From an uncultured Clostridia bacterium (GTDB lineage: Bacteria > Bacillota > Clostridia > Christensenellales > UBA1242): DNA of 64,000 nucleotides. A program made the translations under genes and the position numbers. How positions within the stretch are numbered: position 1 is the first letter of the stretch; the number at the start of each line of letters is the position of its first letter. Below, piece after piece: positions 1-64,000 of this stretch. Under the pieces are notes generated by a model. The model was not told the DNA's origin. It worked only from the letters and a program-made list of their open reading frames with translations, and ran no database searches. The stretch lies in NCBI GenBank assembly GCA_944384465.1, contig CALWTK010000003.1:34383-98382 (forward strand), read 5' to 3'.

Positions 1-321
1 GATTGCTTCACAATCATTTGCCTTAAACATTTCCAACGCTTCCGCGACATTCTTAGTGGTAGGGTTGGCTACAGTGCCAGCATATACCGCCAATTTTATG
101 TCACTAGATTTGATTTGATTTTCTAGTGTCTCTGTTAGCCCAATCCCCCTTATTCCTTTATCAGTAACTAACAAAACACTTTTTATTTGTTTTTCTTGCA
201 ACAATGCGATCAATTCATCATTGTCTTTTAATAATTTTGGCTCCCTATACGGAAGGATAGGTATCGCTATTCTAAAAATCACTTGAAATGTCCTGCAATA
301 TAATTTTTTAAATATATTCAT
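1..321 (-). CDS. iron-containing (group III) alcohol dehydrogenase, N-terminal 107 codons; the rest lies beyond the window edge
   Basis: Own translation from ATG 321..319: MNIFKKLYCRTFQVIFRIAIPILPYREP...LLVTDKGI...VANPTTKNVAEALEMFKANDCEAI, typical of the Fe-ADH N-terminus. AAGGAG lies 8 nt upstream of the ATG. Absent from the ORF track because it is cut by the window edge. Confidence 0.7.
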   Translation of the reverse strand, partial: MNIFKKLYCRTFQVIFRIAIPILPYREPKLLKDNDELIALLQEKQIKSVLLVTDKGIRGIGLTETLENQIKSSDIKLAVYAGTVANPTTKNVAEALEMFKANDCEAI

Positions 322-491
322 CTAATTTTCTCCTTACAAAAATAGACAAGTGTCTAAACTTTATTTCGAATTTTATACCTATCCAATTCACAAGTCAAAC
401 AAAAATTCCAAAATTTATAAATTACAATTAAAAAAAAATTAAAGTTAGACACAACTCAAAATTTTGTTGAAAATGTCATTTATTGAAAAAC

Positions 492-518
492 AAAAAAAAA
501 GCGCAGTCAAAACTGCAC
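492..518 (-). terminator. intrinsic terminator of thrS
   Basis: Minus strand: GTGCAGT-TTTG-ACTGCGC hairpin (518->501) followed by a T9 run (500->492). It begins 2 nt after the thrS stop codon. Confidence 0.7.
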
Positions 519-519
519 T

Positions 520-2268
520 TTAATTTAACGCTTTGTTTGCAATGCTATCTAGTAGCATTTTTTCAAATTGTTCGTACGGCATTGTCTCAGTATCTTTGCT
601 ACTACGTTTGCGAACTGCGACCGTATTTTCTGTACGCTCCTTGTCCCCTAAGACTAAAATAAATGGAGATTTAGATAGAACGGCAGAACGAATCTTTTTA
701 CCTACTGACTCGTTTGAAAAATCTGTCTCAACTCTAACCTTTAATGATTTTAATTTGTTTTCAACATCTTGAGCGTAAGCAATGATATTTTCATTGACTG
801 TGATGATTTGCACTTGCACTGGACTTAACCATGTAGGCAACAGTCCTTTCGTCTCCTCCAAAATAAAGGCAACGAATCTATCCAATGAACCCAAAATTGC
901 CCTATGGATGACCACTGGACGCTGTCTATCATTATTTTCATCAATATATTCTAGTTCAAATCTCTCTGGCAGTTGATAGTCGAGTTGAACTGTGGACAAT
1001 GTTATGTCATGCCCAATGGCAGATTTGACTTGTACGTCAATTTTAGGTCCATAGAACGCTGCTTCGCCGACCGCTTCATAGTAGTCTGCTCCACTGTTTT
1101 TCAATATCTCGCGCAAAGCGGCTTCGCTCTTTTCCCAAAGGTCATCGTTGCCGAAATATTTGTCCGTGTTTTGTTTGTCTCTTAAGGACAATCTAAGTTT
1201 ATAGTTTTTAAAACCAAAATCTTTGTAGACATCTAAAATCAATTTGATAACGCCTTCGATTTCGTCTTTTATTTGATCTGGACGGCAGAAAATATGTGAA
1301 TCGTTTTGCGTAAAGGCACGTGTACGCTCTATCCCGCAAAGTGAACCGCTCGCCTCGAACCTAAAGTCGTTAGCAATCTCGGCAAGTCTTAATGGTAAAT
1401 CTCTATATGAATGCATAAAATTTTTGTAGATGACCATATGATGCGGACAATTCATAGGACGCAATACATACCCTTCGTCATCCACTTCCATTGCTGGGAA
1501 CATGTCCTCTTTGTAGTGCTCCCAGTGCCCAGACGTCTTGTACAAATTGATGTTGCCAAGAGATGGAGTCATGACATGCTGATAGCCCAACGCTAACTCT
1601 TTGTCTATGATATAATCACTAAGTTCTCTACGCAAAATGTAGCCTTTAGGTAGCCACATAGGTAGACCTTTTCCTACCAAATCGTTGAACATAAATACAC
1701 CCATCTCTTTACCAATCTTTCTGTGATCACGTTGTTTTGCTTCCTCTTCTAGTCTAATGCATTCTTTTAGGTCATCTTTATTAAGGAAGCCATACACATA
1801 TATCCTTGTGAGCATCTTGTTCTTCTCACTGCCACGCCAATACGCCCCGTTTACCCTATTGATCTTGAACGAAAAACCGCGCAAAAACTTCGTGTTCTCT
1901 ACATGCGGACCACGGCAAAGGTCATAGAAATCTTCACCAGTATAATACACTGTAATCTTTTCATCTAACGGCAATTCGTTTATCAGCTCTGTCTTGTATG
2001 GCTCATCAATGAACATCTCAAGTGCTTCTGTCTTAGTGACTTCCTTGCGAACGAAATCTTCATTGTTGGCAATGATGTCTCGCATCTTTGCTTCAATCTT
2101 TTCAAAATCTGCCTGAGTGATGCTCAAATTGTCAAAATCATAGTAAAAACCATTGTCTATAGCAGGACCAATTGCTAATTTCACTCCAGGATACAACTGT
2201 TTGATAGCCTTTGCCATGACATGACTCATGCTATGTCTATACATCTCTTGTTTTTGCTCATCGTTCAT
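520..2268 (-). CDS. thrS: threonine--tRNA ligase (short form, no N-terminal TGS domain)
   Basis: 582-aa ORF. It starts directly in the editing domain (YRHSMSHVMAKAI) and continues through the class II catalytic core and an anticodon-binding C-terminus. RBS TAGGAGG at 2272-2280. Preceded by a Thr-codon T-box. Confidence 0.95.
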   Translation of the reverse strand: MNDEQKQEMYRHSMSHVMAKAIKQLYPGVKLAIGPAIDNGFYYDFDNLSITQADFEKIEAKMRDIIANNEDFVRKEVTKTEALEMFIDEPYKTELINELPLDEKITVYYTGEDFYDLCRGPHVENTKFLRGFSFKINRVNGAYWRGSEKNKMLTRIYVYGFLNKDDLKECIRLEEEAKQRDHRKIGKEMGVFMFNDLVGKGLPMWLPKGYILRRELSDYIIDKELALGYQHVMTPSLGNINLYKTSGHWEHYKEDMFPAMEVDDEGYVLRPMNCPHHMVIYKNFMHSYRDLPLRLAEIANDFRFEASGSLCGIERTRAFTQNDSHIFCRPDQIKDEIEGVIKLILDVYKDFGFKNYKLRLSLRDKQNTDKYFGNDDLWEKSEAALREILKNSGADYYEAVGEAAFYGPKIDVQVKSAIGHDITLSTVQLDYQLPERFELEYIDENNDRQRPVVIHRAILGSLDRFVAFILEETKGLLPTWLSPVQVQIITVNENIIAYAQDVENKLKSLKVRVETDFSNESVGKKIRSAVLSKSPFILVLGDKERTENTVAVRKRSSKDTETMPYEQFEKMLLDSIANKALN

Positions 2269-2282
2269 AAAAACCTCCTAAA

Positions 2283-2495
2283 AATAAAAAAACCATGCGC
2301 TAGCATGGGACGATAATTTACCGCGGTTCCACCCAAATTGGTGCCAAAGCACCCACTTGTTTTTGCAAGAATTCACTTGCGTTTGACCTAATTAGTGGTT
2401 TCGTCTAATAGTGTTTTGCGCCAATCTCAGCCGGCAGGCACTCTCTGTAAAAATTGACTACTATCCTACTTGTCTAATCAATAGTCTATTTAGTT
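2283..2495 (-). promoter_or_regulatory. T-box leader (tRNA-Thr sensing) controlling thrS
   Basis: Minus strand carries the T-box sequence AATTTGGGTGGAACCGCGG. It is followed by the terminator CCCATGC-TAGC-GCATGG + T7 (2309->2285). Upstream are AGAGAG and GCTGAGA stem I motifs. The putative specifier is GAA-ACC-A (ACC = plus-strand ggt at 2397-2399), a Thr codon. Confidence 0.85.
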
Positions 2496-2501
2496 TGTTT
2501 T

Positions 2502-2530
2502 ATATTATCACAATTGCCACGTATTGTCAA
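2502..2530 (-). promoter_or_regulatory. sigma-A type promoter for the T-box/thrS transcript
   Basis: Minus strand: TTGACA (2530->2525), a 17-nt spacer, then TAATAT (2507->2502). Confidence 0.6.
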
Positions 2531-2589
2531 ATCATTAGCAAAAATTTTTATAACTTATTAAATGTTTTCTATAATCCTAATCTTGAAAT

Positions 2590-3342
2590 TCAATTTTTTA
2601 AATAAATCTTTAGTCTGTTGGCGAACACATTACTTAAAAAACTGACCGCTTCATAAGATTTGTCTTCACTGATGTAAATGTCAATATAACTCGGACAAGA
2701 ATTGAGAATATTTGAAATCAAATCCAGCGAAGACTGACATTCCGCCACTTTTTTTATCTTAGCGTTCTTGTTTTTCATGTTGTATATGCTAAAATTTTCT
2801 CCTTTGCATATCACTTTGACTTTGTACACCAGATTGTCCATTGTGTTTATCAAAAAGCGTATTAAATCTAGAAAGGTGCCCGAATTGAAGAGAACTAAAT
2901 TGTCGCTACTGAGTTCCGCCAAATTATTCCAATGTTGTTTCAAAGGAGATAGGCGAAATTCTAAAAAACTATCTATAAAAAACGTTTGATTAAAAAGGAT
3001 TATTTTAGAGAGAGCTGACACGTCCGTAGTCTTGTCAAACAGGGACAGCACTTTCACATACGCATTGAAAGCAAGCGTGTTACATAACGGATTTTTTATC
3101 CTTTTCTTTAAATAGTTTAATTTATATACAGATTCAATATAATCTATGATTATGTCTCTTAATATCGCCTCGCATGGCTCTATGAAAGTATCCTCGCAAG
3201 CGAACAAAAGATAACAAAAATTATTATCGCTATAACATGTTGTGATAGTTTTGCAAAAATCTATCTTTGACTTTATATTAGCGTGCAAAAATTCTATTAT
3301 CTCTTTATTTCCCACTTTTGCAGCGAGAGCGATTTCTCTCAT
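2590..3342 (-). CDS. YtxC-like putative sporulation protein
   Basis: 250-aa ORF immediately upstream of, and co-oriented with, thrS. This is the conserved ytxC position in Bacilli and Clostridia, and the size is similar. No catalytic motif was recognised, so the call is largely positional. Confidence 0.45.
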   Translation of the reverse strand: MREIALAAKVGNKEIIEFLHANIKSKIDFCKTITTCYSDNNFCYLLFACEDTFIEPCEAILRDIIIDYIESVYKLNYLKKRIKNPLCNTLAFNAYVKVLSLFDKTTDVSALSKIILFNQTFFIDSFLEFRLSPLKQHWNNLAELSSDNLVLFNSGTFLDLIRFLINTMDNLVYKVKVICKGENFSIYNMKNKNAKIKKVAECQSSLDLISNILNSCPSYIDIYISEDKSYEAVSFLSNVFANRLKIYLKN

Positions 3343-3491
3343 AAATACCTCTATTGTATTCTATGCAGAAAGTATGTTTTTACTCTTAAAAAAAATAGCA
3401 TATTTTGGTAGTTGAATTTCCTATAACACACAAAAACAAGCACTCATTCATAAAGTGTATAAAACTATCATATTAAAAAGGAATTTCAAAT

Positions 3492-3617
3492 ATGTATTAC
3501 TTTTATTATAGAACCGGGAATTGTGATTGTGTTAGGATAAGCAATCTATCTATACCTCTGTCTGCACGAACCTGCTGCCAAAATATCTGTACATGCAACA
3601 TATTTTGCTTTTTTTAA
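3492..3617 (+). CDS. candidate 41-aa cysteine-rich micro-protein
   Basis: Own translation: MYYFYYRTGNCDCVRISNLSIPLSARTCCQNICTCNIFCFF (7 Cys). AAGGA lies about 10 nt upstream of the ATG, and a GC hairpin follows at 3647-3662. Too short for the ORF track. Confidence 0.25.
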   Translation: MYYFYYRTGNCDCVRISNLSIPLSARTCCQNICTCNIFCFF

Positions 3618-3646
3618 TCAAAAGAAAAAGCCTATCAAAATGAAAT

Positions 3647-3662
3647 GAACCCCGCAGGGTTC
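3647..3662 (-). terminator. GC hairpin, probable terminator of the 3693..4328 gene (possibly bidirectional)
   Basis: GAACCC-CGCA-GGGTTC perfect 6-bp stem. The minus-strand downstream flank is ATTTCATTTT; a T8 run lies further downstream on the plus side. Confidence 0.45.
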
Positions 3663-3692
3663 ACTTCACAATAGGTTTTTTTTATTTTTATA

Positions 3693-4328
3693 TTATTCTA
3701 CTATGGTTTCATTAGATGTTTGTTCTTCTGATGACTCAGGAGCAGTTTTCTTACCTTTTACAAAGAACACTACAGACAAACTAGCGAACACGATCAACGC
3801 TACTTCCAACACACCCCATAATACTGTGAATATGATTGCATCTTCACATAGCATATAGTCACCTTCTTCACCTGTTCTAAAAGCGTTTATGGACACAGTG
3901 TAATCACTATTCCACATACTGTCCCATTCTTCAGTATCTTTAAGCGCTTCGATTTCTTCAACTTGAGTATTATATTCATCTTCTGTCATACAATCTGCAG
4001 TAACTTGCCCAGCGGCGCTTTTCATGCCTACAGTCGTGAATTTATTACCATTTCTATAAATCCACATCTCCATCTCAATTTCTAGTCCGTCAGTTTTGAT
4101 GAGCATTTTTACGGATTTGTCATCATCAAATCTCATTCTAGCGGTCATTTCAGTGCCTTCTTCAATGCCGTAAATCGCAGCATCTTCTGCAGTTGCAGTG
4201 TATCTTTCAACATAAGTCATACCATAACTAATAGGACGCGCAAGCATAGGTATGTACACAAGCAAGCCAATCACTGCTAATGCCACGAAAACGATCATAA
4301 CTGGCATTTTCTTCAAAAAATTTTTCAT
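3693..4328 (-). CDS. bitopic membrane protein of unknown function
   Basis: I start it at MKNFLKKMPVMIVFVALAV (ATG 4328..4326) because AAGGGAGGTT lies just upstream (4331-4340). It has hydrophobic helices at both the N and C termini and an acidic soluble middle. The track's longer start (4403) lacks an RBS. Confidence 0.6.
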   Translation of the reverse strand: MKNFLKKMPVMIVFVALAVIGLLVYIPMLARPISYGMTYVERYTATAEDAAIYGIEEGTEMTARMRFDDDKSVKMLIKTDGLEIEMEMWIYRNGNKFTTVGMKSAAGQVTADCMTEDEYNTQVEEIEALKDTEEWDSMWNSDYTVSINAFRTGEEGDYMLCEDAIIFTVLWGVLEVALIVFASLSVVFFVKGKKTAPESSEEQTSNETIVE

Positions 4329-4592
4329 AAAACCTCCCTTCTTTAATATAATTATTATTACAAAATAATAATAATTAGTCAACAAAATTAAACAAAATTC
4401 CAAAAATTAATATAAAATTTTATTTAATTTTAAAAAATAAATATTTCTAACATAGATAAAATTAGCCAAAAATGGATTTGATTAATACAATATAGTTTTA
4501 TAAAACAGAAAATATTATAATTTTTTATAAAATTTGTAAAAAACAAATAATAAATTAATATATAGATATATAAATAAACAAAAAAGGTCATG

Positions 4593-5180
4593 CTAATATA
4601 GCATAAACCTTTCAATCGAATTAATCACATCGTCAACATCTTTGTTGATTTCTTTAGGGGATTTTTCTATTTCTGATTGACTTTGTTCGATGACCAAATC
4701 TCTATTAAAGATTTTTTTCTTTTCATCGGAAATTTTTTGCGCAACAATTTTAAGCACTTCTATAGCATAATTTTTATAATCTATTGGTGTCGCAAATGCT
4801 TTCTTCACATAACGCCCTCTCTCTATGTCGTATCTTGACAATTCCTTATCATAGTTTTTAGCGCCATATGCCAAAATCGAACGAATGACATTGGCACAAT
4901 CTAAAACGAAATCCCTGTCACGAAAAACATCATCATCAAAGGTTAAAAACATGGAAATTTTGTCATCTCTAGAAAAAAATCTCCTTCTCGCTTCATTGCT
5001 TAAGATAGAATAGTCATTGTTTTGAGACAGGGGAGTAACTATTATAATATCTTCATCGTCCAAGACAATGAAGTCTCCCATTTTGTCAATATAGACCTGT
5101 ATCCCTTCAGATTCATTTGTCTCTAATTTTTCACAATTTTTTTTAACGTTTTTTAAATAAGTTCGCTCTAAAAGATTCAT
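4593..5180 (-). CDS. hypothetical cytoplasmic protein
   Basis: 195-aa ORF with no recognisable motif. RBS-like GGAGATAAAT precedes the ATG. Confidence 0.55.
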   Translation of the reverse strand: MNLLERTYLKNVKKNCEKLETNESEGIQVYIDKMGDFIVLDDEDIIIVTPLSQNNDYSILSNEARRRFFSRDDKISMFLTFDDDVFRDRDFVLDCANVIRSILAYGAKNYDKELSRYDIERGRYVKKAFATPIDYKNYAIEVLKIVAQKISDEKKKIFNRDLVIEQSQSEIEKSPKEINKDVDDVINSIERFMLY

Positions 5181-5233
5181 ATTTATCTCCTATATATTAC
5201 ATGCATCTATTTTGAAAATATTTAATGTAAAAT

Positions 5234-5264
5234 GAAAAAATGCTGTCGCACAATGCGAAAGCAT
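5234..5264 (-). terminator. intrinsic terminator after the 86-aa membrane-protein gene
   Basis: Minus strand: ATGCTTTCGCA-TTG-TGCGACAGCAT (one mismatch) followed by TTTTTT. Confidence 0.6.
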
Positions 5265-5342
5265 CAATTCTCAACCAAAATACTATCTCGACACTCGAAA
5301 TAAGACTTGTTATAATTGATCCCAATAATGTACCCTAACATA

Positions 5343-5603
5343 TTAACCTGCCGTATAGAAAGTCTCTTCTATAGGTAAAGCAATAATTATCATACCTACC
5401 AAAATCAAGCAAATACCAGTGATCATCAAACCTAGATAAAGTTTATCATTTTTGCTGATCTCATCCTGCTTCCTTTTCGCCATAGTGATACGTTTAGCCA
5501 TCATCATGATAGTTGCCCCAATGATAGCGAAGATCACGCCTGTGATGACCGTATATCTAAGTAAAAATTCTAATGGACTTTCAAACGATAAAAACATTCC
5601 CAT
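5343..5603 (-). CDS. small membrane protein (two predicted TM helices)
   Basis: 86-aa ORF with two hydrophobic stretches separated by KRITMAKRKQDE. Confidence 0.5.
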   Translation of the reverse strand: MGMFLSFESPLEFLLRYTVITGVIFAIIGATIMMMAKRITMAKRKQDEISKNDKLYLGLMITGICLILVGMIIIALPIEETFYTAG

Positions 5604-5656
5604 AACCTACTCCTGCCTATATAATATCATGTTGTGTCTTATTTGTCAATAGTGAA

Positions 5657-6196
5657 TTATTTTTTACGTCTAAAAATATTTCCAAGTTTTGTGTATTTGA
5701 AGGCATAATAAATCTTATATATGATAGACACTGCGCACGTCATAATCAACGCAAATAAACCAATATCCGTAATCAATGAATAATATGTTAAGAATGTAAA
5801 CGCGATGAGCGTCAAACATTCAAACAAAATATAGCAATAATCTACGGCATCAACATATTCAGGCAAATTTTTCTTGAAATATAGGATGCTAAAAATATTC
5901 ATAATAACAATAAGCACGAGAGTTACAACGCCCAATGCTACGTTTATCAAGTCAATCACCATAAAAAATATCAGCAAAGTAGCAAAAACTACAATGCTCC
6001 CTACCGCATCTATAATGACATGTGAAAAATTGATTTTGTCCTTAAATAGTTCTAGCCAAATTTTTGCGAGTAAAATGCCCGCTATAAATAACCCCATAGA
6101 CCATTCAGGCAAGTACAAATAAGCGAATATCACCATAGGTAACAGAGCAATCTCAATTGCAAAAAGCACTTTATATAAAGCATCACTTCTAGTCAT
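5657..6196 (-). CDS. polytopic membrane protein of unknown function
   Basis: 179-aa ORF with 5-6 hydrophobic segments and a basic C-terminus (RRKK). RBS AGAGGTTTTTTATT precedes the ATG. Confidence 0.6.
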   Translation of the reverse strand: MTRSDALYKVLFAIEIALLPMVIFAYLYLPEWSMGLFIAGILLAKIWLELFKDKINFSHVIIDAVGSIVVFATLLIFFMVIDLINVALGVVTLVLIVIMNIFSILYFKKNLPEYVDAVDYCYILFECLTLIAFTFLTYYSLITDIGLFALIMTCAVSIIYKIYYAFKYTKLGNIFRRKK

Positions 6197-6347
6197 AATA
6201 AAAAACCTCTATTGTATTTTAGCAAAATCACAAAATTTTGCCAAGTATTTTTCAATACAAATTTCATTTTAACAAAAATTAAACAATTTCATACTATGAG
6301 ATATGGAAGAATTAAACCACTATAAACCTTCCAAATAAGGAGAATGA

Positions 6348-7355
6348 ATGAAAAAAATTTCAATTTTATTAGTACTTTTTGTTGGAGTATTTTCTCTCGT
6401 TCTAACCGGTTGTGGCAACAAAGACGACAACAAAATTAGAATCAGTGAGGTTACTCATTCTATCTTCTATGCCCCACTGTATGTAGCTATGAACAATGGC
6501 TATTTTGAAGACGAAGGCTTAGAGATAGAATTGACAAACGCTGGCGGTAGCGACACGGTCATGTCCTCTTTGATTTCCAACAGTGCAGACATCGGTCTGA
6601 TGGGACCAGAATCTGTAGTGTATGTTAGAAACAACGGTATGGCCAATGCCCCAATCATATTTGCTCAACTGACGGCGTGTGATGGCTCATTCTTGGTAGG
6701 CAGGACAGATGAAGGCGAGAATTTTAGCTGGGAAAATCTAAAAGGCTCTCACATCATTGGCGGAAGAAAAGGTGGCATGCCTGCTATGACTCTGCAATAC
6801 ATCCTTGAACAGCATGGCTTGCACCCTGGTGATGAATTAAGTGCGGATGTGGACACCATTTTGGACACATCTATCGCATTCAACTTGACAGCATCCTCTT
6901 TTGTCGCTGGGACTGGGGATTATTGCACAATGTTCGACCCTACCGCGAGTCAATGTGAAATTGATGGCACGGGCCATATTGTAGCAGCTCTTGGAGACGA
7001 AGTGAGCGACATCCCATATACAGTTTTCACTGCAACAAGTGAATATTTGAACAACAACGGGGAAAAATTGGATAAATTTATGCGTGCGTTGAAAAAGGGT
7101 TATGACTATTTGATGAGCGCTGATGACTCTCAAATCATATCTTCTCTAAAGCCATCATTTAGCACCACGTCTGACGAATTGATATTGGCATCAGTGAAAA
7201 ATTATATCAGGATCGGTGCTTACGCTTCAAGTTTCGTTTTGAAAGAATCGTCTTGGAACAACATGCTAGACATCATTGATAATGCAGGCGAACTGACAAA
7301 CCGCGTTGCTTGGAACGAAGCAGTGAACACAAGTTTCGCTACAAAAGTTATGTAA
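6348..7355 (+). CDS. ABC transporter substrate-binding lipoprotein, NMT1/THI5-like (nitrate/sulfonate/bicarbonate family)
   Basis: Signal peptide with lipobox LVLTGCG. The mature part resembles SsuA/ThiY-type binding proteins. RBS AAGGAGAA. Confidence 0.8.
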   Translation: MKKISILLVLFVGVFSLVLTGCGNKDDNKIRISEVTHSIFYAPLYVAMNNGYFEDEGLEIELTNAGGSDTVMSSLISNSADIGLMGPESVVYVRNNGMANAPIIFAQLTACDGSFLVGRTDEGENFSWENLKGSHIIGGRKGGMPAMTLQYILEQHGLHPGDELSADVDTILDTSIAFNLTASSFVAGTGDYCTMFDPTASQCEIDGTGHIVAALGDEVSDIPYTVFTATSEYLNNNGEKLDKFMRALKKGYDYLMSADDSQIISSLKPSFSTTSDELILASVKNYIRIGAYASSFVLKESSWNNMLDIIDNAGELTNRVAWNEAVNTSFATKVM

Positions 7356-7356
7356 A

Positions 7357-8133
7357 ATGAATGAACTTGTTGAGATAAAAAATCTGAATTTGATCTATCA
7401 AAGCATTGATTCTGAGACAACAGCATTGCAGGATATAAATCTGACAATATCAAATCAAGAATTCATCGCCATAGTCGGTCCATCTGGATGCGGAAAAACC
7501 ACTATATTATCTATAATTGCGGGGCTTCTCAAAGCAAGTTCAGGAAGCGTAATGGTAGCAAAAAAGACACCAAATCCAAAGGATAATTTATGTGGATATA
7601 TGTTTCAAAGAGATAATCTTTTGCCATGGAGAAATATTGAGAAAAACATTTATTTTGGCTTGGAAATCAAACATTTGAATACAAAAGAGAGAAAAGATTA
7701 TGCCCTCTTTCTCGCTGAAAAATATGGACTAAAAGATTTCTTGAAAAAACATCCCAGCGAGTTAAGTGGCGGTATGCGTCAGCGTGTCGCGTTGATTAGA
7801 ACCTTGGCGTTAAAGCCTGAACTTCTACTCCTAGATGAGCCGTTCAGTGCGTTGGATTATCAAACCCGCCTGGAGTTGTGTGACCACATCTTCGATATCA
7901 TAAAGAAAGAAAAAAAGACAGCAATTTTGGTGACTCACGACATTCAAGAAGCTATCAGCATGGCGGATAGAATTGTTGTCCTCACGTCAAGGCCAGGCAC
8001 AATAAAAGCAATCCATGAGACAAAATTTCCAACTACAATGACACCTTTTGAACGCAGGAAAACTGACAAGGCAAAAAAGTTGTTCGACATTATCTGGCAG
8101 GAAATACAAAATGAAAAACAAAAGAAAATTTAG
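7357..8133 (+). CDS. ABC transporter ATP-binding protein (SsuB/TauB-like)
   Basis: Walker A GPSGCGKTT, signature LSGGMRQR, Walker B LLLLDEP and H-loop VTHD. Confidence 0.9.
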   Translation: MNELVEIKNLNLIYQSIDSETTALQDINLTISNQEFIAIVGPSGCGKTTILSIIAGLLKASSGSVMVAKKTPNPKDNLCGYMFQRDNLLPWRNIEKNIYFGLEIKHLNTKERKDYALFLAEKYGLKDFLKKHPSELSGGMRQRVALIRTLALKPELLLLDEPFSALDYQTRLELCDHIFDIIKKEKKTAILVTHDIQEAISMADRIVVLTSRPGTIKAIHETKFPTTMTPFERRKTDKAKKLFDIIWQEIQNEKQKKI

Positions 8134-8923
8134 CAAGTCGCATTACGACTATTTAAAAAAATACCGAACAAAAAAAATACTAATACTTTTAACTCAAATC
8201 ATTATTTTGGTCGCTTTCCTACTTTTGTGGGAGCTGCTGACAAAATATGAAATCATAAGTTCTTTCTTCTTTTCAAGCCCTTCAAAAATAGCAGAGACTA
8301 TTGGAGAAATGTTTAGAAGTGGTGAACTTATCTATCACTCAAAGATAACCTTGTATGAAACTTTGATAGGCTTTGCTATTGCGACGGGGATTGGCTTTAT
8401 TGTAGCGTTCATATTATGGTATAGTGATTTCTTAAGGCGCGTACTTGAACCCTATCTAGTCGTGTTGAATTCGCTACCAAAAATCGCCCTTGGACCGATT
8501 ATCATTATCTGGTTCGGCGCAGGCAGTAAAGCTATAATATTTATGTGTATTCTGATTGTGATTATTGTTACAATTATGAATATTATGAACTCATTTGTAG
8601 GCTGTGATAAGCAATTGATTGCTCTATCTAAATCATTAGGTGCAAATAAATTTCAAATATTTTTCAAACTGATTTTACCAAACTCGCTAAAAGATATTGT
8701 AGCCACTCTAAAAATCAATGTAGGATTGAGTTGGATTGGCGCAATTATGGGTGAATATTTGGTAAGTAAAGCAGGTCTAGGCTATTTGTTAATATATGGC
8801 GGGCAAGTTTTCAATCTAAATCTCGTCATGACATCAACAGTAATCCTGTGCGTGTTAGCGTGCGTGATGTATTTTGCAGTAGCGCTGTTTGAAAAATTGA
8901 TGAACAAATATTATCACTCTTAA
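8111..8923 (+). CDS. ABC transporter permease (BPD/SsuC-like)
   Basis: Six or so TM segments, consistent with an SsuC/TauC-type permease. Start taken at ATG 8111 (MKNKRKF...), overlapping the ATPase gene end. The track's 8048 start lies deep inside the ATPase gene. Confidence 0.8.
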   Translation: MKNKRKFSKSHYDYLKKYRTKKILILLTQIIILVAFLLLWELLTKYEIISSFFFSSPSKIAETIGEMFRSGELIYHSKITLYETLIGFAIATGIGFIVAFILWYSDFLRRVLEPYLVVLNSLPKIALGPIIIIWFGAGSKAIIFMCILIVIIVTIMNIMNSFVGCDKQLIALSKSLGANKFQIFFKLILPNSLKDIVATLKINVGLSWIGAIMGEYLVSKAGLGYLLIYGGQVFNLNLVMTSTVILCVLACVMYFAVALFEKLMNKYYHS

Positions 8924-8950
8924 ACTGTGAAAATTCACATGAAAATATTT

Positions 8951-8975
8951 AGAGACCGAAAATTCGGTCTCTTTT
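8951..8975 (+). terminator. intrinsic terminator of the ABC operon
   Basis: AGAGACCGAA-AA-TTCGGTCTCT hairpin followed by TTT. Confidence 0.75.
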
Positions 8976-9014
8976 AACACTTTTAATACTAGTTTTTTAT
9001 AATTAAAATAATAT

Positions 9015-9683
9015 TTAAACTAAATTTGATGACGACAAATTGTTCGCTGCTTCAACTTTATTTTTGATTATAGTCTCAATCTTATTGATATAATCTGTTT
9101 GCTCTTCAGCTGACATTTTATTGTTATTCAACCTAAAAAAGTATTTCCTTAATTCATGCTGTCTTACCATATCTACAAAATGAGTATCGGCAAAAAACTC
9201 ACTGTCCAATTCTTGCAACGATGTCCTTCCTGTAACATATCTGCCAAACTGATACCCGGATTTTGTATAAGTTTTTGATATTCGCCCAAGCATGTCGACA
9301 TATGCTATCAGACGACCATTTTTGTCAGTGACAATCATAAAATATCTTTTGCTCCCTGCATCTCTATCTTGCTCGAAATGTGAACCATGTATAGCACCCA
9401 CATAATTTCGATTAAGCAGCATGGTAGAATTTTCTAAATTATAACCATAAAAAATAGGATTATTTGACTCGTTCATAATCATAAGGTTGGAATTTTTTTC
9501 TGTTTGAAAAATTTTAAATACAGGCTGATTTTCTTGATTATAATAAACACATGACCAATAGCATTCGCTATACTTTGCCCCTTTGAGATCTTCAGGGCGA
9601 ACATATTGACCGAAGGAATATGAAAAAATATTATCATCATATTTTCGTTCATATTCACATTGATATTTGTTTATCCTCTTCAT
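9015..9683 (-). CDS. hypothetical protein
   Basis: 222-aa ORF rich in Y/N/F, with a helical, charged C-terminal third. No motif recognised. Confidence 0.55.
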   Translation of the reverse strand: MKRINKYQCEYERKYDDNIFSYSFGQYVRPEDLKGAKYSECYWSCVYYNQENQPVFKIFQTEKNSNLMIMNESNNPIFYGYNLENSTMLLNRNYVGAIHGSHFEQDRDAGSKRYFMIVTDKNGRLIAYVDMLGRISKTYTKSGYQFGRYVTGRTSLQELDSEFFADTHFVDMVRQHELRKYFFRLNNNKMSAEEQTDYINKIETIIKNKVEAANNLSSSNLV

Positions 9684-9780
9684 ATTTCACCCTTTCATCG
9701 ACTATTACATTATATTAAAATTTACGAAAACTGTCAATATAAAAAATTTACACTCGCAATTATAGATTATTAATTGAAGC

Positions 9781-9813
9781 AAGAAAAAAAGAACTATTAT
9801 AGTTCTTTTTCTT
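9781..9813 (-). terminator. hairpin terminator after the 138-aa gene
   Basis: AAGAAAAAAAGAACT-ATTAT-AGTTCTTTTTCTT, beginning 5 nt after the stop codon. Confidence 0.6.
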
Positions 9814-9817
9814 CAAT

Positions 9818-10234
9818 TTATAAATTTGTAGACAATTCGTCAGTAGCAGCGTTTTCATTGATGACACTTTTGTTGTCCGCTTCTTTGCCAGATATAACTA
9901 ACGAGTCTCCTTCCACTTCAACCAAAACATATTTAGTATTAGATGGACCATGATAAGTCTCTTTAAACAATTTTGCCATGTACTGGCCATTCCCTAATTC
10001 AATTATCTCTTCAAAAGGTCCTGTCTTTGACTCGTCCAAACTCATTATATAGTATGGATCGCAACCCCATCTACCATTCTTTTGAACAATAGCGTAACCA
10101 TTACGATAAGGCTTAACTGACTTAAATCTTTCACTTAAATGACCATCCGCATATTTAAATTGATAAGGATAATCTTCAAACTCTTGTTCAATATTATCAA
10201 TAATAACAGGATCTTTCTGTGTGTTTTTTTTCAT
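9818..10234 (-). CDS. hypothetical protein with one WG-repeat-like segment
   Basis: 138-aa ORF. NGYAIVQKNGRWG resembles the WG-containing beta repeat. RBS GGAGGGAAA. Confidence 0.5.
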   Translation of the reverse strand: MKKNTQKDPVIIDNIEQEFEDYPYQFKYADGHLSERFKSVKPYRNGYAIVQKNGRWGCDPYYIMSLDESKTGPFEEIIELGNGQYMAKLFKETYHGPSNTKYVLVEVEGDSLVISGKEADNKSVINENAATDELSTNL

Positions 10235-10293
10235 TTTCCCTCCATTGTTATTTCATATTAGCATACAAAATTAATTTTGTCAATACCTTATTT

Positions 10294-11460
10294 TCATCTT
10301 CTTAATTTACGTAAAAATGGCGGAATATCGTCATCATCAACAATAGGTTTTTTAGTGGCAATAGAGATGTCTTCTACTTTATCTTCTTCAACTTCATCAT
10401 CTTCCTTCGTTTCTTGCTCCTCGGGTTCTTCTTTTTGCGCTTCTACAAAAGGTGTGAAATTTGCACTATTTTCTTTGAACTTTGGCGCATCATCCGGCTC
10501 GGACGCTTTGTTGTAATGCTCAAATCCAGTAGCAATAACTGTGATCTCTGTCTCGCCGCTAGAATCATTGTTGATTTTAGCTCCGAATATGATATTGCAA
10601 TCTTTGTCTGCCACGTCTCTGACTAGGTCAACTGCTTCATACACTTCTGACAAAGTCAAATCTCGCCCGCCAGTGATGTTGATCAATATACCAGTAGCGC
10701 CTTCTATACTAGTCTCTAGCAACTGACTCGTGACCGCTTGTCTCACTGCTTCTATAGTCTTGTTAGCTCCTCTACCTTTACCTATACCCATGTGAGCAAT
10801 ACCTTTACCTTTCATAATCGTGGACACATCGGCAAAATCAAGGTTGATTAGTCCTGGCACTGCTATCAGATCACTGACTCCCTGAATTGCTTGACGCAAA
10901 ACATCATCTGCATACCTAAATGAGTCTACAAATGTGACGTCCTTTTTCAAAATTGTGTAAAGTTTTTCATTAGGAATGATGACTAGAGAATCAACATATT
11001 TTTTCATCTCGTCTATAGCGTTGTCCGCATTCAAGGCACGTTTAGGTGCTTCAAACTTAAATGGTTTTGTGACCACACCAATTGTCAAAATGCCCATGTC
11101 ATGAGCAAGTTTTGCAATATACGGAGCAGCGCCGCTACCTGTACCGCCACCCATACCTGTCGTTATGAAAAGAAGGTTAGTCCCTTGCAATGCTTTGATC
11201 AACTCGTCTTTGCTCTCTTCTGCCGCAGCTCTACCCACTTCTGGATTAGCTCCTGCGCCGAGACCTTTTGTGAGTTCCTTACCTATCTGAATGATCTCAT
11301 CAGCGTTTGACATCATGAGATCCTGCTTGTCAGTGTTTACCGCAATGAAATGCACGCCTGTAATTCCGGCAGCAATCATCCTGTTGACAGCGTTGTTTCC
11401 GCCCCCACCGACTCCTACTACTTTGATGTTACATATTGTACTCGTCATGTCAAAATCCAT
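10294..11460 (-). CDS. ftsZ: cell division GTPase FtsZ
   Basis: GGGTGSG tubulin signature, an acidic linker and the conserved C-terminal peptide DDIPPFLRKLRR. Confidence 0.97.
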   Translation of the reverse strand: MDFDMTSTICNIKVVGVGGGGNNAVNRMIAAGITGVHFIAVNTDKQDLMMSNADEIIQIGKELTKGLGAGANPEVGRAAAEESKDELIKALQGTNLLFITTGMGGGTGSGAAPYIAKLAHDMGILTIGVVTKPFKFEAPKRALNADNAIDEMKKYVDSLVIIPNEKLYTILKKDVTFVDSFRYADDVLRQAIQGVSDLIAVPGLINLDFADVSTIMKGKGIAHMGIGKGRGANKTIEAVRQAVTSQLLETSIEGATGILINITGGRDLTLSEVYEAVDLVRDVADKDCNIIFGAKINNDSSGETEITVIATGFEHYNKASEPDDAPKFKENSANFTPFVEAQKEEPEEQETKEDDEVEEDKVEDISIATKKPIVDDDDIPPFLRKLRR

Positions 11461-11477
11461 AATACCATCTCCTTATC

Positions 11478-12587
11478 CTACACTACAATTTCGGCAAGCG
11501 ATGCCAAGCCCGTTTTCGATGTCTGATATCTATCCTTCGAGTTGTCAAACGGATTAGTATATTCAAATACATTTTTCCCAGTGATGTCTTTCAAAATACT
11601 TTTTACCCCCTTGAAATGCGAGATACCATCACCAGTCAAATATATGTCAATATCTTTAAACACCTTGTCTACATCCAAAATTTCTGCAATGATTTTTGCT
11701 ATCATCTCAATGCGACTCTTCACTATTTGATTCGTAATGTTTATAGGCGCTTTGATTAGACTGCCCTTTGACGCGATCTCATAATATTCATTTTTGTTCG
11801 AATCAATCGTCAAAATCACCTTTCGTTTGATCAATTCCGCTTCCTTAAAACTCATGCCTAAAACTTGCATCAAGTCAGAAGAGATATGTCCGCCTCCCAT
11901 AGAGAAAGAACTCAAAAGTGCCAGTCCTTCCCCCTTGTACACACAGACGCTAGTCGAAATATGACCGACATCTACTATTGCAATTGGCAGATTTTTGTCA
12001 ATGTCCAATTTGCAATTCATCGCTTGCCCCAATGCTGTAGAGATGAAATCTACATTTTTCACCCCAATTGAATTCAATGTCTTGATCATCAATTCAATGA
12101 AGGACTTTTTCGCCAGGATGAAACTCACGTCCATAGTCAATGACGCCGTCCTTTTGCCAATTGGAGACATTGTCTTCATGTCATCGTCTAGCACGAACTG
12201 CATAGGACTATAATTAATAACTTCATATTCTTCGCTATCTCCAAAGGAAGAATTATTATTATACAGCTCTACCAAATCATTATTCGTAATTTTATGTAAA
12301 TCTACAAATTTCCTAGAGATCCTTTTGCAAACACATATACAAAATTCGCTAGGAACACCAACAATGATTGAACTGATTGGTTTTCTCAATTTTGTCGATA
12401 AATTATCTACCAGTTGAGACAAATTTTCAGGCAATACGTCTGGTGATAAAAATTCACCATCCATATATCCATCATACAGCACATCTTCTTCTGCCACGAT
12501 GTGTGCTCTGCCCATAATTTTTGTCTCGGCTAGCAGTCTAAGGCAAGAAGAACCAATATCTAAGATATATTTAATTTTATTCAGCAT
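11478..12587 (-). CDS. ftsA: cell division protein FtsA (short form)
   Basis: Actin/HSP70 fold motifs (DIGSS..., VDVGHISTSV, GGGHIS, LTGDG), directly upstream of ftsZ. I start it at ATG 12587 (MLNKIKY), which has GAGGGG 5 nt upstream. The track's 12626 start overlaps the promoter -10 box. Confidence 0.88.
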   Translation of the reverse strand: MLNKIKYILDIGSSCLRLLAETKIMGRAHIVAEEDVLYDGYMDGEFLSPDVLPENLSQLVDNLSTKLRKPISSIIVGVPSEFCICVCKRISRKFVDLHKITNNDLVELYNNNSSFGDSEEYEVINYSPMQFVLDDDMKTMSPIGKRTASLTMDVSFILAKKSFIELMIKTLNSIGVKNVDFISTALGQAMNCKLDIDKNLPIAIVDVGHISTSVCVYKGEGLALLSSFSMGGGHISSDLMQVLGMSFKEAELIKRKVILTIDSNKNEYYEIASKGSLIKAPINITNQIVKSRIEMIAKIIAEILDVDKVFKDIDIYLTGDGISHFKGVKSILKDITGKNVFEYTNPFDNSKDRYQTSKTGLASLAEIVV

Positions 12588-12617
12588 AAGCCCCTCAAAT
12601 ATCTTAAAATCTAAATT

Positions 12618-12646
12618 ATTATACAAAATGCGCTTCCAAGAGTCAA
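12618..12646 (-). promoter_or_regulatory. consensus sigma-A promoter upstream of ftsA-ftsZ
   Basis: Minus strand: TTGACT (12646->12641), a 17-nt spacer, then TATAAT (12623->12618). Confidence 0.65.
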
Positions 12647-12801
12647 ATATTTTAATATATAAATATTAAAATTTATTAATAAAAAGTCAAAAAATTTTAT
12701 AATACCACAATATATGGTGGTGTTGAATTTATATATACCCCTTATTATCTTGAAATGAATACAAAAAAAGAAAAACTTAAGTTATATTTTAAGCTTTTCT
12801 A

Positions 12802-13650
12802 TTATGGAACATATTTTATATCTGTGTTTCCTTCCTTATCAAAACCATAAATTATAGTCCCTGTCTCTCTACCTTGGCTAATAAGAGCATCAATGGTGCT
12901 GAAGCATACGTTGACTTTATAATCCAAATCATTTTGTGGCATACCAATATCTAAAGTAAAGCCATAGCTTGTACTGATTATCACCCTATCGTACCTGCCG
13001 TCCTGAATTGTATAATCGTAGCCAAATTGAATTGAGTTGACAATATTTTTTATATCATCTCTGTCGACATATTCCTTTCCTTCAGGCACATCTACCATTA
13101 CCGTTCTACACATTGATAAATATAAATCATTTGTAATGTTTTGCAAATTCTCACTACCTAAAAAATCGCACACGTTTGTATTGCTGGTCACTCCTAAGAT
13201 ATTCGTGTTGGTATCATCGTCTAGTATATTCGGATAGATATAAGATAGATCTGCTGGAGCAGTGTCGACAATGTTTAAAACTTTCAATTCTTCGTCTACG
13301 ATATAATATCTTCCATTGAAATCAGTGTAGTACATCGCAACGCGCTCTCTCACTGTAATTTCCACTCTAATCGCACTGACTAAATTGACTTGAATGACTT
13401 TTAAGTAAGGGAATGACGTCTCTATATTTTGCACGACTCCGTCTCTATCTAGTGAGAATATTGAACTGCCATTTTTTATCCCCGCACTTTGCAAGATGTT
13501 ATCGTCCGTTATATTCAATGTGTTTTCCGTGCGTTCGCCCGAGAATGTGACGTCCTGGCGTCTCACGCAAAAAACAGCACAAAACAAAATCAAAATTAGT
13601 GCCACAACAAAAACTATGATTGAGATGATAATTATTCTTTTTTTCGTCAT
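12802..13650 (-). CDS. ftsQ: cell division protein FtsQ/DivIB (POTRA domain)
   Basis: N-terminal TM helix followed by a POTRA-like segment (ILQSAGIKNGSSIFSLD...VQNIETSFPYLKVIQV). Located at the dcw position before ftsA. Confidence 0.78.
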   Translation of the reverse strand: MTKKRIIIISIIVFVVALILILFCAVFCVRRQDVTFSGERTENTLNITDDNILQSAGIKNGSSIFSLDRDGVVQNIETSFPYLKVIQVNLVSAIRVEITVRERVAMYYTDFNGRYYIVDEELKVLNIVDTAPADLSYIYPNILDDDTNTNILGVTSNTNVCDFLGSENLQNITNDLYLSMCRTVMVDVPEGKEYVDRDDIKNIVNSIQFGYDYTIQDGRYDRVIISTSYGFTLDIGMPQNDLDYKVNVCFSTIDALISQGRETGTIIYGFDKEGNTDIKYVP

Positions 13651-13665
13651 GTTTTCGTCTTACAA

Positions 13666-14928
13666 TTATGTTCGTTTTATATCCGCACCTAGCGAGTTCA
13701 AAACGTCTTCAAAATGGTCGTACCCCCTGTCAATGTAACGGATACCTTCGACAACTGTCTCACCTTTTGCCACTAATCCTGCCAAAACTAGACTAGCCCC
13801 GCCACGCAGGTCTTTCGCTTGAACTGTACAACCTCTCAACTCATTCTGCCCGTAAACTAACACATTGCGGTTGTCGATTTGATGAATTTGGGCACCCATT
13901 TTTATCAACTCGTCTTTAATGAGAAATCTATTTTCAAAAATATTTTCTTGCAACCTAGATTCTCCATTCGCTAGACACATCAACACCAAAAGCATAGATT
14001 GCAAATCAGTCGGAAATTCAGGATAATACCCCGTTACGACATCAATTGAATTCAATCTGCCACTTTTAGTTACTTTTATTATATCATGTTTGATATTTAT
14101 TTGACAACCCATTCGACGCAAAATATCAATTAATTTTTCATTTTGATTTGCGTTGGCGTTTCTCAGAGTCAATTCCCCACCCGTCAGTGCAACAGCTGTC
14201 ATCAGTGTTCCCGCCACTATCCTGTCTCCGATCGGTCTATATTCCACCCCATGTAAACTATCTACACCATATATAGTGATTTTATTCGTGCCAGCTCCTA
14301 ATATTTTCGCTCCCATTAATGACAGGAAATTACACAAGTCAACCACCTCTGGCTCCTTTGCTGCATTGACAATCTCTGTCTTGCCTTTCAGTAGACAGGC
14401 GAACTGGACGATGTTTTCTGTAGCTCCCACGCTAGGTAATTTTAAGTGTATTTTATTAGCTTTTGCTCTTGATGCATCAAAAAACAAGCAGTCGCCTAGG
14501 CATGAAACTTTTACACCCAATTTTTTGAAAGCATCAATATGAATATCAATCGGCCTAGCACCTATCTTGCATCCACCCGGGGTGTTGATCATGATTGTGC
14601 CAAATCTTTGTAAGAGGGACCCCAGCAAAAATATTGAAGAACGCATAGTCTTTGTCAATTCACAATCAAGATTGACATTATTTAACCCCGAACTGTCTAT
14701 TATTAAATCCTTGCCGTCATGGTCAATTTTGACGCCCAATTTTTGCAGCATCAGTACCATATTTTTGACATCCAAAATGTCTGGACAATCTTTTATTTTG
14801 ACTTTCTCCGTTGTGAGCAAACTGGAAGAAATTATTGGAAGACATGCATTCTTTGACGTCTGTACATATGCTTCACCAAATAATTTTTTACCACCTTTAA
14901 TAATAAAACTATCATTTTTTTCTTTCAT
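13666..14928 (-). CDS. murA: UDP-N-acetylglucosamine 1-carboxyvinyltransferase
   Basis: 420-aa EPSP-synthase-fold protein. The active-site loop PGGCKIGARPID carries the catalytic Cys. Confidence 0.95.
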   Translation of the reverse strand: MKEKNDSFIIKGGKKLFGEAYVQTSKNACLPIISSSLLTTEKVKIKDCPDILDVKNMVLMLQKLGVKIDHDGKDLIIDSSGLNNVNLDCELTKTMRSSIFLLGSLLQRFGTIMINTPGGCKIGARPIDIHIDAFKKLGVKVSCLGDCLFFDASRAKANKIHLKLPSVGATENIVQFACLLKGKTEIVNAAKEPEVVDLCNFLSLMGAKILGAGTNKITIYGVDSLHGVEYRPIGDRIVAGTLMTAVALTGGELTLRNANANQNEKLIDILRRMGCQINIKHDIIKVTKSGRLNSIDVVTGYYPEFPTDLQSMLLVLMCLANGESRLQENIFENRFLIKDELIKMGAQIHQIDNRNVLVYGQNELRGCTVQAKDLRGGASLVLAGLVAKGETVVEGIRYIDRGYDHFEDVLNSLGADIKRT

Positions 14929-14942
14929 ATATTTATGTATGA

Positions 14943-16061
14943 TTATAAATTGAAAGATGCTAGTTTTTCTTTCCTTGTCTGCTTGTCAACATTGATAACC
15001 ACGCCAATCGCTGACATAAATACAAATAATGATGTCGACCCCGCGCTGATAAATGGAAGCGGTAGTCCTGTTGGCGGAATCGAACCAGTGACTACCGCTA
15101 TGTTTAACAATACTTGAATGCTGATAATTGCTCCTATCCCGAAACATAAAAATGCTGAAAATTTATTATTGGCACGCATGCCCACTTTGAATGTATAAAT
15201 GATTAATATCAAGAACACAAGACACACCATGACGCAGCCTATGAAGCCCAATTCCTCTGCTATTATAGAGAAGATAAAGTCAGATTCGCTGAAGGGCAAA
15301 AACAGTTCAGCTTGCCTACTATTGAACAGCCCCACTCCCCACAGTCCACCACTGCCTATAGCATACAAAGACTGAATCAATTGATACCCTTCATCAAGTG
15401 GATTGCTCCACGGATTGATGAAAGCCACAATTCGACTCAATCTATAAGGTTCAACTAAAATTAATACCACAACTAACGCTATGGCAGGGACGATCATAGC
15501 CCCAAAAACTTTTAGACGCATACCACCTATGAACAACATGAATATCAAAGTGAACGCTACGCACATTGTGATAGACATATTGGGTTCTAGCATTATCAAC
15601 ACGCAATATATTCCACCCAAACTCAAAGTGATCAAGATGTGTTTTATTTTCGAGAGTTTATCTCCATCTGAAAGATATCCTGCCAAGAAAAACACTAGAC
15701 AAAATTTCGCTATTTCACTAGGTTGAATTGTAAAACTACCTATTCCAATCCATCTAGTTGCTCCATAACTGGTCCTACTAAGCCCCGGGATAAACACTAA
15801 AATCAAAAAGATTAATCCAACAAAATAAAATATCCAATAAAATTTTTTATAGAATTTATTGTTGATAAAACTGCATACAATCAGCCCTATCGCACCCAAC
15901 ACCACACCTATAATCTGCTTTTTTAAATAGAAAAATTGGTCACCATAATTGACAACCGCCGAATATTTGCTGGCACTATACACCATAATACAGCCAAAAA
16001 TTGCGAGAGCAAGCGTACATACGATGATGATTATACTATTCTTTCTTTGTCTTAACTTCAT
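14943..16061 (-). CDS. ftsW: SEDS-family peptidoglycan polymerase FtsW/SpoVE
   Basis: 372 aa, about 10 TM segments. SEDS conserved C-terminal motifs (LPFISAGSTS). Located at the dcw position after murD. Confidence 0.9.
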   Translation of the reverse strand: MKLRQRKNSIIIIVCTLALAIFGCIMVYSASKYSAVVNYGDQFFYLKKQIIGVVLGAIGLIVCSFINNKFYKKFYWIFYFVGLIFLILVFIPGLSRTSYGATRWIGIGSFTIQPSEIAKFCLVFFLAGYLSDGDKLSKIKHILITLSLGGIYCVLIMLEPNMSITMCVAFTLIFMLFIGGMRLKVFGAMIVPAIALVVVLILVEPYRLSRIVAFINPWSNPLDEGYQLIQSLYAIGSGGLWGVGLFNSRQAELFLPFSESDFIFSIIAEELGFIGCVMVCLVFLILIIYTFKVGMRANNKFSAFLCFGIGAIISIQVLLNIAVVTGSIPPTGLPLPFISAGSTSLFVFMSAIGVVINVDKQTRKEKLASFNL

Positions 16062-17346
16062 ATTCTTTCACCAACTTATCAAAATCTCTACCGCGTTCTA
16101 TATAATTTTTGTATTGGTCATAACTCGCTGTAGCCGGCGAAAGTAAAATCGTGTCGTGCGGTTTGGCAATACTCACAGCAAAATCAAAAGCAGCCGACAT
16201 TGTGTGGAATTTTTCTATATTGAACCTATTAGAATTTGCCGTCACGAAATCATCTGCCGTCTCACCAAACACCACGACCTGGCGCACTTTTTTATTTAAT
16301 TTATCAAAAAGTTTAGTATAATCTAGCCCCTTTTTAGAACCCCCAAGCAAAAGGATGACCGCTCCTTTCACTGTCTCCACACTTGCCAAAGTGGAAGATG
16401 TGTTTGTAGATTTGCTATCATTCACAAAATTTATTTCGTCAATTTTGCCGATAAACTCAATGCGGTATCTCTCACCTTTAAAATTGATCAGCGCTTCCCT
16501 AATCAACCTTGGTGGGATTCTATATATGTAAGCATAACAAATGGCACACATGGCATTGTAGATATTGTGTTTACCTTTCAATTTCAATTCGTTGATCGCG
16601 ACTATTTTATTTTGGTGTAAATATATACAGCCATCCTTTATGTATACGTCTGCTATATGTTTGTATGAGTATGTGACAGCCAAGCAGTTTAAAGTAGGAT
16701 GAATATTCAAATCCAAATTCACCACAGCATAGTCATGCGGTTTTAAATTTTTGAAGATGCTTAGTTTCAAGTTTTGATATTCATCCATCGTCTTGTGCCT
16801 AATCAAGTGATCAGGTTCTATGTTCAAGACAGTGGCGACATGCGGTGAAAAACTTTCAGCATTTTCTAGCATGAAACTGCTGACTTCCGCTACTTTGATA
16901 TATCGCTTCTTCTCTAATACCGCTCTTGACATTGGATATCCAATATTACCACACGCTACCGCTTTGTATTTTTTATTCAGAATTGCAGTGATCATCTCCA
17001 CAGTGGTGGTCTTTCCGTTCGTTCCTGTCACTGCAACAATATTTTTTGAAAACATGGAAGCGAACTCAATTTCGCTATATATTTTTTTGTTCAATTTTTT
17101 TGCTATAACTAAGTATTTATTTTCCTTTTCTATCGAAGGAGAAACTATTAAAAAATCAAATTGACTGATCAAATTTTCATTCAATTCCTGTATTAAAAAA
17201 CAATTTTTGAATGATTTTGCCTTCAACTTGTCCCAGTTGTCGTCATATAAAAACACATTAGCCTTTAATTTCAACAGCAATTTAGTCGCCCATTCACCTG
17301 ACAGAGACATCCCATATACTAGAACATTTTTATTTTTTAAATTCAT
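16036..17346 (-). CDS. murD: UDP-N-acetylmuramoylalanine--D-glutamate ligase
   Basis: N-terminal Rossmann segment (VLVYGMSLSG), P-loop GTNGKTT and Mur ligase C-domain. Located between mraY and ftsW. Confidence 0.93.
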   Translation of the reverse strand: MNLKNKNVLVYGMSLSGEWATKLLLKLKANVFLYDDNWDKLKAKSFKNCFLIQELNENLISQFDFLIVSPSIEKENKYLVIAKKLNKKIYSEIEFASMFSKNIVAVTGTNGKTTTVEMITAILNKKYKAVACGNIGYPMSRAVLEKKRYIKVAEVSSFMLENAESFSPHVATVLNIEPDHLIRHKTMDEYQNLKLSIFKNLKPHDYAVVNLDLNIHPTLNCLAVTYSYKHIADVYIKDGCIYLHQNKIVAINELKLKGKHNIYNAMCAICYAYIYRIPPRLIREALINFKGERYRIEFIGKIDEINFVNDSKSTNTSSTLASVETVKGAVILLLGGSKKGLDYTKLFDKLNKKVRQVVVFGETADDFVTANSNRFNIEKFHTMSAAFDFAVSIAKPHDTILLSPATASYDQYKNYIERGRDFDKLVKEYEVKTKKE

Positions 17347-17388
17347 ATTCCACCTTTATAATAATTGTATTTTTTTTAATGCAATATA

Positions 17389-18384
17389 TTACAAAAGGTA
17401 AAAAATAATACATATTACGCCAATACATATAATGACTGCTGAATATATTGCCACTATCTTTGGTTCTGACAGTCCGGACATCTGCAAATGATGATGAAAT
17501 GGTGCCATCTTAAATATTCGTCGCTTTTTTAGTTTGAATACGGCGACTTGCAAAATGACAGAGATTGCACTGAACACAAAACAAAAACCTATTATAGGTA
17601 ATATGAGTTCCATACCCAACACGCATGCGGATGCACCAATATATCCACCTAGACATAGCGACCCCACGTCTCCCATGAATATGGACGCTTTTGAGGTATT
17701 GAACATCAAAAATCCTAGTATAGCACCAGCAAACAGCATGGATAATACGTTTATGTTTTGAATGTTCGTAAGTATTTGCCCTGTCTCACCTGATGAATAC
17801 AAATTGCTTAACACTAAGGAAGTGATTATAGTAAACATCACCAAATATATCAAACTAACTTTTCCAGCTAGTCCATCCAAGCCATCGGTCAAATTGACGC
17901 TGTTTGATGACGCAATCAGTACGACTATCACTAGCGGTATAATCCAAAATTTTATATCAAAACTGCTTTCAGTAAAAGGAATAAATAGGTTCCCACCTTG
18001 ATATGAAAAATATATGAACAAAGCGAATATAATCGAGATGCCCAGCTGTCCAATAATCTTTTGATACGGACGCAAGCCTAAATTTTGCTTGTATTTCACC
18101 TTTAGATAGTCATCCATCAAGCCAAGCACACCAAAAAACACACTTATCATCAATGTCATGAACCAAGTATTGTCATATCTTAAAAAAACAAACGCTATAG
18201 TCAGTGTAGTAACAATAAATACTACACCACCCATGGTGGTCGTCCCGTTTTTTTCTTTGTGATTTTCTACATAGCCCAATATAGTCTGATTAGCACTTTT
18301 TTTCTTGAAAAATTTGATAATGAACGGCATCAATATCACTGACAAAGCAAAACTTAGCAAAAATGCTATCAACAATTTAATCAT
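17389..18384 (-). CDS. mraY: phospho-N-acetylmuramoyl-pentapeptide transferase
   Basis: 331 aa polytopic protein with the NLTDGLDGLA and MGDVGSL motifs and HHH near the C-terminus. Confidence 0.95.
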   Translation of the reverse strand: MIKLLIAFLLSFALSVILMPFIIKFFKKKSANQTILGYVENHKEKNGTTTMGGVVFIVTTLTIAFVFLRYDNTWFMTLMISVFFGVLGLMDDYLKVKYKQNLGLRPYQKIIGQLGISIIFALFIYFSYQGGNLFIPFTESSFDIKFWIIPLVIVVLIASSNSVNLTDGLDGLAGKVSLIYLVMFTIITSLVLSNLYSSGETGQILTNIQNINVLSMLFAGAILGFLMFNTSKASIFMGDVGSLCLGGYIGASACVLGMELILPIIGFCFVFSAISVILQVAVFKLKKRRIFKMAPFHHHLQMSGLSEPKIVAIYSAVIICIGVICIIFYLL

Positions 18385-19837
18385 GTTTTAATACACTTTT
18401 ATTCTGATATTTGAAATAATTATCTACGACTTCATAATCACTATATGGAAATTTCACTCCCTTTATCTCTTGATAGTTTTCTGCCCCTTTGCCTAATATT
18501 GCCACGACATCATTTTCCCTTGCTATAGACAGCGCATACTCTATTGCAGATTTTCTATCCGTGATCTTTACTACATTTTTGCTCGTGTTGTTTCGCAATA
18601 TATCATCAATTATGAGCTCTGGATTTTCGTTCCGTGGGTTGTCGCTGGTCACAATCACATAGTCACTCAACTCACACGCCATCTCTCCCATCTCACTGCG
18701 CTTTGTCTTGTCCCTATTCCCACCACAGCCAAATACTGTGATAAGTTTCGCTATTGGAAGTTGTTTGATAGTAGATAAAATATTTTTCATTCCATCTGGA
18801 GTGTGGGCATAATCAATCACGACATTAAAATTGGCATCTATATTCAAGACATTAAATCTCCCAGGCACAATGACATCAATATTTTTTAGAACATTGCAAA
18901 TTTCTTTTATATCAATGTTTATGCCTGTTAGGCACCCTATCGCCATCATCACATTCGCCACATTATAATCTCCAATGAGATTAGTGTGCGTTGAATATTC
19001 TTTCCCTTTATATTCAAACTTGATTGTCGTACCCTTTAATGTGTTTATTGCATTTATTATTTTGATATCACCTTCTCTACCCACTGTCGAGATCTCAATG
19101 TTAGCTTTTTTAGCTATCTCTTTTCCGTATTTTGCGTCTGTATTTATCACTCCCGCCTTGGCATGTCGATAGTCAAACAAACTCGCTTTACATTTGACAT
19201 AATTATCTATATTGACGAAAAAATCTAGGTGGTCTTTTGTTATATTTGTTAGCCCCACCACATCATAATATATGTTGTCTATTTTATTTAACGCTATTGC
19301 ATGCGCGCTGACTTCCATGACGCAGTACTCACATCCGTTATTTTCCATATCGCGCAAGACTTTGTGCAATAAAATTGGGTCGGGTGTGGTCAATGTCGGT
19401 GGCAACAAAAGGTTATTTATATATATCCCCTCTGTCCCTATCATGCCAACTTTTCTGTTTAGTTTTGTGAGTATTTCACGTATTAAAAAGGTGGTCGTAG
19501 TCTTGCCGTTTGTGCCCGTAATGCCTATAAATCTCATTTTTGATTTATAAGTCTCATAAAATATAGAACTAATATACGACATGGTAGCTCTGCTGTTCTC
19601 AACTAATATCTGACAGATTGGAAGCTCTAAAAATCTTTCGACAACGAGGCAGACTGCACCATTTTTTATCGCATCGGCGGCATATTCATGCCCGTCATTG
19701 TTTAGCCCCTTTATACAAAAATAGATACTATTATGTGTCTTCTCTTTGCTGTCGCAGGTCAGTGCATCAATATCTAACTCTTGGTAGTTTTTAATGCCCA
19801 CGAATTTCAAATTGGAAATTATATCATAAAGTTTCAT
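18377..19837 (-). CDS. murE: UDP-N-acetylmuramoyl-L-alanyl-D-glutamate--2,6-diaminopimelate ligase
   Basis: P-loop GTNGKTTT. The DNPR motif (VTSDNPRNE) is the signature of meso-DAP-adding MurE. Start taken at ATG 19837 (MKLYDII) behind GAGAGG rather than the track's 19864. Confidence 0.92.
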   Translation of the reverse strand: MKLYDIISNLKFVGIKNYQELDIDALTCDSKEKTHNSIYFCIKGLNNDGHEYAADAIKNGAVCLVVERFLELPICQILVENSRATMSYISSIFYETYKSKMRFIGITGTNGKTTTTFLIREILTKLNRKVGMIGTEGIYINNLLLPPTLTTPDPILLHKVLRDMENNGCEYCVMEVSAHAIALNKIDNIYYDVVGLTNITKDHLDFFVNIDNYVKCKASLFDYRHAKAGVINTDAKYGKEIAKKANIEISTVGREGDIKIINAINTLKGTTIKFEYKGKEYSTHTNLIGDYNVANVMMAIGCLTGINIDIKEICNVLKNIDVIVPGRFNVLNIDANFNVVIDYAHTPDGMKNILSTIKQLPIAKLITVFGCGGNRDKTKRSEMGEMACELSDYVIVTSDNPRNENPELIIDDILRNNTSKNVVKITDRKSAIEYALSIARENDVVAILGKGAENYQEIKGVKFPYSDYEVVDNYFKYQNKSVLKHD

Positions 19838-20094
19838 AATTACCTCTCTACCATAATGTAGCATATAGAAGATAGAATTTTTCTTGACAGCTAAAAAAAG
19901 ACAAAAATTCCTATTTGTATAAAAATTTTTACATTTATTTTATAAATTTATTTACTTTTAACAATATTTTTATGATAAATTTAATCCAAATCAGCAATTA
20001 ATTTAGAATCATTATTCTATGTATATAGAGCAAATTATAAAATAACAATAGCAAAAAGAACTAACTAATTAACTTCATGCGGATTTCTTAATCA

Positions 20095-20120
20095 AAATCC
20101 ACCAATTAAATGGTGGATTT
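20095..20120 (-). terminator. hairpin directly after the PBP gene
   Basis: AAATCCACC-AATTAAAT-GGTGGATTT abuts the stop codon (20123-20125). It has an A/T run on both sides. Confidence 0.5.
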
Positions 20121-20122
20121 TT

Positions 20123-21958
20123 TTAATTTGTAATGATATAGACAACTTCTCCAAGGTATAGAAGAGTCCCTTCTGGCGGCAATTGTTCAACAACATATTC
20201 GCCCTCGCCATCAAACAAAACATTTAAGCCTAATTTTTTCAATTCCGAACAAGCATCCGCGAGACTTTTCCCAACTATATATGGCATCAATATATTTGGT
20301 GTGTTATCTAATTGCGATGCATCAGTGGGAGCTATAGCTTTTGTTTCAAAAATTGATTTCAGTACGCGCTCGCCCACTGGCTTTGCCACCACTCCGCCAT
20401 AATACGCCCCTGCCGAAGGCTCGTTTATGCAAATTATTATGACGTATTCTGGATTCGTTGCAGGATATGTTCCTATAAAACTGGATATATATTTACCTGT
20501 AGCTATCTGACCATCTTCACCATATTTTTGCGCCGTCCCTGTTTTGCCACCCACATCATAACCCGCTATGAATGTATAATTACCTTCGCTGTTCACGTTA
20601 TTGGCAAGCATCATATTGACTGTCTCAATTGTACTTTTGGACAATTTTATTTCATTTTTAGCAGTAGTAGTTTGATACAGCACTTCCCCATTGCTAATTA
20701 TACTTTCTAATAGATGTGGTGTGATTTCATATCCAGTTGTAATTTTGGCATAGACTGTTGCCATTTGTAATTGCGTCACTGCTATTGCATGCCCAAAGCC
20801 AATACGCGCCAAATCCACATTCCTGACATTCTCTTTCGGCATGATGATGCCACTAGATTCGCTAGCTATATCTACCCCAGTCTTTTCGCCTAAGCCAAAG
20901 TACTCTAGATACTCGTAATATTTATCCACTCCCAACCTTAACGCCAACTGAACGAACACACAGTTGCAACTATTTTTGAAAGCGTCTAGCAATGTCAAAC
21001 TGCTATGTCCTACAGTTTTCCAACATTTAATTGTCTCGCCATCAACAGTACATCTACCGCTACAATAAAACTGTTCATCTATGTTCGTCAAGCCTTCATT
21101 TAGAGCAGCTGCCAAAGTGATTAATTTAAATGTGCTACCCGGCTCATAGACATCTACAACGGTTGAATTTTTCGTCATCTCTTGTAACGACGATATATCA
21201 TCACGTGGCACATTGTTTAAGTCGAATCCAGGGAGACAACTCATAGCTTTTATCCCACCCGTTTGCGCATCTAAAATAATTCCACTGACACCCAGTGCCT
21301 TATTTTCTTCATATGCCACCATTAACTCACGCTCTAATATGGATTGCATCTGAACATCTATTGTCGTATTTATATCCGCACCCGCCACGCTTGGGATGTA
21401 GTAACTTAGCGAGTTTTCTATCTCTTTTCCTTGTGCGTTAGTTTGAGTAAGACTTTTGCCATCCACCCCCTTCAAATATTTATCATAATACGACTCTAAG
21501 CCAGCCTGTCCAATGTTGTCAATCGTGCAATAGCCTAACACCTGTGTCAGCAAGTTTGAATATGGATATACTCTTGCCACATTTTGAGATAGATATACTC
21601 CTTTATATTCAGTGAGAGAAAGTGCTATATCTTCATCTACCTGCATTTTAATCAAAATTTCACTTAGACTTGTATTCGTCACTTTAGTATAAGTTTTTTC
21701 ATATTCAATATTTAATAAATCACTCAAAGCTCTTGCGAGTTTAGCGGGTTCCTCTACATTTCTTGCGCGTACATAGACATCGTACGTAGTTATTGTCGTA
21801 GCCAGACTGACGCCCGAACTGTCTAAAATTTCGCCGCGCTTACTAGAAAGAGGCAGGTCCCTTAGCCATTCTTCAGCAGCTAAGACTTGTAAGTTCTTTC
21901 CATCAATTATTTGTAAATAAAAAACGCGAGCGAGCAAAGCTACGAACAAGATCGTCAC
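20123..21958 (-). CDS. ftsI: class B penicillin-binding protein (FtsI/PBP2B-type transpeptidase) with a C-terminal PASTA domain
   Basis: Motifs STFK, SCN and KTGTA. C-terminal PASTA-like segment (PYIVGKSLADACSELKKLGLNV). The listed start is a GTG that truncates the membrane anchor; see the findings. Confidence 0.88.
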   Translation of the reverse strand: MTILFVALLARVFYLQIIDGKNLQVLAAEEWLRDLPLSSKRGEILDSSGVSLATTITTYDVYVRARNVEEPAKLARALSDLLNIEYEKTYTKVTNTSLSEILIKMQVDEDIALSLTEYKGVYLSQNVARVYPYSNLLTQVLGYCTIDNIGQAGLESYYDKYLKGVDGKSLTQTNAQGKEIENSLSYYIPSVAGADINTTIDVQMQSILERELMVAYEENKALGVSGIILDAQTGGIKAMSCLPGFDLNNVPRDDISSLQEMTKNSTVVDVYEPGSTFKLITLAAALNEGLTNIDEQFYCSGRCTVDGETIKCWKTVGHSSLTLLDAFKNSCNCVFVQLALRLGVDKYYEYLEYFGLGEKTGVDIASESSGIIMPKENVRNVDLARIGFGHAIAVTQLQMATVYAKITTGYEITPHLLESIISNGEVLYQTTTAKNEIKLSKSTIETVNMMLANNVNSEGNYTFIAGYDVGGKTGTAQKYGEDGQIATGKYISSFIGTYPATNPEYVIIICINEPSAGAYYGGVVAKPVGERVLKSIFETKAIAPTDASQLDNTPNILMPYIVGKSLADACSELKKLGLNVLFDGEGEYVVEQLPPEGTLLYLGEVVYIITN

Positions 21959-22130
21959 AATGAGTAAGGTCGCAACAAAGCGTCTTTGTATTGAATAAAT
22001 ATAATAAAAAGATAAAAATTTATTAATAAAATATTTATTTTTTTTAAATTTCTAATTTAGAATAATTTTTATTTACCATATATTAAATATGCAAATTATC
22101 AATTTTTAAAAAAATAAAAAAATGATAAAA

Positions 22131-22159
22131 AAATTAAAAAAAAGAGTGGATTTTCACTC
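22131..22159 (-). terminator. weak hairpin + T-run after the ftsL-like gene
   Basis: Minus strand: GAGTG-AAAATC-CACTC followed by TTTTTTTAATTTTTTT. The stem is only 5 bp. Confidence 0.35.
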
Positions 22160-22168
22160 ATTTTTTCA

Positions 22169-22705
22169 TCAACTAAAAATATTTCTAAATAAAATGGTCA
22201 ATTTATCAAAGAACGTCAACTCTTTTGTGTCGTCACTATAATCTCTTGGTTCATTCAATGAAATCTCGATTGTCCCAGCGGGGTCAGCGTTTGGAGTGTT
22301 GAATTCTTCATACATATCAACAATTTGCGATTGGGATTGAATCGTATTGGCGTTACTGTTTATATCTCTATCCATAATTGTCAAGGTCGCAATATTAATG
22401 CCAACAAAGGTCAGTAGCAATGCAGCAACTGCTATGTACACCCCTGTAAAAATTTTAATTCGTTTTTTTACAAAGGTCTTTTTTTCATCCTGCTTCATTG
22501 TGAAAGGCTTGTCTTCAGGCAATGTCTTTTCTTCTACCTGTTTTAATCCTTTCAATTCTTGATTTGACTTGATCTCTTTTTCGCTCTTTAACAGATCTTC
22601 AAGACGTGGTAAATCTTCGAACCTAATTTCTCTAGCTTTCTCTTCAACAGGTTCGGTCGCTATTTCTACATCGGTCTTGGGTTCAGTCCTAATTTCATTT
22701 TCCAT
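22169..22705 (-). CDS. bitopic membrane protein in the FtsL position
   Basis: Single TM helix (IFTGVYIAVAALLLTFVGINIATL) between a charged N-terminal region and a C-terminal domain of about 70 aa. Located between rsmH and the PBP. Start taken at ATG 22705 (MENEIR) behind AGGTG. The call is positional; no sequence motif was recognised. Confidence 0.5.
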   Translation of the reverse strand: MENEIRTEPKTDVEIATEPVEEKAREIRFEDLPRLEDLLKSEKEIKSNQELKGLKQVEEKTLPEDKPFTMKQDEKKTFVKKRIKIFTGVYIAVAALLLTFVGINIATLTIMDRDINSNANTIQSQSQIVDMYEEFNTPNADPAGTIEISLNEPRDYSDDTKELTFFDKLTILFRNIFS

Positions 22706-22712
22706 ACCACAC

Positions 22713-23642
22713 CTACAACTTTTCTGCAATTCTCAACTTTGCACTCGCCGCACGTGAATTATTTTTCAATTCAACATCACTCGGAACTATTGGATGCCTT
22801 GTTACCAGACGGATATCTGCTTTGTGATTGCAGACACATTTTGGAATTCTAGGCGGACAAATACAATCAGTTGCATGCAATTTAAATGTAGATTTAACAA
22901 TCCTATCTTCTAAAGGATGGAATGTTATTATACATAGTCTACCACATTTTTTCAGTTTCTGCAACATTTTTTCTATAGCTAATTCCAAGTCTTGCAACTC
23001 ATTATTCACTTCTATTCTTATTGCTTGAAACGCTTTGTTACATAAACTTGGCTTATTTTGAAATTTTGGCGGATAGCTAGAAATAATTATATCTCGCAGT
23101 TGAAAAGTAGTTTTTATTGGTGATTTTTCACGTTGTTTTACAATTTTCCTTGCAATTTGTCTTGAATTTTTTTCTTCTCCATAGAGATATAAAATTTTTG
23201 AAAGCTCTGTTTCGCTATAATTATTTACGACATATTCCGCATCTAAAGTCTGATTTTGGTTCATGCGCATGTCTAGTCTAGCGTCCTGCTTGAAACTGAA
23301 CCCTCGTTCGCCGTTATCCAATTGATAACTGCTGACCCCTAAATCAGCTAATATTCCATCGACTAAATCTATATTCAGATTATCTAAAATCTTATCTATG
23401 TTCAAAAAGTTGTCATTTACAAAAATTATTTTATCTTCGTAATCTTTTAGGCGCGTTTTAGCAAAACTCAAAGCATCAACATCTTTGTCAATACAAATCA
23501 ATTTACCATTATTTAATCTCTTTGCAATCTCAAGAGAATGTCCCCCACCGCCAGTAGTACAATCGACGTAAATACCATCAGGATGTATATTAAGTCCTGA
23601 TATACTCTCATCTTTTAATACTGACACATGTTTAAATTCCAT
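22713..23642 (-). CDS. rsmH: 16S rRNA (cytosine1402-N4)-methyltransferase
   Basis: HVSVL...YVDCTTGGGGHS SAM-binding start. 309 aa, in the conserved dcw position. Confidence 0.95.
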   Translation of the reverse strand: MEFKHVSVLKDESISGLNIHPDGIYVDCTTGGGGHSLEIAKRLNNGKLICIDKDVDALSFAKTRLKDYEDKIIFVNDNFLNIDKILDNLNIDLVDGILADLGVSSYQLDNGERGFSFKQDARLDMRMNQNQTLDAEYVVNNYSETELSKILYLYGEEKNSRQIARKIVKQREKSPIKTTFQLRDIIISSYPPKFQNKPSLCNKAFQAIRIEVNNELQDLELAIEKMLQKLKKCGRLCIITFHPLEDRIVKSTFKLHATDCICPPRIPKCVCNHKADIRLVTRHPIVPSDVELKNNSRAASAKLRIAEKL

Positions 23643-23649
23643 ATATTAC

Positions 23650-24345
23650 CTACACAATTTTTACCAATTTGTTGTTCACCGCATCACAACTGGTCAAAAA
23701 ATATTTCACACCATTGATTTCATTATACAGCATATTAGGATTGACATATCCATGCAGATGCCCAAAGACAACATACGACACACCATAATCTTCAATCATT
23801 TTTGTATATTCGCTTGGTTCACGCTTGTTATTAAAAGGCGGATAGTGAGTGATATAAATTATTTTTTCGTCATTTTTTTGCAATTTTTTCGCATTTTTTA
23901 GCGAAAGTTCTAATCTTATTAGCTCTCTTGAATAAATTTTTTTATTTTCTTCAGTATCGAACTTTCCTTCAGGAATCAGCCATCCCCTGTTCCCACAAAA
24001 AATAAAATCGCCAATCTTAATCGCATCATTTTGTAGGGCGTAAGTGTTTTTTGGTAGTTTTTCTCTCACTTTACTAACGCTGCTCCACCAGTAATCATGA
24101 TTACCACGGATGATAATCTTCTTTCCTTTCAATTGATTTAAAAACTCAAAATCAGGCACCACTTCTTCCAATTTCATCGCCCAAGAATAATCTCCAGCTA
24201 AGATCACGACATCATCATCACTTACAAGTTCATTCCAACTAGCGACAATCTTATCCAAATAGTTGTGCCAAACAGGGCCAAATATATCCATTGGCTTCGT
24301 GTTGTTAATATCAAGATGTAAGTCACTAATTGAAAATATATTCAC
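23650..24345 (-). CDS. calcineurin-like metallophosphoesterase
   Basis: Motifs DLHLD, GDYSW, GNHDYWW, HYPP and GHLHG. GTG start (24345..24343) behind AAAGGAGAAA. It occupies the slot where mraZ normally sits. Confidence 0.85.
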   Translation of the reverse strand: MNIFSISDLHLDINNTKPMDIFGPVWHNYLDKIVASWNELVSDDDVVILAGDYSWAMKLEEVVPDFEFLNQLKGKKIIIRGNHDYWWSSVSKVREKLPKNTYALQNDAIKIGDFIFCGNRGWLIPEGKFDTEENKKIYSRELIRLELSLKNAKKLQKNDEKIIYITHYPPFNNKREPSEYTKMIEDYGVSYVVFGHLHGYVNPNMLYNEINGVKYFLTSCDAVNNKLVKIV

Positions 24346-24716
24346 TTCTCTTTCTCCTTTTTATTTTCAATATTAGGGACGCCACATCGCAGATTCCTGT
24401 CGCTAGACAGCTATCAAGATGTAAGTCACTAATTGAAAATACTTTCACATTTTCTCCTTTTAATTTTCAATATTAGGGACGCCACATCGCTCCCCGGGGT
24501 CCCCGCAAGAATTCATTCGCAGTGGGGCTAACTTGGGGTCCCCGCAAGAATTCATTCGCAGTGGGGCTAACTTGGGGCCCCATAAGCACTCGTGCGTAAT
24601 GGGGCTAGCAGAACAAACAAGCAACAAGCTTATGATTGCAAGCACGCGAAGCAATCTAGCATAGGCGCAGTTTGTGATGCAGTCACTAATTGAAAATATA
24701 TTCACCATTTTCCCTT
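24310..24716 (-). repeat. three direct copies of the phosphoesterase RBS/start module
   Basis: Copy 1 is 24390->24310 (genuine). Copy 2 is 24490->24413 (about 80 bp, near-identical, offset 103 bp). Copy 3 is 24716->24681 (GGTGAATATATTTTCAATTAGTGACT). Confidence 0.9.
24496..24610. repeat. tandem 39/39/37-bp GC-rich hairpin repeat
   Basis: GGGGTCCCCGCAAGAATTCATTCGCAGTGGGGCTAACTT occurs twice, identically (24496-24534 and 24535-24573). A diverged third unit, GGGGCCCCATAAGCACTCGTGCGTAATGGGGCTAGCA, is at 24574-24610. 22 of the 39 unit positions are G/C. Confidence 0.9.
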
Positions 24717-24846
24717 TTGATAAAGTTAATAGTAAACATTGGAGCACTTAATTTATCAAATTTAATTAAAATTCCAGCCATTTACTAATCATAATAAGCA
24801 ACAAATTTTTTTAAATTATGAAAATATTATATCATTTTTTAGATAT

Positions 24847-25437
24847 TTAATCAATTTTTTTGTCCTGCTGAGATTTTTTTTCATTTCTCTCGTACAATAA
24901 TGCTAATTTGGGACGGTTGTAGCGCTGAACGATTACTGGCAATATTTGAATTACAAAATTGACTATAGCCATTGGCAAGCCTACGATATACCACAACTTT
25001 AGATTTATAAATATCACAAATATACTTAACACCGCACTTATCACATGCATGACTTCAGCATAGACTGTCTCTTCCATAAATTTATAAATATACCGATTGT
25101 CGTTCATATCAAGCACTTTATCCTTACCAAATCCTGCAAGTGCCTTACCCGTCTCTGGTATTTTATCTTTCCAATTGCGGACTTTTAATTTTAAATACAG
25201 TTTCGTCTCCCATGGCCTGACCTTGTATATCTTATTAAATGGATTCACCCATTTTTTTGGAAGAATGCGCACCAATATGGCGACAAGCGCGTCTATCACA
25301 AATAACGCGAAAAATGTATATATAATAGTAATCAATATTTCTCCATCCGTTACAGATAAGAAATTAAGTCCCACAGACAGACTTAAAATTGTGGTAAAAA
25401 TCACACCTATTACAATAATACATACATATAATATCAT
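24847..25437 (-). CDS. membrane protein, possibly of the CrtO-like acyltransferase family
   Basis: 196 aa with 4 TM segments. The C-terminal QRYNRPKL and the central W..K.P...GK...F.K pattern recall, from memory, the glycosyl-4,4'-diaponeurosporenoate acyltransferase family. Confidence 0.45.
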   Translation of the reverse strand: MILYVCIIVIGVIFTTILSLSVGLNFLSVTDGEILITIIYTFFALFVIDALVAILVRILPKKWVNPFNKIYKVRPWETKLYLKLKVRNWKDKIPETGKALAGFGKDKVLDMNDNRYIYKFMEETVYAEVMHVISAVLSIFVIFINLKLWYIVGLPMAIVNFVIQILPVIVQRYNRPKLALLYERNEKKSQQDKKID

Positions 25438-25569
25438 AATTATTATATAAGATTAACAAAAGCATGTACTTTTGTCAATAATTTATTCATTTTCATAAAA
25501 TTTTACTACATACTCACAAAAGTTAAAACTATTGAATAGTATATATTAGTAACATTAGGAGGTTAAAAA

Positions 25570-26235
25570 ATGTCTTTTTATACAGATGCAAGACCAGGCA
25601 TTTTCCCAGGTCAAACAAACAATGTTATGAATGGACTTTGTGAACGTATTTGCATCCAAACAACAAAAGTGTTTGATGCTTGTATGAACCAATCACAAAT
25701 TGAAGATTATTCGTTAACATTGACTAATTTCAATCCAGCAGCTCCCACAACCCCACTCACATTTGTCAGCGGAAGTTCTGTAGGAAGCAATGCAACAGTA
25801 ACTGATTTGATAATAACCAGATTTGATGATAGACCAAACTTTGCTCGTGTGCAAGCTAATATAAATATCCCTGTTACAGTTACATATACAGATGCAAACA
25901 ATGTACCAGGCACAGCTGAAGGTACTATCACTCTCGCTCAAGATGTCGTATTGTATGTTCCTCAACCATCACTTACTCCAATTGATGTAGTCGCATTTGG
26001 AAGCGCAGTGATCGCTAGCGGTGTATACAATACAACTACAGGCGGATTCACAATTTCCGCATGCGTTACAACAATATTAAAAGTTGTAGCAACCGTGGAT
26101 GTATTAGTACCAAGTTATGGATATTGTCCTATCCCGCCTTGCACTCCATTCGCAGGTTCGACTGTGTGCCCTGGAGTGTTTGACCTACCACTATATCCAA
26201 CCGCCGTGTCTCCACAATCAACAAATTCTAGATAA
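25570..26235 (+). CDS. Thr/Val/Pro-rich, cysteine-bracketed protein of unknown function
   Basis: 221-aa ORF behind a strong RBS (TAGGAGGTTAAAAA) and followed by a terminator. Cys at positions 24/28/38 and 165/186/191/200. No signal peptide. Confidence 0.7.
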   Translation: MSFYTDARPGIFPGQTNNVMNGLCERICIQTTKVFDACMNQSQIEDYSLTLTNFNPAAPTTPLTFVSGSSVGSNATVTDLIITRFDDRPNFARVQANINIPVTVTYTDANNVPGTAEGTITLAQDVVLYVPQPSLTPIDVVAFGSAVIASGVYNTTTGGFTISACVTTILKVVATVDVLVPSYGYCPIPPCTPFAGSTVCPGVFDLPLYPTAVSPQSTNSR

Positions 26236-26241
26236 AAAATT

Positions 26242-26299
26242 AAAACTCCCCAATATGAAGCAATCCTACAGGATTCCCTTCAATGTAAGGGAGTTTTTT
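26242..26299 (+). terminator. long hairpin + T-run after the 221-aa gene
   Basis: AAAACTCCC ... GGGAGTTTTTT encloses an inner AATCCT/AGGATT hairpin. Confidence 0.5.
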
Positions 26300-26370
26300 A
26301 TTTAAAAAATTAATAATTTTCCCCATTTTTTTGTTAAATTCTTGAAATAATATTGAATTTTTCATAAATT

Positions 26371-26964
26371 TTAGATGTATTGATTCAAAATTTCACATAT
26401 TTTATCCGTGCCTAATTTTTTTTGAGCACTTGTGGGGATGATGACATCTTTGTTGTGTCTGATGGCCTGCGCTATTTTGTTGATATTATTATTCAATTCA
26501 CTTTTACTCAGCTTGTCCGCTTTGGTTAAAATAACCACGTGTGGAATTTCATTTTCCGCTAGATAATCCAACATCTCTATATCCAAATCTGTTGGCATAT
26601 GACGACTATCTAGCAACAACAGCACAAGACGCAAATTTCTATTGTCGACGAAAAAATCGTTCATGACTCTATCCCAACTGCTGACGAGATTTTTGCTCGC
26701 ACTAGCAAAGCCATAGCCAGGTAAATCAACTAAATAAAATTGATTGTTCACATTAAAATAATTTACCAACCGTGTCCTTCCAGGTTGCGAACTTGTCTTT
26801 GCCATTTTTTTGTTGTTGGTGAGCATATTTATTAGACTACTTTTACCCACATTACTTCTCCCCACAACTGCAATCAGGGGCAGGTCATCATCAATAAATT
26901 CTTCCTTTTTGCTGGCACTTTTCACAAATTTAACATTTATAAACCTTATCTCTTTTTCACTCAT
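26371..26964 (-). CDS. engB: ribosome biogenesis GTPase EngB/YsxC
   Basis: G1 GRSNVGKSSLIN, G3 DLPGYG and G4 TKADK. 197 aa. Confidence 0.9.
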   Translation of the reverse strand: MSEKEIRFINVKFVKSASKKEEFIDDDLPLIAVVGRSNVGKSSLINMLTNNKKMAKTSSQPGRTRLVNYFNVNNQFYLVDLPGYGFASASKNLVSSWDRVMNDFFVDNRNLRLVLLLLDSRHMPTDLDIEMLDYLAENEIPHVVILTKADKLSKSELNNNINKIAQAIRHNKDVIIPTSAQKKLGTDKICEILNQYI

Positions 26965-27052
26965 ATCGTTCTTCCTTTATTATTTTAACAAACTTATTAT
27001 TATTTCGTCAATACATATATAAAATTTAACTCAACAAAAAATAAAACTATAG

Positions 27053-27081
27053 TTGACTTAATCGAACATATGTTCTATAAT
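27053..27081 (+). promoter_or_regulatory. sigma-A promoter with an embedded LexA (Cheo) box upstream of dinB
   Basis: TTGACT (27053-58), a 17-nt spacer, then TATAAT (27076-81). The spacer contains CGAACATATGTTC (27063-75), which matches the Firmicute SOS box CGAAC-N4-GTTC. Confidence 0.8.
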
Positions 27082-27098
27082 ATTAAAAAGGAAATAAG

Positions 27099-28280
27099 AT
27101 GAAAGATAGACGTGTGATATTACATGTGGATATGAATAATTTTTATGCATCGGTAGAATGCCTCATGAACCCAAGCATAAAGAATTATGCCGTTGCGGTA
27201 GCTGGGGACCCAAATAAGCGAACGGGAATAATACTAGCAAAAAACTATCTAGCAAAAGTCTATGGAGTCAAAACTGGCGAAGCAATCTGGGAAGCAAAAC
27301 AAAAATGCCCCTCTTTGATAACCGTCGCCCCACACCATGACAAATATCAAGAATATAGCGAAAAAGCTCATGCGATTTACTATCAATACACCGACCTAAT
27401 TGAGCCTTTTGGGATAGATGAATGTTGGCTAGACATCACTGACAGCTTGAAGCTTTTTAATGCTACCCCGCTCGAACTTGCAAAAAAAATCCAAACCCAA
27501 ATACACAACGAATTAGGATTATCCGTATCTATAGGCATCTCGTGGAGCAAAACATTGGCAAAATTGGGTAGCGACATGAAAAAGCCCATGGGATTGACAG
27601 TCATTGACAAAAATAATCATATAGATATCATCAAAAAATTGAAAATTGAAGATATGATCATGATTGGAAAACATACAGCAAAAAAATTGCACGCCATGAA
27701 TGTAAATACTTTGTATGAGCTTTATTTACTTGACCCACAATTCTTGCGCCAACACTTTGGAATAGTTGGACTATATCTTCACAATGCGGTCAGCGGGATT
27801 GATGATGACAAACTCATCGCCCCACGAGACGAAGATACAAAAAGTGTGGGAAATGGCGCAACCGCTGTAAAAGATATGCGAGATCTAGATGAAATAAAAG
27901 ATTTTCTTCATGATTTGTCTAGCAAAGTATCTAGAAGATTACGTGCACACGGATTTTTAGCAAAGACGATACATCTCACTATCAAATATGCAGATTTCAC
28001 TTATTCGTCAGCTCAAAACACAATGAACCATTACTTCAGCAACGAACAGGATATTTTCAACTATTCTTACGAAATTTTCTATCACCTAGCAGGAGAAAAA
28101 TTTCCACCAGTGCGTGCACTTAGAATATGTACTACGAATTTAATAATCAAACAAGAAGACCATCAGGTCAACCTGTTTGATAATGTGAAAAATGAAAAAC
28201 TGTGTTCCACCATAGATTCTCTAAAAGAAAAATACGGCGAAAATGTAATTTCTCTAGCAAAGGATTATAAAGAATTTTAA
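27099..28280 (+). CDS. dinB: DNA polymerase IV (Y-family)
   Basis: ILHVDMNNFYASVE start and the catalytic segment FGIDECWLD. 393 aa. Confidence 0.93.
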   Translation: MKDRRVILHVDMNNFYASVECLMNPSIKNYAVAVAGDPNKRTGIILAKNYLAKVYGVKTGEAIWEAKQKCPSLITVAPHHDKYQEYSEKAHAIYYQYTDLIEPFGIDECWLDITDSLKLFNATPLELAKKIQTQIHNELGLSVSIGISWSKTLAKLGSDMKKPMGLTVIDKNNHIDIIKKLKIEDMIMIGKHTAKKLHAMNVNTLYELYLLDPQFLRQHFGIVGLYLHNAVSGIDDDKLIAPRDEDTKSVGNGATAVKDMRDLDEIKDFLHDLSSKVSRRLRAHGFLAKTIHLTIKYADFTYSSAQNTMNHYFSNEQDIFNYSYEIFYHLAGEKFPPVRALRICTTNLIIKQEDHQVNLFDNVKNEKLCSTIDSLKEKYGENVISLAKDYKEF

Positions 28281-28297
28281 CTGCGTATAATAGATAT

Positions 28298-28849
28298 ATG
28301 AAAAAATGGGGCTATTTGATAATTGTTAGTTTTGTATTCACGATTTTGCTCGCTGGATATAAAACTTTTTTGAGTCTCACCCACCCCATAAAATATCAAT
28401 CAGAAATCATAAATATTTCATCAAAATATGATTTGGACCCGACAATTATAGCAAGCGTCATCAATGTAGAAAGTTCATATAATGCTGACGCCGTCTCAAA
28501 CAAAAAGGCAATCGGACTGATGCAGATAAAATTGTCAACCGCTCAATATATGAACGATTATTATGGAATAGATCTAGTGTTGAGTGAACAAGATCTGTTG
28601 AATCCCATTACGAATATTGAATATGGTTGTATGTATATAAATTATTTATTTAAAAAATTTGATAATGTAGACACTGCTTTGTGCGCATACAACGCTGGTG
28701 AGACTAGAGTCAGAGTTTGGTTGAGAGACGGTCAATATTCTAGCGATGGAAAAACCCTAAATAATATTCCCTATCAAGAGACAAATAATTACATCAAAAA
28801 AATAAAAAATAATATTAAATTTTATCAAAAAATATATAAAAATTTTTAA
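28298..28849 (+). CDS. membrane-anchored lytic transglycosylase (SLT domain)
   Basis: N-terminal TM helix. Motifs ES (VINVESSYN), GLMQI and AYNAG. Confidence 0.85.
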   Translation: MKKWGYLIIVSFVFTILLAGYKTFLSLTHPIKYQSEIINISSKYDLDPTIIASVINVESSYNADAVSNKKAIGLMQIKLSTAQYMNDYYGIDLVLSEQDLLNPITNIEYGCMYINYLFKKFDNVDTALCAYNAGETRVRVWLRDGQYSSDGKTLNNIPYQETNNYIKKIKNNIKFYQKIYKNF

Positions 28850-28873
28850 AAAATATAATTTTTAATATTTATT

Positions 28874-29941
28874 TTATTCATTTTCTTTAATTTCGTCATC
28901 ATTATTCTGCATTTTAATTTTTTTTGAATTAATTTTATATTTTGTCAATTTAATAGAAATCATTAACAGCAGAACTATCAAATAAATCCCACTGATTATT
29001 CCTGATACGACATATAAATATTTGACAATAAATGAATATCCCAAATTTGACACAATTAAATTGAGCAATACAATGACGACTGAAACAAATATTGATTTTT
29101 TACCTTTCAATATAATGCTTTGCGTATTGAAGCTGCAGATCATCAACGTGGAAAATAATCCGCAAACGAGAGCAGCAAAATATATACAATAAAACCAAAC
29201 TGAAATATTACTGCTGACTTCAAACATTGGCATATCTGTACTATACTGATTGGAGGCAAATACCAAAATATTTAAAAAGATTATCAAACATATACTGAGG
29301 ACGACAAAAAGTTTGCCTTTTGATTTTAGTCTTGTCTCAAACAGAACTGGAAGCGCAGCAACAAAATTATTTACACCAAACAATATTCCGTAAAACAAAG
29401 CCATAAAACCTGATTGAACGTTGATCTGCATATTTACATTTTGTGGGTTGATGTTCCCGATAGAATTGATCACAATCACAGCAATCATCAGTGGCACTAA
29501 AATGTTGGCAATCATTTTGACTTTTTTTATCCCGCCAAGCAAGATAAAAAGTGTGATTATTGTGAGAATTATTGACGGAATTCTATAACCTATTCCAAAA
29601 AAATTTTGAAATAAATAATCTGCGCCCGCCAGCATGCCGGCACTTGTGATAGTAAAATTGATGACCATTATGACATTTGTTAATTTGCATAGCGAGCCAA
29701 AGATTATAGCATTGAATTCGGTATAACTATTTAGTTCCAATTTCTTTTTCACATAATCCACAATAAGGAATAAGTAAATATACAACAATCCAAACGCTAG
29801 CATCCCAATTATTGACGCGCCATCAAACGCAAAAAAGAAAACATAGATCTCTTTCCCTGATGCAAATCCCACCCCAATTATTGCACTCAATATTAAAAAA
29901 TAGTCCACAACAGTGGACCAAATTTTTCTTCCACCTTCCAT
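28874..29941 (-). CDS. YkvI-family polytopic membrane protein (putative transporter)
   Basis: 355 aa, about 10 TM segments. The N-terminal IIGVGFASGKEI motif is typical of YkvI-like proteins. Confidence 0.65.
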   Translation of the reverse strand: MEGGRKIWSTVVDYFLILSAIIGVGFASGKEIYVFFFAFDGASIIGMLAFGLLYIYLFLIVDYVKKKLELNSYTEFNAIIFGSLCKLTNVIMVINFTITSAGMLAGADYLFQNFFGIGYRIPSIILTIITLFILLGGIKKVKMIANILVPLMIAVIVINSIGNINPQNVNMQINVQSGFMALFYGILFGVNNFVAALPVLFETRLKSKGKLFVVLSICLIIFLNILVFASNQYSTDMPMFEVSSNISVWFYCIYFAALVCGLFSTLMICSFNTQSIILKGKKSIFVSVVIVLLNLIVSNLGYSFIVKYLYVVSGIISGIYLIVLLLMISIKLTKYKINSKKIKMQNNDDEIKENE

Positions 29942-29975
29942 ACTTAATTGTATGAAGGGGTCTAAAATTAAATTA

Positions 29976-30677
29976 CTATTTGTCTAACATAATAATTCGA
30001 CCGCAGTGCTCACATGATAACATCTTTTTATTCTTCAATTTCTCAATAAAATTGAGAGACAATTCTGTCTTGCATCCACCACAAAATCTAGAATCTTCCA
30101 AGTTTACATACACCGGAAATATACCATTTGCTTTCATCTCTTTGTATTTGGCGTATTTTTCTTTATCTTCTACCTTTGGCTCTAGATTTTTTATTTTATT
30201 TTCCAGCTCGGCTATTTTAGGGGCGACCTCTTGTCGTTTTTCTTCAATCCTTGCCTTGATGTTCACCGAACGTTTCTTTGCTTCTGTGAGTTTATTCGAG
30301 AGTTCAGAACTTTTCCTAACAATCTCTTCTGCCTTACGCACCAGTTCTTCCACTCGTCTATTTTCTTCACTGAGTTCGCCGACAAGACCGTTCGCATCTG
30401 TTATTAATGAGGATATGTTGTCCAAATTTATATTTTCTACATTGCGTTTCTTTATGATTTCACTATTGCCTTTAAATTTTGAATACCTATTCATTGCGGC
30501 ATTGTAATTTTTGATAATTTCATTTGCTTGCGATTCTAATTGTTCGAAACGCGATCTACCTTCTTGCAACACTTTTTTGTAATTTTTGAAATCAATACTT
30601 GCGGGGCATTTATCTACTTCTCGATTGAGTGCCCTGATTTGTCTATCTAAATTTTGTATTTCTAATATAACTTTCAT
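29976..30677 (-). CDS. coiled-coil protein with a C-terminal C4 zinc ribbon (COG1579-like)
   Basis: Long heptad-rich region, then CGGC...x17...CEHCGR. Confidence 0.7.
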   Translation of the reverse strand: MKVILEIQNLDRQIRALNREVDKCPASIDFKNYKKVLQEGRSRFEQLESQANEIIKNYNAAMNRYSKFKGNSEIIKKRNVENINLDNISSLITDANGLVGELSEENRRVEELVRKAEEIVRKSSELSNKLTEAKKRSVNIKARIEEKRQEVAPKIAELENKIKNLEPKVEDKEKYAKYKEMKANGIFPVYVNLEDSRFCGGCKTELSLNFIEKLKNKKMLSCEHCGRIIMLDK

Positions 30678-31777
30678 TATTTTCTCCCTTTACCAATCTC
30701 TTCTTCATCATCTGACAAATCATCACGCAAACGTTTTAATTTCGATGGATGACGCAATTTTCTAAGTGCTTTTGCTTCAATTTGACGAATACGCTCACGG
30801 GTAACTGAAAATTCACGCCCGACTTCTTCTAGTGTCCTAGGGTGAGCGTCATCTAATCCGTAACGCAAACGTATAACTTTTTGCTCTCGTGGAGTGAGTG
30901 TCTCCAAAACGCTCATCAACTGTTCCTTTAACATATTTTGCATGGCAATATCTTGCGGAGACAAAGCATTTTCGTCTGGGATGATGTCTCCAATCTTACT
31001 ATCTTCTTCATGTCCCATTTTGCTCTCTAATGAAATAGGATCTTGAGATATTCTTTGTACTTCTAGCACTTTTTCAACAGTCGTATTCAACCTCTCCGCA
31101 ATCTCTTCAATACGTGGGTCCCTACCCAACTCTTGCATCAACTCACGAAACGCCTTGTTGTGCTTCGAAATCGTCTCCACCATGTGTACTGGCACACGCA
31201 TCAATCTCGCTTGGTCAGAAATGGCACGTGTAATGCCCTGTCTAATCCACCAAGTGCCGTATGTTGAAAATTTGTATCCCTTTGTATAATCAAATTTTTC
31301 AACCGCTTTGATCAATCCCAAATTCCCTTCTTGTATCAGATCAAGGAATGGCATATTGTGTTTTTGATACCTTTTAGCAATACTTACGACCAATCTTAAG
31401 TTTGATTCAATGAGTTTATTCCTAGCATATTCGCTATGCTCTTCTGTCAACTGCCTGCTGTATTCCCTCTCTTCCTCAGGCGTCAATAAAGGAATTTTGC
31501 CAATGCTTTTCAAATAAATTTTCACTGGATCATTGACATTTATTTGGCTGATTAAATCTTCAAATTCTTTATCATCAACCGGAATATCGCTTATTGTGTC
31601 CGTGATTGTGATACCATTTTCAGTCAAATATTGCTTGATTTGTTCGACTTCATCTGCATCAATTTCTTCATATTTTCTAATCAAATTGCTACACAGATTA
31701 TCATCCGAAATTGATTTTTGATGTTCATCTTTTAATTGTTGTAACAATTTTTTCTTTATCTCATCAACATTAACCAT
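30677..31777 (-). CDS. rpoD: primary RNA polymerase sigma factor
   Basis: Regions 1.2-4.2 are all present ([35 protein letters not shown]...; [20 protein letters not shown]). Start taken at ATG 31777 (MVNVDE) behind GAGGAG. The track's 31792 start is a TTG. Confidence 0.95.
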
Positions 31778-32297
31778 TCTTTTTCTCCTCAAATTCTTGT
31801 ATTATTTTTTCTCTAACCCAGTAAACTATATAATCATTAAAATCAATCTTTGCGTCAACTTTATAATTTTCTAGCGCTTCCAACAACCCTAAATTTGCCA
31901 CCTGTATCAAGTCTTGAATATCTACATCCTTATGAAAAGAGTGATAATTCACACACATCAGCATCAAATCCATCAACTTGGAAGTAAGAATTTTATCCTT
32001 AATTTGTTTGTCTAAAGTCTCTTTATATATCTTCAAAAGGTAGTCCAATTCTTTCTTTGATATTCGCTTCGGTTTATTCTTCTTTATATCAGCATAATAA
32101 TCAACCAAACGCTCCAATTCACTTTCGTCAATATCCTGCGTAGCGCTAGGTCGCAATTTCGAAAGAAAATATAATTGAACGTCCTCTCGCTTGTATCTAC
32201 CATTTTTTGCAAGTTCTAAATACAAAGTATCAATGTCTTGCACTCCTAAATTTTGTAGATATTTATACAAGGCATCCTGTTTATCAATCTCTATCAC
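31770..32297 (-). CDS. sigma-70 region-2-only protein (truncated sigma-like)
   Basis: 175 aa. The C-terminal half aligns with rpoD region 2: [44 protein letters not shown] versus [43 protein letters not shown]. The GTG start overlaps the dnaG TGA (GTGA) behind AAGGAG, and its last codons overlap the rpoD ATG. Confidence 0.7.
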
Positions 32298-34084
32298 TGT
32301 TTCTCCTTATTAATTTTATCCGTCAGTTCTTTAATTTTAACCAAATAATTCAATCTTTCATCATCGGTTTCACTTTTGATCAACAAATTTCTATATTTTT
32401 CTTTCTCTTCTTGCAGCATATATAGCTTCACTCGCTTAATTGTGTCCGCAATCATAGTTTCAAATACAGCATCATCTGGAAAATTGTAATTGATCACCCT
32501 ATCTATCATGGATTTATCATTTATCTCAAAATTATCAAACAATGTAGATATGTTAAAATCTGTTTTTTCTTCCACTTTTTGTCTTAAAAACCTATACAAA
32601 TCACTTAATTCATCTAATTCATCATCAGGAGAGAAAATTCCTGATATTTCGTCAAAATTTGTTATTTTTTTATACAAAATGGCGGCAAGAAGCATGATTT
32701 TGCTATCAATTATATATTTATTGTTGACAGTTTCGCTGATTTTTTCGTCATGTCGGGTGTCTACTTTTTTTGTCTCTTTTTTGGTCATACTTTGTCGCAA
32801 AACATCGAGTGGAATTCTAACCAATTGCTGAACATAGTTTAGATAGATTTCCTGCTCGGCGGGAGACGAAAATTTGGAAATATAATTCAGTGCTTCTTGA
32901 ATATATTTGTTCTTATCCGCATTAGAATTAAAATCATATTTTTTCGCACTATCTGACAAGACGAAATCTACACAGTCTTGCGCATGAGATAGCATGTCCA
33001 TAAAATTGTCTTTTCCATATTTTTTCAAATATTCGTCAGGATCTTTTGCTTTATTCACATCTAGGCGCACCACTTTGACATTCAACCCTTCTTCTTTCAA
33101 AATATCTATCGCCTTATAGGTCGCCAGTCTTCCCGCATTGTCCGCATCAAGGCACAAGATGACATTATCTACAAGTTGTTTGATTTTTTTTGCATGTTGC
33201 ACGGTCAAAGCTGTCCCCATACACCCTATTGTATTAGTGAGCCCCGCTTGATGACATGCAATAACATCAATATGCCCCTCTACAATAATGATGGTGTCCA
33301 GCATATGACTTTTTTTGAGGTCTCGCACAAAATTGTAAGCAAACAAAATCTCACTTTTATTAAACACTATCGTCTGTGGTGTGTTTTTGTATTTTGTATG
33401 ATCGGGCGCTTCACTGACGCTCCTGCCTGAGTAGGCAACGACATCCCCAAATCCATTAAATATAGGGAATATCAACCTTGTTCCATAAAAATCATACAAA
33501 CCCCCTCTTTCATTTTTGCCAACCACACCAGCGTTGATCATATCTTGGGGATTGAAACTTAAACTCAACAAATATTTTGGCAAATCATCATAATTTAATG
33601 ATGCACCTATCTGAAATTTTTCTATCATCTCAGAATTAATTTTCCTAGACTGCAAATATTGTGCCTGTTGAGAACTAGGTGCTCCTATAAGATTCTTGTG
33701 ATAAAACTCGGTAGTCGCTTTCAATATTTGATAAGCAATATCACGCTGCTTTTTCTTGCGTTGCATCTCATCATTTTCTGCCATGGTTGGCATCTCTATA
33801 CCAGCATTTTTGCAAAGCATTTCTACAGCGGTCAAAAAATCCACATTTTCCAATTTCATAATAAGAGTGATGACATCGCCACTCTCCCCACAACCAAAAC
33901 ATTTGAAGAATTGTCCGTCCTGCCTTATTGAAAAAGATGGAGTCTTTTCATTATGAAATGGACAACATGCCCAAAAACTATTGCCTCGCCTTTTCAGCGT
34001 TATGTATTTGCTCGCTATATCAACTATATCATTTTTGGCACGTAACTCATCTAGAAATGCAGAAGATATACTCCCTCTCGTCAT
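32294..34084 (-). CDS. dnaG: DNA primase
   Basis: Zinc ribbon CPFHNEKTPSF...CFGCG, TOPRIM (EGHIDV...DADNAG) and a C-terminal helicase-binding region. Start taken at ATG 34084 (MTRGSISS) behind GGAG. The track's 34099 start is a TTG. Confidence 0.95.
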   Translation of the reverse strand: MTRGSISSAFLDELRAKNDIVDIASKYITLKRRGNSFWACCPFHNEKTPSFSIRQDGQFFKCFGCGESGDVITLIMKLENVDFLTAVEMLCKNAGIEMPTMAENDEMQRKKKQRDIAYQILKATTEFYHKNLIGAPSSQQAQYLQSRKINSEMIEKFQIGASLNYDDLPKYLLSLSFNPQDMINAGVVGKNERGGLYDFYGTRLIFPIFNGFGDVVAYSGRSVSEAPDHTKYKNTPQTIVFNKSEILFAYNFVRDLKKSHMLDTIIIVEGHIDVIACHQAGLTNTIGCMGTALTVQHAKKIKQLVDNVILCLDADNAGRLATYKAIDILKEEGLNVKVVRLDVNKAKDPDEYLKKYGKDNFMDMLSHAQDCVDFVLSDSAKKYDFNSNADKNKYIQEALNYISKFSSPAEQEIYLNYVQQLVRIPLDVLRQSMTKKETKKVDTRHDEKISETVNNKYIIDSKIMLLAAILYKKITNFDEISGIFSPDDELDELSDLYRFLRQKVEEKTDFNISTLFDNFEINDKSMIDRVINYNFPDDAVFETMIADTIKRVKLYMLQEEKEKYRNLLIKSETDDERLNYLVKIKELTDKINKEKQ

Positions 34085-34260
34085 CTGTAAAATCTCCAAT
34101 CAGTAACATAATACATCATATAAAAAAATTATCCTTAATATTTTTAAAATTTACAAATAAAAAAATTATGTTTCAAACACTTTTTTTAACTCTCTTCATA
34201 ACTAAATACAACGAAATATATAAAACTCCTAACATTTTTAAAAAATTTATTGTTCTTTAT

Positions 34261-34298
34261 AAAAAAGGTAAAAGACCAAAGGAATATATCCTTTGATC
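34261..34298 (-). terminator. intrinsic terminator of ppdK
   Basis: Minus strand: GATCAAAGGA-TATAT-TCCTTTGGTC followed by TTTTACCTTTTTT. Confidence 0.7.
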
Positions 34299-34320
34299 TA
34301 TAATATTTAATCACTTTTAT

Positions 34321-36963
34321 TTACTTTCTTGGATTTTTTATATTTGCTTGTGCGGCGGCTAAACGGGCGATTGGCACGCGGAATGGTGAACAGCTGACAT
34401 AATCTAGTCCAATATTATGGCAGAATTCTATGCTAGATGGATCACCACCATGCTCCCCACATATACCGGCATGCAAATCAGGGCGAACTGATTTACCAAG
34501 TTTTACTGCCATCTCCATCAATTTACCAACGCCTGTAGTATCAAGACGTGCGAATGGGTCAGACTCGTAGATTTTATTCGCATAATATGCTGGCAAGAAT
34601 TTACCTGCATCATCACGGCTAAAGCCGAATGTCATCTGAGTCAAATCGTTCGTACCGAAACAGAAGAATTCTGCTTCTTTCGCGATTTGGTCTGCTGTTA
34701 GAGCAGCTCTTGGGATCTCTATCATAGTGCCGACTTCATATTTCAAGGTTGCATTATTCTCTTTGATGACTTTATCAGCAGTATCAACAACTATTTTCTT
34801 GACAAACGCTAATTCCTTCACATCCCCTACTAGAGGTATCATGATCTCTGGTGCGACTTTCCAATCTTTGTGCTTGTTTTGTACATTGATGGCAGCTTTG
34901 ATTATAGCGTTGGTCTGCATGACTGCAATTTCAGGATATGTGATCGTCAATCTGCATCCCCTATGACCCATCATTGGGTTGAATTCGTGCAAATCATTGA
35001 TGATTTGTTTGATTTGAGCGACAGTTTTGCCCTGTGCTTTTGCCAAAGCAGCAATATCTTCTTCACTGGTTGGAACAAACTCGTGAAGTGGTGGGTCCAA
35101 GAAACGTATTGTGACAGGCATACCCTTCAATGCTTCCATCAAGCCTTCAAAGTCTTTTTGCTGCATTGGTTCTATCTTGGCGAGCGCTTTTTCTCTCTCT
35201 TCGACAGTATCTGAGCAGATCATTTCTCTAAATGCACCGATCCTAGCTGGGTCAAAGAACATGTGCTCTGTACGGCACAAACCAATACCTTGAGCACCCA
35301 ATTCTGCTGCACGTTTAGCATCCGCCGGAGTATCAGCATTTGTTCTAACGCCCAAAGCTTTGTATTTGTCTGCCAATCTCATGATTCTACCAAAATATCC
35401 GCTGTTTGGATCTGCTGGCACAGTTTTGATTTGACAGTCATATATTTTACCTGTAGAGCCGTCCAAAGACATGTAGTCACCTTCATGATAGACTTTTCCT
35501 GCCAATGTAAAGCATTTATTTTCTTCATCCATTTTGATGTCGCCACAACCAGATACACAACAAGTACCCATACCACGAGCGACAACCGCTGCGTGAGATG
35601 TCTGTCCGCCACGAACGGTCAAAATACCTTGTGCATATTTCATACCTTCAATATCTTCTGGACTGGTCTCAAGTCTAACCAAAATAACTTTTTCTTTTTG
35701 TTTACCTAACTTAACTGCATCTTCTGCTGTGAACACAATTTTACCTGCAGCTGCCCCTGGTGAAGCAGCAATACCTTTCCCTACAACATTGTTTTTGTCC
35801 GCATTCTTCAATGCTTCCGCATCGAATTGTGGATGCAATAACATATCTAGTGAACGTGCGTCTATCTGCATCAACGCTTCTTTTTCAGTGATCATACCTT
35901 CGTCAATCAAATCACACGCAATTTTGATCGCTGCAGCAGCTGTCCTTTTGCCATTCCTAGTTTGAAGCATATATAAATGCTTATCTTCAATGGTAAATTC
36001 CATATCCTGCATGTCTCTATAATGTTTTTCAAGGATATTGCAAATCTCTTTGAATTGGTTATACACTTCTGGCATAACTTCTGCCATCTTATCGATAGGC
36101 ATAGGAGTCCTAACCCCTGCGACCACGTCTTCACCTTGCGCGTTGATCAAGAATTCGCCCATCAATCCTTTTTCACCTGTAGCTGGGTTACGAGTGAAAG
36201 CGACACCTGTACCAGATGTGTTACCCATATTGCCGAACGCCATCATCTGAACGTTGACCGCTGTTCCCCAAGAATATGGGATATCATGATCCATACGATA
36301 TATGTTAGCTCTAGGGTTATCCCATGAACGGAATACCGCCTTGATCGCTTCAAACAATTGTTCTTTTGGATCATTAGGGAAATCTTTTCCAAGTTGCTTT
36401 TTGTACTCTGCCTTGAATTCGTTAGCCAATTCCTTCAAATCTTCCGCAGTCAAGTCAACATCATAGACTACACCCTTTTTCTCTTTCATTTGGTCAATCA
36501 GTTTTTCAAAATATTTTTTGCCGACTTCCATTACGACGTCGCTGAACATTTGAATAAATCTTCTGTAGCAGTCCCACGCCCAACGTGGATTTCCGCTCTT
36601 TCTAGAAAGGGTCTCTACCACTTCTTCATTCAAGCCTAAATTCAAAATTGTGTCCATCATGCCTGGCATACTTGCTCTAGCTCCTGAACGGACAGATACC
36701 AAAAGTGGATTTTCTTTATCCCCAAATTTTTTCCCTGTAATCTCTTCCATTTTAGAGATGTTTTCCATAATCTCTTTCTGGATGTCTTTGTTGATTTGTC
36801 TGCCATCTTCATAGTATTGGGTGCACGCTTCGGTAGAGATTGTAAAACCCTGTGGCACTGGCAATCCAATACGCGTCATCTCGGCAAGGTTAGCACCCTT
36901 TCCACCAAGAAGTTCACGCATGTTAGCATTTCCTTCGCTAAATAAGTAAACATATTTTTTCAT
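34321..36963 (-). CDS. ppdK: pyruvate, phosphate dikinase
   Basis: 880 aa. ATP-grasp N-terminus (GGKGANLAEM), phospho-His motif GGQTSHAAVVARG and a PEP/pyruvate TIM-barrel C-terminus. Confidence 0.97.
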   Translation of the reverse strand: MKKYVYLFSEGNANMRELLGGKGANLAEMTRIGLPVPQGFTISTEACTQYYEDGRQINKDIQKEIMENISKMEEITGKKFGDKENPLLVSVRSGARASMPGMMDTILNLGLNEEVVETLSRKSGNPRWAWDCYRRFIQMFSDVVMEVGKKYFEKLIDQMKEKKGVVYDVDLTAEDLKELANEFKAEYKKQLGKDFPNDPKEQLFEAIKAVFRSWDNPRANIYRMDHDIPYSWGTAVNVQMMAFGNMGNTSGTGVAFTRNPATGEKGLMGEFLINAQGEDVVAGVRTPMPIDKMAEVMPEVYNQFKEICNILEKHYRDMQDMEFTIEDKHLYMLQTRNGKRTAAAAIKIACDLIDEGMITEKEALMQIDARSLDMLLHPQFDAEALKNADKNNVVGKGIAASPGAAAGKIVFTAEDAVKLGKQKEKVILVRLETSPEDIEGMKYAQGILTVRGGQTSHAAVVARGMGTCCVSGCGDIKMDEENKCFTLAGKVYHEGDYMSLDGSTGKIYDCQIKTVPADPNSGYFGRIMRLADKYKALGVRTNADTPADAKRAAELGAQGIGLCRTEHMFFDPARIGAFREMICSDTVEEREKALAKIEPMQQKDFEGLMEALKGMPVTIRFLDPPLHEFVPTSEEDIAALAKAQGKTVAQIKQIINDLHEFNPMMGHRGCRLTITYPEIAVMQTNAIIKAAINVQNKHKDWKVAPEIMIPLVGDVKELAFVKKIVVDTADKVIKENNATLKYEVGTMIEIPRAALTADQIAKEAEFFCFGTNDLTQMTFGFSRDDAGKFLPAYYANKIYESDPFARLDTTGVGKLMEMAVKLGKSVRPDLHAGICGEHGGDPSSIEFCHNIGLDYVSCSPFRVPIARLAAAQANIKNPRK

Positions 36964-37167
36964 AAATTCTCCTTAAAATTCACTTTAAATTTTACCTAAA
37001 TAGCATAGCGAAAGAAATAAAAAAAATCAACTAAAATTTAGCATTTTTATGACTTAATTTTAGTTTATTTTAAAATTGAAAAAATTTTATTGAATTATTT
37101 GAAATTGCTTGAAATTTATTTTACTTTAAGCAAAATTTATGGTAGAGTATAAAAAATATTTTTTTAA

Positions 37168-37839
37168 TTAAATAAATTCAAACGACTTTAAATCTACATT
37201 AAATTTGATGTATAAAATATTATGTAATAATCTCAATGCCTGACTAAAGGTGTTGTTTTTTTCTATCACTTCAACCTCATTATTTATATTTTTAATTAGT
37301 GAATATACTTTTTTATCTATCTGCACGCTGTTGTACTCTTTTTTGTCTGTGAAATTGCCTGTCGTCTTGTCCAAATAGATGATGTTGTCCAAATCGAAGC
37401 TCAACCCTAGCCCAGCAAAATTAATGAATTTTAAAATAAAATCAATTGTAGCAATTTTTTCATCTTTCTCTTCAATGTTTTTCAAGGCGGACAAGGTGAG
37501 CAAAAATACATCTTGCTCTTCCTTTTCGTTCGGCAATATTGAACGAATTATATCTAAAACAATATAACCGCATATAGTCTTTTCGTAAGACGCAATTATA
37601 CCACTAAAATTGTCAATCAAAGACGCTGATGTAACTGTACGCAAATTTCCAGATTTGTTCAAAATAAAATCTGCGAACACAAAGGGTTGGGTGAAAGCTT
37701 TTAGTTTCGCTTTCTCTTTTTTTACCCCAGTGAATTTCGCCGAGATGAGCCCATGCTCTAGTGTAAAAATGGAAGCGAGCTTGTCCGCTTCTTTATAATC
37801 AATGGTCTTTAATACTATTCCCTTTAATCTCTCTTCCAT
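37168..37839 (-). CDS. recO: DNA repair protein RecO
   Basis: 223 aa. OB-fold N-terminus (GIVLKTIDYKEADKLASIFT). In the conserved era-(yqzL)-recO position. Confidence 0.85.
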   Translation of the reverse strand: MEERLKGIVLKTIDYKEADKLASIFTLEHGLISAKFTGVKKEKAKLKAFTQPFVFADFILNKSGNLRTVTSASLIDNFSGIIASYEKTICGYIVLDIIRSILPNEKEEQDVFLLTLSALKNIEEKDEKIATIDFILKFINFAGLGLSFDLDNIIYLDKTTGNFTDKKEYNSVQIDKKVYSLIKNINNEVEVIEKNNTFSQALRLLHNILYIKFNVDLKSFEFI

Positions 37840-37854
37840 AATTTATCATTAGTT

Positions 37855-38019
37855 TTATAAAGATAATTCTTCCGTATTAGTATGTTCGATTTCTATATTT
37901 TTTACATCATCATACAATTTATTTAAACATACATACATGTTATAAAACTCAATTTTCCCGGTACGGAAAAATAATTCTTTGTACCCATCAATTAGGCTAA
38001 TATTTTTATTTTCTTTCAT
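37855..38019 (-). CDS. YqzL-like small protein (54 aa)
   Basis: Own translation: MKENKNISLIDGYKELFFRTGKIEFYNMYVCLNKLYDDVKNIEIEHTNTEELSL behind AAAGGGGG. The F..TG.I..Y pattern and the era/recO intergenic position match B. subtilis yqzL. Below the ORF-track size cut-off. Confidence 0.5.
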   Translation of the reverse strand: MKENKNISLIDGYKELFFRTGKIEFYNMYVCLNKLYDDVKNIEIEHTNTEELSL

Positions 38020-38057
38020 ACAGCCCCCTTTCTCTATTCTATGTAAGAATAGGTATA

Positions 38058-39431
38058 TTATTCACCAAAGTGCAAGCCAAATTCACGAATTGCGGCGTTA
38101 TCGTTGCGCCAATTTGGTCTCACTTTTACAAAAAGTTGTAGATTGACATGCTCACCAGTTAGCGCCTCTATAGACTTGCGCGCCATTGTGGAGATTTTCT
38201 TTATCATCGCTCCATTTTTTCCTAAAATGATTGCCTTATGCGACTCTTTTTCACAATACAAATCCGCGAAGATTGAGAGCGGAGTCGATTCTTCATCATA
38301 TTTTGAGATGACGACTTGAATTCCGTGCGGAATCTCATCGTCGAGCAGCAAAAGCACTTTTTCTCTGATAATCTCCGCCACCATGAAACGTAAGTTTTTA
38401 TCAGTATATTCGTCTGTAGGAAAGTATCTCATCTCATGATCAAAAGTCGGCAAATACTTTTTTATCATATCTATAAGGACATCACAATTTTTCCCTTTCA
38501 ATGCTGAAATTGGTAAAATTTCGTCCACTTTCGCTATCTTGCCTATAACCAACAACTGCGGATACAATTTTTCGAAAGTCGTCTCGTCTATTTTGTTGAT
38601 GAGAAGTATTTTTTTACCTTCGTCACTCACCTTTTTGTCTATACTCTCATATTGTTCAACCAGCGGTTTATTCGCCGCAATTAGCATCAATATAATTTCA
38701 GTGTCTAAAGTGGCGTTTTCTATATTCTTTTCCATTTCGTCGTCGACTTTGTTCTTGCGCTTGTGATAGCCTGGTGTGTCGACAAAGACAATTTGAGAAT
38801 TGTCATCATTGTACACACCTATGATGTTTTCTCGTGTGGTCTGTGATTTTGGACTGACTATTGCCACATGCTCGCCGACTAGCTTATTGATAAGAGTACT
38901 CTTGCCCGCATTGGTGTCTCCCACAATGGTAACAAAGCCAGATTTAAAGGCAATATCCCTGGTGATGCCCAAGTCTATCAATATCTTGTCCTGCATCTCT
39001 TCCATTTCTTTTGCTTCCGCCTTGGTCATATGGTCGTAGCCAAGTATATGCAACATGCCGTGACAAAATAGGAAACATATCTCTCTACGTAAAGAGTGAC
39101 CATATTCTTTTGCTTGAGCTTTTGCTTTGTTTAGGCAAATATAGATGTCGCCTATCGTCAAACTATTGTCGTCAACATCAATGTCGTATTTGTAGTCGTC
39201 TATATTTAGCCTTGCTTTCGGCTTCAATTCAACATATGGATAGGTCAATACGTCTGTAACTTTGTCAATATTCCTAGTAGATTTATTTAATTCTTTTATA
39301 GTATCTTCGTCCACGAAACTTAGGTTGACTTTGACCTGTTTTGGAAGCGAAAACGACTTTGAGATATAGTCAAAAACTTTTTTTATATCTCTCTTCAAAT
39401 CTTCGCTAACTTTTGTCACAAATTCAACCAT
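38058..39431 (-). CDS. era: fusion protein: endoribonuclease YbeY (N-terminal) + GTPase Era (C-terminal)
   Basis: aa 1-155 carry the YbeY metal site HGMLHILGYDH. From about aa 165 the Era motifs follow: G1 GDTNAGKSTL, DTPG, NKID and a C-terminal KH domain. One uninterrupted 457-aa frame. Confidence 0.9.
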   Translation of the reverse strand: MVEFVTKVSEDLKRDIKKVFDYISKSFSLPKQVKVNLSFVDEDTIKELNKSTRNIDKVTDVLTYPYVELKPKARLNIDDYKYDIDVDDNSLTIGDIYICLNKAKAQAKEYGHSLRREICFLFCHGMLHILGYDHMTKAEAKEMEEMQDKILIDLGITRDIAFKSGFVTIVGDTNAGKSTLINKLVGEHVAIVSPKSQTTRENIIGVYNDDNSQIVFVDTPGYHKRKNKVDDEMEKNIENATLDTEIILMLIAANKPLVEQYESIDKKVSDEGKKILLINKIDETTFEKLYPQLLVIGKIAKVDEILPISALKGKNCDVLIDMIKKYLPTFDHEMRYFPTDEYTDKNLRFMVAEIIREKVLLLLDDEIPHGIQVVISKYDEESTPLSIFADLYCEKESHKAIILGKNGAMIKKISTMARKSIEALTGEHVNLQLFVKVRPNWRNDNAAIREFGLHFGE

Positions 39432-40515
39432 TAATCACACCCAACACAGTTATAGTCGTACAAGCGAACATTTTGTCTCCCATAATAGTCGTCTCTGTAT
39501 TCTCATCTAGCATTTCGATGTATTGTGGCAACATTGAATATGCGTTTTCGACACTTTTTTGTGCTAGATCATCTTTTTCTATCTCAAAATTGTGTTCAAC
39601 AACAGTAGGTTGCAATTCATAATACGTCACCACATCACGACTGATAGGAAGCAGATCGCTTATATACTCATTATACATTTCCGTCTCAAAAAGTGCAAAC
39701 GAATTTTTGGCTTTGCCGCTAAATAGGTTCAAGCTAAACAATCTGTAATTGTATACTGTGGTTGAATTGCCAGTTCGCTTCAACACATATTCATACCTAT
39801 TCAATTCGCACTTGCTAACAACGAAAATCTGCCCACGTATCTCTGCAATTGGCTCAACGCTCACTTTTTCGCCATTGCTATTGATGTTGAATGGTAAAAC
39901 TAGAGCGTCCCCTATGTTTACGTAATCCCCCACTTTCACGTTTGTCGTGCCAGTGATGATATTTATATCCGTGACAATACCATTAAATTTTGCCACAATC
40001 GGCTCAAAAGTCTGTTCCACATAGACTAGTTTTTCGCTGATATTGATGATGATACTTGTCCCTTGGCGTATGACGGACACTTGAGCTATCATGTCATAAT
40101 TGTTCAACAAAATGTTCTCAATATCAACACTTGATTGAAGATTTATCTTTCCCACTCTTATCCCATTGTCATTCAATACATCTGTTATGTCGCTTTCAGT
40201 CAGATCTTTTGTCCCATATATTTCAATCTGCCAAGTGTAGTTGCTGGCAAATAAGGCAAAAATCATACCAAAAAACACACCTAAAATTATCCCTAAATTC
40301 GCGAGCGTCAATTTTGGCAAGCGTTTTATGAGACCCAAGGTGGATATAACTTTGTAATTTTTTATGTAGCGTTTTACTTTTTTTTCGTCTCGGTCGTCGA
40401 CTTCAAATATCACATGATTGTGATGAGAGCGGACGACATTATATAGGGTGATCTTTTTTAGGTACAATTTTTTCAACAAATTTTCAATATCATAACCCGT
40501 CAAATCAAACTTCAT
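39424..40515 (-). CDS. yqfD: sporulation protein YqfD
   Basis: 363 aa with a central TM helix (LGIILGVFFGMIFALFA). It follows yqfC with a 4-nt overlap. Confidence 0.8.
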   Translation of the reverse strand: MKFDLTGYDIENLLKKLYLKKITLYNVVRSHHNHVIFEVDDRDEKKVKRYIKNYKVISTLGLIKRLPKLTLANLGIILGVFFGMIFALFASNYTWQIEIYGTKDLTESDITDVLNDNGIRVGKINLQSSVDIENILLNNYDMIAQVSVIRQGTSIIINISEKLVYVEQTFEPIVAKFNGIVTDINIITGTTNVKVGDYVNIGDALVLPFNINSNGEKVSVEPIAEIRGQIFVVSKCELNRYEYVLKRTGNSTTVYNYRLFSLNLFSGKAKNSFALFETEMYNEYISDLLPISRDVVTYYELQPTVVEHNFEIEKDDLAQKSVENAYSMLPQYIEMLDENTETTIMGDKMFACTTITVLGVING

Positions 40516-40766
40516 CTTATCCCCACATTTTTTATACTGCCTTCTATTACGCAGGTGTTTTTATCCAGATATTTTATTTTCAGATCATGCCCTTCTACAA
40601 TTAGCATTGCCTTTTTCATCTGAAATTGCATCTCATCTATACCAAAACTTATGACCGACTTTATCCCTTCAATATACAAAAATTTACCACCAAGATTGAC
40701 CGTCCTATAGTTTATGGATATCTCGGTATCCTGCATAAACTTATTTATCTCATCCAACATGCTCAT
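40512..40766 (-). CDS. yqfC: sporulation protein YqfC (YabP family)
   Basis: 84 aa with the YabP-like pattern (...LYIEGIKSVISFGIDEMQF...LIVEGHDLKIKYL...CVIEGSI). Confidence 0.78.
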   Translation of the reverse strand: MSMLDEINKFMQDTEISINYRTVNLGGKFLYIEGIKSVISFGIDEMQFQMKKAMLIVEGHDLKIKYLDKNTCVIEGSIKNVGIR

Positions 40767-40842
40767 AAAAAATTATATGTTGCGACTACAAAAAAAAGAC
40801 ATCCCTAACCTCACAAAAGGACATCACTAATTTGTATAAAAA

Positions 40843-40880
40843 ATAAAAAAACAAAGATAAAGACATCTAGCCTTTATCTT
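40843..40880 (-). terminator. intrinsic terminator of the ABC-F gene
   Basis: Minus strand: AAGATAAAG-GCTAGATGT-CTTTATCTT followed by TGTTTTTTT. Confidence 0.7.
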
Positions 40881-40895
40881 ATATTAATTTTTCAT

Positions 40896-42476
40896 TTAGT
40901 TTTTCATCTGGGTGTCGACATATGTCTCATAATCAATTTCACGGTCATATTCTAGGGTGTTATTAATTCTAATTATCCTATTGGCAACCGTAGACATTAT
41001 CTCTTCGTCATGAGTGGAGAATATCATGCACCCTTCGAACCTTTCCATGCCCTTGTTGAGCGCCGTGATTGACTCTAGATCAAGGTGATTGGTTGGCTCA
41101 TCTAGCAATAAGAAATTGCCACTCTCCAACATCATTTTAGCGAGCATACATCTGACCTTTTCTCCCCCGGACAGCACTTTTGCTTTCTTCTCCGCTTCTT
41201 CTCCGCTGAACAGCATACGCCCAAGCCAACTGCGCAAGAAGGTTGCATCATTTTCTTTCGTGAACTGACCTATCCACTCAATCAAAGACAAATCACAATT
41301 TTCAAAATAACTATTATTGTTCTGCGGAAGATATGTGTGGGTAATAGTTTTGCCCCAGACAACTTCGCCCTTATAATCTTTATCAACACCCGCCAGTATA
41401 TCGAATAGCGCCGTCACGACGTTGCTGTTGTCCGACATGATGGCAATCTTATTCCCTGGGCGAACGGTGAAAGACACATTTTCAAACAGACCTTTTTTCG
41501 TCAAATTCTTGACAAACAAGATGTCGTTACCTATCCTTTGCTCAAACTTAAAGTCAATATATGGATATTTCCTACTGCTAGGCTTTATGTCCTCAATCGT
41601 CAGTCGCTCCAATTCCTTTTTCCTGCTGGTCGCCTGCCTTGATTTCGAAGCATTGGCAGAAAATCGTGCTATGAACTCTTGCAATTCTTTTGCGCGCTGT
41701 TCCGCTTTCTTGTTCTGCTCTTTTTGCTGTCTCAAAGCTAACTGACTTGATTCGTACCAGAAATCATAGTTACCTAGATATAAGTTTATTTTCCCATAAT
41801 CAATATCGCAAATATGAGTACACACCTTATTCAAAAAATGTCTATTGTGGCTGACTATGATGATGGTGTTTTCAAAATTTAAGATGAAATCTTCTAGCCA
41901 ACGGATAGTCTTCAGGTCCAAATTGTTTGTCGGTTCGTCCAAAATCAGGTTGTCAGGATTAGAAAATAGCGCCTGAGCGAGCAAGACTTTCACCTTGATT
42001 TTGCTGTCCACATTCGCCATAAGTTCGTGATGCAACTCTTTCGGAATATCAAGTGAGTTTAGTAGACTTTCCGCTTCGCTCTCTGCGTCCCAACCATTGA
42101 GCTCCATGAATTCAGCTTCCAATTCGCCTAATTTTACGCCGTCTTCTTCTGTAAAGTCTGTCTTTGCATAATACATCTCTTTTTCGTCCATGATTTCAAC
42201 CAGACGCTTATGCCCCATCAAAACAGTACGCAACACGGTATACTCATTGTATTTTTCTTGGTTCTGTTCGAGTACGGACAATCTCTCTTTCGGCGGGATG
42301 ATGACTTCGCCCTTGTTTGGCTCTAACTCACCTGAAAGCACCTTCATAAAGGTAGATTTTCCCGCGCCATTGGCACCTATCACCCCGTAACAATTGCCTT
42401 TGGTGAATTTCAGATTGACATCTTCAAAAAGTTTTCTACTCCCAAACTGAACCGCTACATTATTTACAGTTATCAT
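40896..42476 (-). CDS. ABC-F family ATPase (two fused ABC domains, no TM domain)
   Basis: Walker A GANGAGKSTF, two signature motifs (second LSGGEK) and a basic inter-domain linker (QKEQNKKAEQRAKELQEFI). 526 aa. Confidence 0.9.
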   Translation of the reverse strand: MITVNNVAVQFGSRKLFEDVNLKFTKGNCYGVIGANGAGKSTFMKVLSGELEPNKGEVIIPPKERLSVLEQNQEKYNEYTVLRTVLMGHKRLVEIMDEKEMYYAKTDFTEEDGVKLGELEAEFMELNGWDAESEAESLLNSLDIPKELHHELMANVDSKIKVKVLLAQALFSNPDNLILDEPTNNLDLKTIRWLEDFILNFENTIIIVSHNRHFLNKVCTHICDIDYGKINLYLGNYDFWYESSQLALRQQKEQNKKAEQRAKELQEFIARFSANASKSRQATSRKKELERLTIEDIKPSSRKYPYIDFKFEQRIGNDILFVKNLTKKGLFENVSFTVRPGNKIAIMSDNSNVVTALFDILAGVDKDYKGEVVWGKTITHTYLPQNNNSYFENCDLSLIEWIGQFTKENDATFLRSWLGRMLFSGEEAEKKAKVLSGGEKVRCMLAKMMLESGNFLLLDEPTNHLDLESITALNKGMERFEGCMIFSTHDEEIMSTVANRIIRINNTLEYDREIDYETYVDTQMKN

Positions 42477-42731
42477 AATTCTCCTTATAAAACATTATAT
42501 TAGTCTATGTGATGGTCAAATTTAAACAAGTGTCATTTTATATTAATTTGTCACAAAATTCACAATAAATCATAACATCACGCTTTAATCAGCATCGGAT
42601 TTGCTAAAAACAGACTCTAGGCTTGCGCGCTTACAAACAAACCTTACTGACAATATAGAGTAACATATAAAAAAAATATTTGCAATAAAAAATCTTGTTT
42701 TGCTTGAAATAAAATCTATTGATTGTTTGAA

Positions 42732-43385
42732 TTAAAGCTGGATCTTCCGTGTATGATGTACAAATATTCTATTTGACAAATAAATTATGCCAACTGTCAG
42801 CACATAGCCCATGCACCAGCCAGCCAAGACATCACTAAAATAATGTACCCCTAGATATATTCTAGACAACCCTAGCATGAAAATAAGGCAACCTAACGAA
42901 AGAATTAGCCCAAATTTAACAGTCTTGTTTTGAATCTTTTTATAGACATAATATATGATTAGAGCGAATACTACAAAACTCATCATAGCATGAGCGGATG
43001 GAAAACTATATCCCGACTCTACAATCAAATTCACCATTTCAGGACGTGGTCGTTTGACAATAAATTTAATAATAAAATTAATGACTGCGCTGATAATTAA
43101 CCCCACACCTAAAGTGATACCCACTTTTTTATCTTTACAAAAGATCAAGAACAACAGCACTATTATTACCAACGCTAAAATGGAACCCAAATAGGTAAAA
43201 TATTCAAAAAATTTATCTAAAAACTCGCTTCTAGAATTCTTTACAAACATATCATAAAAACCGTTGTCAAAAGGTGCAGTTTTATTATATACGACCAAGC
43301 ACAACAATACAAAAAACAGCACTAAAAATACAACTAATAGTGCCAAGTTCAATATAAAAAGTCCTTTATTTTTTGTGCTCTGCAT
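42732..43385 (-). CDS. PAP2-family lipid phosphatase (BcrC/undecaprenyl-diphosphatase-like)
   Basis: Motifs KRPRP, SFPSAHA and SRIYLGVHYFSD, with 5-6 TM helices. Confidence 0.85.
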   Translation of the reverse strand: MQSTKNKGLFILNLALLVVFLVLFFVLLCLVVYNKTAPFDNGFYDMFVKNSRSEFLDKFFEYFTYLGSILALVIIVLLFLIFCKDKKVGITLGVGLIISAVINFIIKFIVKRPRPEMVNLIVESGYSFPSAHAMMSFVVFALIIYYVYKKIQNKTVKFGLILSLGCLIFMLGLSRIYLGVHYFSDVLAGWCMGYVLTVGIIYLSNRIFVHHTRKIQL

Positions 43386-43526
43386 ACAATTATGATTTAC
43401 TATAAATGCTTTTATATGAATTAAAAATTAAATTATGGCTATAAAGAACAAAAATTTCTTTTTATTCATTTCTTTTTTTTGCAAAAATTGTTGATTTTGT
43501 TATTATATCGAGTAAAGTATTAATAG

Positions 43527-43606
43527 AAATTCAAGACAGAAAATCGGCTGGGCATTGGGACCCTCTCCATTCTCTTGCTACTTATGTAGGTCTTGAATTT
43601 TTTAAT
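43527..43606 (+). other. long-stem hairpin + T-run: terminator or small-RNA candidate
   Basis: AAATTCAAGAC (43527-37) pairs with GTCTTGAATTT (43590-43600) around a 52-nt G/C-richer interior, and is followed by more T. A possible promoter, TTGCAA-16 nt-TATTAT, lies at 43479-43506. Confidence 0.3.
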
Positions 43607-43699
43607 TATCCGACTGTGACATATCAAAATTACAGCGTGATTTTTAGCTAATTTCAACCTCTTTTAGTAAAAGATGATACAATGCCGAAACTAATTAAA

Positions 43700-44137
43700 T
43701 TATCTATTTATAAAGCGCCTAATGCCGTCAAAATTGTCACATTCAGTGTGCTGTGTAAAATAGACTAGGCATGACATTGCATTGATCTCCATCAAAACCT
43801 CTAGAGCAATCTTGACTATATCTCTTGTAGTAATCTCCTGTTTTTGCAATGCAAATAATTGGCTCTCTATATTAGAGACAATATCCTCTAGCTGTTCGCT
43901 GGCTATGCCTGTACAATATGTAGCATATTTGATACTCTCGAGAAGTTTTTCTCTTTTGAAAGGCTCACGCTCATTTAATACATTCGTCACAATCATAGGA
44001 TTGCGTTCAACTGTTTCATAGGTTGTAAAACGCTTTCCGCACTTCAAACATTCCCTGCGTCTACGTATGCTCATATCCTTTAGATATCTGCTATCCACTA
44101 CTTTACTCTCATTATTCCCACAAAAAATACATCTCAT
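43700..44137 (-). CDS. nrdR: transcriptional repressor NrdR
   Basis: Zinc ribbon MRCIFCGNNESKVVDSR...CLKCGKRFTTYE followed by an ATP-cone. Start taken at ATG 44137 behind GGAG; the track's 44167 start adds 10 unsupported residues. Confidence 0.92.
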   Translation of the reverse strand: MRCIFCGNNESKVVDSRYLKDMSIRRRRECLKCGKRFTTYETVERNPMIVTNVLNEREPFKREKLLESIKYATYCTGIASEQLEDIVSNIESQLFALQKQEITTRDIVKIALEVLMEINAMSCLVYFTQHTECDNFDGIRRFINR

Positions 44138-44221
44138 GCTACAACTCCTGCATTTATTATGGCACATTTCGTCGAAAATAACAAATGAAATTGTGGAATT
44201 TTGATATAAAATTTTTACAAA

Positions 44222-44539
44222 TTATTGTTTTAAAGCGATAATATTGTTGCGATTATGTTTGTTTGGCGGACCTTTTTGCTGTGGTGGGGAATTGTCATCA
44301 ACATACAACTCTACCAAAATCACATCAACTCCAATTTTGCATACACAATTATATGGTATGAATAAATCTTTGTTGTTCCTAAACAGTCCCCAAAATCCTT
44401 GATTCGGTTGTGGTACGACAAAACCCAGAGCGTTCGCTGTCACGACGTCAAAAATCACATCAGTTATATGCCCTAGACATTTTCCGTCAACTGTGTTTAC
44501 TACCTGCTTGGATTTGAGTTCTAGGAAAGAGACTTCCAT
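44222..44539 (-). CDS. YlmC/YmxH-family PRC-barrel protein (sporulation-associated)
   Basis: LKSKQVVNTVDGKCLGHITDVIFD...IPYNCVCKIGVDVILV is the typical YlmC/YmxH pattern. Confidence 0.78.
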   Translation of the reverse strand: MEVSFLELKSKQVVNTVDGKCLGHITDVIFDVVTANALGFVVPQPNQGFWGLFRNNKDLFIPYNCVCKIGVDVILVELYVDDNSPPQQKGPPNKHNRNNIIALKQ

Positions 44540-44660
44540 ATTATAAAATATGTTAGTTTTTAGAATATGATGTCATATTTTACCAATAATTAGCATAAAA
44601 TCTTTTATTTAATTCGCCTAAACTGATTGCATTGATTAGACAATGATAAACAATGATACA

Positions 44661-44685
44661 AAAAAATCCTAAATAGGATTTTTTC
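44661..44685 (-). terminator. bidirectional hairpin terminator after the topoisomerase A-subunit gene
   Basis: AAAAAATCCT-AAAT-AGGATTTTTT. Confidence 0.7.
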
Positions 44686-44711
44686 TTTGCTTTTATTGAG
44701 TTTTTATAAAG

Positions 44712-47159
44712 TTAATTCAAATATAGTCCCACATCTTTTAGTTGCAATTTCTGCTTTTTGAACAGTGGCTTGCATGGATTGGTACGTGATTGAATAGGGA
44801 TATCATTAACATCTACTATGTATATCTCATCTTTTTTATCTGCCAAGACTACTTCACCTGTAACAATTGGTGAAATTATATCAAAAATCTTCTCTTTGCC
44901 TGTGATTATTTTCAGCCCCTTTCTATTCCTTGCGCCGATTGGAATTTCATTTAGACTAAACTTTTTGGCACTTCCGTCGTCTGTTATTACCAAAACTCTA
45001 TCTAGAGTGTTTACCTGACTAGCAAAAATTACTTTTGCATCAGTATTTAGACTGATACCTATCACTCCCCCGCTATTGCGCTTTGTGGTAGGGGCAGTCT
45101 TGTACTCAAAATTGACAGCCATACCATCGCTCGCCACCATCAAAATTGACGGCATATTATCATTTATTTGTACAGAGACTACTCTATCAAAATCCTTTAA
45201 TTTCAAGGCAATGCTGTTAGATTTCAATCCTTCAAATTCACTCGTCGCTGTACGCTTTATATAACCATCCTGCGTCATAAAAATAAGTTCGCTCACTTCC
45301 TGCATTTCGCGTTCATCAAATATGCCTACAATTTTTTCTTTTGTCTCCGCTTGAGTTATCTGACTAAACGCATGTCCCTTTTGAATGAATTTCACATTCG
45401 GTATGTCTCGCACAGGCACGCGGAAGAAATTGCCAAAATTGGTAAATATACATACTTTGCTATTCATACTAGTTTGAACAATGAATTTGTGCAAAGAATT
45501 TAGGTTGTCATATTTGCTATAAGTAGGGCTAGCATTTTGAATTTGTTTTATATCCAAAGTCTTCAGTTTTAGTCCGTCGTTGCTAACCGCCACCGCACAC
45601 TCGGTATCCAACAACTTTTCAATAGGTGTTATATCATAAGTGTCAAAAGATTTCACGATTTTGGTCTTTCTAGGAGTGGCGTATTTATTTTTTATCTCTT
45701 TCAATTCGCGTTTAATCACGGCGTATTGTTTGTTTTTGCTGTTTAAAATTGCGGTATACTCTTCTATATCTCTCCTTAATTGCGCCAATTCTTCCTGCAA
45801 TTTCACTGTCTCTAAATTGGTCAGTCTACTTAGACGCATATCCAAAATCGCCTGTGTTTGTACTTCAGTCAGTTTGAATCGTGCCATCAATTTTTCCTTT
45901 GCGTCCGCGGTGGAAGCAGAAGTCTTGATGATCTTAATGACTTCATCTATATTTTGAATCGCAATACACAGTCCTTCGACTATATGTGCACGTGCTTTGG
46001 CTTTATCTAGGTCAAATTGCGTCCTTTTGACGATCACATCCAGTTGAAACTTGATATAATATGACAGATAATCCAATAGTCCGAGTTGTTTTGGGCTGCC
46101 ATCAGCGATCGCTACCACATTATAGTTGAAATTCAACTGCATATCAGTGTGCTTCAATAGGATGGCAATTATATTATCTACATCCGCGTCTTTCTTGAGT
46201 GTTATCACTGCTCTGATGCCCGTCTTGTCAGATTCATCCAAAATTTCATAGATGTCTGCAAGTTCATCTTTCATCTTTTCCCTTAAATCACTCACAGATT
46301 TCAAAAATTCGGCTTTATTTACCTGATATGGCAATTCGGTGATGACAATATTTGTCCTACCGTTTTTCTCGTCTTCTAGGTGGAAATCGGCTCTAATCGC
46401 CACCTTCCCACGCCCGGTCATATAAGCTTCTCGCATCTCGTTAGACTCGCATATCATGCCACCAGTTGGAAAATCTGGTCCCTTTATGTATTGCATCATT
46501 TCGTCTAGACTGATGTTTGGATTGTCTATATACGCTATACATCCATCTATCATTTCGCCTAAATTGTGCGTAGGTATATTGGTCGCCAAACCTACCGCAA
46601 TCCCTGAAGCTCCGTTTACGAACAGATTCGGAAATCTCCCAGGCAGATAATCTGGCTCTTTCAAGGTGTCGTCAAAGTTGAAACTAAAGAACACTGTATC
46701 TTTGTCTAGATCTCGCATGAGTTCTAGCGCCAATGGACTCAATCTAACTTCGGTATAACGCATGGCTGCTGCCGGGTCGCCATCAATCGAACCGAAATTC
46801 CCCTGCCCCTCTATTAGACATTCTCCCATGACAAAATTTTGAGCCATTCTCACCATAGCTCCATATACGGACGAGTCTCCATGTGGGTGGAATTTACCCA
46901 AAGTATCCCCGACAATACGTGCAGACTTCTTAAACGGCTTGTCCGGAGTCACCCCCAACTCTATCATGTCATATAAAATACGCCTTTGAACAGGTTTTAG
47001 TCCGTCTTCTACACGCGGCAGCGCCCTATCCATTATGACATACTCGCTATACGGGAGCATTGATGTGGACATCACTTCTTCCACGGTTTTTTCAAACAGG
47101 TGCCCGGTAGGGACGATGTCTTTTACTTTCCCTTCTTTGTCATTTCTCTTGTCTAACAT
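44712..47159 (-). CDS. type IIA topoisomerase subunit A (GyrA/ParC family; ParC-like because no GyrA box was seen)
   Basis: Motifs [17 protein letters not shown] and AAMRYTE (catalytic Tyr). 815 aa. I could not find a QRRGGKG-type GyrA box at the start of the C-terminal beta-pinwheel. Confidence 0.85.
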
Positions 47160-49096
47160 TAGTTCTCCTTATTCTTTTCAAAAGTATCCAATTTATTAAA
47201 ATTAGCGTTTTTGTTGATAAAATCCTTTCTTGGCCCCACATCATCGCCCATCCACATACTGATTTCTTTGTCCGCTTGAACCGCGTCTTCCAAGGTTACT
47301 CTTATCATACTGCGTCTAGCTGGGTCCATAGTGGTCGTCCATAGCTGCTCAGCGCTCATCTCACCTAGGCCTTTGTATCTTTGAAGATTGTATGTCTTCA
47401 GATTTTTTGTGATGTCTTCTAGCTCTTCATCTGTGTAGCAATACCACTCCTTGTCCTTTGTAGAGACTTTGTACAATGGTGGCATGCCCACGTAAATATT
47501 GCCGTTTGTGATCAGCGGACGCATGTACCTAAAGAAGAAGGTCAAAAGGATACATCTGATATGCATACCATCTTGGTCGGCATCGCTCAAAATGATTATT
47601 TTGTTGTATTTGAGATTTTCGAGTTTAAAATCCTCTCCTATCCCAGTACCTATAGCACCTATGATTGTCCTTATCTCTTCGTTCGCTAGCACTTGGTCAA
47701 TACGCTTTTTCTCGCTGTTTAACGGTTTTCCACGCAAAGGCAAAATCGCTTGATAGTATCTGTCCCTGCCTTGTTTTGCCGTTCCGCCTGCCGAATCACC
47801 TTCCACAATGAAGACTTCATTTATCTCTGGATTACGACTAGTACAATTCGCTAGTTTTCCGATCAACATACTGCCTTCAATAGAATTCTTGGCTCTAGTC
47901 AAGTCTTTCGCTCGCTTCGCCGCTGCTCTTGAGCGCGCAGCTCCTTTTGCTTTCTCTATGATGATATTGCCAATATTTTCATTCTTTTTGCTCGCAAAAA
48001 ACTCTGTCAAACCTTGTGTACACACGCTCTCCACTCTGGCGCGCGCTTCGACGTTACCTAGTTTTGTCTTTGTCTGACCTTCAAATTGAACATTCTTCAT
48101 CTTTATCGCTAGGACAGCGACCAAACCTTCTCTAAAATCGTCCCCTATGAAAGGTACTTCTTTTTCTTTGATCAAATTGTGTTTTTTGGCAAAATCGTTT
48201 AGCACTTTTGTAAGTGCCGTCTTAAAGCCCACTTCGTGTGTTCCACCTTCTGGAGTCGGTATATTATTTACATAACTAAATATACTCTCAGTATAATTAT
48301 CTACATATTGTACGGCGAGACTTACGAATGTGTCTTCTATCTCATTCTCAATATAGATAGGTGGCACGAACAACGGCCTTTTGTCCATAGTCAAACTGGT
48401 CACATAGTCTCTAATCCCACCTTCATAGCACAATGATTCGTGTTTATTCGTTCTTTCATCAACGAGTTCTATGTGCACGCCTTTATTTAAGAAAGCGGTC
48501 TCTTTCAATCTCTCCAGCACGACATCATATTCAAATTTTATATCCTTAAACACCCTATCGTCAGGCAAAAAACGAATGTATGTTCCTTTCATAGTGGTAT
48601 TGCCGACTTCTTTTAGGTGTTCGACAGGCACACCGCTATAAATTTTTCCGTTCTTTTCAATTGACTCAAAGCGTGCGAAATATTTTTTACCGTCCTTGTA
48701 GACTGTAACTTCTAGATAACGACTGAGCGCATTCGTGACAGACGCACCTACCCCATGTAGTCCGCCCGAATATTTATAATTGTTGTCGCCAAATTTACCA
48801 CCAGCATGTAGTTGTGTGAAAACCACTTCAACTCCGCTTATCTTCAGTTTTGGATGTGGACTGACTGGAATACCACGCCCATTGTCGTATACAGACGCAG
48901 TTCCATCTTTATGTAGCGTCACTTCAACCTTATTGCCATATCCGTTGGCAATCTCATCTATAGCGTTATCAATTATCTCCCACAACAAGTGATGAAGACC
49001 CTTGCTACCAGTAGTACCAATATACATCCCCGGACGCATTCTGACAGCATCCAAGCCTTCCAACACTATCAAATCTTTTGAATCATAACTAGCCAC
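47159..49096 (-). CDS. type IIA topoisomerase subunit B (GyrB/ParE family)
   Basis: GHKL ATPase ([30 protein letters not shown]), TOPRIM ([16 protein letters not shown]) and QRYKGLGEM. 645 aa. Confidence 0.88.
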
Positions 49097-49161
49097 AATT
49101 TTTCTCCCTTTATTACATTAAGTTTTTTTAATTACAGGCTAATTATACCAAAATTTTAGAA

Positions 49162-50235
49162 TTAAAGCAATTTTTTTCTCAACACAGCTGTATCAAAATA
49201 CGAATATTTTTTACTGCTCTTCACATTCTCAATCAAGCTCTCTATCAGGCTGATATAATCTATCCCCAAAGGCTCAAATAGATAGAACGCCATGCTACCT
49301 GGAATGGTGTTCACTTCATTAAAATAAAGGATGTCATTAGCTTTATCATAAATATAATCAATCCTAACTAAGCCGTTCAATTTGAGAGTTTTGTATATCA
49401 AAACTGTATAATCATTTATGCGTTGCTCTAGGTCAGACGAGATCTTTGCAGGTATTATTCGGTCGCCACCTTTTGTCTTTCCCGAAAGGTATTTTTCATC
49501 AAAAGACAAAAATTTTGATTTCGAGATGGGGTTTTCAATAGCACTCAGTTTCATGTCACCATTAGATATGAAACTCGCTTGGTTATACTCTTCCATATCA
49601 ACTATTCGATTTTCAACCAAAGCGGTATCGTTTAGCAAAAATATGGCGTCGATTTGTTCGGTGAAATTCGTCTTGTCGCACGCTTTCACTCCTATGCTTG
49701 AACCTAACGAATTGGGTTTTACTATCAAATCATCATTTAAATTGTTAATTATGTATTTAATCTTTTCTTCAAAACTTTCTTTATCTACATGTACGCCCGG
49801 CACAGTAGGGACAACTCCGTCTAGTAATTTTTTTGTTAGACTCTTATCCATAGCAATATGGCTAGGCAATGAGTCTGCACTGGTGTACGGAATATTGTTC
49901 ACATTGCAAAATCCTGCGAGATCGCCATTCTCTCCCACTCCACCATGACAGCAATTAATTAGACAGGCGATTTCACAATATTTTTTCAAAAACACATTTT
50001 TTACATACACGTTTCTATTAGATATTATAATAGGTTTGAGCTTTATTTTTTTCTTGTCTTCAAAATATGAAATATCACTTATATGCGTTGCTAAATAAAA
50101 CGAATTGTCTAGTCCTAAATAGATCTTTTCTATCTTGTATTTTTTCTCAAGATTTTTACATAATTGCATAGCCGTGATGATTGATATATCATGCTCACAA
50201 CTAGCTCCACCAAAAATAACACATAACTTTTCCAT
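49162..50235 (-). CDS. ddl: D-alanine--D-alanine ligase
   Basis: VIFGGASCEHDIS start and an ATP-grasp C-terminus (NEVNTIPG). 357 aa. Confidence 0.92.
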   Translation of the reverse strand: MEKLCVIFGGASCEHDISIITAMQLCKNLEKKYKIEKIYLGLDNSFYLATHISDISYFEDKKKIKLKPIIISNRNVYVKNVFLKKYCEIACLINCCHGGVGENGDLAGFCNVNNIPYTSADSLPSHIAMDKSLTKKLLDGVVPTVPGVHVDKESFEEKIKYIINNLNDDLIVKPNSLGSSIGVKACDKTNFTEQIDAIFLLNDTALVENRIVDMEEYNQASFISNGDMKLSAIENPISKSKFLSFDEKYLSGKTKGGDRIIPAKISSDLEQRINDYTVLIYKTLKLNGLVRIDYIYDKANDILYFNEVNTIPGSMAFYLFEPLGIDYISLIESLIENVKSSKKYSYFDTAVLRKKLL

Positions 50236-50282
50236 ATATCTATTTATGTAAAAATTTGATATCTTGTCGCATATCTATAAAT

Positions 50283-50990
50283 ATGAATTTTTTATTTAAA
50301 GGCGAGATAATTGATTATGACTATATTGACAACAATAACGAACATTCAATTTTGTTTTTGCATGGCTGGGGTGGGAACAAAAAATCTTTTATGACTACTA
50401 TCAATTTACTGAAAAAGAAATTTAATATAATAACCGTCACGCTTCCGACGGTTGATGAAATGATACAGGTGTGGTCACTATATGATTATGCCGATGTGGT
50501 AGAAAACATTTTAAAAATTCACCATATCAACAAAGTGACAGTCATATGCCATAGTTTTGGCTTCAGAGTGGCGTGTATTTTGAATAGAAAAATTTATATT
50601 GAAAAGCTCATTATCACTGGCGGAGCGGGACTAAAGAAGACAAACTATTTTAAAAAAATTGAATTAACTAACAACAAGATACTTCTATCAAAAAATCGAT
50701 TTCACTACCTTTACAATTCTATTGCGAGCAAGGATTATATCTCGCTATCTAAGACAAACAAAAAGACGTTTAATAATGTTGTCAGTCTCAACACAAAGAA
50801 CTTTATAAAATTTGATTGCCCTATCCTTTTGTTTTGGGGCGCAAAAGATAGAGATACGAAATTGTGGATAGCTAAGAAAATCAAAAAAGTAAACGACGCG
50901 ATCCTCATCATAACAAAATCTGACCATTTTGCATATATAAAAGAAAATAGTTATTTCAATCATTGCATAATTAAATTTTTGAAAATATGA
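50283..50990 (+). CDS. alpha/beta-fold hydrolase
   Basis: HGWGGN oxyanion motif, nucleophile elbow CHSFG and a C-terminal SDHF (His). Start taken at ATG 50283 (MNFLFKG); the track's 50256 start is a TTG. Its stop overlaps the murF-like ATG (ATGA). Confidence 0.72.
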   Translation: MNFLFKGEIIDYDYIDNNNEHSILFLHGWGGNKKSFMTTINLLKKKFNIITVTLPTVDEMIQVWSLYDYADVVENILKIHHINKVTVICHSFGFRVACILNRKIYIEKLIITGGAGLKKTNYFKKIELTNNKILLSKNRFHYLYNSIASKDYISLSKTNKKTFNNVVSLNTKNFIKFDCPILLFWGAKDRDTKLWIAKKIKKVNDAILIITKSDHFAYIKENSYFNHCIIKFLKI

Positions 50991-52480
50991 TTCTTTTTGT
51001 CAACATTTTATTTTTCATATTAAATATTTGGTTTATAAAAAATTATTTACACATCTATCAACTGAAAGATTATAACAATGTAAGATTTTTAAAATTTTTT
51101 AATAAAAAATATAAAATTTACTATATTTTTAATGTAATTTTATTGATTTTTTCAATTTTTATAAAAAATTATTATATATTATTTGCAATTAATTGTGCCG
51201 CGCTATTATATAGTTGCTATATAAATATCAACTTAATTAAAAATAAGAAAACCCCACTTATTTTCACCCCAAAAATAAAAAGATTATATGCAATAAATAT
51301 AATTTTATTAATAATTTTTATATTTTTATATCAATATACTGTAATTATCAATGCAATTTTGCCATTTTTAATAATATTTTCAAAATTTTTAAATTTTTAT
51401 GACAGCATCAAGAACCACAAATTTATAATATCGGCAAAAAATAAGATCAAAAATTCAAAAGTAAAGATCATCGCAATCACGGGTAGCAACGGAAAAACTA
51501 GTGTGAAAAATATTTTATCAAAGATGTTAAACAAAAAGTACATCTCGCTACCTTCGCCTAAAAGTTACAATACCCCTTTGGGCATAAGTAAATTTATCAA
51601 TGAAAGTGATTTAAGCGGTGCAGACTATTTGATTTTGGAGTATGGGGCTAGACATAAAAATGACATAAAAAAATTGTGTCGCATCTTCGGTTGCGACTAT
51701 GGAATAATCACTACCATTGCCCCACAACATCTTCAGACATTTAAAACTGTAGAAAATATATATTTGGCAAAAAAAGAATTGAGTGATTTTCTAGATAAAA
51801 AATTTTGTGTGTACAATCTAGACAACATATATACTTTGCGAATGTACATCAACAAAAGTGGTGAAAAATCTGGAATTTCAATATACCGCAAAGCAGACAT
51901 ATGCGCGGATGAAATATCTATCAAAGCCTATCAAACAAATTTCAATCTATGTATTGAAAATGAGCTCTATAATATTTCAACAAAACTATTAGGTGATCAC
52001 AATGTGACAAACATCCTTCTAGCAACTGCGCTCGCTAAACATTTGGGTGTTGACACAAAAGACATTCTTATCTCTATAACGCAACTAGAGTTCACTCCAC
52101 ACAGATTAGAGCTAATCAAAACAAACATCAACATTTTTGATGACAGTTACAATTGTTCGCTGTTGAGTGCAGAAAAATCTATCGCTGTACTTCAAAATTT
52201 ACCAAACAAAAAAATGGTGGTAACTCCTGGAATCATCGAAGCTGGAAAGGATGAATACAATGTAAATTTTATTCTCGGCGAAATGTGCTCAGTTTTTGAT
52301 TTTGTCGTAATAATTGGCGAGCACAATAAAGCCGCCTTATCATCCGGTCTAAAAAGCAAAAATTATACAAAAAAAATATATTTTGCAAGATCACTAGATG
52401 ATGCAAAACAATATTTTTCACTCTTGAATACTGGCGACAATTTGTTGTTATTAAACGACTTGCCAGATGACTACAACTAA
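50987..52480 (+). CDS. murF: MurF-like Mur ligase with an N-terminal polytopic membrane domain
   Basis: aa 1-135 form 4-5 hydrophobic helices. The P-loop ITGSNGKTS is at aa 164-172. DDSYNCS and VTPGIIEAG correspond to the MurF DDSYNANP and MLELG motifs. Located next to ddl. Confidence 0.75.
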   Translation: MILFVNILFFILNIWFIKNYLHIYQLKDYNNVRFLKFFNKKYKIYYIFNVILLIFSIFIKNYYILFAINCAALLYSCYININLIKNKKTPLIFTPKIKRLYAINIILLIIFIFLYQYTVIINAILPFLIIFSKFLNFYDSIKNHKFIISAKNKIKNSKVKIIAITGSNGKTSVKNILSKMLNKKYISLPSPKSYNTPLGISKFINESDLSGADYLILEYGARHKNDIKKLCRIFGCDYGIITTIAPQHLQTFKTVENIYLAKKELSDFLDKKFCVYNLDNIYTLRMYINKSGEKSGISIYRKADICADEISIKAYQTNFNLCIENELYNISTKLLGDHNVTNILLATALAKHLGVDTKDILISITQLEFTPHRLELIKTNINIFDDSYNCSLLSAEKSIAVLQNLPNKKMVVTPGIIEAGKDEYNVNFILGEMCSVFDFVVIIGEHNKAALSSGLKSKNYTKKIYFARSLDDAKQYFSLLNTGDNLLLLNDLPDDYN

Positions 52481-53523
52481 TCTAGATGTTTTACCATTTC
52501 TAAACAATCATCCCCATTTTGATAATAACCTTTTCGCTCTCGCCTTAAACTAAATCCCAATTTTTCATACAACAAATAGGCGGTGATGTTGTGTCTCCTC
52601 ACCTCTAAACTTATTGTCTTCACTCCAATGTCTATAGCAAATTGTTCCAACTTTTTTACTAGTTTTGTCGCAAGTCCAATATTCCTATACTGTTTGTCTA
52701 CCGCGAGGGATACAATGTTTATTTCATCAGTGATTTGTAGAAGAATAAACCCCACTACCACACCATTGAAAACGCTCACAAAGATTTTATAATTTTTGTC
52801 ACTGAAAGCTGAATATATATACTCTTTAGATAGAGTGTTGACTGATATATTATTTTTTTCTATTTCACATATTTTATCTAAATCTTTAGCGACTGCTTCG
52901 CGTATCACAATATTGCCCCTTTTCATCTTCTCACTCTCTGCTTGGGACAACTGATAATATACCGGCACCAAAGCTGTGTCAACAGATTTTTCAAAGCAGT
53001 CTATCAAAACTTGCGGATCAAATCTGACAACAAAGCAATCCAAATTTCCATCCTGTTTGAACATTCCGACCGGAGTATCTTTAGCAAGATTTTTCAATTC
53101 ATCTAAAGTTAAATTGCGTTCGTATTTATACAAAATTCCATTCACTTCTCTTGCCACGAAATAACTATCTTTGCTCCCCAATATTGCGACCACTTCTACG
53201 TCAGGATTTTGCCTTTTGGCAAGGTTGTATAAATAGTCTAAATTATTAATACCTTTAGCCACAGCATTTATGCTATCTCTAAACGCTTTAACCGTAGCTA
53301 CTCCTACTCTAATACCAGTAAATGAGCCCGGACCTATCACCACCCCAAACTCATCAATATCCCTTGTATCAATTTCATTTTCTTTCAGCAATTCATCAAT
53401 CAACGGCAACATGGTTTCATTGTGATGCATCCTAGAATTGTTGGTTTTGAAAAAAATCTTTTCTTCAATCTGAAGAACTATATCCAACTCATCATTAGCG
53501 GTATTAATTATCAATCTTTTCAT
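52477..53523 (-). CDS. tsaB: fusion protein: TsaB (t6A synthesis) + RimI-type GNAT acetyltransferase
   Basis: The N-terminal half has the TsaB motif GPGSFTGIRVGVATVKA. The C-terminal half (from about aa 205) is a GNAT (VDKQYRNIGLATKLV...YEKLGF). Confidence 0.85.
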   Translation of the reverse strand: MKRLIINTANDELDIVLQIEEKIFFKTNNSRMHHNETMLPLIDELLKENEIDTRDIDEFGVVIGPGSFTGIRVGVATVKAFRDSINAVAKGINNLDYLYNLAKRQNPDVEVVAILGSKDSYFVAREVNGILYKYERNLTLDELKNLAKDTPVGMFKQDGNLDCFVVRFDPQVLIDCFEKSVDTALVPVYYQLSQAESEKMKRGNIVIREAVAKDLDKICEIEKNNISVNTLSKEYIYSAFSDKNYKIFVSVFNGVVVGFILLQITDEINIVSLAVDKQYRNIGLATKLVKKLEQFAIDIGVKTISLEVRRHNITAYLLYEKLGFSLRRERKGYYQNGDDCLEMVKHLD

Positions 53524-53929
53524 CTATTATCTCGAATTCCCTTTTTGTATCACCAATTCTTTTTATATTTATGACTATGTTTTTGTCTGGCAAAAGTGCC
53601 TTCACGCTATCGCTCCACTCAACAAATATGACAGCATCTCTATTAGAAAATATCTCATCAAAGCCCGCTTCAATCGCCTCTTCTAAACTTATCCTGTAGG
53701 TATCAAAGTGGTGCAAGACGTATTTACCAGAATACGACTTTAGTATAGCGAAAGTCGGACTATTCACCACTTCATTTACGCCCAAGGCCTTAAAGACAAA
53801 TTGAGTGAAAGTCGTCTTCCCCGCTCCTAAATCGCCGTTCAAAAGAACAACATCTCCTTTTTTCAAAGTAGATGCAAATTTTTCTGCCAATTTTTTTGTC
53901 TCTTCTAGCGAATTTACAATATATTTCAT
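53504..53929 (-). CDS. tsaE: tRNA t6A37 synthesis ATPase TsaE
   Basis: GDLGAGKTTF P-loop, SPTFAI and HFDTYR motifs. 141 aa. Confidence 0.9.
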   Translation of the reverse strand: MKYIVNSLEETKKLAEKFASTLKKGDVVLLNGDLGAGKTTFTQFVFKALGVNEVVNSPTFAILKSYSGKYVLHHFDTYRISLEEAIEAGFDEIFSNRDAVIFVEWSDSVKALLPDKNIVINIKRIGDTKREFEIIDEKIDN

Positions 53930-55194
53930 TATCTATACACTTTTCTAATTGGATTTACTTTTCTAATTTTCATTTTAGTCATTCTGACACAGCCAATTAT
54001 AGCCTGTTTATATTTCTCTAAATCTTCATCGTTTTTATAATAAAAACTCAAAATTATATCGCCTTTCTTTACAAAATCACCAATCTTTACACGCGAAACG
54101 AACCCTATATTATTGTCATGCGACTCAGCACACAACCTTCGAACCAACTCACCCAAGACAAGTGAATTAATTGAACCGATATAGCCATCTATATCACTTA
54201 CAAAATTTACAGACTTATACGGGGTGAAAAGTTTTGCTTCTTTCAACACTTTTTCGTCCCCACCTTGATAATGGACAATTTCCATAAATTTATTATACGC
54301 ATTGCCGTTATCGATGTAAGACGTGATCAACTCAAGAGCGTCTTGCCTATTCATCCTAGGGTCTGCTTTTGTAAGCATCTCGACAGCGAAGCTTATAGAC
54401 ACATCCCTCAACAAGGTGTGTTTACCTTGCAAAACGTTCAAAGCGTCCACCACCTCTATAGCATTACCTATCCCTTCTCCAATAGTTTGAAGCGTATTTG
54501 TGATCACAATCACACTTTTCACATCATTTTTGTTGAAAATATATTTCAATAGATGTGCCAATTTTTTCGCTTGAGAATACTTTTTCACAACGGACGCTGT
54601 GCCGTATTTAACATCCACCAAAACTAATTTTGCTCCACTCGCCAACTTTTTACACGCAATTGACGCCGCCAAAAAGTTTATGTTGCTCTCCAAGCCATAA
54701 TTTTCAATCACATCATACAAAAGCCTATCTGCTGGACACATGTCCCCTTTGTGTGATAAGACGCACGCGTTTGTTTTATCCAACACGTGTTGTATCTCTT
54801 GATCTGATAGTTTGACTCTAAAATGTGGAATGGAAGCAAACCTATCCGTACTGCCATTTGTATAGACTAAAGATTTACCTGTCGTTTTAATAATTTTATA
54901 ACCAAGACTAGCAAGCAGCGGAATCAAAACCACACTAGTCCCATCACCAATACCGCCGGTAGAATGTTTTTCAAGAATCATTTGGTTAAATTTTAAAACT
55001 TTACCACTGTCACGAAGTGCCATCGTCAAGTAAAGAACTTCTTTGCTGCTCATACCAAAAGAATCTAATCCCAAAAAGAATTTGACTACATTTGCATCTA
55101 CCCCATGTTTCAGCATATAGTCAATCGCTTCATAATATTCAGTCTGTGTCAGCTCCAAAGACTTTGCTTTTTTAATAATAAATTGTTTCAACAT
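53929..55194 (-). CDS. pdp: pyrimidine-nucleoside (thymidine) phosphorylase
   Basis: KHSTGGIGD motif. 421 aa with the three-domain layout of this family. Confidence 0.9.
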   Translation of the reverse strand: MLKQFIIKKAKSLELTQTEYYEAIDYMLKHGVDANVVKFFLGLDSFGMSSKEVLYLTMALRDSGKVLKFNQMILEKHSTGGIGDGTSVVLIPLLASLGYKIIKTTGKSLVYTNGSTDRFASIPHFRVKLSDQEIQHVLDKTNACVLSHKGDMCPADRLLYDVIENYGLESNINFLAASIACKKLASGAKLVLVDVKYGTASVVKKYSQAKKLAHLLKYIFNKNDVKSVIVITNTLQTIGEGIGNAIEVVDALNVLQGKHTLLRDVSISFAVEMLTKADPRMNRQDALELITSYIDNGNAYNKFMEIVHYQGGDEKVLKEAKLFTPYKSVNFVSDIDGYIGSINSLVLGELVRRLCAESHDNNIGFVSRVKIGDFVKKGDIILSFYYKNDEDLEKYKQAIIGCVRMTKMKIRKVNPIRKVYR

Positions 55195-55311
55195 AATTAT
55201 TCACCTAGTTTTATTCTATATTTAATAAAATATTTTGTCAAATGAATGCTAAAGATATAAATAAATTTTTAATTCACGTTTAAGAATACAAATTTTTGCA
55301 ATAATTTTAGT

Positions 55312-56106
55312 ATGTCAAAATATAAAATAGTGAATTTAATCGATAAAATTTTTATTAGCGTTGCAGTTTTTTTAATCATATATGCATGGATTAATTTTTA
55401 CATTCAAAATTTATGGACAACGTTTTTCTTAAGCCTAATTTTTACATTTGCGATTTTATTTGTTCTCTTTTATTTTACAGAAAAAAAGCAAAACAAAATT
55501 ACATTAAACAAAAAAAATATAGATGAAATGAATAAATCTTTTTTAGCATTCCGCCTATCCTCAAAAGCAAAAAAGTTAGAATTGCTAGAAAAAATCATAG
55601 CTTTTGACTCAAAAACACAAATAGAAAATGAAAAATTATATTTTTTCTCTAATGAAGAAAAAAATTTGGTCATCCTTTCTACTCATATTGACAAATTGAC
55701 TCAAGCCAATTTGATTGAAATTTTGGATCAAAATTATGAAGAAGATGTGGACAATTTTTACATTTTCTGTAATGAAATTAATCCCAATGTAAATACAAAA
55801 ATTTTTAAAAATAAAAACATTTACCTAATTGATAAACAGGCATTATATAAAGATTATTTTTTAAAATACAATGCCTTCCCAGATGACAGCGACCTATCAA
55901 GCGGGATCACAAAGCTAAAATTTATGGATATTTTGAAAGGCATGTTCACACCAAACAAAGCGCGCTCATACTTCTTCTGTGGATTGATTTTAATCTTTAG
56001 CAGCATAATCTTACCTTATCATGTATACTATTTAATTTTTGGAAGCACACTTTTATTGTTCAGTATAATATGCAAAATTTTACCTAAATTTAAGTCCGAT
56101 AAATAA
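55312..56106 (+). CDS. membrane protein of unknown function (2 TM + soluble domain + 2 TM)
   Basis: 264-aa ORF with hydrophobic pairs at both ends. No motif recognised. Confidence 0.55.
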   Translation: MSKYKIVNLIDKIFISVAVFLIIYAWINFYIQNLWTTFFLSLIFTFAILFVLFYFTEKKQNKITLNKKNIDEMNKSFLAFRLSSKAKKLELLEKIIAFDSKTQIENEKLYFFSNEEKNLVILSTHIDKLTQANLIEILDQNYEEDVDNFYIFCNEINPNVNTKIFKNKNIYLIDKQALYKDYFLKYNAFPDDSDLSSGITKLKFMDILKGMFTPNKARSYFFCGLILIFSSIILPYHVYYLIFGSTLLLFSIICKILPKFKSDK

Positions 56107-57205
56107 TTTCAAGGGTATTTATTAGATAATCTACGTCTTGCTTCGTATTGTTGAAATCAAGGGATATACGAACCGTTCCAGTCTCAAGCGTGTTGAGATG
56201 TCTATGAACTAATGGCGCACAATGAATGCCAGATCGAACACAAATATTGTATTCATCCAACATATTAGCTACTTCTGAAGAATCTTTATTCTCAACGTTG
56301 AAGGAAAAAACATTTTTTGATGTCGGCTTTGAGTAAATGGTTAAAAATTTTAAATTTTTTAGTGAATTGTATAAATAATTTGATAAAATTTGCTCTTTTT
56401 TATAAATTTCTTCAAAATTTTTCATCACATACTCAACACCTGCTTTCAGCGACACGATAGGAATGGTTGGGATAGTGCCTGCCTCGTATCCTTCCGGTAG
56501 GTCTGTTGGTTGATTTAAATTTTCGCTCTCAGTGCCCGTTCCGCCGAAAAGAATTGGTTTTATTTTTAGTGACTTTTTCATTACAAGTCCACCCACACCA
56601 GTCAGTGACAGTAGTCCCTTATGCCCAGAAAAAGCATACATGTCTATGTTGGATTTTTCTAGACTGATTTTTTCATGCCCACTTGCTTGCGCCCCATCCA
56701 CTAAATATATGATGTGATTTTCTTTACAAAATTTGCCCACACTATCAATATTACAAATCTCTCCAGTCACATTTGACACTGCATTAGTGATAATCATCTT
56801 TGTGTTTGGCTTAACATACTTTATGAATTCTTTATGAAAATCTACCAAATCACATTCAACAACTGTATACTCAACACCCAAATTTTTGAGATGTTCCAGT
56901 GGACGCAAAACGGAATTGTGTTCATAACAACTACATACCACATGGTCCCCTTTATTGAGACTACCTAATATTGCTAAATTCAACGCTTCTGTAGAATTTT
57001 TTGTAAATATCACCTCATGCTCACGAGCATCAAAAAAATTTTTGACAACCTCCCTTGTCTCGAACACGACATCCGCTATCTGCTGTGATGGTTTGTGTGC
57101 ACTTCTGCCCGGGTTCGCAGTTAAATAATCTAGAGATTTTTTGACTGCTTCTTTCACTACATTGGGTTTATAAAAACTCGTCGCTGCATTATCAAAGTAT
57201 ATCAT
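56090..57205 (-). CDS. class V aminotransferase / cysteine desulfurase-like PLP enzyme
   Basis: MIYFDNAATS start, PLP-Lys motif SGHKGL and a HCAP loop near the C-terminus. Start taken at ATG 57205. The track's longer version (57265) would overlap the divergent gene. Confidence 0.85.
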   Translation of the reverse strand: MIYFDNAATSFYKPNVVKEAVKKSLDYLTANPGRSAHKPSQQIADVVFETREVVKNFFDAREHEVIFTKNSTEALNLAILGSLNKGDHVVCSCYEHNSVLRPLEHLKNLGVEYTVVECDLVDFHKEFIKYVKPNTKMIITNAVSNVTGEICNIDSVGKFCKENHIIYLVDGAQASGHEKISLEKSNIDMYAFSGHKGLLSLTGVGGLVMKKSLKIKPILFGGTGTESENLNQPTDLPEGYEAGTIPTIPIVSLKAGVEYVMKNFEEIYKKEQILSNYLYNSLKNLKFLTIYSKPTSKNVFSFNVENKDSSEVANMLDEYNICVRSGIHCAPLVHRHLNTLETGTVRISLDFNNTKQDVDYLINTLEIIYRT

Positions 57206-57251
57206 ATAACACATTATGAAAAATTCAAATATAGTGTTATAAGAGGAAATT

Positions 57252-57512
57252 ATGAAATACATCATCGTAAGTTACAAATCTAGAAACAATCTAATTTCGT
57301 TTGCTAAACTAGTGAATCGCAACGGTATCCCCACTCAAATCATAAACACCCCTAGAAGCGTTGCAATAAGTTGCGGATTGAGTATAAAGACAGAATATAA
57401 ATATTTTAATCAAATCATAAAATATATCCACTCATCAAATTTAAGCGGATTTTTAGGAGTTTATCTAGTCAACAAGACAAACGCCTTCGAACAAATTGAC
57501 AAACTTTATTGA
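57252..57512 (+). CDS. DUF3343-like small protein (putative S/Se carrier)
   Basis: 86 aa. IINTPRSVAISCGLSIK matches the P.PR..SS.CG.A pattern of DUF3343 as I remember it. RBS AAGAGGAAATT. Divergent from the desulfurase-like gene. Confidence 0.6.
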   Translation: MKYIIVSYKSRNNLISFAKLVNRNGIPTQIINTPRSVAISCGLSIKTEYKYFNQIIKYIHSSNLSGFLGVYLVNKTNAFEQIDKLY

Positions 57513-57576
57513 GTTCACGTCCATATAATCAGATAAGGCAATTGACTTTGAAAAAAAATTTTGCTATCATAATTTT

Positions 57577-59492
<1,916 letters not shown>

Positions 59493-59500
59493 GAGCGAAT

Positions 59501-59794
59501 ATGATAGATAAAAAACAAAGAATTAAATTGAGAAGCCTGTCTTCCACGCTAAAGCCATGCGTCATGGTGGGCAAAGACGGATTTAGCGAAAATGTTTTAA
59601 AGCAAATTGAAGAGCAACTTTACAATCATGAATTGATAAAAATTAGTATGCTCGAAAATACTACTCCACCTACCGAATTTGAGTTGACTGAAATGGCAGT
59701 AAAACTTGGCGCCGAAGTGGTGACAACAATCGGCAGAAAAATTGTCCTTTATAAACATAGTGAGAAAAAAGGTGTTAAACATGTGTTAAATTAA
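59501..59794 (+). CDS. yhbY: CRM-domain RNA-binding protein YhbY
   Basis: 97 aa with LRSL...LKPCVMVGKDG...ELIKI...G..VVTTIGRKIVLY. Confidence 0.88.
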   Translation: MIDKKQRIKLRSLSSTLKPCVMVGKDGFSENVLKQIEEQLYNHELIKISMLENTTPPTEFELTEMAVKLGAEVVTTIGRKIVLYKHSEKKGVKHVLN

Positions 59795-59806
59795 CACCTT
59801 TTTTTT
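59771..59806 (+). terminator. intrinsic terminator of the nth-obg-yhbY unit
   Basis: GGTGTTAA ... TTAACACC followed by T8. It overlaps the yhbY stop codon. Confidence 0.7.
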
Positions 59807-60008
59807 GAAATTTATAGATATACTTGTAGAAAATAAAACAATTTAATATTTTGCTTATTTTTATATACTTTTTTATCAATATTTAGACAAAAATATTTGA
59901 CGAAAATTGTATGAATTAAAATTTTTTGTTAAATGAAATTAAAAAACATTCAAAAAATATATTAAATCAATTGATTTTTTGATATAAAATTTGATTTTTT
60001 TAAAAAAT

Positions 60009-60491
60009 TTAGTCAACTCTTTTATAATTCTTTATATCAAAATCTGTAGATTGCATTTTTTTCTTTTGGGGGTTTTTATTTCCTTTAAATAAATTCATTA
60101 TACTATTTAGATTGAATCCGCTATTGTTAAATAATGACATTATATTTGATAAATTAAATCCGCTGTTTTTGTCATCTACATTTTTTGAATTGGAGTTAAG
60201 CATTGATATTAGATTATTTAGTCCACCACCCTTTCCTAATCCTGTCAACAGTGGAAGCAAATTTTTGAAATCAAAAGGAAATGGATTTGATGGTTTTTTA
60301 TCTTCTTTCGGTTTGTTTACGCAATCACAATCACCCTTTTTGAATCCATTGTCTATATAAAAATTTGGGACATTTTCATATGGCTCTTGAAAGACTATTT
60401 TTTTAGTCTCTTTCTTTTCGGTGTTGTCAAATTTTTGTATGTACGCATTTGGTTCTGTGAAAAGTGCGTATCTACTATCTTCATATTCCAT
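60009..60491 (-). CDS. hypothetical protein with an internal SGFNL(S/N)(N/S)IM(S/N)LF repeat
   Basis: 160-aa ORF. DCDC pair, Gly-rich GLGKGGGL, and two copies of SGFNLxxIMxLF. Confidence 0.5.
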   Translation of the reverse strand: MEYEDSRYALFTEPNAYIQKFDNTEKKETKKIVFQEPYENVPNFYIDNGFKKGDCDCVNKPKEDKKPSNPFPFDFKNLLPLLTGLGKGGGLNNLISMLNSNSKNVDDKNSGFNLSNIMSLFNNSGFNLNSIMNLFKGNKNPQKKKMQSTDFDIKNYKRVD

Positions 60492-60572
60492 ACTATCTAT
60501 TTATGCATATTTTTTATTTTTGCAACTGTCACCATAAAATGCAAACGGACATAAATTAAGTTAGGAGTATTT

Positions 60573-60854
60573 ATGCCAAGAGATTTCAAAAGTTTCACCA
60601 AGGAGAATAAAAAAATTATTGATGAAAATCAGGAAAAAGCGAATGAATACAAACACATTCTAGACAAATACAAAAATATGGATAACAACGAACTTATGTC
60701 AAATCTATTCAGTGAAGCCAGCAAATTGAAAAAAGAAGGTAAATTAGATGATGACCAACTAAATAGTTTAAAATCAACCATCTCTCCATTCTTAAATAAT
60801 GATCAACAGCAAATGTTGAATTCTCTAATTAAAGCTATCCATGAACAAAAATAA
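60573..60854 (+). CDS. small helical protein of unknown function
   Basis: 93 aa behind TTAGGAGTATTT. Its 3' end overlaps the protease start by 14 nt. Confidence 0.55.
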   Translation: MPRDFKSFTKENKKIIDENQEKANEYKHILDKYKNMDNNELMSNLFSEASKLKKEGKLDDDQLNSLKSTISPFLNNDQQQMLNSLIKAIHEQK

Positions 60855-61950
60855 AGTAAGTCCAGAAATTTTAAATAGTGTGAACATTTTAGCACAAGGC
60901 TACAAAGACAAGATTATGCTCAGTGCTAAAAATTTTAACAGCGCAAAAAAGTTTTTAGACACATATAAATACAGTTACACTCCTTATAGATTTGCAAATT
61001 GTTTTTATCTTGATGCTGATTATGATGATATCAATATTTTATCATCCTTGGATGACGTGTCTTACATATTCCCAGATAGTATTGTAAAAATTGAACAAAC
61101 TCAAAAAAATTTCATGAATTTAGAAAATTTGACACAAAATAAATACTTTGGTCAGGGGCAAACGATATGCTTTATCGACACGGGCATTTATCCGCATTTT
61201 GATTTTTTGTTCCCAAAATCTAGGATAATAAAATTTATTGACCTAATAAACAAGCAACCAACCCCGTATGACGACAACGGGCATGGCTCTTTCGTGGCTG
61301 GCATTGCATGTGGGAATGGAATAATAAGTCATGACAACACCGGATTCGCTCCAATGGCGAACATCATCTCAATAAAAGCTCTAGGCGAAAAAGGTAACAG
61401 CAACAGCAACACAATTTTGGATGCCATGCAATGGGTATATGAAAATCATAAAGTATACAATATAAGTGTGGTCTGCATGAGTTTCGGCGCGGATATAATA
61501 AATGACAAGGATCCATTATGCAACGGTGCTGAAGCGTTGTGGCGAAGGGGGATAACAATTGTAGCAGCAGCGGGGAATAGCGGTCCTGAAAAGAACACTA
61601 TAAAATCCCCCGGGAACAACCCGCACATCATCACCGTGGGAGCTCTAGATGAGTCCACAATGAGTGTGGCGGATTTCAGCAGTCGGGGTCCGACTATTTA
61701 CGGACACAAGCCAGATCTACTTGCCCCTGCAGTCAACATCATCTCATGTGCCAACAATATGCCACCATATACAAAAATGAGTGGCACAAGTGTTGCCACC
61801 CCAATTGTAGCTGGAATATGCGCAATCATAAAATCTCGATGGCCAGACATCACGAACAATCAAATAAAAGAATTCTTGCTAGCTCACTGCAGAAAAATTA
61901 CTGGAGATAGAGATATTGAAGGTGCAGGATACTTAAATTTCAAAAAATAA
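60841..61950 (+). CDS. subtilisin-family (S8) serine protease with an N-terminal propeptide and no signal peptide
   Basis: Catalytic triad motifs DTGIYPH, HGSFVAGI and SGTSVATPIVAG. Confidence 0.88.
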   Translation: MNKNKVSPEILNSVNILAQGYKDKIMLSAKNFNSAKKFLDTYKYSYTPYRFANCFYLDADYDDINILSSLDDVSYIFPDSIVKIEQTQKNFMNLENLTQNKYFGQGQTICFIDTGIYPHFDFLFPKSRIIKFIDLINKQPTPYDDNGHGSFVAGIACGNGIISHDNTGFAPMANIISIKALGEKGNSNSNTILDAMQWVYENHKVYNISVVCMSFGADIINDKDPLCNGAEALWRRGITIVAAAGNSGPEKNTIKSPGNNPHIITVGALDESTMSVADFSSRGPTIYGHKPDLLAPAVNIISCANNMPPYTKMSGTSVATPIVAGICAIIKSRWPDITNNQIKEFLLAHCRKITGDRDIEGAGYLNFKK

Positions 61951-61985
61951 TTTTCGTTTATCAAAATTTATGTTATAATATCTGC

Positions 61986-62627
61986 ATGATAAGATTGGAA
62001 CACGTATACCTTAAATACATAAAAGAATTCTACACCCTATACGACATAAATTTAGAGTTGAAAGAAAACACGCTAATTTTTGGCGACATCTTTGACGGGA
62101 CGCATTCACTCTTCCGATTAATTAGCAAAATTGATAGAGATTATGAAGGAGATATATTTATAGATGATAAAAATCTAAAGGATATAAAGGACAAGGATTT
62201 ATCTTTGTCTTATGTCACAGACTTTCCCTATCTTTTTGAAAGAAAAAACATATATAAAAATTTGTATTATCCTTTAAAAATTAGAAAAATTGATAAAATT
62301 ACTGCAAAAAACATGATAAATGATGCAATAAATCAATATAATTTGAATAATTTTCCACAAAAGATAAAAGACATGACTCTAGCGCAAAAGAAAATCATTG
62401 CTTTAATTAGAGCAGTTATTCGCGGAACAAAATATATCCTTTTGGAAGATTTTTTCTCAACACTAGATAAAGAATATTTTGATATTGCGATAGATATTCT
62501 CTCTTCAAGCAATTCAACAATCATTGCTTGCGAAAAAATGGATATAGATATAAACTTTTTTAATTCGTTCAAAAAATTAGCATTGAGCTACGGTAAAATT
62601 GAGAATATAAAAACTAATAATAAATGA
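61986..62627 (+). CDS. ABC-ATPase-like protein with degenerate catalytic motifs
   Basis: ABC-domain length and layout, but each motif position is altered. Walker A slot is GDIFDGTHS, signature slot MTLAQKK, Walker B slot ILLEDFF and H-loop slot IACEK. Confidence 0.55.
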   Translation: MIRLEHVYLKYIKEFYTLYDINLELKENTLIFGDIFDGTHSLFRLISKIDRDYEGDIFIDDKNLKDIKDKDLSLSYVTDFPYLFERKNIYKNLYYPLKIRKIDKITAKNMINDAINQYNLNNFPQKIKDMTLAQKKIIALIRAVIRGTKYILLEDFFSTLDKEYFDIAIDILSSSNSTIIACEKMDIDINFFNSFKKLALSYGKIENIKTNNK

Positions 62628-62651
62628 AAAGATTCCACATCAAGCGGCAAG

Positions 62652-62680
62652 AAAAAAGAGGATTAAATTAATCCTCTTTT
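62652..62680. terminator. bidirectional hairpin between the convergent genes
   Basis: AAAAAAGAGGATT-AAATT-AATCCTCTTTT. It overlaps the clpC stop codon. Confidence 0.65.
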
Positions 62681-64000
62681 CCTTTATCTTCATGTTGTTT
62701 TGTAAGGAACTCTAGATTGTCTCCTTTGCAATCCACCAAGACATTGTCTCCCGCTTTGATCTCGCCTTTCAACATTCTGTCTGCGAGTTCGTCTTCTATC
62801 TTGCTCGTGATTAATCTTCTCAATGGTCTTGCTCCAAAGTCGTCATTCGTTCCATTCTTTACAAGATAATTCAATGTCGCTGTCGTGAACTTCAATTCAA
62901 CTCCACTCTGCTTCAAATTCTTGTTCAAATCAGCAAGCATCTTCTTAGCAATATCTTTTAGGACTTGAGATGACAATTTATTGAATATGACAATATTGTC
63001 TATCCTGTTGATCAATTCTGGCTTGAAGTATTTTTTGAGTTCGCTCAACATAATTGCAGATTTGTCATCATTTTTCTTGTCATTAAAGCCAAGGTCCACA
63101 TTTGTCTTGCTCAATTTGTCACTACCAATATTTGATGTCAAGATTATGATTGTATTTTTAAAGCTTACGACTTTGCCATGGCTATCAGTCAGTCTTCCAT
63201 CATCTAGAATTTGCAGTAACATGTTGAAAACTTCTGGATGTGCCTTTTCAATTTCATCAAACAGGACTACGCTATAAGGTTTTCTTCTAACCTGTTCGGT
63301 CAACTGACCACCATCGTCAAAGCCCACATATCCTGGCGGACTACCAATCAATTTTGACACGCTGTGTGCTTCCATGAACTCACTCATATCAAGTCTGATC
63401 ATCTTATTTTCATCTCCGAACAAGGCTTCTGCCAATGCTTTGCACAATTCGGTCTTACCAACACCTGTAGGTCCTAGGAATAGGAAACTTCCTATAGGTC
63501 TTCTTGGGTCTCGGATGCCTATGCGACTTCTTCTAATCGCTTTTGCAACTTTCTCTATCGCTTCGTCCTGACCTTTGACGCGTTGCCCCAAAGTCTTTTC
63601 TAGATTGATCAATTTCTCTGCTTCGCCTTCTGTCAGTTTTGTCAATGGGATGTTCGTCCATTTACTTACCACTTCCGCTACATCATGCTCTGTGATAACC
63701 GCATCCGCTTGGTTGGCAGTCTGTGGCAGTGATTTTTGCCTATTAATTTCATCTTTTAGTTTGGTGACCTTATCTCTCAATTTGCTTGCCTTCTCAAAGT
63801 CTTCTTGATTGACAGCATCTTCTTTCTCGGCTTCAACCTTTGTCAATTTTTCTTTCAAAGCTTTGATCTCGGCTGTGTCGTAGTTGGTTTTGACTTTCGC
63901 TCTACTTGATGCTTCGTCTATAAGGTCTATAGCTTTGTCTGGCAAGCTTCTATCTTGAATATATCTATCTGACAAAGTGGCTGCCGCATTGATCGCCTCA
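62668..64000 (-). CDS. clpC: AAA+ chaperone ClpC, C-terminal part (N-terminus beyond the window)
   Basis: The frame stays open to position 64000 (..EAINAAATLSDRYIQDRSLPDKAIDLIDEA). It has a short UVR-type middle motif (EDFEKASKLRDKV), the second AAA+ module GPTGVGKTE with DEIEKAH, and a C-terminal D2-small domain. The track's start at 63975 is an internal TTG. Confidence 0.9.
   Translation of the reverse strand, partial: EAINAAATLSDRYIQDRSLPDKAIDLIDEASSRAKVKTNYDTAEIKALKEKLTKVEAEKEDAVNQEDFEKASKLRDKVTKLKDEINRQKSLPQTANQADAVITEHDVAEVVSKWTNIPLTKLTEGEAEKLINLEKTLGQRVKGQDEAIEKVAKAIRRSRIGIRDPRRPIGSFLFLGPTGVGKTELCKALAEALFGDENKMIRLDMSEFMEAHSVSKLIGSPPGYVGFDDGGQLTEQVRRKPYSVVLFDEIEKAHPEVFNMLLQILDDGRLTDSHGKVVSFKNTIIILTSNIGSDKLSKTNVDLGFNDKKNDDKSAIMLSELKKYFKPELINRIDNIVIFNKLSSQVLKDIAKKMLADLNKNLKQSGVELKFTTATLNYLVKNGTNDDFGARPLRRLITSKIEDELADRMLKGEIKAGDNVLVDCKGDNLEFLTKQHEDKGKED

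Follow-up and report, generated by a model that had tools for sequence, protein, structure and literature searches.

The window analysed here is a 64-kb stretch of DNA, and all the features described below lie on its minus strand (Table 1). They surround the 5' end of a gene coding for a metallophosphoesterase (MPE), the opening gene of an MPE-rsmH-ftsL-like-PBP cell-division cluster. The position of the MPE start codon is matched by the orthologues. Genes for a CrtO-family protein, a protein without Pfam match and then an EngB-type GTPase are found upstream, and the gene order around MPE is the same in all relatives fetched. In the window and in every one of these relatives, MPE occupies the position upstream of rsmH that usually belongs to mraZ. 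A Metallophos protein (PF00149) precedes rsmH, rather than the MraZ/Pmra-type control region of dcw clusters. An earlier note on this DNA had pointed out the absence of mraZ; the remark stands for the usual site upstream of rsmH only, and tells nothing specific about the repeats.

A candidate operon promoter overlaps the 3' end of the crtO-like gene. It is the top promoter-like match of the region (10/12 positions, with TG). L034 and L035 have an identical sequence at the corresponding place, and L015 has a near-identical one. The leader of the MPE operon is about 470 nt long and contains two start modules, in the order promoter, ghost start 1, A core, anti-start, SD, ghost start 2, B tip, anti-start, SD and true start. 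The host lineage has reduced genomes with a coding density of about 91-93% (PMC12306168), which makes a non-coding leader of about 500 nt conspicuous.

Table 1. Features of the start-module locus, from the MPE gene to the candidate promoter (window coordinates).
Feature	Coordinates	Strand	Score	Description
Metallophosphoesterase (MPE) gene	23650..24345	-		231 aa, GTG start; Pfam PF00149
SD of true MPE start	24346..24362	-		AAAAAGGAGAAAGAGAA
Anti-start 2	24363..24394	-		ATCTGCGATGTGGCGTCCCTAATATTGAAAAT; imperfect reverse complement of codons 3-12
Type B tip	24395..24412	-		AGCTGTCTAGCGACAGGA; hairpin CTGTC-TAGC-GACAG
Ghost start 2 (copy 2)	24413..24448	-	64	GTG + codons 2-12; ends after CTTGAT
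uORF B	24326..24448	-		40 aa; opened by ghost start 2, crosses the B module
SD of ghost start 2	24449..24462	-		TAAAAGGAGAAAAT; its TAA ends uORF A
Anti-start 1	24463..24490	-		GCGATGTGGCGTCCCTAATATTGAAAAT; imperfect reverse complement of codons 3-11
Three 39-nt GC-rich hairpin units	24495..24611	-		CCCCA, 17-19 variable nt, GGGG-A/C-CCCC
Type A core	24612..24681	-		homologous to 161-nt units of L016 (alignment)
Ghost start 1 (copy 3)	24682..24705	-	50	GTG + codons 2-8; ends after AGTGAC
uORF A	24460..24708	-		82 aa; opened by ghost start 1, crosses the whole A module
Leader, SD and ATG of ghost start 1	24706..24720	-		TCAAAAGGGAAAATG
Candidate operon promoter	24826..24854	-		TTGATT, 17-nt spacer, TGATATAAT (extended -10)

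Three copies of the MPE SD, start codon and initial codons are present on the minus strand, at 24345, 24448 and 24705. Codons 1-12 of the gene (24345->24310) are the source sequence of the copies. Copy 1 is the true start, with its leader at 24390->24346, its GTG at 24345 and its codons running through 24310. Copy 2 (24490->24413) matches copy 1 at about 91% identity over some 80 nt, with one 3-nt indel, and the differences between the copies consist of this indel and mixed substitutions. Copy 3 has in common just GTGAATATATTTTCAATTAGTGAC (24705->24682, 24/24 nt) and carries a separate SD, AAAAGGGAAAATG. The leader of ghost start 1 resembles GATAAAAGGGAAAGAATG, the sole leader of the module-free relative L028, and may therefore be the original one. 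The start-region repeats are far beyond chance. A 23-mer of the leader has 2 occurrences versus 0 expected, and MPE has a top upstream direct-copy score of 64, whereas the other 53 genes of the window have a median of 18 and do not exceed 32. MPE is the only one of the 54 genes affected.

We call ghost start a full copy of the MPE SD, start codon and first 8 (type A) or 12 (type B) codons. The repeats make up two kinds of module, type A following codon 8 and type B following codon 12, and in both the parts come in the order ghost start, core, anti-start, next SD and start. The three direct copies lie at the positions named in the earlier note, and the breakpoints that it gave, AGTGAC|TGCATC and CTTGAT|AGCTGT, are exact. 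Its description of both upstream copies as opening reading frames also agrees with our results (40 aa at 24448->24326 and 82 aa at 24708->24460). The inverted copies, the modules of other species, the open frames within modules and the polymorphism between strains are new points.

The type A module contains a 70-nt two-stem core followed by 1-4 GC-rich hairpins of 39 nt. The stems predicted for the core pair GTGA with TCAC at the junction, ACAAAC with GTTTGT, and GATTGC with GCAATC. The last of these is closed in L016 by A-T instead of G-C, and its loop there carries an 8-nt indel. Hairpin units 2 and 3 are identical in the window. The number of units ranges from 1 to 4 in other strains, and both unit count and loop sequence vary among near-identical strains (L002, L032, L034). 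One GC hairpin unit is also present at a different locus in four metagenomes. Type B is simpler, with an 18-nt hairpin tip that forms the centre of the palindrome made by the ghost start and its anti-start. A compensatory change gives this tip a CTTGTT/AACAAG stem in L020 and L024.

The anti-starts are inverted copies of the early MPE codons. In the window alone, the inverted similarity is only marginally above chance (score 22 versus a null of 17.3 +/- 2.3, maximum 24). Across six sequences, 85.5% of the cells are paired in the alignment of anti-start 2, versus 33-49% with slid partner columns, and three pairs are altered on both sides. In L016, an 18-nt stretch is perfectly complementary to the true start of L016 itself, and the best partner of the anti-start is the start region of the same lineage in 4 lineages out of 5. 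The anti-start motif ATC-TGCG-ATG-GTGCG-TC, including its non-complementary bases, is kept across species at ~75% gene identity.

Predicted minimum free energy folds pair each ghost start with the following anti-start in the window, L004, L006, L015 and L020. The predicted accessibility of codons 2-12 is 0.2-0.45 with modules versus 0.53-0.63 in module-free relatives; unlike these codons, the SD and start codon are mostly exposed in the predicted folds. The true start is not consistently singled out as accessible by these folds, and the result varies among architectures. A simple model in which the last start alone would be open was dropped because of this inconsistency.

The structure of the locus is supported by independent assemblies. 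L001, a metagenome contig from another sample, is 99.92% identical and gap-free over the whole region, and L002 and L003 agree with the window as far into the repeats as they extend. About 45 loci were fetched at the MPE site, each with either modules or a compact junction. At 99.2% MPE nucleotide identity or more, the architectures A3-B (the window), A4-A1, A1-B-A1 and A-only are found. The copy-2 module is missing in the same-species contig X12 (joint 24390|24535), and the same junction occurs in X25. Related species have B-B, A2 or A1x3 and others are module-free, consistently across 14 contigs for the module-free close relatives. Copy number also varies within the sister species. The two module types recur at the same two breakpoints in L016, L020, L024, L015, L004-6 and L033. 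The modules thus vary between strains, and unit number differs within one species, as in contingency loci or VNTRs. The earlier note had proposed that the direct repeats would permit recombinational change of the leader and that the leader was remodelled through duplication. The second proposal holds, and the contigs that lack the copy-2 module (X12, X25) or carry A4-A1 or A1-B-A1 bear out the first.

An assembly artefact, which the earlier note had named as a condition that would overturn its reading, has in our view a negligible probability. Contigs of several assemblies do end inside the repeats, and short-read assemblies could misplace modules that have 80-nt repeats in common. However, the structure recurs without gap in L001 the partial contigs from two more samples match it, and variant-specific units are distinct in sequence. 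Two successive modules are also covered by an RNA-derived contig, metatranscriptome contig X26 (329 nt, depth 12 versus 6 for the gene), with the reservation that the run may contain DNA. The copies can be assembled because they differ from one another.

The ghost start of L024 differs from the true start of L024 chiefly at synonymous sites. Transfer of the L024 gene was considered as a cause and rejected: identity to the nearest relative is uniform, 83-85%, over gene and flanks. The divergence of this ghost start is explained neither by a recent local duplication nor by detectable transfer.

The frame opened by a ghost start is free of stops in 7 of the 8 modules tested; in the A module of the window, the only stop is the terminal TAA of uORF A. 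The remaining two frames contain 0-6 stops. In shuffled sequences, the probability of an open ghost frame is 0.005-0.09 for 7 of the 8 modules and 0.22 for L024, values to be read with the facts that the modules are related, hence non-independent, and that GC-rich hairpins tend to be open anyway. The indels between the window and L016 add up to multiples of three. uORF A stops 14 nt upstream of ghost start 2, and uORF B stops at a TAG located 17 nt within the MPE ORF, in a different frame. Over 11 loci, 15 of 16 ghost ORFs stop at -14, +1 or +17 of the next start. These 15 show the organization of coupled uORFs, with an upstream SD and start and an ORF that reaches the next start. In the exception, L020, the ghost ORF ends 53 nt before the true start; coupling is therefore not universal. 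None of the 8 distinct stop-start spacings is a multiple of three, and L033 uses two frames in its modules.

Open frames could mean that the upstream ORFs encode functional small proteins, for instance Cys-rich peptides, and are kept open for this reason. The peptides of the window and L016 share to some extent the pattern SISD-x-V/I-TNC ... VC-x-x-SP ... CL-x-G, but these common residues follow from the conservation of the CCCC/GGGG stems. Moreover, homologous nucleotides between indels are read in differing frames. In type B, the conserved sequence GGAATCTGCGATGG is read in different frames in the window and in L024, and two identical hairpin units of L033 are read in two frames. We consider functional peptides very unlikely.

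Searches for known elements gave no candidate. At the gathering threshold, Rfam returned no family for the window, and positions 24200-24900 gave none even with matches up to E=10 admitted, so that no curated covariance model of a known cis-regulatory RNA or ribozyme matches there. The island has no BLAST match in phage and plasmid records, and scans of viral contigs for the leader and hairpin patterns were empty. A scan of JGI metagenomes for the type B motif yielded two matches, both fortuitous and lying in a coding gene from an unrelated organism. Used as a protein query, the 40-aa uORF B retrieved only itself, a scan of the region for intrinsic terminators found none, and neither the rest of the 64-kb window nor the fetched loci contain dispersed module copies. 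A CRISPR array, defined by constant repeats and unrelated spacers no shorter than about 26 nt, was rejected for the 39-nt units, whose variable parts are 17-19 nt long and are diverged versions of each other, and which abut. A diversity-generating retroelement was defined by a nearby reverse transcriptase and adenine-specific differences between repeats. It was rejected in view of the 3-nt indel and mixed substitutions that distinguish the copies, and of neighbours that are MPE, RsmH, CrtO-like and GTPase genes. A riboswitch and ribosome bypassing as in T4 gene 60 were also considered and set aside. On bypassing the sequence is neutral, because bypassing and direct initiation give the same protein.

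The earlier note had suggested nested insertion with target duplication, and module ends are indeed inverted repeats, while the cores are GC-rich and palindromic like many MITEs. Yet what look like terminal repeats reproduce the catalytic-motif codons of MPE itself (FSISDLHLD). The duplicated segments, 24 to about 80 nt with SD and start, far exceed the fixed 2-14 bp duplications made by transposases. Nothing similar was found in the collections searched, the module ORF has no relatives other than ones with the MPE N-terminus, there are no further copies in the window and no gene other than MPE is affected among the 54. A nested transposon or MITE is thus extremely improbable and the suggestion does not hold in this sense. 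Alternatively, the modules could be scars of site-specific integration, or of a small non-autonomous mobile element, at the MPE 5' end. Such an element would bring its own SD, start and first codons and restore the gene after insertion, and repeated integrations would strand displaced starts upstream, as in attL/attR accretion. The sharp breakpoints, which several species share at the same two codons, the replacement 5' end that terminates each inserted unit, the L024 ghost start that resembles a different N-terminus allele and the hairpin unit found at another locus would all fit. However, just 100-300 nt separate the repeats, with no recombinase gene there, and none of the ~45 fetched loci has a full-length element at the site. 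Phages and plasmids gave no match to the island, two pattern scans of viral contigs were empty, and the JGI metagenomes lack the leader motif apart from the two chance matches within a gene. A search of all libraries with the module ORF gave three true relatives, every one with the MPE N-terminus. Circles of 100-161 bp would be implausible recombinase substrates, and the L024 flanks carry no transfer signal. With neither a recombinase or element body at the repeats nor an element in phage, plasmid or viral sequence, we regard integration as improbable.

It is also conceivable, though we find it rather unlikely, that the modules are an adaptive rheostat. In this contingency-type array, module gain and loss would alter translation or stability of the division-operon mRNA, under selection for varying expression between cells or strains. 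Multiple architectures within one species and variable copy number in the sister species are consistent with it, as are the conservation across species of the anti-start motif with its non-complementary bases, and a predicted pairing of early codons unlike that of module-free relatives. On the other hand, close relatives consistently manage without modules, and the predicted accessibilities are not monotonic with module number. A regulatory role of the modules is unproven.

Our best explanation, which we hold to be somewhat more probable than its negation, is that the translation-initiation region was duplicated in direct and inverted orientation, reshuffled by recombination, and tolerated in the form of translationally transparent modules. 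The duplication would go back to template switching during replication, at small quasi-palindromes, with unequal crossing-over as the next step. Template switching is known to create and homogenise inverted-repeat arms and RNA hairpins (PMC8794818, PMC8604942). Homologous recombination between the ~80-nt repeats would then add, delete and reshuffle modules. On the mRNA, ribosomes would load at the first ghost start and translate the stop-free ORF across the module, melting on their way the anti-start/start hairpin that would otherwise cover codons 3-12 of the next start. They would terminate at or beside this start (at -14, at +1 with an xTGA overlap, or at +17) and restart there, and the final start would yield normal MPE. 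Modules would persist because expression of an important operon is left undisturbed. In addition, module number may tune expression. A bolder version, which we think unlikely, sees in the modules undescribed self-propagating, start-restoring palindromic units that relay ribosomes, their gain and loss making a copy-number rheostat or phase-variation device. Such a unit would copy the initiation region in direct and inverted orientation while staying open to ribosomes, and the rheostat would act on a cell-division operon of reduced-genome gut Clostridia.

Transparent duplicated modules would be a variation on known kinds of system; a transposon, an integration scar, a known RNA family and an artefact are not supported. 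One such kind comprises translationally coupled upstream ORFs whose stop overlaps the next start, and structured ribosome-binding sites that upstream translation opens, with the MS2 coat/replicase and standby models (PMC5934652) and IS91 orf121-tnpA (PMC13181058) as examples. As in these leaders, an SD-led upstream ORF ends at or beside the next start, with xTGA overlaps in L016, L024, L032 and L034 and the -14 and +17 spacings in the window, and a hairpin is predicted over the early codons of the start that follows. Further cases of this kind are the classical trp and erm leaders. What sets the modules apart is that the uORF opens with a duplicate of the downstream gene's start and first 8-12 codons, that the inhibitory arm is an inverted copy of the same codons, and that modules are chained, with number and order variable between strains; for the modules, coupling is a proposal.

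As regards origin, Roth's group reportedly put forward the tandem inversion duplication model in Salmonella. The modules share with template-switch and tandem inversion duplications the direct, inverted, direct order and a small perfect hairpin, here the tip, at the palindrome centre, and their arms co-vary between lineages like those of template-switch inverted repeats. In contrast, the inverted copy comprises just codons 3-12 and the scale is tens of bases and not kilobases. The simple form of the model gives no origin for the type A core, and it also fails to explain the SD and start located between the inverted and the last direct copy.

Like contingency loci, the modules are repeated 5'-region units that differ in number between strains, plausibly by recombination or slippage. 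They differ from them by the size of the units (100-300 nt), each with a full translation-initiation region, and by having no on/off frameshift logic; the variation here is seen between strains. Gene-end restoring integration is known from phage 21/e14 in icd, islands in tRNA 3' ends and ICE/CIME accretion. It resembles the present case in its direct gene-end repeats, intact gene and adjoining displaced partial copies. Unlike these elements, the modules lie at a 5' end that includes SD and start, are far too small, and show no integrase, element body, or phage, plasmid or viral match. Palindromes tolerated inside coding sequence are represented by the Rickettsia palindromic elements and the mitochondrial GC-rich byp elements, likewise GC-rich hairpin inserts open to ribosomes in an AT-rich genome. 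The modules, in contrast, are not dispersed in the window or the loci fetched and stay outside the protein, and translation is proposed to restart at a duplicated start.

In practical terms, short-read assemblies break at the module locus, and gene callers produce false small genes there and possibly mis-start MPE (213 aa called in L034). If the relay of ribosomes is real, long structured inserts would be harmless between a promoter and an important gene, provided that each insert re-creates an RBS and start, is free of stops and passes ribosomes to the next start. This would be a simple, testable rule for the tolerance of 5'-end rearrangements. The strains and species compared here, with 0-3 or more modules, would then constitute a natural set of leader variants for the study of translational coupling and hairpin-masked starts.

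The division cluster MPE-rsmH-ftsL-like-PBP opens with a metallophosphoesterase (MPE) gene, and, as the earlier note had proposed, mraZ is absent from its usual site upstream of rsmH, which MPE occupies; the same holds in every relative fetched. The leader directly ahead of the MPE GTG is GCGATGTGGCGTCCCTAATATTGAAAATAAAAAGGAGAAAGAGAA. The two further copies of this start claimed in that note are both present, as are the ORFs that they open. The second copy comprises the leader, the GTG and the first 12 codons at ~91% identity, with a single 3-nt indel. The third has the GTG and the first 8 codons exactly, behind a different SD of its own. We call such an upstream duplicate of the MPE SD, start and first codons a ghost start. 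Chance is rejected because a leader 23-mer is found twice where none is expected, and because MPE alone among the 54 window genes has an upstream self-copy of its start (score 64; median 18 and maximum 32 for the others). An assembly artefact is excluded. The locus L001, from another sample, is 99.92% identical and gap-free over 6.4 kb, and the contigs L002 and L003 match as far as they extend.

Features of the MPE locus in the window
Feature	Position	Strand	Remarks
MPE gene	23650-24345	-	Pfam PF00149; GTG start at 24345
Leader stretch ATCTGCGATGTGGCGTCCCTAATATTGAAAAT	24394->24363	-	
Repeat of this stretch, from GCGATG	24490->24463	-	
Second copy of the start, with leader	24490->24413	-	includes ghost start 2
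uORF B	24448->24326	-	40 aa, from ghost start 2
Third copy of the start	24705->24682	-	ghost start 1
uORF A	24708->24460	-	82 aa, from ghost start 1
Type A island	24681->24495	-	
Best promoter match	24854->24826	-	TTGATT, 17 nt, TGATATAAT
221-aa protein	25570-26235	+	no Pfam match; divergent, upstream of crtO-like gene

An inverted component had been missed. The leader preceding each start matches the coding start, imperfectly, in reverse complement: ATTTTCAATTAGTGACTTACATCTTGAT reverse-complemented is ATCAAGATGTAAGTCACTAATTGAAAAT, and the leader has ATCTGCGATGTGGCGTCCCTAATATTGAAAAT. We call this inverted copy of codons 3-12 an anti-start. Within the window alone the similarity is marginally over chance (score 22, null 17.3 +/- 2.3); it is the comparative data that make it convincing. 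In L016, the locus of a relative, the counterpart GTAAATCACTAATTGAAA complements that locus's own true start perfectly over 18 nt. MFE folds of the window, L004, L006, L015 and L020 pair each ghost start with the following anti-start. In an alignment of six units of the type called B below, 85.5% of cells are paired, against 33-49% with partner columns slid, and three pairs are altered on both sides. Finally, the anti-start pairs best with the start region of its own lineage in 4 of 5 lineages. The unit order is thus ghost start (forward), tip or core, anti-start (reverse), SD and next start (forward), here termed a module. The non-complementary anti-start bases (window 24363-24394; ATC-TGCG-ATG-GTGCG-TC vs ATC-AAG-ATG-TAAG-TC) are kept in the homologues of L006, L015, L020 and L024, between species with MPE genes of just ~75% identity; they could represent a binding site or a bulge that is required.

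Modules are of two types, whose anatomy is conserved across species. In type A, the breakpoint after codon 8 (AGTGAY) is followed by a 70-nt core (stems ACAAAC/GTTTGT and GATTGC/GCAATC) and by 1-4 GC-rich 39-nt hairpin units, counted by the digit in A1-A4. The window island is homologous to 161-nt units standing three in tandem ahead of the L016 MPE, a gene only 74% identical to that of the window. Differences between the two include an 8-nt indel inside a hairpin loop and the base pair that closes the GATTGC/GCAATC stem, G-C in the window and A-T in L016. Type B, found in the window, L004-6, L015, L020 and L024, has its breakpoint after codon 12 (CTTGAT) and an 18-nt tip with a small hairpin (stem CTGTC/GACAG in the window, CTTGTT/AACAAG in L020 and L024). 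Neither type has a match in Rfam. The hairpin-unit loops are hypervariable: that of the first unit in L002 (11-41; CCCCAATAAGCACGAGAAAAAAGGGG) is wholly different from the one in window 24611-24573, in contigs 99.4% identical overall. A near-copy of the GC hairpin unit 24574-24607 lies in another AT-rich locus, seen only in the public sequencing runs X1, X2, X3 and X5. Its flanks are ATTATAAATTCACTTTACAGAATTAATTTG and ATGTGGGCAGTCGCCCATAAATAAAGTTTT, and since the second holds a further GC hairpin, hairpins of this GC-rich kind may form a dispersed repeat in the host or a co-resident genome.

The arrangement is polymorphic among strains. A protein search with uORF A across all libraries gave three true relatives, each beginning with the MPE N-terminus. 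Module maps were built from their contigs and earlier ones; they come from short-read assemblies in which modules share ~80-nt repeats, so individual module orders are provisional. The window and L001 (MPE nucleotide identity 100%) have A3-B-gene, L034 and L035 A4-A1-gene (99.2% for L034; L035 stops short of the gene) and L032 (...)A1-B-A1-gene (99.2%). In sister species at 85% identity, the maps are A2-gene (L033), B-B-gene (L006) and B-gene (L004). A B-less recombinant, with the island joined straight to the copy-1 leader, occurs in two more runs (X12, joint 24390/24535; X25, loose end). Hairpin units vary in number and loop sequence even among near-identical strains, and leader and start alleles are mosaic among modules, a pattern expected from recombination or gene conversion. 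Module-free relatives comprise the L007 type (14 contigs), L008-13, L014 and L028. The leader of L028 and one from a co-occurring strain resemble the window's first leader, which is consistent with its being the original one.

In module-free relatives (L007 1960-2003, L008 1950-2003, L011 1965-2003, L036-L049), the MPE ATG follows a good -10 box by just 6 nt, with no SD (for example TTGACT, 17 nt, TATTAT, TAAAGC, ATG), so the cluster's first gene looks leaderless there. Modules are seen only in species whose MPE starts are SD-led. By eye, the first ~100 bases of MPE (window 24250-24345; L014, L020, L024, L028) appear much more conserved in nucleotide sequence than the whole gene (~75%), third codon positions included. 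In L024 (4908-5044), the ghost start ATGAAAATTTTTTTAATTTCAGATTTGCATTTGGAC, encoding MKIFLISDLHLD, lies 9 nt past the crtO-like stop codon. Of its 36 bases, 11 depart from the true start, and 9 of these differences are synonymous, TCA vs AGT for Ser among them. L024 gives no sign of gene transfer, gene and flanks being uniformly 83-85% identical to the nearest relative. The 221-aa protein is conserved, in the same position, in all relatives having the crtO-like gene.

All ghost starts open an ORF. The ghost frame is stop-free in 7 of the 8 modules tested, the window A module having just the terminal TAA of uORF A; the remaining two frames hold 0-6 stops. Dinucleotide shuffles leave the ghost frame open with a probability of 0.005-0.09 for 7 of the 8 modules and 0.22 for L024, the modules being non-independent. 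Indels among distant type A modules total multiples of three, with local frame shifts in between. Homologous type B bases are read in differing frames in the window and L024. It is openness that is kept, not a peptide; with frames not conserved, a functional small protein is unlikely. Relative to the next start, 15 of 16 ghost ORFs end at -14, +1 (xTGA overlap with that start) or +17, the exception being L020 (-53). The 8 distinct start-to-start spacings are all indivisible by three, so no ghost reads in frame into MPE. Predicted folds leave SD and start codon mostly exposed and codons 2-12 paired (predicted unpaired probability 0.2-0.45 vs 0.53-0.63 in module-free relatives).

The best promoter match is conserved in L034, L035 and L015, and its position implies a leader of ~470 nt. 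Modules are present in RNA-derived contigs. In the metatranscriptome X26, a 329-nt contig spans a type A module and the next anti-start, SD and start, and enters a second type A module, at a depth of 12 vs 6 for the gene; DNA carry-over is possible.

The transposon-type insertion suggested in the earlier note does not hold: the duplication has the wrong length and content, and the window has no further copies. Scars of integration fail as well, since element body and recombinase are both absent, the units are tiny, and searches of phages, plasmids, viral contigs and JGI metagenomes were all empty. We infer that the modules come from duplication of the translation-initiation region in direct as well as inverted form, with template switching at small quasi-palindromes as the probable mechanism. 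Template switching creates and homogenises hairpin arms (PMC8794818, PMC8604942). Homologous recombination between repeats would reshuffle the modules. This duplication model leaves unaccounted for the SD and start that separate the inverted copy from the last direct one, the origin of the type A core and the divergence of the L024 ghost start, where a transfer signal is absent.

Translational transparency would explain why the modules persist. Ribosomes that initiate at the first ghost start would pass through the module, melt the anti-start/start hairpin and terminate at the following start, from which translation would begin again. Weak points are the short ghost ORF of L020, inconsistent accessibility predictions and statistics resting on non-independent modules. 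It is also possible that module copy number tunes division-operon expression as an adaptive rheostat.

The host is a Candidatus Onthoplasma-like Christensenellales member of the chicken gut, a lineage with genomes of ~0.8-0.9 Mb and coding densities of ~91-93% (PMC12306168). In L002 (973-1902), a contig with a low coverage of ~3, rsmH is split into two called ORFs of 130 and 98 aa, which probably reflects an error in sequencing or assembly and not a pseudogene. In L034 (2078-2719), the called MPE gene begins 18 codons too far downstream and has 213 aa, apparently an effect of calling the overlapping ghost ORF; the ghost-start locus will be mishandled by annotation pipelines. Chained ghost-start modules have no description in the literature searched. 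The components are already known: uORFs, stop-start overlap, hairpin-masked starts, repeat polymorphism and template-switch palindromes. What is new, as far as we can tell, is their combination as a modular, strain-variable leader made from the gene's own start.

What the first reader, a model, noticed from the sequence alone, without database searches (positions are those of the whole stretch)
24478..24680. GC-rich structured island with tandem 39-bp hairpin units showing compensatory changes
An island of about 200 bp sits in a very AT-rich intergenic context and is visibly GC-rich; 22 of 39 positions in the repeat unit are G/C.

It contains two identical 39-bp units (24496-24534 and 24535-24573) and a diverged 37-bp third unit (24574-24610). 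Each unit holds a 27-nt hairpin: CCCCGCAAGAATTCATTCGCAGTGGGG in units 1 and 2, and CCCCATAAGCACTCGTGCGTAATGGGG in unit 3.

The third unit differs at paired positions in a compensatory way. Positions 6/22 change C-G to T-A, 10/17 change A-T to C-G, 12/15 change T-A to C-G, and 5/23 change G.T to A-T. This argues that the fold, as RNA or as cruciform DNA, is under selection.

The next 70 nt can form a three-way junction: GCTAG/CTAGC closes AAGC..GCTT and ATTGC..GCAAT. I could not match this to any RNA family, ribozyme, riboswitch or CRISPR repeat that I know.

It could be a REP/MITE-like element, a structured 5' leader of the dcw operon, a stand-alone sRNA, or a protein-binding array.
Basis: seen in the sequence. 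Interest (0 to 1): 0.7.

Follow-up and report, generated by a model that had tools for sequence, protein, structure and literature searches.

The report
Mobile GC hairpin repeats in gene leader
The GC-rich island is a strain-variable cluster of small, selfish-looking DNA hairpin repeats, similar to REP or Rickettsia palindromic elements. It sits in the first codons of the gene that heads a chicken-gut bacterium's cell-division operon, and that gene survives only because its start region has been duplicated around the insert.

Summary
There are two identical 39-bp units plus a diverged third at 24496-24610, each a 27-nt GC-clamped hairpin, and covariation is confirmed on 23 distinct family members.

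It is not a conserved leader RNA. The island lies inside nested duplications of the 5' end of the minus-strand metallophosphoesterase gene that heads the dcw operon. The layout is A1-E(island)-U1-A2-B2-X-U2-A3-B3-gene. A is the start codon plus 8 codons. U is an inverted copy of A-B carrying a Shine-Dalgarno sequence.

Sister Candidatus Onthoplasma species have an empty site. Strains of this species carry 0-4 hairpin units of at least 4 core types, and 1-3 or more higher-order repeats.

Hairpins with the same architecture (TTAR-CCCCAYTRCG...ATGGGG-ACCCC) occur in unrelated low-GC metagenomic bacteria. There they lie inside RNase P RNA (P12 loop), in frame inside a pgi gene, between tRNA genes, and at gene ends. 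Four of these sites have 24-65-bp flanking duplications.

There is no Rfam, viral or literature match.

Best reading: an undescribed family of small mobile stem-loop repeats, like REP/RPE elements or mitochondrial GC clusters, amplified here by unequal recombination. The transposition mechanism and any regulatory role are inferred, not shown.

The parts
24826..24854 (-). Promoter-like site TTGATT-17-(TG)TATAAT just after the upstream CrtO-like gene. It is the likely operon promoter that transcribes the whole array in the gene sense.
   Evidence: Consensus scan, 10 of 12 matches with an extended -10. Not shown experimentally.
24682..24705 (-). A1: first copy of GTG plus 8 codons (VNIFSISD), contiguous with the ancestral upstream region P. 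It now opens an 81-codon junk ORF that runs through the island.
   Evidence: Identical to A3. P-A resembles the single upstream region of sister species L004/L005. The ORF frame is not conserved between copies.
24605..24681 (-). E5: 77-nt non-repeat part of the insert, holding the GATTGC/GCAATC stem. Found only in clade I strains; origin unknown.
   Evidence: No similarity elsewhere. Variants lie mostly in the loop, and one allele has an 8-nt deletion.
24574..24610 (-). Hairpin unit H1 (core 24578-24604, CCCCATTACGCACGAGTGCTTATGGGG on the minus strand).
   Evidence: 42.5 bits.
24535..24573 (-). Hairpin unit H2 (core 24540-24566, CCCCACTGCGAATGAATTCTTGCGGGG on the minus strand) plus ACCCC and the linker AAGTTAG.
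   Evidence: 50.1 bits.
24496..24534 (-). Hairpin unit H2, second identical copy (core 24501-24527).
24449..24495 (-). U1: GGGGAG plus an inverted copy of A-B (core 24463-24489) plus a Shine-Dalgarno AAAGGAG (24454-24460). It can pair either with A1, enclosing the island, or with A2-B2, leaving SD and GTG in a loop.
   Evidence: Direct repeat D3. Inverted similarity to A reached by 0 to 12 of 500 shuffles. Folds.
24412..24448 (-). A2-B2: second copy of the start codon plus 12 codons (2 substitutions). It opens a 40-codon uORF that ends inside A3.
24390..24411 (-). X: short centre (CTGTC-TAGC-GACAG hairpin) of the inverted duplication A2B2 / U2.
   Evidence: X-U-A-B units are repeated 1-3 or more times in clade II strains.
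24346..24389 (-). U2: second copy of the inverted A-B block (core 24363-24389) plus SD (24354-24360). It serves the real start codon.
23650..24345 (-). Intact metallophosphoesterase gene (231 aa, PF00149), starting with A3-B3 (24309-24345). It is the first gene of the rsmH-ftsL-pbp... dcw cluster.

Best explanation
**What it is.** The island is a head-to-tail cluster of three copies of a roughly 38-39-bp GC-rich stem-loop repeat. Each unit reads, on the gene-sense strand, TTAR - CCCCAYTRCG...YRYGGGG - ACCCC. Structurally this is a 6-bp clamp, an asymmetric internal loop with an unpaired C, a 2-3-bp covarying top stem and a 3-6-nt loop. I read it as a member of an undescribed family of small non-coding, selfish or mobile palindromic elements of the REP / Rickettsia-palindromic-element / mitochondrial-GC-cluster kind.

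**How it got here.** In one lineage of Candidatus Onthoplasma it landed, together with a 77-nt companion segment, at the apex of a palindrome made of the gene's own translation-initiation region. The order of these steps is inferred.
1. The first ~37 nt of the gene were duplicated in inverted and then direct orientation, producing the ~100-bp X-U-A-B unit with its own SD.
2. The hairpin block came to lie between an upstream A copy and U.
3. Unequal recombination between the 40-67-nt U-A repeats and between the GGGGACCCC-linker-CCCC junctions has since expanded, contracted and shuffled both levels of repeat. This gives each strain a different array.

**Why the gene survives.** The most downstream copy of SD plus start plus first codons is intact. 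The array is transcribed with the operon and is probably neutral or mildly modulatory.

**How units move.** This is not shown. The most likely route is recognition of the folded single strand by a hairpin-specific enzyme supplied in trans (HUH/Y1 RAYT-like), or copy-choice or fold-back template switching at the hairpin.
For: **Shown**
- Hairpin with covariation.
- Empty site in sister species at 73-82% amino-acid identity.
- Strain polymorphism within the same protein cluster:
  - the window, L001 and L084 carry H1-H2-H2;
  - L094 carries two E units, H1-H3-H4-H2 and H1b-H4-H2b;
  - L087 carries single-H3 units alternating with X units;
  - L091/L099 carry H4-H3b-H3c in a different upstream context;
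  - L089/L096 carry no hairpin units but 2-4 X-U-A-B units.
- Cyclic 249-nt unitigs and 'goes back 255-257' joints show tandem E units. Depth is 15.5 against 6.5 in the flank.
- The ORF through the island shifts frame between copies, so it is non-coding.
- Hairpins of the same architecture occur in unrelated contigs:
  - three copies in 10.5 kb of L104;
  - inside the RNase P RNA P12 loop, and 20 nt after the rnpB 3' end, in L105;
  - in frame in pgi as an extra ~27-aa loop;
  - in a tRNA-operon spacer.
- Long flanking duplications that keep the gene intact occur at four independent sites:
  - the window, 24/37 nt;
  - L049 tRNA-Met 3' end, ~50 nt;
  - L101 nusB 3' end, 65 nt;
  - L106 rarA 3' end, 39+30 nt.
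- In L049 and L104b the core is flipped relative to its flanks. This is expected for a DNA-level palindrome, not for an RNA motif.
- U is an inverted copy of A-B.
- A metatranscriptome contig spans the array at depth 12, against 5.9 for the gene.
- No Rfam hit.

**From the literature**
- REPs are 20-40 bp, occur inside ORFs, and are found inserted in target palindromes (PMC3733652).
- Yeast mitochondrial GC42 clusters show merger and shuffling (PMC4478555).
Against: - Copy number in this organism looks low. There is one locus in the 64-kb window, and none in 0.5 Mb of relatives' loci except L049. That is unlike classical REPs.
- No transposase, integrase or RT gene is evident from inspection of the window's ORF N-termini, which were not profile-searched. 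The Pfam scan of ORFs near the metagenomic copies found none.
- No clean short target-site duplication is seen.
- The unit pattern had no hit in 185,579 species-representative genomes, although that pattern was narrow.
- The metagenomic relatives were found with a pattern built from this locus. Part of their similarity is therefore selected for. Convergence on a common protein-recognition shape cannot be excluded.
- X-U-A-B units are retained in both clades, and U can pair alternatively with upstream or downstream A copies. This would also fit a selected regulatory device.
Confidence: 0.62

Rival explanations
1. A selected cis-regulatory leader of the dcw operon. The chain of mutually exclusive helices (A1:U1, U1:A2B2, A2B2:U2, U2:A3B3), together with the uORFs starting at A1 and A2, would act like a translational attenuator. 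Repeat number would set expression of the metallophosphoesterase-rsmH-ftsL-pbp genes. The GC hairpins would serve as stable roadblocks or RNA stabilisers.
For: - The array lies between a strong promoter-like site and the first gene and is present in RNA.
- U pairs with A-B over ~27 bp, leaving SD and GTG in a 23-nt loop (z = -2.1 for the real translation-initiation region).
- X-U-A-B units are kept in both clades.
- In L087 and L094 the E-unit ORF stops at GTGA, overlapping the next start codon.
Against: - It is absent in sister species carrying the same operon.
- Copy number and composition differ between near-identical strains.
- The same hairpin occurs inside rnpB, inside pgi and at 3' ends of genes elsewhere.
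- Hairpin cores can be flipped.
- The U1 fold is no better than shuffles (z = -0.64).
Confidence: 0.17
2. Locus-specific by-product of replication errors. A quasi-palindrome at the gene start provoked fold-back or template-switch duplications, and the GC hairpins arose or were captured locally. On this reading there is no mobile family. The resemblance to the metagenomic hairpins would be convergence, or an artefact of the search pattern.
For: - The X-type unit contains no foreign DNA, only inverted plus direct copies of A-B.
- In L049 the tail holds an inverted copy of the tRNA T-arm (I2).
- The pattern search was biased toward this locus's consensus.
Against: - All five distinct metagenomic hits share unforced features: AT before GGGG in 5 of 5, R at position 8 in 5 of 5, and a paired top stem.
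- Further copies sit nearby in L104 and L105.
- At least 4 distinct covarying cores with identical clamps and linkers are hard to generate locally.
- E5 and the hairpins have no local template.
Confidence: 0.12
3. A processed small RNA array. One version is a type III antitoxin-like tandem repeat (ToxI-like). The other is an antisense sRNA made from the plus strand, which folds better.
For: - There are tandem 39-nt direct repeats upstream of a gene.
- The plus strand folds with z = -3.6, against -1.35 for the minus strand.
Against: - The downstream gene is a PF00149 metallophosphoesterase, not a ToxN/AbiQ-type endoRNase.
- There is no terminator between the repeats and the gene.
- Units differ in sequence and number, and singletons occur elsewhere.
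- No plus-strand promoter was found next to the island.
- No Rfam match.
Confidence: 0.04

Closest known systems
REP elements (repetitive extragenic palindromes; GTAG- and CGTC-tagged families, PMC3733652)
   Same: - A 20-40-nt GC-rich imperfect palindrome with a bulge or mismatch.
- A conserved short tag next to the stem.
- Clustered copies.
- Transcribed with neighbouring genes.
- Occasionally found inside ORFs and inserted in pre-existing palindromes.
   Different: - The tag is TTAR at the 5' end and ACCCC at the 3' end, not GTAG or CGTC.
- Units are head-to-tail, an arrangement that paper calls negligible for REPs.
- No RAYT gene is known.
- Copy number is very low in this host.
- Similar sequence is found across distant lineages.
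- Some insertions carry long (24-65 bp) flanking duplications.
Rickettsia palindromic elements (RPE; described in PMC3733652 and the work it cites)
   Same: - Palindromic selfish DNA in an AT-rich genome.
- Tolerated in frame inside protein genes. For this hairpin family, insertion in a functional RNA gene is also seen (RNase P P12), though that is not claimed here for RPEs.
- Host genes stay functional.
   Different: - From my own knowledge, the classical RPE-1 type is about 100-150 bp and RPEs are confined to Rickettsia. PMC3733652 equates the shorter RPE-4 and RPE-6 with CGTC-tagged REPs.
- This unit is ~39 bp with a different consensus.
- The window copy is not an in-frame insertion. The gene was rescued by duplication of its start region.
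Yeast and fungal mitochondrial GC clusters, e.g. GC42 (PMC4478555), and double-hairpin elements
   Same: - ~40-nt GC hairpins in very AT-rich DNA.
- Substitutions concentrated in loops.
- Presence/absence polymorphism between strains.
- Merger and shuffling of units into arrays.
- Mechanism unresolved.
   Different: - Those are organellar. They carry short AG/ACT flanking repeats and have no sequence similarity to this family.
- Here the hosts are bacterial chromosomes, and the flanking duplications are long.
BOX elements of Streptococcus pneumoniae (boxA-boxB(n)-boxC). Comparison from my own knowledge, not tested here.
   Same: - A modular element in a low-GC Firmicute.
- An internal ~45-bp module repeated a variable number of times.
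- Stable secondary structure.
- Located in 5' leaders.
   Different: - No sequence similarity was tested.
- BOX is high-copy and dispersed in its host, and has defined A and C end modules.
Type III toxin-antitoxin antitoxin repeats (ToxI)
   Same: Tandem ~36-39-nt direct repeats immediately upstream of a gene.
   Different: - No ToxN-like toxin gene and no terminator.
- Units are heterogeneous.
- Singletons occur in unrelated places.

Membership tests
REP (GTAG/CGTC-tagged, RAYT-associated) | 20-40-nt imperfect palindrome able to fold as a stem-loop | tested here: met
   The 27-nt core folds at -8 to -14 kcal/mol with a conserved internal loop. Covariation is confirmed.
REP (GTAG/CGTC-tagged, RAYT-associated) | Terminal GTAG or CGTC tetranucleotide | tested here: not met
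   The flanks are TTAR (also CTAG or ATAA) at the 5' end and ACCCC at the 3' end in all units.
REP (GTAG/CGTC-tagged, RAYT-associated) | Many dispersed copies per genome, mostly extragenic | tested here: inconclusive
   There is one locus in the 64-kb window, and none in ~0.5 Mb of relatives' loci except L049. Against that, there are 3 copies in 10.5 kb of L104 and 2 in 1.6 kb of L105. No whole genome was available.
REP (GTAG/CGTC-tagged, RAYT-associated) | Cognate RAYT (Y1 transposase) gene in the genome | not testable with these tools
   No such gene is apparent from the N-terminal sequences of the window's ORFs (no profile search was run on them). None was found among the neighbours of the metagenomic copies. 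The rest of the genomes is not held.
Rickettsia palindromic elements | 100-150-bp palindromic repeat of Rickettsia, inserted in frame in ORFs | tested here: not met
   The unit is 38-39 bp and the host is a Christensenellaceae bacterium. In-frame insertion is seen only for a relative in L104 pgi.
MITE | 15-30-bp terminal inverted repeats and a fixed short target-site duplication | tested here: not met
   There are no terminal inverted repeats beyond the hairpin itself. Flanking repeats are absent or 24-65 bp and variable in length.
Type III TA antitoxin array | Tandem repeats followed by a terminator and a ToxN/AbiQ-like endoRNase gene | tested here: not met
   The downstream gene is a PF00149 metallophosphoesterase. 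No terminator-like site was found.
Any Rfam family (riboswitch, ribozyme, sRNA, leader) | Covariance-model match at or near the gathering score | tested here: not met
   There were 0 hits at gathering score in the window. Only two chance-level hits (E = 2 and 9) appeared in 24250-24850, and both lie outside the island.
CRISPR array | Repeats separated by unique spacers of similar length | tested here: not met
   The units abut one another with only a 7-nt linker.

The most novel reading that the evidence does not exclude
The hairpin is the active core of a cross-phylum family of ~40-nt mobile elements that insert by an undescribed mechanism. Candidates are fold-back or template-switch copying, or a target-primed, SINE-like route. 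The mechanism would favour hairpin apexes and gene termini and would generate long, variable (24-65 bp) target duplications. Those duplications, together with an A-rich, SD-bearing tail, rebuild the interrupted gene end. That would explain how such elements survive in rnpB, tRNA, nusB, rarA, pgi and at the head of the dcw operon.
Probability: 0.15. Interest if true: 0.8.

Novelty: new variant of a known kind. Interest (0 to 1): 0.5.

Why it matters
**If the reading is right**
- There is a small palindromic-repeat family outside the GTAG/CGTC REP world. It is shared in shape and partly in sequence between gut Clostridia and unrelated low-GC environmental bacteria. It is tolerated inside essential RNA and protein genes.
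- The Onthoplasma locus is a natural series of alleles with 0-4 hairpins and 1-3 or more duplicated translation-initiation modules, sitting in front of an essential operon. That series lets one ask two questions directly: how such elements arrive and are amplified, and whether they alter expression.

**Practical consequences**
- The locus breaks short-read assemblies.
- It produces spurious gene calls: 40-100-aa ORFs, and 213-aa versus 231-aa versions of the same gene.
- It would be a sensitive strain marker in chicken-gut metagenomes.

**If it is only a neutral scar**, it is still a clear example of gene rescue by duplication of a start region.

Tried and rejected
- **Small secreted or lipoprotein-like peptide encoded by the island.** The 81-aa ORF has a signal-peptide-like stretch (ARLLRVLAIISLLLVCS). 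Rejected: hairpin units are read in different frames in different copies, the C-terminus shifts in L094 copy 2, and L091 has no start codon.
- **Degenerate intein, or in-frame insertion after codon 8.** Rejected: the 257-nt unit is not a multiple of 3, and stop codons lie in U.
- **Viroid-like or excised 219-257-bp circle**, suggested by cyclic unitigs in X17 and X5. Better explained by tandem E units, which are seen directly in L087 and L094, with a depth ratio of about 2.4.
- **Integron attC site.** The linker GTTAGCC/GTTAACC misses the GTTRRRY consensus, there is no inverted R box, and I saw no integrase among the window's ORFs.
- **DGR template/variable repeats, retron, CRISPR, IS110 bridge RNA, IS200/605 ends.** The anatomy does not fit and I saw no associated gene in the window.
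- **Cloning-vector or adapter artefact.** The island contains SmaI, EcoRI x2, ApaI, NheI and HindIII sites. Rejected: the same locus, with allelic variation, is present in many independent chicken-gut assemblies and runs.
- **Phage origin.** Four pattern scans of viral contigs gave 0 hits.
- **General rule that the element's tail is an inverted copy of its flank.** Significant only in the window, and by a separate test in L049. Not significant at the other seven sites.
- **Sequence-string search of the literature.** Returned only unrelated primers.
- **Narrow unit pattern against species-representative genomes.** 0 hits.

Full report
**1. The observation**

The sequence at 24478-24680 is as described.
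- TRF reports a 39-bp period (score 165) at 24496-24581.
- The repeat finder gives two identical 39-nt units and a third at 67% identity.
- The 27-nt hairpin occurs exactly twice, with none expected by chance.
- GC reaches 0.56 in a window averaging 0.35. The island is the only non-coding GC-rich stretch in 64 kb.

ViennaRNA folds each core as ((((((..(((....)))...)))))). The fourth, 12/15, lies in the loop.

**2.

The same call that finds the 39-mers also finds three copies of a 37-nt block (24309-45, 24412-48, 24669-705) and two copies of a 40-nt block (24351-90, 24451-90). The 37-nt block is the start codon plus the first 12 codons of the minus-strand gene 23650-24345. That gene is a PF00149 metallophosphoesterase and heads the rsmH-ftsL-pbp-mur-ftsW-ftsA-ftsZ cluster.

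Read in the gene's direction, the locus is:

promoter-like site (24854-24826) - P - A1 - E5 - H1 - H2 - H2 - U1 - A2 - B2 - X - U2 - A3 - B3 - gene (coordinates)

- A is GTG plus 8 codons.
- B is the next 13 nt.
- U carries a Shine-Dalgarno sequence.

U is itself an inverted, slightly diverged copy of A-B (GTCCCTAATATTGAAAAT against GTCACTAATTGAAAATA; 0 of 500 shuffles for the X-type unit). As a result U-SD-A-B folds into a ~27-bp imperfect stem with SD and GTG in a 23-nt loop. A1 can pair with U1 across the whole island. The GC island therefore sits at the apex of a palindrome built from the gene's own start region.

**3. Comparative evidence at the locus**

The window comes from a chicken-gut bacterium. 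The closest species-representative genomes are Candidatus Onthoplasma, Christensenellaceae incertae sedis.

Orthologous loci in sister species (73-82% protein identity) have a single P-A-B-gene arrangement with no U, X or hairpins. This is an empty site.

Contigs carrying proteins of the same 90% cluster show a different array in almost every sample:
- The window, L001 and L084 are identical.
- L094 has two tandem E units, with H1-H3-H4-H2 and H1b-H4-H2b.
- L087 alternates single-H3 E units with X units.
- L091 and L099 (clade II) have H4-H3b-H3c directly before U, in a different upstream context.
- L089, L096, L086 and L093 have no GC hairpins, but two to four tandem 100-bp X-U-A-B units.

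Logan contigs add a fifth core type and alternative E5 sequences. They also contain cyclic 249-nt unitigs and 'goes back 255-257' joints, at about 2.4 times the flank depth. These are the signature of tandem E units rather than free circles.

A true metatranscriptome has a 329-nt contig across the array at depth 12, against 5.9 for the gene. The array is therefore very probably transcribed. The strand is not known.

**4. Coding or not**

An ORF runs from A1 through the island (81 codons here, 61-100 elsewhere) and even looks signal-peptide-like. But hairpin units of 38 and 39 nt are read in different frames in different copies. One copy ends in a different frame, and clade II has hairpins without any start codon. 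The absence of stop codons reflects GC content, not coding.

**5. The hairpin family**

The Onthoplasma alleles contain at least four core types sharing CCCCAYTRCG at the 5' side and YRYGGGG-ACCCC at the 3' side, joined by a 7-nt RARTTAR linker.

A degenerate pattern found nothing in viral contigs. The first, narrow version found nothing in species-representative genomes. A better pattern in JGI metagenomes returned five distinct loci from unrelated low-GC contigs. These share features the pattern did not force: AT before GGGG in 5 of 5, a purine at position 8 in 5 of 5, and a paired top stem. The short stretches held contain further, more diverged copies: three in 10.5 kb of L104 and two in 1.6 kb of L105.

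A covariance model searched over the window and 93 loci (0.6 Mb) found:
- all of these copies;
- the three window units only at 24496-24608;
- nothing in relatives' loci except a weak hit in L049.

On the resulting alignment, 93% of cells pair against 84% in shuffles (0 of 500). Four pairs change on both sides, and sliding the partners destroys the signal.

Caveat: the metagenomic members were selected with a pattern derived from this locus, so part of the sequence likeness is by construction.

**6. Where the relatives sit**
- L105a lies in a 64-nt insertion in the P12 loop of a class A RNase P RNA. L105b lies 20 nt past the 3' end of that RNA.
- L104b lies in frame inside a glucose-6-phosphate isomerase gene. 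Alignment to solved PGI structures breaks at exactly that point and leaves about 27 extra residues.
- L102/L103 is in a tRNA-operon spacer.
- L100 is 13 nt upstream of an MNT/HEPN pair.
- L101 interrupts the 3' end of a nusB-like ORF (my reading of its translation). A 65-nt flanking duplication is present, and the element's tail supplies the last three codons and the stop codon.
- L106 sits in a duplicated copy of the last ~70 nt of a rarA-like ORF, also identified by eye.
- L049, a Christensenellales-like MAG, has two units beside tRNA-Met. They are flanked by a ~50-nt duplication of the terminator and the tRNA 3' end, and the tail contains an inverted copy of the T-arm.

In L049 and L104b the asymmetric core is flipped relative to the TTA...ACCCC flanks. 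That is natural for a DNA palindrome and awkward for an RNA motif.

In all four duplication-bearing sites the intact gene lies on the tail (ACCCC) side. With n = 4 this is only suggestive.

**7. Interpretation**

The behaviour is that of small selfish stem-loop repeats:
- presence/absence between close relatives;
- variable copy number and shuffled unit types;
- occurrence in unrelated genomes;
- tolerance in loops of RNA and protein genes;
- DNA-level flipping.

The closest described kinds are REPs, Rickettsia palindromic elements and mitochondrial GC clusters. REPs are 20-40 bp, sometimes lie inside ORFs, and are sometimes inserted in target palindromes (PMC3733652). Mitochondrial GC clusters show strain polymorphism, loop-biased substitutions, and merger and shuffling (PMC4478555).

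Membership in the REP families proper fails on the defining GTAG/CGTC tag. It cannot be tested for a RAYT gene. Head-to-tail arrays and long flanking duplications are also atypical.

At this locus the higher-order structure needs only unequal recombination between the 40-67-nt repeats, once the first inverted-plus-direct duplication and the first hairpin block existed.

How a hairpin unit reaches a new site is not shown. Two candidates fit the anatomy: a hairpin-specific single-strand enzyme acting in trans, or copy-choice and fold-back synthesis at the hairpin.

**8. Rivals**

A selected attenuator-like leader is the serious alternative. The alternative A:U helices, the uORFs and the stop/start overlaps are all there. 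Against it stand absence in sister species, free variation between near-identical strains, and the hairpin's unrelated contexts elsewhere.

A purely local replication scar explains the X-type units well. It does not explain the multiple covarying cores or the outside relatives.

A ToxI-like array or an antisense sRNA lacks the toxin gene, the terminator and the promoter.

**9. Verdict**

The element is an apparently undescribed variant of a known kind of small palindromic repeat, caught in an unusually informative, hypervariable position. Interest is moderate (0.5). The most novel reading still open is a new insertion mechanism with long, gene-restoring target duplications. I rate it at about 15%.

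Noticed in passing
L007:3130-3290 (rabbit-gut MAG, orthologous locus): A different, larger GC-rich palindromic island (GGGGCTAGGCACAAAACGC...GCATTCTAGCCCCGCCCC) lies about 150 nt upstream of the orthologous metallophosphoesterase gene. It is unrelated in sequence to the window's units apart from the GGGGCTAG/CTAGCCCC ends. This intergenic spot may be a recurrent landing site for GC palindromes.
   Followed up: no
window 23650-24345 (-): A PF00149 metallophosphoesterase occupies the position directly upstream of rsmH, at the head of the dcw cluster. From my own knowledge, many Firmicutes have mraZ there. The arrangement is conserved across the 80 related loci.
   Followed up: partly
window 24706-24830, compared with L089:900-1150 and L091:960-1190: The 200-300 bp between the CrtO-like gene and the array is completely different in three groups of strains whose flanking genes are more than 90% identical. 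The intergenic region itself has been replaced, not only the repeats.
   Followed up: partly
window 25570-26235 (+): A 221-aa ORF with no Pfam hit (MSFYTDARPGIFPGQTNN...; Cys-, Thr- and Pro-rich) is conserved next to this locus in Onthoplasma contigs. Function unknown.
   Followed up: no
L105:1088-1546: A class A RNase P RNA carries a 64-nt insertion in the P12 loop that contains a family hairpin. A second hairpin lies 20 nt past its 3' end.
   Followed up: yes
window 24478-24640: Type II restriction-site palindromes are dense in this stretch: CCCGGG, GAATTC x2, GGGCCC, GCTAGC, AAGCTT, plus GGGGWCCCC. They probably follow from stacked GC palindromes. No possible link to restriction-modification was examined.
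   Followed up: no
Protein cluster of P0001: The same gene is called as 231 aa or as 213 aa (starting at M19) in different assemblies, and many contigs end inside the array. The repeats disturb both assembly and gene calling.
   Followed up: partly
L104:2262-4603 and L104:7361-8635: The metagenomic contig richest in hairpins encodes several consecutive ~260-aa ORFs and a 424-aa ORF with no Pfam match, next to a HerA-like ATPase and an MNT/HEPN pair. The organism was not identified.
   Followed up: no

Follow-up and report, generated by a model that had tools for sequence, protein, structure and literature searches.

A stand-alone sigma domain 2 encoded between dnaG and rpoD in uncultured gut Clostridia, a possible occupant of the RNA polymerase sigma docking site

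Between the primase gene dnaG and the primary sigma factor gene rpoD, we found a small gene, hereafter ORF X, whose product (X) is a stand-alone sigma domain 2 (regions 1.2 to 2.4) behind a lineage-specific three-helix N-terminal domain. ORF X is a genuine protein-coding gene and is under purifying selection. We tentatively propose, with somewhat less than even confidence, that X, made together with SigA, occupies the sigma docking site of RNA polymerase and is blind to promoters, a function that we infer from the sequence.

In bacteria, sigma factors compete for limited core RNA polymerase, and this competition lies at the heart of gene control. The controllers known for it are sigma-binding anti-sigma factors, small molecules, RNAs, and proteins of phages. 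Sigma attaches to the beta-prime coiled coil mainly through region 2.2, and a proteolytic fragment of sigma70 (residues 114-448, PDB 1SIG) binds core.

ORF X Is Embedded in the dnaG-rpoD Operon

ORF X lies on the minus strand of the window, i.e., the whole stretch of 64,000 nucleotides that was analyzed. The features of the locus are the following:

32294..34099, minus strand: dnaG (primase), with Pfam Zn_ribbon_DnaG, DNAG_N, Toprim, and DnaB_bind, and from the junction analysis
31770..32297, minus strand: ORF X (stand-alone sigma domain-2 protein), 175 codons, GTG start, TAA stop, from the ORF list and translation
30677..31777, minus strand: rpoD/sigA (full-length primary sigma factor, 366 aa, ATG start), Pfam r1_2, r2, r3, and r4 all found, NCBIfam RpoD 459 bits
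32127..32297, minus strand: N-terminal three-helix domain of X, residues 1-57, from the family alignment and predicted structure
31782..32126, minus strand: sigma regions 1.2 to 2.4 of X, residues 58-172, from hhalign, Foldseek, and the PDB profile search
31866..31922, minus strand: region 2.2-like helix of X, residues 126-144 (presumed docking surface for the beta-prime clamp helices), from conserved residues
32303..32308, minus strand: Shine-Dalgarno AAGGAG of X, within the last dnaG codons, read in the sequence and conserved in the genus loci
31785..31790, minus strand: Shine-Dalgarno GAGGAG of rpoD, within the X coding sequence, read in the sequence and in the genus junctions

The start of ORF X overlaps the dnaG stop by 4 nt, GTGA (GTG at 32297-32295, TGA at 32296-32294), and its end overlaps the rpoD start by 8 nt, ATGGTTAA (TAA at 31772-31770, ATG at 31777-31775). 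The embedding by overlaps given in the preliminary description, i.e., GTGA with dnaG behind AAGGAG and ATGGTTAA with rpoD, is thus read in the sequence at both ends. This arrangement is a property of the genus. In its loci, the Shine-Dalgarno of ORF X stands 7-9 nt upstream of the start, the GTGA overlap and the Shine-Dalgarno motifs are conserved, and so is the junction ...GAGGAGAAA...ATG leading from the end of ORF X to rpoD. The Shine-Dalgarno GAGGAG of rpoD corresponds to the E-E codons in the conserved C-terminal tail of X, EFEEKKNG. In all loci examined, ORF X is accompanied by dnaG, a full-length rpoD, and a gene encoding a Zn-ribbon (Zn_ribbon_9) coiled-coil protein.

No internal promoter for ORF X could be recognized, promoter-like matches numbering 17 versus 18.7 expected from shuffled sequence. 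A foreign origin was rejected on composition, the GC3 of ORF X (0.341) being that of its neighbors and of the window (0.345). We also rejected a programmed frameshift that would fuse X to RpoD. Indeed, the stop/start overlap measures 1, 4, 8, or 14 nt according to the species, so that the relative frame of the two genes is not conserved.

X Is a Sigma Domain 2 without Regions 3 and 4

The Pfam model Sigma70_r2 (PF04542) matches residues 121-172 of X with 31.8 bits (cut-off 24), and BLASTP aligns X with the neighboring RpoD over 68 residues (28% identity, E 8e-8). Profile comparisons agree: a search of the PDB with an X profile retrieves SigA/RpoD chains at E ~2e-8 and 1sig_A at E 1.5e-7; hhalign aligns residues 16-169 with residues 37-188 of the genus RpoD (probability 98.6%, E 1e-15); and the NCBIfam sigma models align on residues ~60-170. 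The AlphaFold (AF2) model of X (pLDDT 90.7, pTM 0.86) superposes on sigma regions 1.2-2.4. When this model was compared with the PDB using Foldseek, the top matches were all sigma factors, with the best local fit to S. aureus SigA (8x6f_E, 107 columns, rmsd 1.9 Å).

No sigma region 3 or 4 was detected in X by Pfam at E values up to 10, and neither of the sigma domain 4 models (PF04545 or PF08281) matches; X terminates at region 2.4 and is followed by rpoD codons. Nor does X belong to the group 1 primary sigma factors (RpoD/SigA), with scores of 22.6 and 26.3 bits versus NCBIfam cut-offs of 572 for NF006666 and 354 for TIGR02393. Hence, the HMM search and the structure prediction, both of which had been proposed as checks, bear out the initial domain call of a sigma region 2 only, lacking regions 3 and 4. 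The same description had considered the N-terminal 90 residues of X as unrelated to anything recognized. This holds for the first ~57 residues only, as sigma regions 1.2 and 2.1 can be aligned on residues ~58-100.

The Core-Binding Helix Is Kept and Most -10 Contacts Are Replaced

Equivalent residues are given here in E. coli sigma numbering. Region 2.2 is the best-kept sigma part of X, and its motif DLIQxxNxGLxxA is retained. D129, Q132, G137, and A141 (E. coli D403, Q406, G411, and A415) are nearly invariant family-wide, N135 (N409) is kept in 18 of the 20 genus members, and the L412 equivalent is also kept; at the core-binding residue E407, the X family has V, I, or T instead. In the -10 recognition part, the SigA-type contacts are changed at many positions (K414E/D, R423A/S, Y425I/L, K426D/S/N, T429D, Q437E/K, T440I/K, and R441E/K). 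The equivalents of Y421, R448, N383, K392, and R393 are replaced as well. X keeps Y156 (Y430), the aromatic pair Y159/W160 (at W433/W434), and R162 (R436). The label "core-binding and -10 domain" first given to this part of X is right for the core-binding region 2.2, and calls for qualification in the -10 half, most of whose sigma-A-type contact positions are replaced.

Across the columns that correspond to E. coli 398-444, the net charge is -4.3 in X versus +2.0 in RpoD, and some X orthologues have 0 or +1. SigA-type residues are missing from the alternative sigma factors of this genome too, with a net charge of -1 to +1 in those columns, so that the loss of SigA contacts in X is no proof of lost DNA binding. 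Moreover, since the equivalents of Y430, of the W433/W434 aromatics, and of R436 are kept, X may have some DNA-melting function.

A Possible Occupant of the Sigma Docking Site

From these features, we propose that X would be translated from the dnaG-X-rpoD message, with its start coupled to the dnaG stop and with the ribosome-binding site of rpoD located in its last codons. The region 2.2 helix would then dock on the beta-prime clamp helices of core, the site used by SigA and the sporulation sigmas, where X would act as an occupant or competitor. Among the roles put forward in the preliminary description, competition with SigA for these helices would thus suit X best. Because regions 3 and 4 are absent and most SigA-type -10 contacts are lost, the X-core complex would be promoter-blind. 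By this way, X would tune the core available to SigA and to the alternative sigmas, or hold idle core, and a further contact would be provided by its conserved N-terminal domain. Core binding, promoter-blindness, and the regulatory effect are what we infer from the sequence of X and its setting. It is also conceivable, although less likely than not, that X is an endogenous, promoter-blind sigma mimic, co-translated with the primary sigma, whose presence on the clamp helices sets the shares of core that go to SigA, to the sporulation sigmas, and to elongation factors. The N-terminal domain of X would then recruit or block something further.

The docking site on the clamp helices is common to sigma region 2 and to NusG-family factors. 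This allows one to envisage that X acts on elongating RNA polymerase, where, after the departure of SigA, it would compete with NusG for the clamp helices and modulate pausing or termination. We looked for phyletic complementarity between X and other RNA polymerase factors and found none: with or without X, the genomes encode NusG and have no CarD domain other than that of Mfd. NusG being encoded in X-bearing as well as X-lacking genomes, such a competition is possible, and sigma-dependent pausing requires the region 1.2-2.4 architecture that X possesses. However, X has replaced most of the residues needed to read a -10-like pause element, and no data point specifically to elongation. We consider this action quite improbable.

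A region-2-only protein could also be one subunit of a split sigma factor, reading a -10-like element while a separate sigma-4-like protein reads the -35 element. In the known split sigmas (B. subtilis SigO-RsoA, Tn916 Sig7-Sig8, phage T4 gp55-gp33, and SPO1 gp34-gp33), a small region-2-only protein binds RNA polymerase (bioRxiv 10.64898/2026.10.01.756105). X resembles these small subunits by its domain content. The retention of Y156, Y159/W160, and R162 is in line with such a role, as is the fact that alternative sigmas function although their residues depart just as much from those of SigA. On the other hand, the two halves of the known split sigmas are encoded together, the small subunit adjoining its region-4 partner and driving a dedicated regulon, whereas X has dnaG, a complete primary sigma gene, and the Zn-ribbon coiled-coil gene as its neighbors in a housekeeping operon. 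A comparison with PHROGs gave only phrog_351, a generic sigma factor family.

The preliminary description had suggested that X might be half of a split sigma, and a partner for it did not emerge. No region-4-only partner, adjacent or co-distributed, was found among the neighbors of ORF X, among the small sigma-4-like ORFs of this genome, or from the distribution of P0211. The small sigma-4-like ORFs of the genome are only YlxM and P0211, and the weak sigma-4 matches are ParB, two XRE-type HTH proteins, and P0211. YlxM was rejected as a partner, as it occupies its usual position in ftsY-ylxM-ffh. P0211, which resembles phage-type late regulators and adjoins a terminase-like gene, is encoded in 41 of 41 genus genomes but also in 52 of the 58 family genera, irrespective of X, and was likewise rejected. 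The split-sigma reading is thus unlikely, and weaker than that of X as an occupant of the sigma site.

X Is Most Conserved in Its N-Terminal Domain

The N-terminal 57 residues are the most conserved part of the X family and contain five of the six invariant columns of its alignment (D5, L10, L14, Y26, and G33). Three helices are predicted in this domain (9-16, 22-31, and 37-46). Modeled alone with AF2, it reaches a pLDDT of 70, versus ~90 inside the whole of X, which suggests that the domain packs on the sigma-2 body and makes a composite surface with it. No significant match to the domain was obtained in Pfam, in the PDB profile search, or with Foldseek against the PDB, and a feature search (Atlas) gave scores ≤0.82, at chance level. 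Against the N-terminus of RpoD alone, hhalign returned a marginal alignment (probability 3.9%, score 16.7 versus a maximum of 15.2 in 30 shuffles), so that homology with sigma region 1.1 is a suggestion only. The role of this most conserved domain is not explained by the occupant model.

Alternatively, the N-terminal domain might be the main working part of X and act on some partner that is not core, with the sigma-2 part as a scaffold. This partner would be SigA, for which X would be an assembly or holding factor made in fixed ratio, or the primase or replisome. The concentration of invariant columns in the N-terminal domain, the composite surface suggested by the models, and the tight translational coupling of X to both dnaG and rpoD would all suit such a role. 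However, the best-kept residues of the sigma-2 part are those of the core-binding helix 2.2, which is unexpected for a mere scaffold, and the N-terminal domain bears no similarity to known interaction domains in the Pfam, PDB, Foldseek, and feature searches. We consider a non-core partner improbable, and retain the docking of X on core as our tentative proposal.

X Is Restricted to Three Genera and Is under Purifying Selection

We collected 58 homologues of 167-175 aa, and a search among 1.84 billion proteins also gave close relatives of X. We also surveyed a sample of the family (GTDB-style, Christensenellales) comprising 401 genomes of 58 genera, counting as true X the matches above 180 bits. 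ORF X is intact, and in the same position, in all 35 Candidatus Onthoplasma genomes of the sample (34 of 34 when the source genome is set aside). It is also present in both genomes of a second genus and, in a shorter and divergent form, in both genomes of a third one. The other genera gave only matches of RpoD strength (~50-66 bits), and in six X-lacking genera inspected directly, dnaG abuts rpoD. The phylogenetic survey of the dnaG-rpoD junction that had been called for at the outset thus confines X to three genera of the 58-genus sample. With some metagenomic relatives added, these genera make up its range, and the hosts are uncultured bacteria of the chicken and animal gut, with tiny genomes. 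The order dnaG-X-rpoD is retained even among members that are 30-40% identical.

We also considered whether ORF X is a decaying partial duplicate of rpoD with no role of its own, kept open only as the carrier of the ribosome-binding site and coupling of rpoD. It is true that the C-terminal tail of X encodes the Shine-Dalgarno and start of rpoD, and that X evolves faster than its neighbors, with identities within the genus of 50-64% for X, 60-67% for DnaG, and 74-86% for RpoD. However, the frame is intact (153-180 aa) in every carrier genome, down to 30% identity, and dN/dS among the closest pairs is 0.04-0.13 over the whole length of X, versus 0.01-0.05 for RpoD. Moreover, the N-terminal domain, where conservation peaks, is distant from the rpoD Shine-Dalgarno, and the relatives without X couple rpoD directly to dnaG. 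The selection data largely refute a decaying remnant, which we regard as extremely improbable. The decaying rpoD duplicate that the preliminary description had named as contrary to its claim was not seen, as purifying selection acts on ORF X and every congener sampled has it intact.

Strain variants in ORF X number four, three of them at the third codon position and one a V65I change. Chicken-gut metatranscriptome contigs span ORF X and the dnaG/X junction, which attests their presence in an RNA library and is not proof of transcription or translation.

The X sequences are monophyletic (support 100/99), and so are the RpoDs of the X-bearing genera (support 97/93). X would have a single origin, in the ancestor shared by Candidatus Onthoplasma and its two sister genera, by insertion into a dnaG-rpoD junction that was originally tight. 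A duplicated 5' half of rpoD is its possible source. The tree does not resolve this descent, X being placed on a long branch with no resolved sister among RpoD and the alternative sigmas.

Comparison with Known Systems and Significance

X shares with domain 2 of the primary sigma factors, including the E. coli sigma70 fragment 114-448, its fold, the order of its regions, and the helix 2.2 motif. It differs from them by its -10 and DNA-backbone contacts, which are mostly substituted, and by a more acidic surface. Unlike the sigma70 fragment, X occurs naturally, has a gene of its own that is under selection, and carries an orphan N-terminal domain. The mode of action that we propose, i.e., occupancy of the docking site of sigma region 2, would be that of the NusG/RfaH family and of the factors controlling sigma access. 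Compared with these NusG/RfaH-type competitors for the clamp helices, X is unrelated in fold and ancestry, and is itself a sigma paralogue. In a full-text literature search, we found no published description of a sigma-2-only gene between dnaG and rpoD, a result which does not prove its absence.

The range of X so far comprises three genera and some metagenomic relatives, and its function is a proposal. If this proposal is true, X would represent an undescribed class of bacterial RNA polymerase regulator, in which a cellular gene for the core-docking half of sigma supplies an inbuilt decoy for the sigma site, or a place-holder there. X would be the natural counterpart of the sigma region-2 fragments that have been used in vitro for decades. 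This decoy would be a fixed part of the housekeeping dnaG-rpoD operon, retained by selection throughout a genus whose genomes measure ~1 Mb.

Locus Organization

The gene under study, a 175-codon ORF here called X, lies between dnaG and rpoD in the following array:

32294..34099, minus strand: dnaG, with a complete primase domain set (Pfam)
31770..32297, minus strand: X, 175 codons, GTG start
30677..31777, minus strand: rpoD, 366 aa, regions 1.2, 2, 3 and 4; 459 bits against the NCBIfam RpoD model
29976-30677, minus strand: Zn-ribbon coiled-coil gene, 233 aa, C-terminal Zn ribbon, weak Pfam Zn_ribbon_9 match

The GTG start of X (32297-32295) overlaps the dnaG TGA as GTGA and is preceded by AAGGAG (32308-32303), and at the other end its TAA and the rpoD ATG share bases as ATGGTTAA; re-reading of the sequence confirmed these coordinates and junctions, which the preliminary description had given. 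Among the 22 genus-level loci tabulated, X starts with GTG in 20 and with ATG in two (L052 and L010, which are one contig), and its start shares 4 nt or 1 nt with the dnaG stop; the GTG-start loci carry AAGGAG or a one-base variant 5-11 nt upstream. At the C-terminus of X, the codons of a conserved tail, EFEEKxNG, do double duty (window 31773-31795, minus strand), the GAG-GAG pair being the rpoD Shine-Dalgarno sequence, so that part of this conservation reflects a nucleotide-level rather than a protein-level constraint. The overlap of the final X codons with the rpoD ATG differs among genus loci (8, 14, 4 or 1 nt); their relative frame is thus not fixed, which rules out a programmed frameshift fusing X to RpoD. 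The Zn-ribbon gene shares its first base with the end of the rpoD stop codon and also lies downstream of rpoD in two relatives (loci L008 and L010); hence, a four-gene operon, dnaG-X-rpoD-Zn-ribbon, seems the likely reading. In dnaG itself, the frame opens at a TTG (34099), with an ATG five codons further in (MTRGS...; window 34084-34099, minus strand), the true primase start being uncertain, and public chicken-gut runs contain other strains whose dnaG is 9 nt shorter at window 32606, an in-frame three-codon indel affecting the C-terminal portion of the enzyme.

Domain Architecture of X

A 57-residue N-terminal domain and, after it, sigma regions 1.2-2.4 make up X, and its C-terminus falls exactly where the linker between domains 2 and 3 would start. 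The sigma region 2 initially proposed was recovered by sequence and structure comparisons that agree with one another. X scores 31.8 bits against Pfam Sigma70_r2 (cut-off 24); NCBIfam sigma models from several groups cover residues ~60-170; BLASTP aligns X with the adjacent RpoD (28% identity, 68 residues, E 8e-8); its family profile retrieves SigA/RpoD chains from the PDB at ~2e-8, among them the classic sigma70 fragment 1sig_A; and profile-profile comparison with the genus RpoD places X 16-169 on RpoD 37-188 (probability 98.6%, E 1e-15). The AlphaFold2 model (20 homologues; pLDDT 90.7, pTM 0.86) is all-helical with a predicted sigma fold, its top Foldseek matches being sigma factors without exception, the cleanest of which is S. 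aureus SigA (107 columns, rmsd 1.9 A). Regions 3 and 4, described as missing, indeed gave no Pfam match, even at E 10.

The N-terminal 90 aa had been considered unrelated to anything recognised. This holds for residues 1-57, for which Foldseek, PDB profile, Pfam and Atlas comparisons gave nothing significant, and fails beyond them, where regions 1.2-2.4 begin. Residues 1-57 form three helices in the AlphaFold2 model and account for five of the family's six invariant columns. Modelled by itself, this domain is far less confident (pLDDT 70), which suggests that it packs against the sigma-2 body. X could also act through this well-conserved domain on SigA, the rpoD product, or on the replisome, an explanation that we consider unlikely. 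In the whole-protein profile alignment, the N-domain falls on the RpoD N-terminal region, DIDxxYxELAxNGRY facing a 20-residue RpoD stretch, and the global mode aligns X 1-175 with RpoD 1-195. Compared alone with the RpoD N-terminus, the domain gives a marginal result (probability 3.9%; score 16.7, with 30 column shuffles reaching at most 15.2); a derivation of X from the 5' half of rpoD, region 1.1 included, is thus plausible on these alignments, not demonstrated.

Conservation and Distribution

X is a real gene. The dnaG-X-rpoD order is held in every examined locus, including those of X members just 30-40% identical. Within the genus, X evolves faster (50-64% identity) than DnaG (60-67%) and RpoD (74-86%), and its NG86 dN/dS between the closest within-genus pairs (dS 0.5-1.0) is 0.04-0.13, versus 0.01-0.05 for RpoD. 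Strain variants of X in public chicken-gut runs comprise three third-position changes and one V65I. The intact frames, the low dN/dS and the retention of X throughout the sampled genus contradict the decaying rpoD duplicate that the preliminary description had named as a refuting outcome, and a functionless remnant is barely credible. In a chicken-gut metatranscriptome library, contigs cover X (31750-32197) and the dnaG/X junction (32210-32471) at a depth like that of rpoD, which fits co-transcription, short of proof because DNA can occur in such libraries.

Judged by sequence searches, the X family is small and sharply bounded. A word-indexed search returned 58 homologues, all of 167-175 aa and 53-100% identical, and an exhaustive search of 1.84 billion proteins only ~14 clusters below 1e-30 (full-length ones 153-180 aa), beyond which scores fall to generic sigmas at ~1e-14. 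The close relatives belong to Candidatus Onthoplasma (Christensenellales) and come from the guts of chicken, rabbit, sheep and other animals; the host genome is ~1.07 Mb and 97.7% complete. In the family sample (401 genomes, 58 genera), true X, defined as >180 bits, is present in 34/34 other genomes of the genus and in both genomes of a second genus, and a shorter, divergent X in both genomes of a third; the remaining genera gave only RpoD cross-matches (50-66 bits). Within the order sample (301 genomes), only the host carries X. In the six X-lacking genera of the family that we inspected, dnaG directly abuts or overlaps rpoD. In a tree, the X sequences group together as a single clade (100/99), and so do the RpoDs of X-bearing genera (97/93). 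These data fit a single insertion of X between a dnaG and an rpoD that were ancestrally in tight junction; the tree gives X no resolved sister group. GC and GC3 of X equal those of its neighbours, giving no hint of a recent foreign origin.

In one sister genus (locus L112, G340:C3:55200-60400, and protein P0085), X is ~153-160 aa long and lacks ~residues 77-97, between regions 1.2 and 2.1; the RpoD of this genus has an N-terminal extension (frame ~433 aa). In P0104, a predicted metagenomic protein of 128 aa, the first 78 residues are unrelated and the last 50 (DLQDLVQNANIGL...) are X-like; rearrangement of a copy or chimeric assembly could account for it.

Possible Core Binding, Promoter Recognition and Function

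By the BLASTP and PDB profile alignments, adding 274 to an X residue number gives its E. coli sigma70 equivalent. In helix 2.2, which we take to be core-binding, the equivalents of D403, Q406, G411, L412 and A415 are retained in 20/20 genus members and that of N409 in 18/20, and in the family as a whole no sigma-2 columns are better kept than these. X might alternatively act as an elongation-phase competitor of NusG, to which we give little credit. Mostly replaced are the positions that are invariant in the genus RpoD and contact -10 DNA in primary sigmas (K414 by E/D, Y421 by P/E/S, R423 by A/S, Y425 by I/L, K426 by D/S/N, T429 by D, Q437 by E/K, T440 by I/K, R441 by E/K/D, R448 by N, N383 by K/Q/Y, K392 by L/I, R393 by N). 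The Y430 equivalent is kept, R436 mostly so, and W433/W434 are Y/F and W/Y. Over the columns equivalent to E. coli 398-444, the net charge of X is -4.3 versus +2.0 for RpoD, and a few X orthologues reach 0 or +1. The host's own alternative sigmas also deviate at these positions (net charge -1 to +1), so that the alignments indicate a loss of SigA-type -10 reading and are not evidence for a loss of all DNA binding.

The preliminary description had also proposed that X could be half of a split sigma. In known split sigmas, both halves are encoded together (bioRxiv 10.64898/2026.10.01.756105), whereas no region-4-only gene adjoins X at the locus. Genome-wide, sigma-4 models match five full-length sigmas (RpoD and four alternative ones), YlxM, encoded at the usual ftsY-ylxM-ffh position, and several weak candidates; SigH, the sixth sigma, was picked up through its region 2 only. 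One weak candidate, P0211 (162 aa), has a phage-type sigma or late-regulator signature. It occurs in 41/41 genus genomes and 52/58 family genera, with or without X, and is therefore not a specific partner. A split sigma is unsupported and improbable. P0211, encoded outside the window next to a terminase-like gene (G000:C10:19969-20454; L024:1363-1848, minus strand), contains an HTH that weakly resembles sigma 4, and PHROG families labelled 'sigma factor' and 'transcriptional regulator' are among its matches; a phage-type late regulator that became domesticated and a small divergent sigma are both possible identities.

X homologues are named 'hypothetical protein' or bear a generic sigma label in databases, and our full-text literature search turned up no account of a gene of this kind, in line with the initial claim. 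To judge from that search, X is a sigma-family protein of undescribed architecture and operon position. Tentatively, and as the simplest of the readings considered, we infer from sequence, fold and operon position that X may occupy the sigma site of core RNA polymerase and be promoter-blind, because it combines a sigma-2 fold and a kept core-docking helix with the lack of domains 3 and 4 and of most SigA-type -10 contacts, and is encoded with SigA. Translated from the same message as SigA, X would occupy this site without reading promoters, and would either compete with SigA and the sporulation sigmas or serve as a place-holder for them.
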